In this document: positions 1 to 32,000 of the stretch, in pieces
Position numbering within the stretch: the first letter of the stretch is position 1
How the letters are laid out: each line of letters opens with the position of its first letter
Source: Candidatus Nanosynbacter lyticus
GTDB taxonomy: Bacteria; Patescibacteriota; Saccharimonadia; Saccharimonadales; Saccharimonadaceae
Direction: 5' to 3'
NCBI RefSeq assembly: GCF_030253515.1
Contig: NZ_CP124549.1
Coordinates: 360,001 to 392,000 of the forward strand
Length of the DNA: 32,000 nt
Translations under genes and position numbers: made by a program
The notes under the pieces: model-generated
Seen by the model: the letters and a program-made list of their open reading frames with translations, nothing else
Databases searched by the model: none
Told to the model about the DNA's origin: nothing

Positions 1-645
1 CTCTTTGCCTTGAGCGCGGTTGCGGATGTCGCCGTTGATGGTTAGTAACGTTCGTGGGGCGATTTCGTCACGTAGTTTGATGATGTCGTCGATGAGTTCG
101 TAGTGCGCCGGGACTTTGCTCATTTCTTTCTTGGTGCGCAGGTGGATGGTTAGATTGACAATATCTTGTCGCAAAATAGTCGCGAGCCATTCGCGCCATT
201 CATCGACATGGGTGTAGCCCAGCCTGGTTTTGACACTGACGGGCAACCTGGCAGTTTTGGCGGCGGCGATGGCAGCAACTGCTACGTCAGGTCGGCGGAT
301 GAGCGCTGCGCCACCAGATTTGATGGCGGATTTGGCGGGACAGCCCATGTTGATGTCGATGCCGTCAAAGCCGAGCCTGGCACAATAGCCAGCAAATTGC
401 TCCATATCCCCTGGTTCGCCGCCCCAGATTTGGGCGACCAGCGGATGCTCGTCGTCGGTTTTGACCAACCGCCCAGCGATGGCTTTGTCGCCGGCGTGCA
501 CCCAGCCGGTGGCATTGGCAAATTCGGTGAAAAACACATCGGGGGCGCCCGCCCTTTTCACGACATGGCGAAAGACGACGTCGGTGACGGCCTCCATGGG
601 TGCCAAAATGAAAAATGGCTGTGGTAGATTGTCCCAAAAGGTCAT
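1..645 (-). CDS. dus: tRNA-dihydrouridine synthase (Dus), C-terminus cut by the window edge; absent from the ORF track
   Basis: The reverse complement starts with ATG at 645-643 and reads MTFWDNLPQPFFILAPMEAVTDVVFRHVVKRAG...GFDGIDINMGCPAK...VSVKTRLGY with no stop through nt 1 (215 codons). DINMGCP is the Dus family signature. Confidence 0.85.
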   Translation of the reverse strand, partial: MTFWDNLPQPFFILAPMEAVTDVVFRHVVKRAGAPDVFFTEFANATGWVHAGDKAIAGRLVKTDDEHPLVAQIWGGEPGDMEQFAGYCARLGFDGIDINMGCPAKSAIKSGGAALIRRPDVAVAAIAAAKTARLPVSVKTRLGYTHVDEWREWLATILRQDIVNLTIHLRTKKEMSKVPAHYELIDDIIKLRDEIAPRTLLTINGDIRNRAQGKE

Positions 646-647
646 GT

Positions 648-1568
648 TCACGTCACCAGTCCTTTGCTAAACAATATACTTTCCGCGATAAATAGACGCA
701 GCGCCTCCAGCTCGCCGCGAACCTGCGCTCGCTCCAGATAGGTATAGTACGCTCGCTTGCGCTCTTTGGCGACGAGGGGTGGCACCAACCCCAGTTGTAG
801 GGCCTGGACAAAGAGCAAGAGTCGCCCGGTGCGACCGTTGCCATCGCTAAACGGATGGATTTTTTCAAATGTCGCATGAGTACGGGCTAGCCATTCTATC
901 GGCTCTGTTTTGGGTAATTTGTTCATTTCGTCAACACACTCGGACATCGCTTCAGTAATGCGCAGATGGTTTACTGTTGTGACGCGACTACCCATGATGC
1001 GCACACCGTGCCGGCGGTAGAGTCCGGCGTCAGACACCAGCGTGTTCATCAGCCGGACGTGCGTTTGCAAGATCAGCTCTTCGCTCCACGTAAAATGCGT
1101 CCCTTCTTTGTGTAAGGCATCCAGCAGAAAGTAGAGCGCAGTACGGTGGTTACGGGCCTCTATCTGTTCGCGCGCTGTCTTGTTGGCGAGGACGCGATTA
1201 TCATCGTTCAGCACCTCTGCGACGTCCGCTAGGGTCATTGTGCTACCCTCGATCGTGTTCGTGTGGTAGGTCAAGTGGAGCGTCAGGATGTCAAGTAATT
1301 CTTGATTCGCCAGGAGTGTCCGGATCGTCATGCGGCTGGCCTGGGCGGCACGTTCAGTAGCGAGGCGCTTCGCCTCGTCGATGGTGTCCCGCCCGAGCAT
1401 CTCTTGATGTAATAGCTGAATATTCGCCAGGTTTTTGGCACGCGGCGACATATGTTGGTGTACCCAGGCGTTGAGCGTACGCACCGGCACATCTAGGCGA
1501 CGCGCCAGTTGTTCTTGGGTAAGGCCTGTCCGCACCAGAATTTCTTGGAGTAATTGCGCAGCATTCAT
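648..1568 (-). CDS. Fic/DOC-family protein with an N-terminal Xre-type HTH (probable AMPylase, class II autoinhibited type)
   Basis: The Fic core motif HPFSDGNGRTGR is present. An inhibitory-helix-like motif TNTIEG, matching (S/T)xxxE(G/N), lies upstream of the core. The N-terminus LTQEQLARRLDVPVRTLNAWV is HTH-like. Confidence 0.9.
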   Translation of the reverse strand: MNAAQLLQEILVRTGLTQEQLARRLDVPVRTLNAWVHQHMSPRAKNLANIQLLHQEMLGRDTIDEAKRLATERAAQASRMTIRTLLANQELLDILTLHLTYHTNTIEGSTMTLADVAEVLNDDNRVLANKTAREQIEARNHRTALYFLLDALHKEGTHFTWSEELILQTHVRLMNTLVSDAGLYRRHGVRIMGSRVTTVNHLRITEAMSECVDEMNKLPKTEPIEWLARTHATFEKIHPFSDGNGRTGRLLLFVQALQLGLVPPLVAKERKRAYYTYLERAQVRGELEALRLFIAESILFSKGLVT

Positions 1569-1574
1569 GTCGTG

Positions 1575-1621
1575 ATATTACCAAAACATCATGATGTTTG
1601 TCAAATAGCACGATGTTTGCT
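1575..1621 (-). promoter_or_regulatory. Leaderless promoter of the Fic gene with a palindromic operator
   Basis: On the minus strand: TTGACA (1604-1599), 18-nt spacer, TAATAT (1580-1575), 6 nt, ATG (1568). A perfect 16-bp palindrome AAACATCATGATGTTT (1584-1599) fills the spacer. A further half-site GATGTTTG lies at 1612-1619. Confidence 0.55.
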
Positions 1622-1639
1622 AGGAGTCTGATGGTATGG

Positions 1640-2016
1640 TGGCGAGAGTCTTTGGGGTGTACGAGTGGCTACCCCTGCCCGACAATCACCCCCAAAAAGG
1701 TGAAATCCCCGCGTCATCGTTGACGCGGGGTGGTGGACTCAAGCGGTTCTGCTCGGAGTTGATCTCATCGCTGAGAAAAACTGCTACGAGTGAACTCGCG
1801 AGTCCGGGGCTTAGGGCCCCGCCGACCAGATGCATCCGGATACACCTGGTGGCGGGGTGGAGGCTATCTATAGATAGCCTCCTTGGGGCTCTTCCCGGGG
1901 CCCTTCCGGGAAGAGCGAGGGGCGAAAACGATGCTGTTTTCGCTGCAGACTGGCCCGTTGGGGCACTAGCTTGTCTGCCATACATCGCGCGCTATTGAGC
2001 AATGTATGTCCCTCAG
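1640..2016 (-). ncRNA. Unclassified, densely structured non-coding region made of consecutive unrelated hairpins
   Basis: Perfect stems in plus coordinates: 1707-1716/1721-1730 (10 bp), 1817-1823/1851-1857 plus 1825-1829/1846-1850, 1859-1870/1871-1882 (12-bp palindrome), 1888-1898/1906-1916 (11 bp), 1922-1929/1936-1943 (8 bp), 1945-1950/1973-1978, 1979-1985/2002-2008. The track ORFs here (1636-1998 plus, 1686-1985 minus) overlap on both strands and look like GC-driven artefacts. Confidence 0.35.
1691..1730 (-). terminator. Rho-independent terminator candidate closing the minus-strand unit
   Basis: The minus strand reads CCCCGCGTCA-ACGA-TGACGCGGGG (10-bp GC stem) followed by ATTTCACCTTTTTGGGG. 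Confidence 0.5.
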
Positions 2017-2088
2017 TGGATGTGGCGGGAGTCGAACCCGCGAGGCGCATCGGTTTTTAAGACCTTGCCCCTCTACCGTGACACACCC
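2017..2088 (-). ncRNA. 72-nt tRNA-like element: canonical acceptor stem and T arm, G3:U70, no D arm and no canonical anticodon arm
   Basis: The minus strand reads GGGTGTG-TCACGGTA-[GAGGGGCAAGGT CTTAAAA ACCGATGCGCCTC]-GCGGG TTCGACT CCCGC-CACATCC-A. The acceptor stem is 7 bp with a G:T pair at position 3. The T arm is perfect. The middle 32 nt form one extended hairpin with a 7-nt loop. CCA is not encoded. Confidence 0.5.
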
Positions 2089-2166
2089 TATGATCTGTTT
2101 TTCCGAGACTTGACGGATCTCGGTGGGGGATCACTCCCAGGGCCTTTTAGTGACCCCGCCAGTGGG

Positions 2167-2313
2167 TTATTTTTTAATTACCTTACCGGTACCATTGCAT
2201 GTGGTGCAGTTTTTTGTGTTACTGCACCGCTTGCAGGTATGTCGCGGTTTACACACCTGACATGCCCCGGTCCCCCGGCACGTTGGACAAGGCATGGTAT
2301 TTACCCATGGCAT
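2167..2313 (-). CDS. Unannotated 48-aa Cys-rich small protein with DnaJ-type zinc-finger repeats (CxxCxGxG)
   Basis: It is below the track's apparent reporting length. Sequence: MPWVNTMPCPTCRGTGACQVCKPRHTCKRCSNTKNCTTCNGTGKVIKK, stop TAA. It has eight Cys as CPTCRGTG..CQVC..CKRC..CTTCNGTG. A strong SD (AAGGAGGTGA) lies 9 nt upstream of the ATG. Confidence 0.7.
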   Translation of the reverse strand: MPWVNTMPCPTCRGTGACQVCKPRHTCKRCSNTKNCTTCNGTGKVIKK

Positions 2314-2449
2314 GCTCCCTCACCTCCTTTGAGGTGTTGTGGGTTGCAGCGAGTGAAGTGCTTTCCACCAGACGCTACTCTGCGGATGCAGAGTGATGGT
2401 CGCCTGAGCGCACTCACTACAACAACTCTTCAATGAAGAGTCAAATACG
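2314..2449 (-). promoter_or_regulatory. Structured roughly 135-nt 5' leader of the zinc-finger ORF, including an SD-sequestering hairpin
   Basis: A three-tier hairpin spans 2352-2418: P1 2352-2361/2410-2418, P2 2369-2374/2401-2406, P3 2378-2383/2388-2393. P2 contains an A:C mismatch on plus that is G:U on minus. The SD sits in CACCUC-AAAG-GAGGUG (2321-2336). Confidence 0.4.
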
Positions 2450-2478
2450 TTTATATCATACATAACTCAAAGAGTCAA
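2450..2478 (-). promoter_or_regulatory. Sigma70-type promoter
   Basis: On the minus strand: TTGACT (2478-2473), 17 nt, TATAAA (2455-2450). Confidence 0.55.
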
Positions 2479-2580
2479 TAACCTCGGTGATCTATTTCAA
2501 TACAGCATAAGGCTCTGGCGGGAGTGAATCTGGGCGGAAATGTCGTGTCCTTATTCTCGCTATGCCCCGCGGAGGGATTA

Positions 2581-5500
2581 TCATTCCTTTGTCAACAAAT
2601 CATCCTCAAACTGCATCATCCCCTTATAATCTGCTGAATACCCAGAGATATCCGGTAGACTCAGCGTGGTGATTTTCCGCCAGACGACATTGATCAGCCG
2701 GGCGAATTCAGTCAGTTCTTCCTCAGAGAACGTGTCTTCCAAGCTGAGGATGTCGCCGGTTTTCATGTCCGGCTCGACGAACTGCAGGCGGGCGCCGGTG
2801 AAGGTGAAATTGCTATAATCACGCGACGACGTGACCAGGAGTTGATAAAACATCAGCTGCTGGCGGTATTTGTGGAGCTTGATTTTTTCGTAATCAGATG
2901 TGCCCCTCCAGGAGTGTGACGGCTTGCCGGTCTTATAATCGGTCACGAAGATGGTTTTATTATGCTTATCAATGTCGGCGACGTCCAGCTTGCCGGTCAG
3001 GCGCGCGCCGCCAACGACGACGCCTTGGTGAGCGAAATCGAGTTCCGCGAGCTCCGTGTCATGAAAATCGGACGATTTGGCGTCCAGAAACGCCGTCAGC
3101 GCTGCCGTACCCTTGTCTAGATATAGCGCGAAATCGTCGGGAGGTAGGTGCTGGGCCTCAAGCGATGTGCGGAAATATTGGAGAATGCGCTCGGTGGGCG
3201 GCAGGCGGTGGTCGGCGCGCAGCAGATTGTGCAGCTGCTGGAGACTGGCGTGGATGGCGGTGCCGTAGCTGGCGGCGGGACTCTTAGCGGACGGAAAGCG
3301 CAGGAGATTGTTCAACAAAAAGTTCTGTGGTCCGCCGCGCGAGACGTCGAGGAAATTATTGAGATGAGTGACGGAAAGTTTGTAGGTTTCTAAGGTCGGC
3401 GCCAGCACATCCTTGAGATCTGTGGTAATCGGCGCACTCAGCCGCGTGCTCCAGTCGGTTTGCGCCACGGTAATTTGCGCCGCGGGCGTGTCGGCAGCGG
3501 GGATAATCGTCGGTGCGTGGTCGGTCAGGAAGCTGGCGATCATGGTGTCGCTGCCGGCGTCGTTGGTCTGGGAATAGGTCATGGTCAGGGTGGTTTTGGC
3601 GCGGGTCATCGCCACAAAGAATAGCCGCAGCCGCTCGTCGTAGCTGGCGCCGGCGGGCTGGAGCTGGAGGTTGGCGGGATAGCGAATTAGCCGTGAGCGC
3701 GAGCGGACTTTCTCGCCCCACGCGCTGTCGATTGCCCCGATGACGAAAACGTGTGGGAATTCTAGGCCCTTGGATTTGTGGGCGGTCATTAGGTTGATAG
3801 CGCCGCCGAGGGCGCTGGCCTGGGGGCGGATGTGCGTCAGGCGGGTTTTGGTCGAGCGGTGCAGGTCGATGAATTCCAGGAAGTCCGCCAATGTCGGGGC
3901 CGCGTCGGTGATGCGGTCGCGTAATTTTTGGCGCAGCGTGCGTAGGCTCTCGAGCGTGGTCAGGTAGGCGTCGGGGTGTTCGGCAAGGGCTTCGGGCGAG
4001 AAGTAGTGGGCGGCAAGAGAGGTGGGCGAGGAACTTTCCTCAAAGCTCCGTACGGCGATTGCAGCCCGAGCGTCCTCGTTGGTTGGTGGCAAAGAACTCT
4101 TGTCGGAGCAAGCACTGCTGGAATTGCTCTGATCGACTCCGTACAGCGATTGCAGCCCGAGCGTCCTCTGACGCCCGGCGCGTAAAGAGGAGTCGATTGG
4201 AGTAATTCCAGCATCCATCTCCAGCCCCAACAACCTATCCAACTGCTCCTCCAGCGGCAAATTTGGCACGTCCTTCGCTCGCTCTAGCAGCCACTCGCCG
4301 AACGGCTGAAAGGTGCTGTTCGCCAGCATACTCTCCAGCCACAGCTGCCAATTGTTATAGGCATGGAGGCTGAGCCGCCAGATATCCAGCGCCGAAAAGC
4401 CAAACGCCGGATGGGCGATGACCTCTGGTAGTAAGCTGTTGGCGACGTCAAGATTATTCTGATGAATCGCCATGACGACCCGCGCTAGCTTGTCCAGCGC
4501 TTGAATGATGTCTTGCTCCAGGATGTCGTCGTGGCGCTCATAATTAACGGTCAGATTCTCCCGGTACAGATACGGCAGCAGCTCGATCAGCTCCTTGTGA
4601 TGGCGGGCGATGACGGTGATGTGCGCTGGGTTTTCGCCGCATTTGATCAGCTCGGCAATGTGCCGGGCCACCCCTGCCCGCTCCTCGCTCACCGAGGCAA
4701 ATTCCTGGATTTCAACCCGCGCGCCGTTACCAGACGCGTGTGCGGTCAATTGTTTTGACAAGCCGTCAATGGTGTTTTCTAAGCGATCCGTCCCCTGGGT
4801 AATCACTCCGCGCGCCGCCGTCAAGATGTCAGCCGCCGAGCGGTAATTGTCCGTCAGCACGATGATTTTCGGGTCGTGATAGTGCTGGCGGAAGCGCTGG
4901 ATATTGCCAACATCCGCGCCCTGAAAACTGAAAATCGCCTGGTCGTCGTCGCCGACCGCCATGATGTTGGGATTGTCCTCATCGCCGGTCAGGTCGAACA
5001 GCAGCCGCAGCTGCGCCAGATTGGTGTCCTGAAATTCGTCGACCATGATGAACTGAAATTGCTCCTGGAGGTTGGCGCGCAGTTCTGGGTGGGACTCGCA
5101 GGCTTGAATGACCGACAAAATCATGTCGTCGTAGTCAAACAGCGATCTCTCGGCTAGCACGTTGCCATATGCTTCGTAGACGTCAATGGCGGCGGATAAT
5201 TTCTCGCTGGCGGTAAAATCCTTCAGGACGAACTCGCCGGCGGCGTTCTTTTCGCACCATTTGTTTTTCCAGGCGGTTAGCGGTTTGGTGGAGTTGGCAT
5301 CAATTGCCTCTTGGGCTGCGTGGGCGATGCTGAGTGCCAGAACTTGAGCGTACGGGGTGATGGAGGACGGTAAATTGGCGTGATGTGGTGTCGAGCTGGC
5401 CGTATTTTCAGAAAGTTCCGTAGCACCTCTCTCGCCGACCCTCTTGGCAATCTTCTCCGCCAGCGGCGCAAATAATTCGATGGTTTTTTTAGAAATTTTG

Positions 5501-6072
5501 GCCGCAAATACCTGCTGAATGTCGGAGGCAATGTCGGCGATGACGCGCTGATTATCCGCCGTAATCGCCCGCAGTTCCGCTGGCGTGAGGCCGCTCTGCT
5601 TGAACTCGGAAATGACTCGGATCAGCTCGCTGGTGTAGACGAATTCACCGTTGTTTTTAACGCTCAGCGGATTACGCCAATCAAGCCTCTCTAGAATCCC
5701 CGCGACAATTTGGTGCTGCGTCAGTTCATCCGCTGGTTGAGCGTCAGCACCGTGAAAAAAATATTCCCTGTGCTGATTGATAATCTCCGTGCCGAAGCTG
5801 TGAAAGGTGTGAATGGCAATTTTATACGCATCCTCGCCGATGATCTGGCGCAGGCGCTGGCGCATGTTGGCGGCGCCGCTCTCGGTAAAGGTCAGGCATA
5901 AAATACTATCCGGCAGCGTGTCGGTCTGGCGCAAAATCTGGGCGGTGCGCATGCTCAGCAGCTCGGTCTTGCCCGTGCCTGGCCCGGCGATCACTAGGAG
6001 CGAACCGTGAATATAATCGACCGCTTGGCGCTGATTGGCGTTCAGCGTGGCGTAGCGAGTGTCAAAATCCAT
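2581..6072 (-). CDS. UvrD/PcrA-family helicase fused to a C-terminal RecB-type PD-(D/E)xK nuclease (AddA-like)
   Basis: Walker A AGPGTGKT, motif II VDEFQDTN, and the C-terminal nuclease motif DVADID...FVTDYKTGK. Length 1163 aa. Confidence 0.9.
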   Translation of the reverse strand: MDFDTRYATLNANQRQAVDYIHGSLLVIAGPGTGKTELLSMRTAQILRQTDTLPDSILCLTFTESGAANMRQRLRQIIGEDAYKIAIHTFHSFGTEIINQHREYFFHGADAQPADELTQHQIVAGILERLDWRNPLSVKNNGEFVYTSELIRVISEFKQSGLTPAELRAITADNQRVIADIASDIQQVFAAKISKKTIELFAPLAEKIAKRVGERGATELSENTASSTPHHANLPSSITPYAQVLALSIAHAAQEAIDANSTKPLTAWKNKWCEKNAAGEFVLKDFTASEKLSAAIDVYEAYGNVLAERSLFDYDDMILSVIQACESHPELRANLQEQFQFIMVDEFQDTNLAQLRLLFDLTGDEDNPNIMAVGDDDQAIFSFQGADVGNIQRFRQHYHDPKIIVLTDNYRSAADILTAARGVITQGTDRLENTIDGLSKQLTAHASGNGARVEIQEFASVSEERAGVARHIAELIKCGENPAHITVIARHHKELIELLPYLYRENLTVNYERHDDILEQDIIQALDKLARVVMAIHQNNLDVANSLLPEVIAHPAFGFSALDIWRLSLHAYNNWQLWLESMLANSTFQPFGEWLLERAKDVPNLPLEEQLDRLLGLEMDAGITPIDSSLRAGRQRTLGLQSLYGVDQSNSSSACSDKSSLPPTNEDARAAIAVRSFEESSSPTSLAAHYFSPEALAEHPDAYLTTLESLRTLRQKLRDRITDAAPTLADFLEFIDLHRSTKTRLTHIRPQASALGGAINLMTAHKSKGLEFPHVFVIGAIDSAWGEKVRSRSRLIRYPANLQLQPAGASYDERLRLFFVAMTRAKTTLTMTYSQTNDAGSDTMIASFLTDHAPTIIPAADTPAAQITVAQTDWSTRLSAPITTDLKDVLAPTLETYKLSVTHLNNFLDVSRGGPQNFLLNNLLRFPSAKSPAASYGTAIHASLQQLHNLLRADHRLPPTERILQYFRTSLEAQHLPPDDFALYLDKGTAALTAFLDAKSSDFHDTELAELDFAHQGVVVGGARLTGKLDVADIDKHNKTIFVTDYKTGKPSHSWRGTSDYEKIKLHKYRQQLMFYQLLVTSSRDYSNFTFTGARLQFVEPDMKTGDILSLEDTFSEEELTEFARLINVVWRKITTLSLPDISGYSADYKGMMQFEDDLLTKE
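4045..4109 (-). repeat. Degenerate copy (R3) of a roughly 65-nt palindromic structured repeat, inside the helicase CDS
   Basis: The 32-nt core at 4046-4077 matches 4137-4168 at 31 of 32 positions. The terminal inverted repeat is GCTCCG (4045-4050) / CGGAGC (4104-4109). Confidence 0.7.
4132..4197 (-). repeat. Copy R2 of the palindromic structured repeat, inside the helicase CDS
   Basis: The terminal inverted repeat is ATCGACTCC (4132-4140) / GGAGTCGAT (4189-4197). The core aligns with 22561-22615 apart from the hairpin loop. Confidence 0.75.
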
Positions 6073-6078
6073 GAGTCA

Positions 6079-6087
6079 ATTGTAGCA
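6079..6087 (-). promoter_or_regulatory. Extended -10 (TGCTACAAT) placed 6 nt upstream of the helicase ATG (leaderless type)
   Basis: The minus strand reads TGCTACAAT-tgactc-ATG(6072). Confidence 0.5.
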
Positions 6088-6111
6088 CGCTGGCACAGGC
6101 GCTGGTAACAA

Positions 6112-6120
6112 TGGTAAAAT
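6112..6120 (+). promoter_or_regulatory. Extended -10 (TGGTAAAAT) placed 7 nt upstream of the ATG at 6128
   Basis: The sequence is TGGTAAAAT-agtaggt-ATG. It is divergent from the helicase promoter. Confidence 0.45.
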
Positions 6121-6127
6121 AGTAGGT

Positions 6128-6604
6128 ATGCACGATGAACGGGCGCTTGCAGCATTGATTGATGATCAGTTTGGACTGACGGTCAAAATCCAGTCGGTCG
6201 TGCTGCCGATGAGCGATGTTAGCCGCACGGCGCAGGCGACGGTGGTGCTTGATAGGACGGGTGAATTGTTGGCTTACATTACAGCGCGGGCCATCATGAC
6301 GCTAGGCGATGTCAAGCGATTGGTGCGGCGAATGGGCTTGCGGCCAGAGCGGTTCGTGCCGCCAAAGCACCAGCCGAACTACTTTGACGACGTGGCAACC
6401 GAGAAGTTTCAGGCGGTTTTTCCGGGGATGAAGGTGACTTCGCCGGATGACTTGATATATTATCGGACGCTGGTGCCGTATAATCCAGCCCTGGTCGTCA
6501 TATCAGAGGTCAAGCGTGGCGAAATATACCAATTTGACCCGGACGCGCGCGGTGGGTATCGCGTCGGGGCGCGATTACATTACAAAAGGAGCGAGGCAAT
6601 ATAA
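6128..6604 (+). CDS. Hypothetical protein (158 aa)
   Basis: The ORF has leaderless-type promoter geometry. Its stop overlaps the ATPase start (TAATG at 6602-6606), suggesting translational coupling. No motif was recognised. Confidence 0.6.
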   Translation: MHDERALAALIDDQFGLTVKIQSVVLPMSDVSRTAQATVVLDRTGELLAYITARAIMTLGDVKRLVRRMGLRPERFVPPKHQPNYFDDVATEKFQAVFPGMKVTSPDDLIYYRTLVPYNPALVVISEVKRGEIYQFDPDARGGYRVGARLHYKRSEAI

Positions 6605-9051
6605 TGCGAGATTATCTAGACATTATCAAGAGAAATTTACTATCGCCAATTGTACTGGCGATTTTCCTGCTGGCCGGGGCGCTGATTTATGTGCGCGAGT
6701 ACCGCGATGCTTGGTTTATTTCGGTGGTGATCGTGGTCAACTCGCTGATCGGCATCGTGCAGGAAATTCGCGCCAAGCGGGTGCTGCACCGGCTGGAGCT
6801 GATGAGTGCACCCAGGGCGCGGGTGCTGCGCGACGGCCAGGCGGTGGAGGTGCCGTATGATTCGCTGGTGGTGGGTGATGAGATTATCCTTAGGGCTGGT
6901 GATGAGCTGCCGGCGGACGCGGCAGTGACAGCGTCGAAGGGCCTGGAGCTGAATGAAAGTATGCTCACTGGCGAGTCGGCGGCGGTCGAGAAAGCGGCTG
7001 GCGACACGGTGCTGGCGGCAACCACGGTGCTGGCGGGTGAAGGTACGGCGCGGGTCACGGCGGTTGGCGACCAAACGAAGGCTGGTGCCATCAGCCAAGT
7101 CCTCAAGCGCTACAAACCGGAGCTGACGCCGCTGCAGGTGGCAATTTGGCGGGCGATTACCTTCTTGACATATGGTGCAATTATCTTAGCAGCGCTGATT
7201 TTTACCGTGTATTATTTGTCGGGTGATAACGTGGTGATTATCCTAAAGACCATTACTTCGGCGGCGGTAACGGTGGTGCCGGAGGGGCTGCTGCTGGCCA
7301 GTTCCCTGCTGCTGGCGTTCGGCTCGCTGCGGCTGGCGCAGGCCAAGGTGTTGCCGCAGAAATTGGCGGCGATCGAGGCGATGGCGCTGCTTAATTTATT
7401 GGCGGTGGACAAGACTGGTACGCTGACCAGCGACGAGGTGACGCTGGAGCGGGTGGTGGCGTTTGATGAGATGATGCCGGCAAATTCGATTACGGATACC
7501 TCGGAAAAATCCGCAGCCCAAGCGACCGCGGGCAGCCCAGCGCGTAGATTTTCGGAGATAAAACTATCTGAAGCTGCTTCGGACGTTGCCGAGCTGGCAG
7601 CCCTTATCGCTCATGAAACCAGCGGCGGCAATATCACTGGGCAAGCAATTCTCGCGGAACTCACGCCGTCCAAGCACGCAGACATCATCGAGGTGATGGC
7701 CTTTTCCTCGGCGCGCAAGATGGCGGGCGTTCGGGCGAAGGTCGACGGCACGGTGCGGACGTTGATGATGGGAGCGCCAGAGTTTGTGGCTAAATTGGCG
7801 CCGGTTGACACCATGTTGCAACGCCAGCTGGATGAGTGGGCGGACAGCGGCCTCAGGGTGCTGATGCTGGCGGAATTTGATGATGAAACGACTAAATTGA
7901 AGGATTTGCCAGACAGTTCTGGGCGGGCGATTGGCGCGGTGATTTTACGTAATTCCCTGCGCGACGGCGTGATTGACACGGTCAAGTTCCTCCAGCAGCA
8001 AGGCGTGGTCATCCGGGTGATTTCCGGCGACAATCCGCGTACCGTGCAGCATATCGCGCGCGAGGCGGGTATCGCTAATCCGGACAAGGCCATCCTCGGC
8101 TCGGTATTGGCAGGTCTCAGCGACAAAGCTTTCAATAAGGCTGCCGACGAGCACACAATTTTTGCCCGCGTGCTGCCAGAGCAAAAGGAGCGGCTGATCG
8201 CTCATTTCAAGCAGTCCGGCAAGTTCACCGGCATGGTCGGCGACGGCGTCAACGACGCGCTGGCGTTGAAAAAATCTGACCTCGGTGTGGCGATGTACGC
8301 GGGTGCTCCGGCATCGCGGCGGGTGGCGGACATTATTTTACTCAATAATTCGTTTACGTCCCTGCCGATTGGCATGAAGCTGGGTAATCGAATTATGCAA
8401 GCGATCGAAGTCATCGCTACCCTGTTCTTTCACAAGATTATTTACGGCGTGGTGCTGCTACTGAGTACCATGCTGGTCGGGCTGAATTATCCGTACGCGC
8501 CGCGGCACATCACCTTTCTCAATATTTTCCTGGTGACCATGCCGACGATTATGTGGACGCTGTTTCCGCCGCGGCCGCGTCATCGGGTCAATCCGGCGCA
8601 TTTCTGGCGTGACACTCTGCAGGCGGTGGCGCCGATCGCGCTGCTGACGGGCCTGACGGTGGCGTTTACTTACTGGTCGGGCGTGACGCTGCATCCACAT
8701 CAGGCGGCCGAGGCAGCGACGATGACGGTCCTGACAGCCACATTCTTTGGGATTTATCTGGTGTTTTTGGTCGGGCCGATGCTCGGTGTGGTCCTCGATA
8801 GGCGGGCGCACCTGGCGCGGACGCTGTATATGGCGGGCGTGCTGTTCGTTACCTTGGTGAGTTTTGGTATTGAGCCGCTCAGGCAGTTCTTTGACTTTAC
8901 CATGCCAAATGTTGCCCTGCTCTGGCCGGGCATCGCTGTGGTCATCCCCGTCGCCCTGGCCCAGTGGTGGCTGGCTCGCCGCGCTGGTCGGAAGTTTGCT
9001 GATATGGTAGAGGCGGCCGACGAGCGGACGAAGACGAACCGCCCAGAATGA
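6604..9051 (+). CDS. Cation-translocating P-type ATPase
   Basis: TGES actuator motif, phosphorylation site DKTGTLT, hinge GDGVNDALALKKSDLGVAM, and multiple TM helices at both ends. Confidence 0.92.
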   Translation: MRDYLDIIKRNLLSPIVLAIFLLAGALIYVREYRDAWFISVVIVVNSLIGIVQEIRAKRVLHRLELMSAPRARVLRDGQAVEVPYDSLVVGDEIILRAGDELPADAAVTASKGLELNESMLTGESAAVEKAAGDTVLAATTVLAGEGTARVTAVGDQTKAGAISQVLKRYKPELTPLQVAIWRAITFLTYGAIILAALIFTVYYLSGDNVVIILKTITSAAVTVVPEGLLLASSLLLAFGSLRLAQAKVLPQKLAAIEAMALLNLLAVDKTGTLTSDEVTLERVVAFDEMMPANSITDTSEKSAAQATAGSPARRFSEIKLSEAASDVAELAALIAHETSGGNITGQAILAELTPSKHADIIEVMAFSSARKMAGVRAKVDGTVRTLMMGAPEFVAKLAPVDTMLQRQLDEWADSGLRVLMLAEFDDETTKLKDLPDSSGRAIGAVILRNSLRDGVIDTVKFLQQQGVVIRVISGDNPRTVQHIAREAGIANPDKAILGSVLAGLSDKAFNKAADEHTIFARVLPEQKERLIAHFKQSGKFTGMVGDGVNDALALKKSDLGVAMYAGAPASRRVADIILLNNSFTSLPIGMKLGNRIMQAIEVIATLFFHKIIYGVVLLLSTMLVGLNYPYAPRHITFLNIFLVTMPTIMWTLFPPRPRHRVNPAHFWRDTLQAVAPIALLTGLTVAFTYWSGVTLHPHQAAEAATMTVLTATFFGIYLVFLVGPMLGVVLDRRAHLARTLYMAGVLFVTLVSFGIEPLRQFFDFTMPNVALLWPGIAVVIPVALAQWWLARRAGRKFADMVEAADERTKTNRPE

Positions 9052-9213
9052 GCGGGCGAGTAGTTCCAATCCCTGATTATCTCCAATGAAAATAGCCCAC
9101 CGAACGAGCTCAAACCAGAACTGGATATATCTCAACCCAGGAAATGCAAGTAATGCATCTCAACCAGTTTGAGCCCAGTCGGTGAGCCATTTTCGGTGGG
9201 CAGCCCTTTGCCC

Positions 9214-9441
9214 TCACCTCTTCATGTGTCTTGTTATCACATCATGCACCGTAATAATAATCCCCCCGGCTCCCATAACCGCAGAGAAGAACGCGGCTGA
9301 GCAGCTTTCGCTCTTAGCGCAATTTCGGATTCCGGTGCACTCATCGAGGCCAGAACATGCACCATCGCTGAGCATCCAACTGCCCCCCACAACACCAATA
9401 ACGGAGATGATCGCAAACACGATGAGTTTACTCTTGGGCAT
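9214..9441 (-). CDS. Small (75 aa) two-TM membrane protein with a Cys-rich loop
   Basis: The start was moved to the internal ATG at 9441 because the track start (9549) lies inside the -35 box of the promoter. Sequence begins MPKSKLIVFAIISVIGVVGGSWML..CSGLDECTGIRNCAKSESC..AAFFSAVMGAGGIIITV. A weak SD (GAAAGG) is present. Confidence 0.5.
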   Translation of the reverse strand: MPKSKLIVFAIISVIGVVGGSWMLSDGACSGLDECTGIRNCAKSESCSAAFFSAVMGAGGIIITVHDVITRHMKR

Positions 9442-9511
9442 ACTTTCTACCTTTCTTAGAAAAAGCTCAAAGCTAAAGGGCGACTTCCGCCCTAAGGAAA
9501 ACTTTGAGCAA

Positions 9512-9606
9512 AAGCTGATATATATATCACTAATAGAATAAAATGTCAATGGATTTTGTCAAAAATGTGATATAATATCTTCTCTCACCCCTGTTATGAT
9601 CATAGA
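9512..9606 (-). repeat. Promoter cassette copy 1 (about 75% identical to 11001-11092)
   Basis: The shared blocks are GCTGATATATA..GTCAA.GG.TTTTGTCAA.AATGTG.T.TAATAT.TCT.TCACCCC.GTTA.GATC. Confidence 0.7.
9521..9549 (-). promoter_or_regulatory. Consensus sigma70-type promoter for the small membrane protein
   Basis: On the minus strand: TTGACA (9549-9544), 17 nt, TATATA (9526-9521). The downstream 5' UTR forms a hairpin, GCTCAAAG...CTTTGAGC, with inner AGGGCG/CGCCCT. Confidence 0.6.
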
Positions 9607-9685
9607 TAACTTTTTATAGAAAATAGTAGCCGGTGTTTTCTGTGAGTGGCTGTTCCGCTCTCCCCGCGCTATGCCGGGTCGCTAA

Positions 9686-10597
9686 TCATGACTCGCCCAG
9701 ATCTTTCGTAGCGGAGATGGTCACCGTTATCGCTCTCAAAATCGTCCGCAAATTTGCAGCGGTGATGGCCTTCGCTAGCTCATGCTTTGTCAGCGGCGCG
9801 GCGGTTTTCTGGTAAAAATAAATTGGTGCGGGGTTGTAGAACGGGTCAGTTTTGAAAGCTTTGGCGAGGTCATTCAGGCGGCTGGCATGCGGTGTAATGT
9901 CAAATGTTCGTAAATAGCTTTGTGCTGCTTTGCCCGCGCTTTGCCAATCGAAAGATTTTTTAACGGTGTAGGTTTGGCTGACCGAATTGCCGTCATGGTA
10001 GGCGGTGAATTCGCTATGGCTGGACGGATAGACTGGCGCTCTGTCAAAGCACGCGCTGCGCACCAGGTCGAGCAGTATCGGATACATACAGAAAAAGGCG
10101 GCGGTTGCCTGCTTGCTGGCATCGGGAGCCTCAATCGTCAGCGTGATGTCTATGAAATTATCTGGCTGATCATCAACCTCTAGCGGCGGGCTTTTGACTG
10201 GTTCGGTAATTTTGTCAGGTCTAGCGGAGCGGCGGCTGGCGAAAGCTTTTTGACAGCGCGCCAGTTGTTTGCGTAATTCTTTTTCATCCCAAATGACAAC
10301 GTTTGATCTCATTTCCGCTTCAATGTGGGCGACGGATTCGTTAATCATGGATAAGTCAAACGGCTTTACATCGGCGATGACTTTTTCAAATAACGTAATT
10401 GATTCGCGAGTAAAGAACGCGACGTCAAAAAAGACGCTCGATTCGGATGTTGTGCCATGTAATTCGCCAATAAAGGCGCGCTCATTACCAGATTTTTCTG
10501 CCGCTCGTAAGAACCGCCGAATAACCAAATGCTCAAACAAATGGCAAACATCGTGATCGGCTGGCAAGTTGTAAGCGGAATATAGTTTGTGGATCAT
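9686..10597 (-). CDS. Hypothetical protein with an HxxEH motif (possible short, divergent M16/insulinase-like metallopeptidase)
   Basis: The start was moved to the ATG at 10597 (MIHKLYS...), which is preceded by TGCTACAAT plus 6 nt. The motif reads CHLFEHLV, with a downstream acidic stretch NESVAHIEAEMR about 70 residues later. At 303 aa it is shorter than typical M16 proteins. Confidence 0.55.
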   Translation of the reverse strand: MIHKLYSAYNLPADHDVCHLFEHLVIRRFLRAAEKSGNERAFIGELHGTTSESSVFFDVAFFTRESITLFEKVIADVKPFDLSMINESVAHIEAEMRSNVVIWDEKELRKQLARCQKAFASRRSARPDKITEPVKSPPLEVDDQPDNFIDITLTIEAPDASKQATAAFFCMYPILLDLVRSACFDRAPVYPSSHSEFTAYHDGNSVSQTYTVKKSFDWQSAGKAAQSYLRTFDITPHASRLNDLAKAFKTDPFYNPAPIYFYQKTAAPLTKHELAKAITAANLRTILRAITVTISATKDLGES

Positions 10598-10603
10598 GGG
10601 TTT

Positions 10604-10612
10604 ATTGTAGCA
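10604..10612 (-). promoter_or_regulatory. Extended -10 (TGCTACAAT) placed 6 nt upstream of the ATG at 10597
   Basis: The minus strand reads TGCTACAAT-aaaccc-ATG. Confidence 0.5.
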
Positions 10613-10666
10613 GGGTGAGTACTCCGCCCCAACAGATTGCACTGCCAGGGCGGAGTCTTCTCGAAC

Positions 10667-10900
10667 TCAGAAGCTCTTGAACGGAGCCTTGTCGTTCGAG
10701 GTTCCTGAGTCGCTACGGTTGGTCAGCGACCTAGGAGCGTCGGCCTTCGGGGTCGACGACTTGGAGGTGGGGAGCCCGCTGAAGGTCACCTTCGGCAGGC
10801 TTCCCGGGGATCCACCGAATCGCTGCTGGCCGCTCTGGCCGAAGCTGTCGTGGTGGTTCCTGTTGCTGTTCAATCCCTTTTGGGGACGTCCAGTTGCCAT
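10667..10900 (-). CDS. Small (77 aa) basic, G/S/N/Q-rich protein, probably disordered
   Basis: The start was moved to the ATG at 10900, which is preceded by AAAGGAG plus 8 nt. The track start (11038) lies in the -35 box. Sequence begins MATGRPQKGLNSNRNHHDSFGQSGQQRFGGSPGSL... Confidence 0.5.
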   Translation of the reverse strand: MATGRPQKGLNSNRNHHDSFGQSGQQRFGGSPGSLPKVTFSGLPTSKSSTPKADAPRSLTNRSDSGTSNDKAPFKSF

Positions 10901-11000
10901 AGTAAACTCCTTTTGGAGTCGGGCGAGAATGGACCTTCTCGCAAACGGCACATTTGACACATGGCACGAGTCAAATGCGAACCCAGTGCGAAATTGCACG

Positions 11001-11092
11001 AAAGGCTGATATATATCAATACGAGAACAAAACGTCAAGGGTTTTTGTCAATAATGTGGTGTAATATTTCTATCACCCCCGTTACGATCGCG
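11001..11092 (-). repeat. Promoter cassette copy 2
   Basis: It aligns with 9512-9606. Similarity ends about 12 nt downstream of the -10 box. Confidence 0.7.
11010..11038 (-). promoter_or_regulatory. Sigma70-type promoter for the 77-aa protein
   Basis: On the minus strand: TTGACG (11038-11033), 17 nt, TATATA (11015-11010). The roughly 95-nt 5' UTR has three hairpins, for example CATTTGAC...GTCAAATG. Confidence 0.6.
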
Positions 11093-11119
11093 GCGTGTTA
11101 TATAGTAACCGTATAAGTT

Positions 11120-12106
11120 TTAGTCCTGCTCCACTTCTCGCAAAGCCTTATCCGTCGCCGTCACCAACTCCCGCACGGCCTCGTCATACTCCTCGTATAC
11201 GCGAAAACCAGCCGCGTACGGATGGCCGCCGCCGCCGAAGTAGCCGGCTACGGTATCGGCGATCGGTAGGTTGCCGCGCAGGCGGGCAGTTAGCTTGCCG
11301 TCGGGATAAGTTTTGATAACGCAGCTGAGCGCCACGCCCTCGACCAACCGCAGCTCGTCGCCGATCAGCGCGCCGGGGTTGTAGGCGTCGCTGTACTGTT
11401 GAATTTCCTCAAATGGCACGTGTACCAGCGCCAATTGTCCGTCCAGTAAATATTCGATGCGCTCAATTAGCTTGCCTTTGTATGCCAAAATCTCCGGTGA
11501 TTTCTTCATAAATTCGCGCCGCCGCTCTTCGATTTCGGCATTGGACGCGCCGAGTTTGGTCAACTCGCCCGCCACGTGAAAGGTCGCCGCAGTGGTGTTT
11601 GGCGTGGTGAGACCCAGACTGTCAGACATGATGGCGATGAGGAGGTTTTCGGCGGCTTGCTGGTTGATGGTCCAGCCAGCGTGCGTGAACAATTGGTACA
11701 ATAATTCCCCGGTAGCCACCACCGTGTCAGAGAGCATAGTGTGTTCAAAGCTCAGCGTTGACTCGGCGGTGTGGTGGTCGATGACCAAAACTGGGTGCGT
11801 TTCCAAAAAATGCCGCACCCCCGGCGTTTCTAAGACCTTGCTGAGTAGTACGTCGGCGCTGGTATCCACGATGATAGCTAGGTCGGCGCGGGTCGGAAAA
11901 TCGCCAACCACCCGGTCCCAGCCGCGGATGTAGCGCAGATATTTGGGGATATCGACTGGGCAATACAACGTCACGGTCTTACCCAAATCACTCAGCACTT
12001 CCTCCAGCGCCAAGCTAGAACCCAGACTGTCACCGTCAGGATTTTCGGCTTGGATGATGACGATGTTGTTGGCAGATTGGATGAGTTGCTGGGCGGTATC
12101 AAACAT
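11120..12106 (-). CDS. nrnA: DHH/DHHA1 phosphoesterase (NrnA-type oligoribonuclease / pAp phosphatase)
   Basis: DGDSLGS, DHH (VIDHHTAE) and GGGHPYAAG motifs. TGCTATAAT (12121-12113) sits 6 nt upstream of the ATG. Confidence 0.85.
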   Translation of the reverse strand: MFDTAQQLIQSANNIVIIQAENPDGDSLGSSLALEEVLSDLGKTVTLYCPVDIPKYLRYIRGWDRVVGDFPTRADLAIIVDTSADVLLSKVLETPGVRHFLETHPVLVIDHHTAESTLSFEHTMLSDTVVATGELLYQLFTHAGWTINQQAAENLLIAIMSDSLGLTTPNTTAATFHVAGELTKLGASNAEIEERRREFMKKSPEILAYKGKLIERIEYLLDGQLALVHVPFEEIQQYSDAYNPGALIGDELRLVEGVALSCVIKTYPDGKLTARLRGNLPIADTVAGYFGGGGHPYAAGFRVYEEYDEAVRELVTATDKALREVEQD

Positions 12107-12148
12107 AGTCTTATTATAGCAGACGGGAGTTTCGATGGGGTGACGGGG

Positions 12149-14125
12149 CTACTCGTCGCGCATGTCTTTGATCGGGTTGCGGCGGGTGTTGCGGATGAGC
12201 GGTATCAGGCACGCCAGCACGGCAGCAGCGATGATACTGAGGGCGACCGCGCCGATGATCGTCCAGTCAATCGTCCAAAAATGGAAGGTTGTCGCCAAAT
12301 CTTTCGGCGTCATGGCGATGCGCAGCGTCGCGGTGATTTGACCAGCCAGTAAATTGTCGGCAATATATACGACGATTAGTCCGGCGGCGATACTAAACAG
12401 CGCGGTAAGCAGCGCCACGATCATGGTGTAGACGAAATAAATTTGGCTAATATCAAGCCGCGTTGCTCCGAGCGCTCGAAAAACTGCGGATTCTTTGCGG
12501 CTGTCGGCGATGGTGCGGGAGATGATAATCAGCAAGATAAAGGCGGCGATGACCGTCACGCCGATGAACGTCCACATGATGATTGGCCTGAGGCGTTCCA
12601 TGGCGTCGTAATTGACGAGCGAGTTGCTGCCGGTGGGCGACGCGAATACTACGTAGTGCGGCAGGCAGATTGACTTATTAGATTTTTGGGTTTTGGAAGC
12701 TTCAGCGGCGGGTTCGGGCTGGGCGGATAAATCGGTTATTTCCGTGCCGCCAGAATTCCCTTCGCCGCAAGAAGCGGCTGCCAGGTAGCTGCGAGCTTTA
12801 TTGGGGTCGCTGAATTCATAGATAGCTAGCGTCTCTTCCCTGTTGGCGCCGCCTTGATCATTGTTGGCGGTTTGAATAGTTGATTCAAGCGCTGTTTGCG
12901 CTGAGGTGGTCATCGGGCCGCGCGGCATGATCCAGGTGTATGACAGGCGGGCGCTTAAAAATTGCTGTAAGAAGCTGCCGATGTCGCTTTGGGCGGCTTC
13001 AATACCGTCCGGCATCAGGCCGACGACGCGGAAAGTAAATTTAGCCTGGGCAGGTTCGGGCTGGGCTGAGCCGAAAGTCTGATCAAATTGGCGCTGGTTA
13101 GCTTCGGTGCGCTTGGCTTCGGCTGAACGATTATCCTTAACGACGGCCGGCGCAGCGCAGGAATCAGCGGACGGCATGGCGTATTCGCGGTCTGGTTTGA
13201 CATAATCGGCGGATGGTTTCTTAGCTTGATTGGCGGCAGCTTGGATTTGCTGTTTGGCGGTTTGCAGTAACGCTCGCGAAGTCGGGTTGCGATAACAGGC
13301 GCTGAATGTCAACTGCCTGGCTTTTTGGCGCAATTCTTTGAGCCGTGCTAGCTGCATGTCATTGCCGGCATTTTTATCCAGCGGCTTGAGGCCGAGCAGC
13401 ACTTCAGCGTCCTGGTAACGGATGATCAGCGGAATCTCGCTGGGTTTGGTATTGGCGCCAGTGAGCAAATACCCGCCCAGCAGCGATTGGTCGATGGTGG
13501 TTATACTGCCGAATTGCTGTTTAAATTCTTCCAGCGGTGTCGGCTGGTTGTTTTGCTGGCGCTTGTCGTCAAACGATTCGAGTCCCCGCTCCATATAATT
13601 CAGCATGCCATTGGCGGCGATTGACTGAATACTAAACTGTCGCACGGCGCCGCGGGTGCGGGCAAATTGCCACTGCGCGTCCGCTGTGAGGCGCGGCAAT
13701 TTGGCGGTCTCCTGGCGAATAAGCCGCTGGACGATGACGCTCTGGTCGTTCGGGTACGGCTGGCTATCAGGAAACGACTGCATGATTGGCGGTTCGGATT
13801 TGGGGTCGTATGGCAGGCCGAGGCGGGCGGCCAGCGCCTGCTTGTCCTTGATCATTTGCGTACGTTCGGCTTCGGCGCGAGCAGTTAGATTTGAGGTAAA
13901 TTCAATAGTATTTGGCCGAATGGCGGTTTGCGCCACCAAATAGCGGTTATTCAGGCTGCCTCGATCAAATTCCTCGACGCTCCGCTGGGCGCCCATTAGC
14001 ATAGTCAGTCCCGCCAGCAGCGCCGCGAAAAGCAGCCCAGACACGACCACGGTGATAGATAAGCGAATACGCCGCACTCGGAGTTTGGTGCCAGCCAGCC
14101 GCAGCGAATCGGTGATTCTAAGCAT
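12149..14125 (-). CDS. ABC transporter permease, FtsX/MacB type, with a large extracytoplasmic domain
   Basis: It has an N-terminal TM, a roughly 480-aa soluble domain and a C-terminal 3-TM FtsX-like bundle. It overlaps the upstream ATPase gene by 8 nt. Confidence 0.8.
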   Translation of the reverse strand: MLRITDSLRLAGTKLRVRRIRLSITVVVSGLLFAALLAGLTMLMGAQRSVEEFDRGSLNNRYLVAQTAIRPNTIEFTSNLTARAEAERTQMIKDKQALAARLGLPYDPKSEPPIMQSFPDSQPYPNDQSVIVQRLIRQETAKLPRLTADAQWQFARTRGAVRQFSIQSIAANGMLNYMERGLESFDDKRQQNNQPTPLEEFKQQFGSITTIDQSLLGGYLLTGANTKPSEIPLIIRYQDAEVLLGLKPLDKNAGNDMQLARLKELRQKARQLTFSACYRNPTSRALLQTAKQQIQAAANQAKKPSADYVKPDREYAMPSADSCAAPAVVKDNRSAEAKRTEANQRQFDQTFGSAQPEPAQAKFTFRVVGLMPDGIEAAQSDIGSFLQQFLSARLSYTWIMPRGPMTTSAQTALESTIQTANNDQGGANREETLAIYEFSDPNKARSYLAAASCGEGNSGGTEITDLSAQPEPAAEASKTQKSNKSICLPHYVVFASPTGSNSLVNYDAMERLRPIIMWTFIGVTVIAAFILLIIISRTIADSRKESAVFRALGATRLDISQIYFVYTMIVALLTALFSIAAGLIVVYIADNLLAGQITATLRIAMTPKDLATTFHFWTIDWTIIGAVALSIIAAAVLACLIPLIRNTRRNPIKDMRDE

Positions 14126-14999
14126 CGGCTATTCTCCCGTCCTTCAGGCGGATTTCACGATCGGCTGCTGCGGCGATGTCTGGATTATGCGTAACGATAA
14201 CGACTGTGGTGCCGAGTTCGCGGCGGATTTGGTGAAATAGATCAATGATACGGTCGGAATTGGCGCTGTCCAGATTGCCTGTCGGTTCGTCGGCGAGTAA
14301 AATATTCGGGCGATTGAATAAGGCGCGGGCGATGGCAGCGCGCTGAATTTGACCGCCAGAAAGTTCGCGCGGCAAATGGTGCATCCGGTCTGCTAGTCCG
14401 ACCAATTCGGCGAGTTCCTGGGCGCGGGCGCGGCGCTGCTTGGGCTTAATGCGGGCAAACATGGCGGGAATTTCCAGATTGGCAGACAGGGTTAGGAATG
14501 GCTGCAGATAAAATGATTGAAAGACAAAGCCGATTTCGCGCGATCGGAACCGCGACAGTTGCCGGTCAGACAAGCGGCTGAGCGGCTGGTCGTTGATGAG
14601 GATTTGACCGGTGGACGGCTTGTCGAGTCCGCCGATGAGCTGCAATAAAGTACTTTTGCCCGAGCCGCTAGCGCCAGTGATGGCCACGAATTCGCCAGCG
14701 AAAATATCAAGGCTAACGCCGCCGAGCGCTGGAATGGTCTGGCGGCCGACGCGGTAAGATTTGGCGAGGTCGGTTACGGCGATATGGTAGCGGCTGGAGC
14801 GTTCTGGCGCGGCAGCGGGCGGTGTCATAACCTTGGTGGCTGGGCTAGATTTGGCGGCTGGAGGTAAGTCAACTAAGCCGGCCGAAACAGCCGGCTGAGC
14901 AAAGCCGCGGATTGCGTCAATTGCTTCCTCGACGTCGTCAAACTTCGCTAAAAATGCCGCGATATCCTCAGCGCGCACCTTCCCCACCTCTGGTTTCAT
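14118..14999 (-). CDS. ABC transporter ATP-binding protein (MacB/LolD-like) with a roughly 90-aa N-terminal extension
   Basis: Walker A GASGSGKST, signature LSGGQIQR, Walker B LLADEPTGNLD. The start was moved to the ATG at 14999 (MKPEVG...), which follows TGCTACAAT (15014-15006) plus 6 nt. The track start (15065) overlaps recR. Confidence 0.88.
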   Translation of the reverse strand: MKPEVGKVRAEDIAAFLAKFDDVEEAIDAIRGFAQPAVSAGLVDLPPAAKSSPATKVMTPPAAAPERSSRYHIAVTDLAKSYRVGRQTIPALGGVSLDIFAGEFVAITGASGSGKSTLLQLIGGLDKPSTGQILINDQPLSRLSDRQLSRFRSREIGFVFQSFYLQPFLTLSANLEIPAMFARIKPKQRRARAQELAELVGLADRMHHLPRELSGGQIQRAAIARALFNRPNILLADEPTGNLDSANSDRIIDLFHQIRRELGTTVVIVTHNPDIAAAADREIRLKDGRIADA

Positions 15000-15036
15000 G
15001 GTTGTATTGTAGCAAAAGCAGGATGGCCTTAGCAAG

Positions 15037-15654
15037 CTACAGCGTTCGTCGTCCTTCCAGCGCATGCGTCAGCGTAATTTGGTCGGCGTATTCAAGGTCG
15101 ACGCCGACGGGGATGCCGCGGGCCAGGCGCGAGATGGTGATGGTGAGGCCGGCCTCCTGGAGGTAGCACTGCAAAAAGAGCGCGGTTGACTCGCCTTCGA
15201 CCGACGCGTTGGTGGCGATGATTAATTCCTCGGCGTTATCATGCTTGATTCGCTCGATGAGCTCAGGGATGTGCAGCTGCTCCGGGCCGATGCCATCAAT
15301 TGGCGAAATCGCGCCGCCCAGCACGTGATAGGTGCCGCTATACTGCCCCGTCCGCTCCAGCGCCACGATATCCAGTGGCTCTTCAACCACGCAAATCAAG
15401 CGGCGATTGCGCGACTCGTCTTGGTATAGCGGCGACACCTCTTGATCGTGATCAATCAGCGCGAACGTGACCGGACAGGTTTTGACGCGTGTATGCAGCC
15501 GGTCCAGCGCCCGCGCTAGCTGCTCAGCTCGCCTGGCGTCACGCCGAAGTACGGCATACGCATAGCGCTCGGCGGTTCGCGGCCCGACACCGGGCAGCCC
15601 GCCAAACTCATCAATTAGCGTCGTCAGCGCCGCCGGCAAAATCGTCGGTTTCAT
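15037..15654 (-). CDS. recR: Recombination protein RecR (Cys4 zinc finger not conserved)
   Basis: An HhH N-terminus (GLPGVGPRTAERYA) and a Toprim region (ICVVEEPLD...ATNASVEGE). The start overlaps the ybaB stop (TAATG). Confidence 0.9.
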   Translation of the reverse strand: MKPTILPAALTTLIDEFGGLPGVGPRTAERYAYAVLRRDARRAEQLARALDRLHTRVKTCPVTFALIDHDQEVSPLYQDESRNRRLICVVEEPLDIVALERTGQYSGTYHVLGGAISPIDGIGPEQLHIPELIERIKHDNAEELIIATNASVEGESTALFLQCYLQEAGLTITISRLARGIPVGVDLEYADQITLTHALEGRRTL

Positions 15655-15944
15655 TAGAACGGCAAGTTGCCTAGCCCGCCCATCAGCGGTTTCATCGTCT
15701 CGGCAGCAACTTCCTGCGCTTTGGCTAGACCGTCGCGAATTGCGATTTGGATCCAGTGCTCCAGCTGCTCGATATTATCGAGGTCAACCATCTTTGGATT
15801 AATCTTGATCGACTTAATTTTCAGCTCGCCGGTGATCTGGACGATCACTGCACCGTCGCCGGCCTCTACTTCAATGATTTCTTTGCCGAGCTGTTTCTGG
15901 GCCTTGCGCAGTTGCTGCAACATCTTGACTTGGTCAAACGCCAT
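15654..15944 (-). CDS. ybaB: YbaB/EbfC nucleoid-associated protein
   Basis: It is 96 aa, with a typical N-terminus MLQQLRKAQKQLGKE and a C-terminal MGGLGNLPF tail. The SD is GGAGG. Confidence 0.9.
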   Translation of the reverse strand: MAFDQVKMLQQLRKAQKQLGKEIIEVEAGDGAVIVQITGELKIKSIKINPKMVDLDNIEQLEHWIQIAIRDGLAKAQEVAAETMKPLMGGLGNLPF

Positions 15945-15984
15945 AATTATTAATTCCTCCTTGAATTTACTTTTTCATTATACG

Positions 15985-17445
15985 CTATTTTTTCGCTGAT
16001 TTGTAGAGGTAAAAGCGGTCAGCCTGCTCGGCGTGGCTATTGGTGACGATACGCTCGAGTGTCCAGCCGTCAGTGTTGGGGTGCGCCATTTGTTCAGCGC
16101 GGGTGATGACGAGCGTAGTACCCTCCGCGGCCGGTTGATTGACGGCAAGTTTGTGCTTGCTATAGCGGGCGACGGTTTCGTAGAGTGGTGCCTCGTGCGG
16201 GTTAGCGACGAGAACGACGTTTTGCCGGCCGGCGATGGCTTTTTGGAGCAGTGGCAAGTCGGTGCTAAATTCATGTACGGCGCCCGAGAAATGGCGATAC
16301 CCATTGGTAAAGCGGTCGAGACCCGAGAGCACCATCACGCCGATGAGCGCCATCAGCATCAATAAGCCGGTGATGCGGGCATAAGGATTGCGCGGGAACA
16401 GCGAATACCATTGATTGAGCAGCGCCTCGACGCCAACCGCCAGCAGGATAAATAGTGGCAAGATAATAATGCTGGTCATTGATGGCTGCAGTACCAGCAG
16501 CGGTAAACTTAGTAGCAGCCAGACGCCGATCATGTACGAACGCGCGGTGTGGTGGTGCTGGATGGTTTTGAACAGACCAAGCATGATCAGAAACAGCGCC
16601 GAAAAGTCGAGCACTGGTGCGATCTGACCACCGATAACGGTCGGCTTAACCCAGAAATAATGATACAGCAGCAACCGCAAATTATCGACCAGCGCCCAGC
16701 TGAGGCTGTGAATACCGACCAGTGATTTGAGTAGATCATGATGCGTCGCGGCGAGGAAAATTGCCGGCGCGCTCGTGAGCGCGAGAACGATGATCGCTGG
16801 CAGCCATTTGAAGCGATTGCGTTTGGCGAGTAGTGCGTAGCGTGTATGCGGGTGGATCAGCGCTACCAGTAGCAGCGTCAGATGAATATACCAAAAATAC
16901 GGCGTAAACAGGCTCAGGCCGACCGTCGCTGCCAGTAGCAGCCGCCACAGGGATGAGCCCTTAGCGCGCTGGACGATTAGGCTGGCGAAGAGGAGGATGA
17001 GCGCGGCATAGGTGATGTAGAGGATGTGCGGCGTGAAGCTTTGAGCAAAGAAGATCAGCTGGCCGGTGACCGTCATAATGACGAGCGACAGAATGGTGAC
17101 ATTGGGCTTAAACCAGCGCCGTAGCAGGAAAAACACGGCGACAGCAGCGACGAACGACAGGATGAGCGATGGCAGCTTGATGGTATAGATGGTGACGCCA
17201 AATAAGCTGAACAGTCCACGCTGCAAGAGGTGGAATGGCAAGTTGGTTTGAGCGAGCGAGCCGAGATGGCTCGGCGAGATAGCATTCGTGGTGCCAAGCG
17301 CCTCGATCTCTGCCTCGGTCACGCCGCCCGGGGCATACAAACTAGCGGCGGTGATGGCCGCACAGAATAGCACAATCAGCGCCATGTAGCCCAGCCAATA
17401 GCGCCAGCGATAGACAGCCGAGTCGGCGAGTTTGTGCTTTTTCAT
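15985..17445 (-). CDS. Polytopic membrane protein, candidate GT-C (ArnT/PMT-like) glycosyltransferase
   Basis: It has roughly 12 predicted TM segments and a soluble C-terminal domain. The call rests on topology only. TGCTATAAT (17462-17454) lies 8 nt upstream of the ATG. Confidence 0.5.
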   Translation of the reverse strand: MKKHKLADSAVYRWRYWLGYMALIVLFCAAITAASLYAPGGVTEAEIEALGTTNAISPSHLGSLAQTNLPFHLLQRGLFSLFGVTIYTIKLPSLILSFVAAVAVFFLLRRWFKPNVTILSLVIMTVTGQLIFFAQSFTPHILYITYAALILLFASLIVQRAKGSSLWRLLLAATVGLSLFTPYFWYIHLTLLLVALIHPHTRYALLAKRNRFKWLPAIIVLALTSAPAIFLAATHHDLLKSLVGIHSLSWALVDNLRLLLYHYFWVKPTVIGGQIAPVLDFSALFLIMLGLFKTIQHHHTARSYMIGVWLLLSLPLLVLQPSMTSIIILPLFILLAVGVEALLNQWYSLFPRNPYARITGLLMLMALIGVMVLSGLDRFTNGYRHFSGAVHEFSTDLPLLQKAIAGRQNVVLVANPHEAPLYETVARYSKHKLAVNQPAAEGTTLVITRAEQMAHPNTDGWTLERIVTNSHAEQADRFYLYKSAKK

Positions 17446-17467
17446 TGGTATTGATTATAGCACAATT

Positions 17468-18826
17468 CTAGTCATGCTTGCGATCCAAGCTCATAAAACG
17501 CAGGCGCTCCGGATGGAAGTAGAGTTGAATCTTGCCGACTGGGCCGTTACGGTGCTTGGCGATGATCAGGTCGGTGATGTTTTGCACCTCTGGATTATCC
17601 GGTTCGTAGTAGCCTGGGCGGTAAATAAAGCTGACGATGTCGGCGTCCTGCTCGATGGAGCCGGACTCGCGCAGGTCGGCCAGCTGTGGAATTGGCGGCG
17701 TCCGCGACTCGACCGAACGGCTCAGCTGACTGAGGGCAATTAACGGCACGTTGAGTTCGCGGGCGATTAACTTCAGGCCGCGGGAGATTTCCGACACTTC
17801 CTGGACGCGGTTGCCGTTGTGATTGTTGGTGGCCTGCATCAGCTGCAGGTAGTCGACGATAATCAGGCCAATTTCGCCTTCGTGCGCCAGCCGACGAGCC
17901 TTGGTGCGCATCTCCAGAATGCTGAGGCCCGGCGTGTCGTCAATGTAAATCGGCGCCTCTGCCATCTCGCCCATGGCTTCGGATAATTTCTCAAAATCAT
18001 CGCCGCTCAAGTTACCGGTGCGAATATTCCAGCTATCAACGCCGGCCGCATCAGCCAGCATACGGTCGGTCAACTGCTCCTTACTCATCTCGAGGCTGAA
18101 AAACAGCACCGGCTTTTTCTCGATCGTCGCTACATTGTAGGCTAGGTTAGTCACCAGCGTGGTTTTACCCATGGCTGGACGGGCGGCCAGGATAATCAAA
18201 TCCGACTTTTGCAGCCCCGCCGTCATGGTGTCCAGATCGCGGTAGCCGGTCCGCATGCCGCGCAGGCTGCCCTTGTTGCGGTGAAGCTCCTCGATACGAT
18301 CAAAACTATCGGTCAAGATACTTTCCAGGCTGACCAAATCCTGTTTCAATGACTGGTCGGAGACGCTGAATAGTTCGGCCTCGGCTTTTTCTAATAATTC
18401 CTGGGTCGTCGTCGATTCATCGTAGCCAAGCTCGGTGATGCCGCTACTGGCCTTGATCAGGCGCCGCCGCACCGCTGTTTGCGCCACCATTTCGGCGTAT
18501 GCCGCCGCGTGCGCTGCTGTTGGCACGTAGTTGGTGAGCTCCGTCAAATACGCCGAGCCGCCGATGAGTTCCAACTCGTCCTTGCGCTTCAGCTCATCAG
18601 TCAAGGTCAAGAGGTCAACCGGCTTGTGCTTCTCAAACAGCCGCATCATGCCAGCGAAAATCAGCCCGTGGTTTTTATCATAAAAGTCGTTCGGTTTGAC
18701 GATTTCCGAGGCGTCGGCCAGGACTTCCTCGTCGATGAGAATTGCGCCGAGCAGGCTTTTTTCAGCGTCCAGGTTTTGCGGCGGCAGTTTGCCCGCCATA
18801 GTCTCAGTTTGGTTTTTTTCGCTCAT
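17468..18826 (-). CDS. dnaB: Replicative DNA helicase DnaB
   Basis: The N-terminal domain begins PPQNLDAEKSLLGAIL. Walker A is ARPAMGKTT, followed by IIVDYLQLM. A 4-nt ATGA overlap joins it to dnaX. Confidence 0.95.
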   Translation of the reverse strand: MSEKNQTETMAGKLPPQNLDAEKSLLGAILIDEEVLADASEIVKPNDFYDKNHGLIFAGMMRLFEKHKPVDLLTLTDELKRKDELELIGGSAYLTELTNYVPTAAHAAAYAEMVAQTAVRRRLIKASSGITELGYDESTTTQELLEKAEAELFSVSDQSLKQDLVSLESILTDSFDRIEELHRNKGSLRGMRTGYRDLDTMTAGLQKSDLIILAARPAMGKTTLVTNLAYNVATIEKKPVLFFSLEMSKEQLTDRMLADAAGVDSWNIRTGNLSGDDFEKLSEAMGEMAEAPIYIDDTPGLSILEMRTKARRLAHEGEIGLIIVDYLQLMQATNNHNGNRVQEVSEISRGLKLIARELNVPLIALSQLSRSVESRTPPIPQLADLRESGSIEQDADIVSFIYRPGYYEPDNPEVQNITDLIIAKHRNGPVGKIQLYFHPERLRFMSLDRKHD

Positions 18827-20358
18827 GATAATTCCTCCAGGTTAACTTCTTCGCCGCCGCCCATTAGCTCGGCAATTTTTGCAAGTTCGGCGTCTTTGGG
18901 CGGGGCTTTTTGTCCGATTGTCGCAATATCTAGTTCAGTGCCGGTGACTTGTTGCACAATTGTCGCAATAAGCGGACGATTTTTCGCATCATCCAACTTC
19001 TTTTTATTAAAGGCATTACCGACGTACAGGGTCAAGGTGTTGCCGTCTCGTTGCCAACTGCACTTTTGCAACAATGTTGCAATAGCAAACGACTGTTCTT
19101 TGGCCAGAGCGATAATCTTATCCCAGTCGATGTCTGTGGCGGTGGAATCTGGCGAGCTGTCTGGTGCCGGTTGACTGCCTGCCGGGGCGGCGTCTGCTGC
19201 CGTTTTATCTGCAGAGCCATTAGTTTGCTCCTGTTTCGGGATGGTTTTTGGTGAATTTTCTGCTGGCTGAGCGGCTGGGGCTGGCGCTTCTGAAGTAGCT
19301 GCCGGTGGCTCTGGCTTATCTATCGGCGATTTGGAAATGGTGACCGGCGGTTTGGCTGTAGTTTTGGGACTGGCGATCAACGGCGATGGCTCGGGCGATG
19401 TATTAGCCGGCTGTTCTCCATTGTCCATAAAGATTGTCAATAATTTCAAGTCCGGATGTGGATGGCGGTCGACCTCGATTAGCTGCTTGACTAATGTAAT
19501 TAACTCCGGCCGCTGATGCAATCGCGCGCGCAGCAATGATAGTAATTGACGGGACAGGACGACCGGATCGGTGCCGGCTTTCTCCAGCTCACCAAGCACA
19601 TTCAACGCCCCAGAAGCATCGCGCTGTTGATACAGCTCCAGTAAATTTTCCAGTGTCTCCGTGGCGCTCAGCCCCAGGTGCTGAGCAACGTCCGACGCAC
19701 TCAGCGGCTTATTAGCGTCCGCTAATGCTGACAATTGATCAAGCATACTGATGCCGTCGCGAAACCCGCCGCGCGAGCGCTCAGCGATCAGCCGAGCAGC
19801 GTCTGCCTCGATGGTAAAGCCCTCTTTCTCGGCAATAGCCATCAGCTGACGCGCCATGATGTCCGCTGGAATGGGGCGAAAGAAAAATTGCTGGACGCGG
19901 CTGAGAATGGTGGCGGGCAGCTTGTCGGCGTCGGTGGTGGCGAGGATGAAGACTACGTGTGCTGGTGGCTCCTCCAGCGTTTTTAGCAGTGCGTTGAACG
20001 CAGGTTTGGACAGCATGTGGACTTCGTCGATGATGTAAATTTTTTTCGGTGCAGAAACCGGTGCGACCTGGGCTTTTTCGCGCAGGGCGCGGATGTCGTC
20101 GACGCCGTTGTTGCTGGCGGCATCAATCTCAATGATATCCAGGTGCGAGGCTTCCTCGTCGTACGGTAACTGATTGATCTCATGCGCCAAAATGCGTGCT
20201 ACGCTGGTTTTTCCCACGCCGCGCGGACCCGTCAGCAAATACGCATGGGCGATTTTCCCCTGCTCCAGCGCTCGGCGCAAAATGTTGGTCACGTGATCTT
20301 GCCCCAACACCTCGTCCAAGCTGCGACTGCGATATTTGCGGTACAGTGCCTGACTCAT
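18823..20358 (-). CDS. dnaX: DNA polymerase III subunit gamma/tau
   Basis: GPRGVGKTS, the DEVHML box, SRVQ, and a P/A/S-rich linker. Confidence 0.93.
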   Translation of the reverse strand: MSQALYRKYRSRSLDEVLGQDHVTNILRRALEQGKIAHAYLLTGPRGVGKTSVARILAHEINQLPYDEEASHLDIIEIDAASNNGVDDIRALREKAQVAPVSAPKKIYIIDEVHMLSKPAFNALLKTLEEPPAHVVFILATTDADKLPATILSRVQQFFFRPIPADIMARQLMAIAEKEGFTIEADAARLIAERSRGGFRDGISMLDQLSALADANKPLSASDVAQHLGLSATETLENLLELYQQRDASGALNVLGELEKAGTDPVVLSRQLLSLLRARLHQRPELITLVKQLIEVDRHPHPDLKLLTIFMDNGEQPANTSPEPSPLIASPKTTAKPPVTISKSPIDKPEPPAATSEAPAPAAQPAENSPKTIPKQEQTNGSADKTAADAAPAGSQPAPDSSPDSTATDIDWDKIIALAKEQSFAIATLLQKCSWQRDGNTLTLYVGNAFNKKKLDDAKNRPLIATIVQQVTGTELDIATIGQKAPPKDAELAKIAELMGGGEEVNLEELS

Positions 20359-20440
20359 ACTTATGTATTATAGCGCAAAGTGCGGGATTAGTAAGCCGTT
20401 TGGCGGTTGATCTAAAGACGACTCGCCTCGCGAACACGCA

Positions 20441-21313
20441 TTAAAACAGCGCCAGCTGTGTGCTGGGTAGTTCGATGTCAATGGCGCCGTCAACTACCTG
20501 CGCCTGGTAGCCGATGAATTTTTTCACGTTGTATGCCAGTAGCTGCCCGTCGTAGTCGGTGATGAGGATCGGGCCGATGATACTGACGACCGTGCCGGCC
20601 ATGGTATTGTTCCCTGTCATGTCAATCACACTACTAAGATCGCGGCCATCCGTGTGAAAATAATCTTCACATGTGATGAATTCTCGGTTTGGGAAATCCA
20701 GCCCCAACTGGTGGTGAATGCGCATCAGTGTGTCAGTCAAGGCCTGCTCCGCCGCCACAGCATCAAGCGTCCGCCTGATCAGCCCCGGCTTTTTGCTGGC
20801 GGCTACTGTTTCCATGATGCCACTTAGACTGGCAACTTTTGCCTCATACTGCCGAGCAATCAAGGCCGAAGAAAACGTCTCTAGTTTCAACCCCAGCCGC
20901 GCTCCCTGTTCCAACAGTCGTCGGATACCGCGCTTTTCCTGCGAGATACCAACTTTAATAACTCCCGGCGCGAAATATGCCAGATAGACGAAGTGCGGCT
21001 GCTGATTGATTTTTTCTTGTTGTGCCGACACCGAATCGGTGTGATAAAACGCAGGATTAAAGCCAGTTCTGTTACGACATTTCAAGCAATTTTCATATTT
21101 CTCATCAACCGTGGCACCGTCAGGACAAACCTGGTTGCAATGATTTTCAAAATCCACCCAGCCGGTACAATATTTGGTCGAAAAATCAAACGCCAGTGAC
21201 AGCTCCTGTCCCAAAACATCACCACGCTCAGTCTTGCCGTCAATCTGCCATTCCAGAAATGGCCGGTTTTCGGTATCAAAGCTGGCGTAGCTTAGCAAAA
21301 ACTCCCCAGACAT
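20441..21313 (-). CDS. Conserved-looking hypothetical protein with an N-terminal Cys cluster
   Basis: The Cys pattern is C-x10-C-x3-C-x12-C-x2-C (YCTGW..HCNQVC..NCLKC). TGATATAAT (21328-21320) lies 6 nt upstream of the ATG. No function was recognised. Confidence 0.6.
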   Translation of the reverse strand: MSGEFLLSYASFDTENRPFLEWQIDGKTERGDVLGQELSLAFDFSTKYCTGWVDFENHCNQVCPDGATVDEKYENCLKCRNRTGFNPAFYHTDSVSAQQEKINQQPHFVYLAYFAPGVIKVGISQEKRGIRRLLEQGARLGLKLETFSSALIARQYEAKVASLSGIMETVAASKKPGLIRRTLDAVAAEQALTDTLMRIHHQLGLDFPNREFITCEDYFHTDGRDLSSVIDMTGNNTMAGTVVSIIGPILITDYDGQLLAYNVKKFIGYQAQVVDGAIDIELPSTQLALF

Positions 21314-21326
21314 AGCACCATTATAT

Positions 21327-21358
21327 CAAAAGCCGCCCGGTAACCGCCCGGGACGGCT
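21327..21358 (-). terminator. Terminator of the 171-aa gene, fused to the next gene's -10 box
   Basis: The minus strand reads AGCCGTCCCGGgcggttaCCGGGCGGCT, followed by TTTTGATATAAT. Confidence 0.45.
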
Positions 21359-21376
21359 TCAAATGTCAAAAACGGT

Positions 21377-21892
21377 CTATAGTGGCGCTTCGACAGCTGC
21401 CCAGGTGGCGTCCGGATTGTCATCAGGGATGATGATGGTGACTTGGTCGCCGACTTCGATGCGGAAGAAGGTGACGCTGGCGAGCAGGATGCGATATTCA
21501 CGGCCATTGGCTTCGACGTAGTAAACGCCGTCGTGTTGGACGAGCGTACCGATGACTTGTTTGCGCGAGACCGGGCCGATTTGTTTGTAGATAAAGCTGC
21601 CGTCTTCGGTGATGGTTAATTTCAAGATGTCGCCCTCGACGAGCTTGGACTTTGAGGCGTAGTTCGCCGGGATTGGATAATTCTTGCCATCAGGCCCCAT
21701 CATCATTTGACCATCAAACACACCCTCGATTATCTTGCCGGCAACATCGTCCGACGAGGTTTTCGGCGTGACGACTTGTCCATCGTCACCAACGATGCTG
21801 ATCAGCAGCTCCTTGGCTGCTGCTAAGTTAGTTTCTGCTTCTTGGATGAGCGTCCTGAGGCGCTTCACTTGCTTTTCCGGTAAATCAGACAT
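21377..21892 (-). CDS. Hypothetical protein (171 aa)
   Basis: The ORF has an SD (AAGGAA) and its own promoter: TTGCAC, 17 nt, TGCTATATT. The N-terminus is a coiled helix. No motif was recognised. Confidence 0.6.
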   Translation of the reverse strand: MSDLPEKQVKRLRTLIQEAETNLAAAKELLISIVGDDGQVVTPKTSSDDVAGKIIEGVFDGQMMMGPDGKNYPIPANYASKSKLVEGDILKLTITEDGSFIYKQIGPVSRKQVIGTLVQHDGVYYVEANGREYRILLASVTFFRIEVGDQVTIIIPDDNPDATWAAVEAPL

Positions 21893-22061
21893 ATGGCTCG
21901 CATTCCTTGTCTATTTTGATAGTACGTGAGTGTAATATAGCACTAATTATGTGAGTGTGCAAGCCCCGTCAGTCGATTCGCATCGGCCAACGGCTCGTCT
22001 TTCCACAAGGACAACAGATAGTCAGGCAAAACTGTGGTAATTTTTACCCTTGCCAATAAAA

Positions 22062-22100
22062 CACCGCCCGTGGTATAAACTCCGGGCGGCATTTCTCTAC
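22062..22100 (-). terminator. Rho-independent terminator after rplL
   Basis: The minus strand reads GCCGCCCGgagtttataccaCGGGCGGT, followed by GTTTTATTGG. Confidence 0.55.
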
Positions 22101-22128
22101 GAAAACAATCGGTCGTTTCACGCAAAAA

Positions 22129-22506
22129 TTAGCTTAACTCAACGCTAGCGCCGGCGTCCTCGAGCGTCTTCTTGGCAGCTTCGGCTTCGTCCTTTGACAC
22201 CTTTTCCTTGACTGGTGCTGGAGCGCCGTCGACGATGGCCTTTGACTCACCGAGGCCCAAGCCGGTGATTTCCTTGACTGCCTTGATAACAGCAACTTTT
22301 TGAGCACCTGCGTCCTTTAGGGTGACGGTGAACTCAGTTTTCTCATCTTCTGCGGCAGCCTCGCCACCAGCAGCTGGACCAGCAACAGCCACTGCTGCAG
22401 CAGCTGGCTCGATGCCGTATTCTTCTTTCAAGTGATTTTTCAATTCGTTAACTTCTAGAACTGTCAACTTGGTCAGTTCTTCAGCCAATTTTTTAATATC
22501 AGCCAT
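22129..22506 (-). CDS. rplL: 50S ribosomal protein L7/L12
   Basis: The N-terminus [23 protein letters not shown], an Ala/Gly hinge, and the C-terminal domain ...[22 protein letters not shown]. The SD is AAGGAGA. Confidence 0.95.
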
Positions 22507-22534
22507 GGTATTCTCCTTAGATTATTAATTAATT

Positions 22535-22639
22535 TCTGAGTTTGTAAAATCTTCATAAGTCTCCGTGCAGCGATTGCAGCCCGAGCGCGTGAGCGCCCGG
22601 CGCGAAAAGAGGAGGCGTTGAAGATTTTATGAACTCAGA
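22535..22639 (-). repeat. Copy R1 of the palindromic structured repeat, in the rplJ-rplL spacer, extended by 21-nt outer arms
   Basis: The outer arms are 22535-22555 and 22619-22639 (19 of 21 nt complementary). The core 22561-22615 is homologous to 4137-4193. The inner hairpin on the minus strand is GGGCGC-UCAC-GCGCUC. Confidence 0.75.
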
Positions 22640-22659
22640 TAAATAATTGATTGCTAAAC

Positions 22660-23184
22660 TTAAGCCGCAGCTTTGGCTTCGATGCCGTCTAGTAAGCCGT
22701 GCAAATTGCCGCCCAGCGCGCCCACGGTGTCGTGGACTGGTGAGAACAGTTGCGCCACCACTTCGGCGATGAGCTGGTCTTTGCTTGGCAGGCTCGCCAG
22801 CGCCTTGATGTCAGCTTCGTTGATGCTCAAGCCTTCGCCTGAGAAGCCACCGGCCAACTGCAGTGCTGGATGCGTCTTTGCAAACGTGTCCAAAACTTTT
22901 GCCGGCATGACCTCGTCGTCGGCGCTCATGGCGTAAACCAGCTGGCCAACCAGTAGGTCAGTGTCAGCTTCTTTGTAGGTGTCAACGCCCTGCAGCGCTA
23001 CGCGTACCAAACGGTTTTTGACCACCTTGATGACCACGTTTGCCTCGCGGGCAGCCTTGCGCAACTCTTGTAGTTCAGCCACGCTCATCCCCTGGTACCG
23101 CGCAAATGCCGTACCTTTGGCGTCTTTCAGAAGCTCGGTTAGTTCAGCAACCAAAGTTTGTTTTTTATCGCGTGAAATTGCCAT
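22660..23184 (-). CDS. rplJ: 50S ribosomal protein L10
   Basis: It is 174 aa, beginning MAISRDKKQTLVAELTELLKDAKG...VKNRLVRVAL. It sits directly upstream of rplL. Confidence 0.95.
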   Translation of the reverse strand: MAISRDKKQTLVAELTELLKDAKGTAFARYQGMSVAELQELRKAAREANVVIKVVKNRLVRVALQGVDTYKEADTDLLVGQLVYAMSADDEVMPAKVLDTFAKTHPALQLAGGFSGEGLSINEADIKALASLPSKDQLIAEVVAQLFSPVHDTVGALGGNLHGLLDGIEAKAAA

Positions 23185-23440
23185 AAAAATCCTTTCTTTG
23201 ATTGGTTCTTGTATGATTCGACCGATTTGTTAACGTGCGGTAATGGAGAATCTGGTTCTCGTTTATCTGGGCATTAGCCGAGCAAACAAAAACGTCTTTG
23301 ATTCTCGCACTACCAAAGACGTCAAATAAAACTGTTCGTTTCATCCCTCGGCGGCATTTTTATACCTCAGTTCCCTTCGGTCGCGCGCTGTCTTTGGTAA
23401 TGTTCATTAGAATTGTAGCAGAAATGACAACGGGATGCAA
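23185..23440 (-). promoter_or_regulatory. rplJ promoter plus a roughly 220-nt leader with terminator/antiterminator alternatives (L10-leader-like attenuator)
   Basis: The promoter is TTGCAT (23440-23435), 17 nt, TGCTACAAT (23420-23412). The leader segment ATTACCAAAGA (23401-23391) is complementary to the 5' half of the downstream terminator stem (23320-23310). Confidence 0.5.
23281..23322 (-). terminator. Intrinsic terminator (attenuator) inside the rplJ leader
   Basis: The minus strand reads ACGTCTTTG-13 nt-CAAAGACGT (9 bp), followed by TTTTGTTTGCT. Confidence 0.5.
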
Positions 23441-23457
23441 GATGATTATGGGTTAAT

Positions 23458-23769
23458 TTATGAACTTTTATGTATACGATGGCGAGTTTGTGTATTTGTG
23501 CTGCGTCGAGATAGTTTCTTCCTTGCTTCCGGTGTCATGCCGCCCCAGATACCATACTTTTCATCGTTCTCAATCGCGTGATCAAGACAGTCCTCCTTAA
23601 CCTTGCAGCCACGGCAAACTTTGAGAGCTTCTTCAGCATATCGCCTGTCTTTAGATTCTGGAAAAAACATGTCTGGGTCACTATCGCGACAGTTCGCCTT
23701 ATTACGCCAGTTAGCGATGGCAGCTTCAGGCTGAGTCTCAGTCTCAGTATTTGGTAATAATTCACGCAT
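23458..23769 (-). CDS. WhiB-like (Wbl) Fe-S transcription factor
   Basis: Four Cys arranged C-x24-C-x2-C-x5-C (NCRDSD...VCRGCKVKEDC), the GIWGG turn and a basic C-terminal tail. TGATATAAT (23784-23776) lies 6 nt upstream of the ATG. Confidence 0.85.
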   Translation of the reverse strand: MRELLPNTETETQPEAAIANWRNKANCRDSDPDMFFPESKDRRYAEEALKVCRGCKVKEDCLDHAIENDEKYGIWGGMTPEARKKLSRRSTNTQTRHRIHKSS

Positions 23770-23852
23770 TGAATTATTATATCATACTACACGGTTATTG
23801 CAATATAAAACGCGCCTCGGGCATGAAGCGCGTTTATATTAATAGGCCAACC

Positions 23853-24872
23853 TTACAGCGAAGTTTCAGCCTTTACGCTCGGCCCCATAGTGGTGGCAAT
23901 GGCGATAGATTTGACATAAATACCCTTGAGGCTGGATGGCTTTTGGGCATTCAGGCTGGCGAGGAAGGCGCGGGTGTTTTCCGCCAGTTTATCAGCGCCA
24001 AACGAAACCTTGCCAATTGATAAGTGGACGATGGCCTGCTTGTCGACGCGGTACTCAACCTTGCCGGCTTTGGCTTCAGACACGGCTTTGACGACGTCGG
24101 TAGCGACGGTGCCGGACTTTGGATTTGGCATCAAACCGCGCGGGCCGAGCAGCCGGGCGTACTTGCCAAGCTTTGGCATATATTGCGGAGTGGCGACTAA
24201 GATATCAAAGTTCAATTCTTCCTTATCCAGCTGCTTTAGGAACTCCTCGTCACCGATGATATCAGCGCCGGCTTTCTTGGCAGCGGCATGTTCGGTTTCT
24301 GGCGCGAAAACTGCCACGCGAACGTCTTTACCCGTGCCGTGCGGCAGCGCTACGGTCGAGCGGACGTTCTGGTCGGCTTGGCGCGGATCAACGCCCAGGC
24401 GAACGTGAATTTCAACGCTGGCGTCGAATTTGACCGGGCTGGTCTCAGTCGCCAGTTTCAACGCTTCATCAAGGCTGTACAATTTATTTTTCTCAATCTT
24501 CTTGGCAGCTTCCTGGTATTTCTTGCCGCGGCGCTCCAGGCGCGGACGCGTGATCGGCTTCGGGCCTTTCTTGACATGCACTTCGGCGTCGTCAGACTGC
24601 GGCGTGGTGTCGCCGGCTTCTTTGCGGGCTTCCTTTTCGGCCTTAGCTTCGGCTTCGTCGAGGGCTTTTTGGCTGCGCTTGCCAGCCTTGGCGACGACAG
24701 CTTCGCGCTCGGCGATAACGTCTTTATCTTTGGTATCGTGCGGCTTACTGCTCTCAGGCGTGCCTGCTTCAGCCTCGGCAATTGCCGCCTCAACCTCAGC
24801 GATGGTGTTCTTGTCGCTGACTGCTAATTGTAGTTCTGCTGCTTTTTCCAGCAGCTCGGCTTTCTTGGCCAT
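23853..24872 (-). CDS. rplA: 50S ribosomal protein L1 with a roughly 115-aa A/E/K-rich N-terminal extension
   Basis: The L1 core runs from about residue 116 (KKYQEAAKKI...FDASVEIHVRLGVDPRQADQNVRSTVALPHGTGK). The promoter is TTGCTT (24981-24976), 17 nt, TATAAT (24958-24953). The SD is GAAAGGA. Confidence 0.9.
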   Translation of the reverse strand: MAKKAELLEKAAELQLAVSDKNTIAEVEAAIAEAEAGTPESSKPHDTKDKDVIAEREAVVAKAGKRSQKALDEAEAKAEKEARKEAGDTTPQSDDAEVHVKKGPKPITRPRLERRGKKYQEAAKKIEKNKLYSLDEALKLATETSPVKFDASVEIHVRLGVDPRQADQNVRSTVALPHGTGKDVRVAVFAPETEHAAAKKAGADIIGDEEFLKQLDKEELNFDILVATPQYMPKLGKYARLLGPRGLMPNPKSGTVATDVVKAVSEAKAGKVEYRVDKQAIVHLSIGKVSFGADKLAENTRAFLASLNAQKPSSLKGIYVKSIAIATTMGPSVKAETSL

Positions 24873-24988
24873 ACTAATCCTTTCTGTGGTACAAGCGGCG
24901 GCTCGCGATTTTAGGCAAGCCCGCCTCCCAGCATTGATTTGATGATAGTGGAATTATACCTGAAATAATGCAGTAAAGCAACTAGGGT

Positions 24989-25837
24989 TTATGCTGCGAA
25001 AGTATCTGTGTCGCCACTGTCATGGCGCATTAACTTCGAGAGGAAACGACGGTCTGGGATGACATGAATAGTACTATCGCCATCTTCCAGCGAAAGGGCA
25101 ACCCGTGGAGCTGGCTCGTCATTAGTGTGGTCGGTGATTACACTAAAGCCGGTGGATCTCATGTCGTTAAATTTACTATACGGAAGTCTAATCCCCTCAC
25201 TTGTAAATGTAGACCCTTCACCGGAAAATAATCCGCCCCTACAGAAATCTTCGCCTAGTTGCTGTGTTAATTTTTGGGTACCCCAAGTAATTATTGCAGC
25301 ACGATCAGCAGGCAAGGCGGCATATTTGGCAGCATTTTCTATGTCGAGTATTGTCTCGTGTATCTCAGGATTTGTCGCTTGAGCCGAAAAATAATTCGTT
25401 AGTAAGTTAGTCGGCAGATGAACATCAAATTGGAGAATATTGCTGATTGTCTCTTGGGAGAGTGGAAAGTGATGCGTATCTCCCTGGGAGCGAATGGCCA
25501 GCGCTGCTAGTATTCGCGAACGCTTATTAACCATACATCCTTTAGCCTCTAGTGACAGGAGTTTTCCTTTCAGTTGACAAACAGCCAGTCCATCGCTTTC
25601 AGTAACATTTGTGATCGTGACCGGCGAGCCGATGTAGTCGTCTGGAAAGTGTGGGGTGATGTGCCGCTTGATTATGTTTTCGGGATCCCTATCCGGTGGG
25701 AGGTGCTCTCCTCTCTTCGTTACTTCTGTTTTGGCGGCGAGTGCATGATTAGCCTCATCAACCCCTCGCTGAAAGTTTGGGCTACTCAGTATAGACAGCC
25801 CGTCGGCTATTGGTGAATGATGACGTCTTTCTCCCAT
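24989..25837 (-). CDS. Hypothetical protein (282 aa from the ATG at 25837)
   Basis: The ORF has its own promoter: TTGCAG, 17 nt, TATACT (25854-25849). It looks more AT-rich than its neighbours by eye. No motif was recognised. Confidence 0.5.
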   Translation of the reverse strand: MGERRHHSPIADGLSILSSPNFQRGVDEANHALAAKTEVTKRGEHLPPDRDPENIIKRHITPHFPDDYIGSPVTITNVTESDGLAVCQLKGKLLSLEAKGCMVNKRSRILAALAIRSQGDTHHFPLSQETISNILQFDVHLPTNLLTNYFSAQATNPEIHETILDIENAAKYAALPADRAAIITWGTQKLTQQLGEDFCRGGLFSGEGSTFTSEGIRLPYSKFNDMRSTGFSVITDHTNDEPAPRVALSLEDGDSTIHVIPDRRFLSKLMRHDSGDTDTFAA

Positions 25838-25882
25838 AATTAACCACAAGTATAGATGGGAACACGTTATTCTGCAAGTAAT

Positions 25883-25911
25883 TTGACATACTTGCAATGT
25901 AGCGGTACAAT
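25883..25911 (+). promoter_or_regulatory. Consensus promoter for the 121-aa gene
   Basis: TTGACA (25883-25888), 17 nt, TACAAT (25906-25911), then 9 nt to the ATG at 25921. Confidence 0.55.
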
Positions 25912-25920
25912 TATGTAACT

Positions 25921-26286
25921 ATGAATAAGGCGGAATTTTTAGGTAGATGCAAGGACTGTCCGATTGCTGGGCCAGCTTGCGAGAATGTAGAGAATAGACG
26001 GCAGGCTGCCAAGGAGGCTGCAGATTTAGCCCTGAAGGGGTTGAGCAATAATCCAAATATTCAACTTTTTCGAGGTGACGGCGTGCAGGTTGATGTTGCA
26101 GATCTGGATCCTGAGGTCGTAGGAGAGCTTAATAAAGATCTACGTAGTCAGGTAGCGGGCTGTTTTGATGAGATCGATGAGTCTGGAGATCGCGTATTGC
26201 AGTTTGCCGAGAAGTGTCCCGGTCCGACAACAGCTCAATTTCCGACAAAGACGGGTTGTTTAGTACGAGTGAGGCGAAGGTTGTAA
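25921..26286 (+). CDS. Hypothetical Cys-containing protein (121 aa)
   Basis: The ORF lies downstream of a consensus promoter. It has 6 Cys, including CKDCPIAGPAC. No family was recognised. Confidence 0.5.
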   Translation: MNKAEFLGRCKDCPIAGPACENVENRRQAAKEAADLALKGLSNNPNIQLFRGDGVQVDVADLDPEVVGELNKDLRSQVAGCFDEIDESGDRVLQFAEKCPGPTTAQFPTKTGCLVRVRRRL

Positions 26287-27618
<1,332 letters not shown>

Positions 27619-27669
27619 TTCATAGGTTACGAGACAAGACGTCGGGCGCCTGGTTGGCTGTAGTGGAAA

Positions 27670-28230
27670 TTATTGCCGCAAGGCAACCAGCTGCCCCTCA
27701 TCAGTAAATTTGATGATCCGTGAAGGCATTACCCCCTTAATTTCCCCGCCGTCAACGTAGACAGCCACCTCATCGCCAAAATACGCGGTTGCCTCATTGA
27801 CTGTGGTGGCCGGTAGTTGCTCGCCGGGGTTAGCGCTTGGTGCGAGCAGTGGGCCGACCAGCTGAATCAGCTCAGACAATGCTGTGTCTGGTGGTGCAAC
27901 GCGAAATGCCAAGGTCGCGTCAGTACGTACTAGGTGCGGCATAAAGTCGGGGCTGACCCTGGCAGCAATAGTGGTCGGCCGTTCATGGCGTAGCTGGTCA
28001 TAGATATACCGCTGCTTGGTAGTGAGTTCGGGAATGTTGTCGGCGCTACTAAGCAGGATGATGCAGGATTTGGTGCGGTCACGCTGGCGTACGCGGTACA
28101 GCTCATCAACTGCCCTCGGGCTATCAGCTCGAGCGAGCAGACCATAAATGGTGTCAGTCGGTGCCACGACGAGTTTGTCAGCTCGTAGCGCCTCGATAAC
28201 GGTGGTATCAAGTAAGTTTTTGGTGATCAC
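27670..28230 (-). CDS. tsaC: L-threonylcarbamoyladenylate synthase (TsaC/YrdC/Sua5 domain)
   Basis: The YrdC motif VVAPTDTIYGLLARA is present. The proposed start is GTG at 28230, 6 nt after TGGTATAAT (28245-28237). The track N-terminus (to 28275) is the translated rplK terminator hairpin. Confidence 0.75.
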   Translation of the reverse strand: MITKNLLDTTVIEALRADKLVVAPTDTIYGLLARADSPRAVDELYRVRQRDRTKSCIILLSSADNIPELTTKQRYIYDQLRHERPTTIAARVSPDFMPHLVRTDATLAFRVAPPDTALSELIQLVGPLLAPSANPGEQLPATTVNEATAYFGDEVAVYVDGGEIKGVMPSRIIKFTDEGQLVALRQ

Positions 28231-28245
28231 CAAATGATTATACCA

Positions 28246-28275
28246 CAATAAAATTGCTCCCACGGCAGGGAGCAA
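28246..28275 (-). terminator. Rho-independent terminator after rplK, abutting the tsaC -10 box
   Basis: The minus strand reads TTGCTCCC-tgccgt-GGGAGCAA (8 bp), followed by TTTTATTGTGG, then TATAAT. Confidence 0.55.
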
Positions 28276-28296
28276 TTTTGGATGAATAGGTATAAA

Positions 28297-28722
28297 TTAG
28301 TCGGCGACTTCTATGCCCATTGAGCGAGCGGAGCCAGCAACGATCTTCATCGCGCCTTCGATGTCGATGGCGTTTAGCTGATCCATTTTTGCTTCGGCAA
28401 TTTCCTGAAGCTGAGCGCGAGTGATGGTGCCGACCTTCTCGGCGTGCGGCTTGCCTGAACCCTTTTGAATGCCGGCTTTCTCGCGGATCATATCATCGAC
28501 TGGCTGGCCCAGACTCTTCCACGTAAAAGTACGATCTTCAAACACCTGAATGTGGACGATAACATCCTTGCCCATCATATCTTTGGTGGCGTCGTTGAAT
28601 GGATTGATGAAATCCATCATGTTTAGTCCCCACTGACCAAGGGTCGAACCAACTGGTGGCCCGGCGGTTGCTCGTCCGGCAGGGATGCGTAATTTTAGAT
28701 TACCGATAACTTTCTTTGCCAT
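28297..28722 (-). CDS. rplK: 50S ribosomal protein L11
   Basis: Sequence begins MAKKVIGNLKLRIPAGRATAGPPVGSTLGQWGLNMMDF. Its promoter is TTGTAT (28785-28780), 17 nt, TATAAT (28762-28757). The SD is AAGAGGA. Confidence 0.95.
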   Translation of the reverse strand: MAKKVIGNLKLRIPAGRATAGPPVGSTLGQWGLNMMDFINPFNDATKDMMGKDVIVHIQVFEDRTFTWKSLGQPVDDMIREKAGIQKGSGKPHAEKVGTITRAQLQEIAEAKMDQLNAIDIEGAMKIVAGSARSMGIEVAD

Positions 28723-28772
28723 AGTTTCCTCTTATTTTTCCGTGCGTAACCACTGTATTATAACGAAAATTG

Positions 28773-28781
28773 TGTTAGAAT
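28773..28781 (+). promoter_or_regulatory. Extended -10 (TGTTAGAAT) placed 6 nt upstream of the ATG at 28788; overlaps the divergent rplK -35 box
   Basis: The sequence is TGTTAGAAT-acaagc-ATG. Confidence 0.45.
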
Positions 28782-28787
28782 ACAAGC

Positions 28788-29357
28788 ATGAACGCTCGCA
28801 GCATCAAGCCGGTTCGTCGCCTCGTCAATATGTTTGGGGCGCTCGCTTACAGCCTGTTGATCTTCACCTATGCGGTTATCGTCGGCGCTGGGTTGTTGTG
28901 GCTGGCGCGCAGTGGCTTGCTCATGCAACTCGGTGTATCGCCAGAGGTAGCTCAGTCGACGCCCACCCCGCCCGCCACACCGAGCGATACGACGCCTCGA
29001 GCGGTACCATTTATGTTGCAAGTTGTGCAGCTGATGTTGATGTCGGTGATGACAGTGGCGGTTTTGGGTGTGGTGATAATGCTACCGTATTGGCTGGGGC
29101 GCTGCGGCTCGTATCTGTTGAAGCGCAGTATTCGGTTGTGCCATAGTCGAGTGACGCTGGTGACCCTGTTGTTTGGCAAGATATTGGCGTGTGGCATCGG
29201 GACAGTGCCAGTTCTCATCATGGCGATGTATGATGCTAGGCAGTGGCCGATCGCGGCGGTGCTACTCGGGGTAATTACGGTGGCGCTGGTACTCTTTGCT
29301 GTGCAACACTACCTCGCCAAAAGTAGCGAGGTAGTTGAAGCCAAAGATGTTTGGTAG
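28788..29357 (+). CDS. Hypothetical integral membrane protein (189 aa, about 5 TM)
   Basis: Hydrophobic segments run throughout, and the promoter geometry is leaderless. It lies on the opposite strand between nusG and rplK. Confidence 0.55.
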   Translation: MNARSIKPVRRLVNMFGALAYSLLIFTYAVIVGAGLLWLARSGLLMQLGVSPEVAQSTPTPPATPSDTTPRAVPFMLQVVQLMLMSVMTVAVLGVVIMLPYWLGRCGSYLLKRSIRLCHSRVTLVTLLFGKILACGIGTVPVLIMAMYDARQWPIAAVLLGVITVALVLFAVQHYLAKSSEVVEAKDVW

Positions 29358-29396
29358 CTTGGTGGTGTATCGCCGCACGGCTAGATGATCAGGCAG

Positions 29397-29942
29397 CTAG
29401 ACTTTCTTGGCCTGCAGCGCGTCCAGTTCGACTGGTGTATCGCGGCCAAACATACTGACCATGACCTTGATCTTGCCCTTGACGGCGTCAATTTCTGCGA
29501 TTGACCCGTCAAAGCCCTTGAATGGCCCGTCAATGATGGAGACCACTTCGCTGACTGAGAAATCGATCTGATGCTTTGGCTCTTCGACGCCCATGCGCTT
29601 TTTGATCTTGGTAATTTCTTTATCCGACACCGGTGTTGGCGTGGTGTCAGCACCAACAAAGCCAGTCACGCCCGGCGTGTTGCGGACAATGTACCAGGTC
29701 TCGTCGGTCAGCTTCATTTCGACCAACACATAGCCCTGAAAGATCTTGGCATCGACAACCTTGCGTTTGCCGTTTTTGATCTGAATTTGCTTTTCTTTCG
29801 GCACCATGACGTCAAAGATTTTGTCGGCCATGTCGACGCCGTTGATGCGCTGGCGGATGGATTCAGCAACCTTTTCCTCGTAGCCCGAGTACGTATGAAT
29901 GGCGTACCACGAGCGGGTTGAATCGTAGCGATTTGATGACAT
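29397..29942 (-). CDS. nusG: Transcription termination/antitermination factor NusG
   Basis: The NGN domain WYAIHTYSGYEEKV and the KOW motif GPFKGFDGSIAEID. Confidence 0.95.
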   Translation of the reverse strand: MSSNRYDSTRSWYAIHTYSGYEEKVAESIRQRINGVDMADKIFDVMVPKEKQIQIKNGKRKVVDAKIFQGYVLVEMKLTDETWYIVRNTPGVTGFVGADTTPTPVSDKEITKIKKRMGVEEPKHQIDFSVSEVVSIIDGPFKGFDGSIAEIDAVKGKIKVMVSMFGRDTPVELDALQAKKV

Positions 29943-29954
29943 AATTTCCCTTTC

Positions 29955-30341
29955 CTATTTCAAAATTTGATTAAAACCCCAGTTAAATGCGGCGTCAAGC
30001 AGCAAGATCAGCACCACAAAGATCAATGTAAACACCAGCACCGCCGCCGTCATGCTCCAGGTTGCTGAGCGAGTTGGCCAGCGCACCAATTTGAGCTCCT
30101 GCCATGCGCCCTTGAAGTAGCCAACGTCGCCTGACTTCTTGGCGGATTTTTTGGCCGTAGTTTTTGGCTGTTTTGGAGAGGTAGTGGCTGCTGCCGCTAC
30201 TTTTTTAGTGGTGTTATTGGCAGTTTTTTTGGTGGTTGTGGTTGCTTTTGATGTATGTGGTGACGACTGCTTCGCCCCGTCATCTTTCGCGGTGATGCGG
30301 CGAACCTTCGTCTTTGATCCTGCTGCGTTTTTTTGTGCCAT
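29955..30341 (-). CDS. secE: Preprotein translocase subunit SecE with a K/T/A-rich N-terminal extension
   Basis: The C-terminus reads FKGAWQELKLVRWPTRSATWSMTAAVLVFTLIFVVLILLLD. The ATG at 30341 follows GGGAGA plus 5 nt. The track start at 30353 is a TTG inside that SD. Confidence 0.85.
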   Translation of the reverse strand: MAQKNAAGSKTKVRRITAKDDGAKQSSPHTSKATTTTKKTANNTTKKVAAAATTSPKQPKTTAKKSAKKSGDVGYFKGAWQELKLVRWPTRSATWSMTAAVLVFTLIFVVLILLLDAAFNWGFNQILK

Positions 30342-30359
30342 AGTTTCTCCCAATTTAAA

Positions 30360-30417
30360 AGTCTGCTTCTTAGCAGACTGTCAAGTCTATTGTAGCGTGT
30401 TCGGGCCGTGATTGCAA
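30360..30417 (-). promoter_or_regulatory. secE-nusG promoter followed by a 5'-proximal, terminator-like hairpin
   Basis: TTGCAA (30417-30412), 17 nt, TACAAT (30394-30389), then AGTCTGCT-aaga-AGCAGACT (30379-30360) followed by TTTTAAATT. Confidence 0.45.
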
Positions 30418-30425
30418 GGGCGGTC

Positions 30426-31559
30426 TCATGTGGACGTGGGCGGGTCGGCCAGCTCAAAGCTAAAGGTTGAACCGTGATTGAGCCGGCTTTTGACAGAGAT
30501 AGTGCAGCCGAGTTTGTGCGCCAATTTGCCCGCAACGTACAGTCCCAGTCCGGTGCCGCTGGTCTCGCGGGTTCGATAATCCTCGGCCCGGTAAAATCGC
30601 TGGAAAATCTTTTTTTGGTCAGTCTTGCCGATGCCTATCCCGGTATCGATTACCGCAAATTGTACGACGCCGTTACGCCGGTGCATCCGCAGCGTCACCC
30701 CGCCATGAGGCGTGTATTTGATGGCGTTGATGATAAAGTTTTGTAATAGCTCGGTCAAGTACAGCCGCGAAACCTTGATCACGCCAATCTGCGCACTCAC
30801 GTCGAGGTCAAACCGCAACCCCTTCTCGGCCGCTCGCGGTGCAAACTCACTGTGTAACGTGCTAGCCAGCTCCATCAAATTAATCGTCTCCGTCTCGTCC
30901 GCCGCCCCACGTTCAGCGCGCGATAAGGTGCCAAGGTCATTGATCATTTTAGCGAGGAACATCACTTGATCGTGCGCCGCCACTAATGCTTCATGTACCT
31001 TTTGGGTGTAGCCTTTCTCGGCGAGCAGTCGAGCGTTATCGAGCGCCCCCTCGGCAATGGCTACCGGTGTGCGCAGTTCGTGGCTAACGACACTGATAAA
31101 CTCATCACGCTCCTCTTCGAGGCTTTTTATCTTGGTGACGTCGCGCAGAATCAGCACGTAACCGTCAGTGCTGGAGCTGCCGCCTAAAATCGGCGCAAAG
31201 GTCGCCTCCAGTCGCAAATGATCGCCATCGCTGAGCGGCATGATCAGATCGTCACGGGTGCGGATTGACGGCGATTTGCTCAGTTCTTCAAATACATTGA
31301 TTGGCGTTCTACCGAGCGTCTGCAATTGAAATATCTCGTTAATGTGGTGGCCATGGAGTGTGGCGTTGGTGTCCAGCAGGCCGATCATCGCCGCATTATA
31401 AATCGTAATGACACCGTGAGCATCAGTGCTTAGTACCGCATCGGTCAAGCTGTTTACCAACGTCATCATCTGGCTATGTTCTGGCGCGGCATCCATGTTC
31501 TCGTGTGCATGCTGCTGCTGACTGCGCCTCGTGCGCCACCTGCCCATCCCTTGTTTCAT
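30426..31559 (-). CDS. Sensor histidine kinase (PAS + HisKA + HATPase_c)
   Basis: The H-box is VVSHELRTPV. The N and G boxes are NFIINAIKYT, DTGIGI and GTGLGL. The start was moved to the ATG at 31559 (MKQGMGRW...), which follows TGCTATACT (31575-31567) plus 7 nt. Confidence 0.85.
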   Translation of the reverse strand: MKQGMGRWRTRRSQQQHAHENMDAAPEHSQMMTLVNSLTDAVLSTDAHGVITIYNAAMIGLLDTNATLHGHHINEIFQLQTLGRTPINVFEELSKSPSIRTRDDLIMPLSDGDHLRLEATFAPILGGSSSTDGYVLILRDVTKIKSLEEERDEFISVVSHELRTPVAIAEGALDNARLLAEKGYTQKVHEALVAAHDQVMFLAKMINDLGTLSRAERGAADETETINLMELASTLHSEFAPRAAEKGLRFDLDVSAQIGVIKVSRLYLTELLQNFIINAIKYTPHGGVTLRMHRRNGVVQFAVIDTGIGIGKTDQKKIFQRFYRAEDYRTRETSGTGLGLYVAGKLAHKLGCTISVKSRLNHGSTFSFELADPPTST

Positions 31560-31579
31560 ATGATTTAGTATAGCACATG

Positions 31580-32000
31580 CTACACGTGCGGTGTATGGTT
31601 TTTCAGTGCCGCTCGGTGCGTTTTGTAAGCTGGGTCGATGGCTGCAACCTCTCGCCAAAAGGCGTCGGAGTGATTCATCTGGCGGGTGTGAGCCAGCTCG
31701 TGAATCAGCACATAATCAAGCAACTCAAACGGCAGGTTCATCAGCGCGATGTTCAGGCTAATCGTGCCGCGCGACGAGCAGCTACCCCAGCGGCTCGAGG
31801 CGTGCGTCAGCTTGATGGTTTGATAGGAAAAGCCATGTTCCTCAGCCAGGAATTTCAGCCGCCGTGGCAGGTAACTTCTGGCTTCCTTGCGTAGCGCTGT
31901 GATGACGACTTCGCGAATGCGCTGCTGGATGGCTGGAGTAGTAATGTCGGTGCCGGATGGCAGCTTGACGAGGATGCGGGTGCCGGAGCGCTTGATGGTG
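31580..32000 (-). CDS. YgjP/DUF45-type (M48-like) metal-dependent hydrolase, N-terminus cut by the window edge; absent from the ORF track
   Basis: The reverse-complement frame from 31999 reads ...SRWGSCSSRGTISLNIALMNLPFELLDYVLIHELAHTRQMNHSDAFW...HTPHV, with stop TAG at 31582-31580. Confidence 0.75.
   Translation of the reverse strand, partial: TIKRSGTRILVKLPSGTDITTPAIQQRIREVVITALRKEARSYLPRRLKFLAEEHGFSYQTIKLTHASSRWGSCSSRGTISLNIALMNLPFELLDYVLIHELAHTRQMNHSDAFWREVAAIDPAYKTHRAALKNHTPHV

Follow-up and report, generated by a model that had tools for sequence, protein, structure and literature searches.

What kind of sequence can recur almost unchanged as DNA within one bacterial gene and be translated there as two different peptides? 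In the 32,000-nt stretch of the Candidatus Nanosynbacter lyticus genome that we analysed (the window), positions 4046–4077 recur 91 nt further on, at 4137–4168, with a single mismatch (31/32), where the number of such repeats expected from shuffled sequence was 0. Both copies lie in a minus-strand ORF (2581–6072, 1163 aa) that reads them in two frames, as ...NEDARAAIAVRSF... and ...RQRTLGLQSLYGV..., and the 18-mer GCGATTGCAGCCCGAGCG occurs at exactly three sites in the window (4055, 4146 and 22570; chance expectation 0.04). The third copy lies in the rplJ-rplL spacer, between the genes for L10 (22660–23184) and L7/L12 (22129–22506). A decayed relative that has lost significant folding was found at 7500–7557 (plus strand) inside a P-type ATPase gene (ORF 6604–9051), which brings the window to three copies plus one decayed relative. 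The repeat, its two-frame reading and the spacer copy had all been claimed in a preliminary description of this DNA, and that observation as a whole was confirmed.

The first interpretation of the repeat, an in-frame palindromic insertion resembling the palindromic elements known from Rickettsia (RPEs), was partly supported: we find a palindromic element that lies in frame within the gene, but it is not dispersed and no single peptide is conserved in the family. The explanation that we propose, with about even confidence, is a small family of foldback (hairpin) DNA elements of oral Saccharibacteria, RPE-like and in frame, that rearranges via its own inverted repeats. This rearrangement is best read as being, in effect, recoding intragenic inversion.

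Anatomy of the hairpin unit

The repeated unit is larger than first noted. A GC-rich core of 54–58 nt (CTCC...GGAG) tips a stem of 20–28 bp, giving units of 98–105 nt with fold energies of −55 to −60 kcal/mol (z about −8). CTCC and GGAG pair to close the core, which further contains a small hairpin, a second one of 9–11 bp that has an A mismatch and a bulged C, and, on the 3′ side, a purine-rich junction. The stem sequence is locus-specific, the arms at the helicase, ATPase and rpl sites being wholly different, with only the inner CTCC/GGAG in common.

The second helicase copy is a complete unit (4116–4213, plus strand, 98 nt; arms 4116–4140 and 4189–4213, core 4137–4192) with a fold energy of −59.5 kcal/mol on the plus strand (z = −8.5) and −53.9 kcal/mol on the minus strand, and a covariance-model score of 91.5 bits. 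The inverted repeat originally placed at 4132–4140/4189–4197 is present, but its true length is 25 nt and not 9 (4116–4140/4189–4213, 88% complementary). The first copy is a truncated unit (4025–4077, plus strand; arm 4025–4045, first 32 nt of the core 4046–4077) which, judged against L071, L046 and L144, where the unit at this position is complete, has lost its 3′ core half and second arm in an in-frame deletion of 45 nt. It scored merely 17.8 bits with the covariance model and its fold was not significant; the 6-nt inverted repeat described as bounding it (4045–4050/4104–4109) does exist, but it folds no more stably than shuffled sequence (z = −0.1). The same truncated arrangement is seen in L057. 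Between the two units, a spacer (4078–4115, plus strand) that is part of the insert and is translated as ACSDKSSLPPTN is homologous to the inter-unit spacer of two-unit alleles, e.g. L019. The unit in the rplJ-rplL spacer is complete (22535–22639, plus strand; −54.9 kcal/mol, z = −7.8; covariance model 79.1 bits), and in this genome its core (22561–22614) runs antisense to the ribosomal protein genes.

Over 62 distinct copies, 86.6% of cells were paired, compared with 77.6% in shuffles, and 18 of 24 pairs had changed on both sides, while slid controls dropped to 30–55%; this covariation supports the stems. Searched with Rfam 15 at the gathering threshold, the window gave the L10 leader as its sole match, and nothing relevant was returned for the helicase and rpl loci at E values up to 10. 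By-eye resemblances to group II intron domain V, hammerhead, twister and SRP RNA had no model support and were dropped.

The insert in the helicase gene

The host gene encodes a UvrD-like helicase with a C-terminal PD-(D/E)XK nuclease domain (Pfam matches PF00580, PF13361 and PF12705), and the PF13361 match (residues 404–835) is lengthened by the insert. Alignment with PDB structures placed the insert in the interval between residue 438, where the UvrD-aligned blocks break off, and residue 704, where they resume, i.e. in the 2B-domain region. The 2B domain is a regulator of activity in UvrD-family helicases, and isoform variation in this 2B-like region could influence recombination or DNA repair in a bacterium whose repair toolkit is minimal. 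The inserted segment (4025–4218) comprises the two hairpin units and their spacer, and is translated in frame on the minus strand as residues ~620–682. Where the window has these 194 nt, the empty allele L177 has the 5 nt GAGCC, a net gain of 63 codons; the figure of 153 nt, or 51 codons, given previously had arbitrary boundaries. That residues ~625–680 form a lineage-specific insertion was borne out as to length when orthologues were aligned. HMMER alignments of ~150 distant orthologs break at about residues 618/685, other Saccharibacteria have a linker of 7–20 aa at this site, and in most orthologs the insert is missing or swapped for a short linker.

A surface-loop location had been put forward for checking by structure modelling, and AlphaFold predicted the insert to be a disordered loop without secondary structure, with a pLDDT of ~30 over residues 620–682 (below 50 for 620–661 and 663–682) compared to 79.7 overall. 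With a loop of this predicted kind, and with empty alleles in existence, the insert is probably tolerated, and we infer that the element is tolerated or selfish and is not needed by the helicase. Its coding behaviour needs no function either, because having four or five of six frames free of stops is ordinary at this base composition. Selection for stop-free frames was rejected, as 70% of composition-matched shuffles have at least four open frames.

Structural alleles, inversion and reading modes

The 116 close orthologs (≥ 88% identical) fell into seven structural alleles with 0–2 units in either orientation, a count that is a lower bound for close strains, and all of their length variation (1102–1193 aa) mapped to the insert site, which is a natural strain marker. 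The same 20-bp arms surround the core in both orientations between strains, e.g. L019 vs L105, and the flipped core recodes the protein (SVQRLQPERPQTPGAKRGV vs SSFRAGRLGTLGLQSLYGV). In all, the core is read in four frame/orientation modes (LRTAIAARASSDARREKRS, SVQRLQPERPQTPGAKRGV, LLFTRRASEDARAAIAVRS and SSLRAGRQRTLGLQSLYGV) that give unrelated peptides, which supports the earlier claim of nucleotide conservation without amino-acid conservation; protein-level conservation of the repeat was rejected on the same evidence. In-frame readings without a stop were found for 37 of 39 helicase DNA alleles, spanning nine lengths, and for 20 of 20 ATPase alleles. Hybrid-arm units (L136, L147, L132 and L067) and microhomology deletions (the first copy of the window; L071) were also found, and the entire rpl hairpin is inverted in the genomes of a sister group. 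Within the human oral bacterial population, the same nucleotides yield four peptides and at least seven structural alleles.

That the segment is kept in frame would also fit a low-complexity linker repeated at the protein level, and the frameshifted alleles L136 and L147 could be assembly collapses of two identical cores, as would be expected of an artefact. Explanations by a protein-level linker, chance or assembly are nevertheless effectively refuted by the unrelated peptides, by the presence of the same core in a non-coding spacer, by the chance expectation of 0 and by the ~90 independent public contigs that carry the element.

Structure was uncorrelated with flank relatedness, since the closest pairs of differing structure were 93.9% identical in their flanks and the closest pairs of the same structure ~93.6% identical (two near-identical pairs set aside). 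Structural alleles were scattered over a neighbour-joining tree, on which event counts are unreliable because of recombination. This uncoupling of structural state from flank phylogeny would fit a programmed recoding intragenic inverton, in which an invertase flips the 56-nt core within populations and thereby changes the isoform of the helicase (and ATPase) or, where a stop lies in the flipped frame, shuts it off. The geometry fits as well, with 20–25 bp inverted repeats around a 56-bp segment that is wholly intragenic, and near-identical strains show both orientations, with recoding and no frameshift. Moreover, because TGA/TAA occur in the sense frames of the window-allele core, the helicase would be truncated by a flip. 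Recoding intragenic invertons of comparable length (57 bp) have been documented, helicase genes included, and share with the present element an invertible segment (here ~56 bp) within an ORF, inverted repeats, frame-neutral recoding and the potential introduction of stops in some orientations (Chanin et al., PMC10028968). However, an inverton by definition has both orientations within a single population, and its flipping is presumed to be invertase-dependent (PMC10028968), whereas here the orientations, compared from assembled contigs, differ between strains, two contigs from one sample had the same structural allele, and the same core also occurs in an intergenic hairpin and is itself conserved across genera. 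The repeats differ wholly between the helicase, ATPase and rpl sites, which makes a single repeat-recognising recombinase unlikely, and no transposase, recombinase or site-specific invertase was encoded by the 18 window ORFs scanned with Pfam, all of which lie within the first 24 kb. What is more, a single site shows hybrid arms as well as deletions and duplications, as is typical of unprogrammed palindrome instability. Overall, we consider a programmed inverton quite improbable.

At the ATPase site, intact long hairpins occur in either orientation (L034, L179, L102, L136, L142, L160 and L161 vs L151 and L164), and empty alleles were found in L084, L060 and L067. In the empty allele the native right flank reads AGCTATTGCCGAGC, of which the left outer arm, GCTCGGCAATAGCT, is the exact reverse complement, and in a different genus the site has different arms that again reach into its own native coding sequence. 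The arms at this site are in part copied from host sequence. No direct target-site duplication was seen between filled and empty alleles, which show an inverted copy of the flank.

We infer that the foldback elements proposed above rearrange by recombination or template switching, the latter being an established mutational mechanism at quasipalindromes (PMC7202029; PMC9435742). The element sits at a few fixed, permissive places (the helicase loop, the P-type ATPase loop and the rplJ-rplL spacer) and, within genes, is just translated. Its long inverted-repeat arms would make it unstable, and exchange or template switching between them could invert the core without ever shifting the downstream frame. 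Tandem units would recombine, hairpins would be lost partly or wholly, and complementarity of the arms would be kept by copying one arm from its partner. Selection would purge out-of-frame or stop-bearing products, leaving a hypervariable, always open peptide segment. Chloroplasts show comparable 'flip-flop' hairpin inversions. Hairpin-loop mini-inversions and quasipalindrome template switches share enzyme-independent loop inversion, arm correction and short inverted copies of adjacent sequence with the element described here (PMC7202029; PMC9435742), but such mutations are usually anonymous, whereas in this case a specific conserved core is common to the loci.

Distribution, related elements and conservation of the core

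Public data yielded ~90 canonical cores on independent contigs, all at two loci: 51 of 51 cores in metagenome contigs, and all of those in ~25 Saccharibacteria species genomes, were at the helicase site or in the rpl spacer. A count of copies had been suggested in the preliminary description; copies do exist beyond the helicase, but with canonical cores restricted to just two loci the element is not a dispersed transposon. There were no matches in phage and plasmid collections; in viral contigs the 18-mer had six hits, which we take as chance, and the 3′ motif had 0.

Signs of transposition were not found: the helicase, ATPase and rpl arms are not terminal inverted repeats common to all copies, filled and empty alleles show no direct target duplication, and the 18 window ORFs scanned include no transposase. 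The first two of these results speak against a miniature inverted-repeat transposable element (MITE). REP/REPIN and MITE-type elements (ERIC, BOX, Correia) are similarly short, non-autonomous, hairpin-forming and at times intragenic. However, they conserve the arms or terminal repeats and vary the loop, the reverse of the architecture seen here, and they have high copy numbers, with direct target duplications and a parent transposase in the case of MITEs, none of which were found here. A REP/REPIN assignment was rejected because the tip is conserved and the arms variable, the loci are few, and the scanned window ORFs include no RAYT-like gene.

RPEs are palindromic, ~100–150 bp long and in frame within genes of a reduced genome, and also occur in non-coding DNA (Ogata et al. 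2000, 2002, summarised in PMC10969869). Like the element described here, they are absent from orthologs and are tolerated at fold-compatible positions. They differ in being present in tens of copies in unrelated genes, compared to a canonical core at two loci and diverged relatives at two more, and in having one conserved peptide and a single frame per family in place of four frame/orientation modes. Locus-specific stems, flips and recombination between strains also set the present element apart from RPEs. To the extent of the literature searched, this would be the first description of protein-coding palindromic DNA in Saccharibacteria/CPR; it extends a phenomenon known mainly from Rickettsia and joins selfish in-frame palindromes with recoding intragenic inversions, which are usually handled separately.

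In a genus-level relative, the core was identical at 53 of 56 nt, compared with 61% identity for the helicase protein, 65% for its DNA and 47% at third codon positions, and across genera its conservation was on par with that of catalytic motifs. Relatives whose helicases are 57–61% identical (protein) have the same helicase site occupied. Conservation of the same segment in distant relatives, which had been named as evidence against the first interpretation, was found for nucleotides only, and the relatives use other frames. Core variants are specific to each locus and common to genera (helicase tip GTCMTCWGRC; ATPase-type TCCGGAACCCGAGCG...GCGCGGCGTG), which looks like long vertical descent with purifying selection on nucleotides; this would count against a purely neutral insert, which should not show such conservation, and poses the testable question of a hidden function of the core. 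Within clades, conservation of the core was abandoned as a sign of constraint because copies were retrieved by exact core patterns, an ascertainment bias that only the cross-genus comparison at protein-anchored loci (L179 and L178) escapes. The 5′ core half is decayed in some helicase copies, so constraint is not uniform.

It is possible, though doubtful, that the core is a structured nucleic acid that has a function and is kept by purifying selection, either an RNA motif or a protein site in single-stranded or cruciform DNA; with the same reserve, gene-embedded copies could be sites where a compact genome tolerates it, the peptides being a by-product. Such a function would explain why the core persists across genus-level divergence in differing frames and with no protein constraint, and why two genera retain locus-specific variants at orthologous sites. 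Whereas the stems covary, the unpaired nucleotides of the junction do not vary, and the conserved A mismatch, which faces C, G or A but never T, and the bulged C are typical of protein-recognition hairpins. However, at all three loci the element may lie either way round with respect to the host transcript, and a flip would destroy a cis-acting mRNA element. No promoter-like site for an independent core-sense transcript was found at either window locus, the Rfam searches at E values up to 10 gave no match, it is common for alleles to be empty and for copies to be truncated or decayed in the core, and much of the apparent invariance is due to retrieval by exact pattern. A more elaborate version, which we regard as unlikely, has the 56-nt core as an undescribed functional module (a protein-recognition hairpin or ribozyme-like three-way junction) housed in disordered loops, where flipping would toggle the active strand or transcript and recode the protein. 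A genome with almost no intergenic space would be the reason for intragenic housing, and a CPR bacterium would then couple switching at the RNA/DNA level with switching of the protein.

Whichever way the gene is oriented, stems were G-T-rich in the core-sense strand, a feature that would favour a functional core but that can also be inherited on whole-hairpin flips; by-eye reading put stem mismatches of the G-T type in this strand at ~17 vs 6 apparently independent sites. Arms-only folding was stabler in the core-sense orientation in 33 of 36 helicase copies and 26 of 26 rpl copies, which, taken with the G-T bias, is a hint that selection acts on a single-stranded form.

A hairpin repeat in a helicase gene and the rplJ-rplL spacer

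Repeat comparison showed that a 32-nt core at 4046-4077 was matched at 4137-4168 with one mismatch and an offset of 91 nt, where no match was expected by chance. Both copies lay in a 1163-aa minus-strand ORF (2581-6072), which Pfam assigned to a UvrD-type helicase carrying a PD-(D/E)XK nuclease at its C terminus; the frame differed between them, giving NEDARAAIAVRS from one and RQRTLGLQSLYGV from the other. The 18-mer GCGATTGCAGCCCGAGCG occurred exactly three times in the window (0.04 expected), the third time at 22570, flanked by rplJ and rplL (Pfam). These results bear out the preliminary description, which had reported a 31/32 recurrence at 91 nt read in two frames and a third copy in the rplJ-rplL spacer. 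The repeat unit that it drew stood as a repeat but not in its extent, as the unit was larger and its first copy truncated.

The core was laid out as CTCC-GTRCAGCGATTGCAG-CCCGAGCG-loop-CGCCCGGC-GCGWAAAGA-GGAG. Complete units in the helicase gene (4116-4213) and the rplJ-rplL spacer (22535-22639) each carried a core of 54–56 nt on a 21–25 bp stem and folded far more strongly than shuffles (-59.5 and -54.9 kcal/mol, respectively; z about -8 for both), and their stems had no sequence relationship to each other. The remaining helicase unit consisted of a single arm (4025-4045) followed by 32 bases of the core, from its first base on (4046-4077); other strains have complete units in this position, which shows that a 45-nt in-frame deletion removed the rest. 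No Rfam family matched the element.

Part of a promoter-like site on the minus strand (22521-22548; TTTACA, 16 nt, AATAAT; 10/12 matches) was supplied by the outer arm of the hairpin in the rpl spacer; the site pointed into rplL just upstream of its ribosome-binding site. A ribosomal protein L10 leader (RF00557, 47.8 bits) was located upstream of rplJ at 23278-23415, minus strand; the operon therefore has its usual leader plus an unusual spacer hairpin.

Insertion status and distribution

HMMER alignments of the helicase to about 150 distant orthologs broke at residue about 618 and restarted at about 685, and other Saccharibacteria had a short linker at this position (LLGLTNDESGDLQVNSLANFYFSP in the TM7x clade), in agreement with the earlier proposal of a lineage-specific segment. 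In the AlphaFold model (pLDDT 79.7 and pTM 0.70 overall), the check proposed for its placement, residues 620-682 formed an unstructured stretch (pLDDT about 30) that joined two helices of high confidence; the position corresponds to the 2B-domain region of UvrD.

Among species-representative genomes, the matches listed placed the core in at least about 25 Saccharibacteria genomes, in each case either in the rplJ-rplL spacer or at the helicase position described here; many further matches were chance matches in GC-rich genomes. With a stricter two-part pattern, metagenome contigs yielded 51 cores, all of them at these two loci (28 helicase, 23 rpl spacer). The dispersal typical of RPEs (Rickettsia palindromic elements), which the preliminary description had likened to the repeat, was thus not found for canonical cores. 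A covariance model trained on 35 copies and run with all filters off recovered the three copies in the window and no others there; on related loci it also picked up diverged family members within the neighbouring P-type ATPase gene, which makes a third site, and one more in L034. At this site the window held a decayed in-frame relative (7500-7557, ORF 6604-9051). The signature common to the family was the inner hairpin RCCCGAGC...GCSCGGNGYG. The diverged member in L034, a genus-level relative (L034:437-495, minus strand; -58.5 kcal/mol), was a long hairpin within overlapping listed ORFs at 185-1243 (minus strand) and 398-1237 (plus strand); at the corresponding place in the window no counterpart was detected. 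The element was absent from the viral, phage and plasmid collections searched, and literature searches found no prior description of it in Saccharibacteria.

Directly downstream of the P-type ATPase gene we observed a 119-nt Y-shaped hairpin (9081-9199) of the same architecture, a long stem with two tip hairpins, but of unrelated sequence and with no Rfam match. It folded at -64.6 kcal/mol (z = -8.6) on the minus strand and only -42.5 on the plus strand, hence many G-U pairs, and is probably a minus-strand RNA; six full-length matches in related loci were 77-99% conserved and a seventh (L060) was partial.

Allelic variation and age

The 120 closest helicase homologs (at least 88% identical) ranged from 1102 to 1193 aa, with length variation confined entirely to the LLGLE-SLAAHYFSP interval (7 to 86 residues). 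The core was translated in four modes, two orientations by two frames, and seven structural alleles were counted, empty ones included; structural state had no relation to flank similarity. In two related loci, L019 and L105, the core lay in opposite orientations between the same 20-bp arms, a clean inversion between the arms. Other alleles included units with hybrid arms, products of core-to-core recombination and microhomology deletions. The ATPase site of other strains likewise had intact sense, flipped antisense and empty alleles at the same codon position, all in frame, and the whole rpl hairpin was inverted between two groups of genomes. With a core flanked by inverted repeats inside a gene, the element shares its geometry with recoding intragenic invertons (PMC10028968), which have both orientations in one population and presumably depend on an invertase. 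Here the two orientations came from different strains, and the inverted repeats were locus-specific, which argues against a dedicated enzyme.

Among 39 helicase DNA alleles, spanning nine lengths, 37 were in frame and stop-free. Frameshifting 113-nt inserts were found on two metagenome contigs (L136:4775-4842 and L147:12352-12419), both hybrids of the unit-1 (first helicase copy) left arm and the unit-2 (second copy) right arm; these are either real core-core recombinants, in which the helicase is switched off, or possibly cases where the assembler collapsed the two identical 56-nt cores.

Despite being an insertion, the element is old: a relative with a 61%-identical helicase (P0315/L179; also L034) had it at the same site, in another frame, with a core 53/56 identical; a further relative (P0272/L178, 57% identical) had a decayed relic. 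Whole-gene DNA identity between the window and L179 was 65% (47% at third codon positions), and 56-nt windows across the gene averaged 36.8 matches, with 53 reached by catalytic motifs only. A 56-nt stretch encoding DYEKIKLHKYRQQLMFYQ, at about nt 3175-3230 of the gene (about 2843-2898 in the window), was 53/56 identical to L179 with synonymous sites included, which could reflect codon bias, local exchange or a constraint on the nucleotides. That the core's nucleotide sequence is conserved between genera suggests that the hairpin has some function, as RNA or as DNA; its free orientation, frequent loss and decayed copies speak against one.

Stem origin and relation to known elements

Paired cells made up 86.6% of the total over 62 distinct copies (shuffles, 77.6%; slid controls, 30-55%), and 18 of 24 pairs had changes on both sides. 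For either gene orientation, most mismatches in the stems were G-T when read on the core-sense strand, and folding the arms alone gave the stabler structure in the core-sense orientation for 33/36 of the helicase copies and 26/26 of the rpl copies. This strand bias is suggestive, but the copies do not count as independent, and a flip of the whole hairpin passes the bias on. In the ATPase gene, the left outer arm of the element was the exact reverse complement of the empty allele's native right flank, and in a different genus different arms likewise extended into that genus's own native coding sequence. Part of each stem is therefore an inverted copy of host sequence, which is the signature of fold-back or template-switch copying, a process that generates inverted copies of adjacent sequence (PMC7202029, PMC9435742).

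The best-supported reading is that of a foldback element, RPE-like and in frame, which resides at a small number of permissive sites. Inversion, deletion and recombination would be driven by the inverted repeats of the element itself, with selection retaining in-frame products only; its stop-free reading needs no special explanation. Unlike RPEs, it lacks the dispersal and the one conserved peptide that define them (PMC10969869), and unlike MITEs it has no shared terminal repeats or direct target duplications, and none of the 18 window ORFs scanned with Pfam, all in the first 24 kb, matched a transposase. Elsewhere in the window, short perfect or near-perfect palindromes (1707-1730, 1818-1857, 1859-1882 and 1888-1916) clustered at 1707-1916 in an ORF (1636-1998) with no Pfam match.
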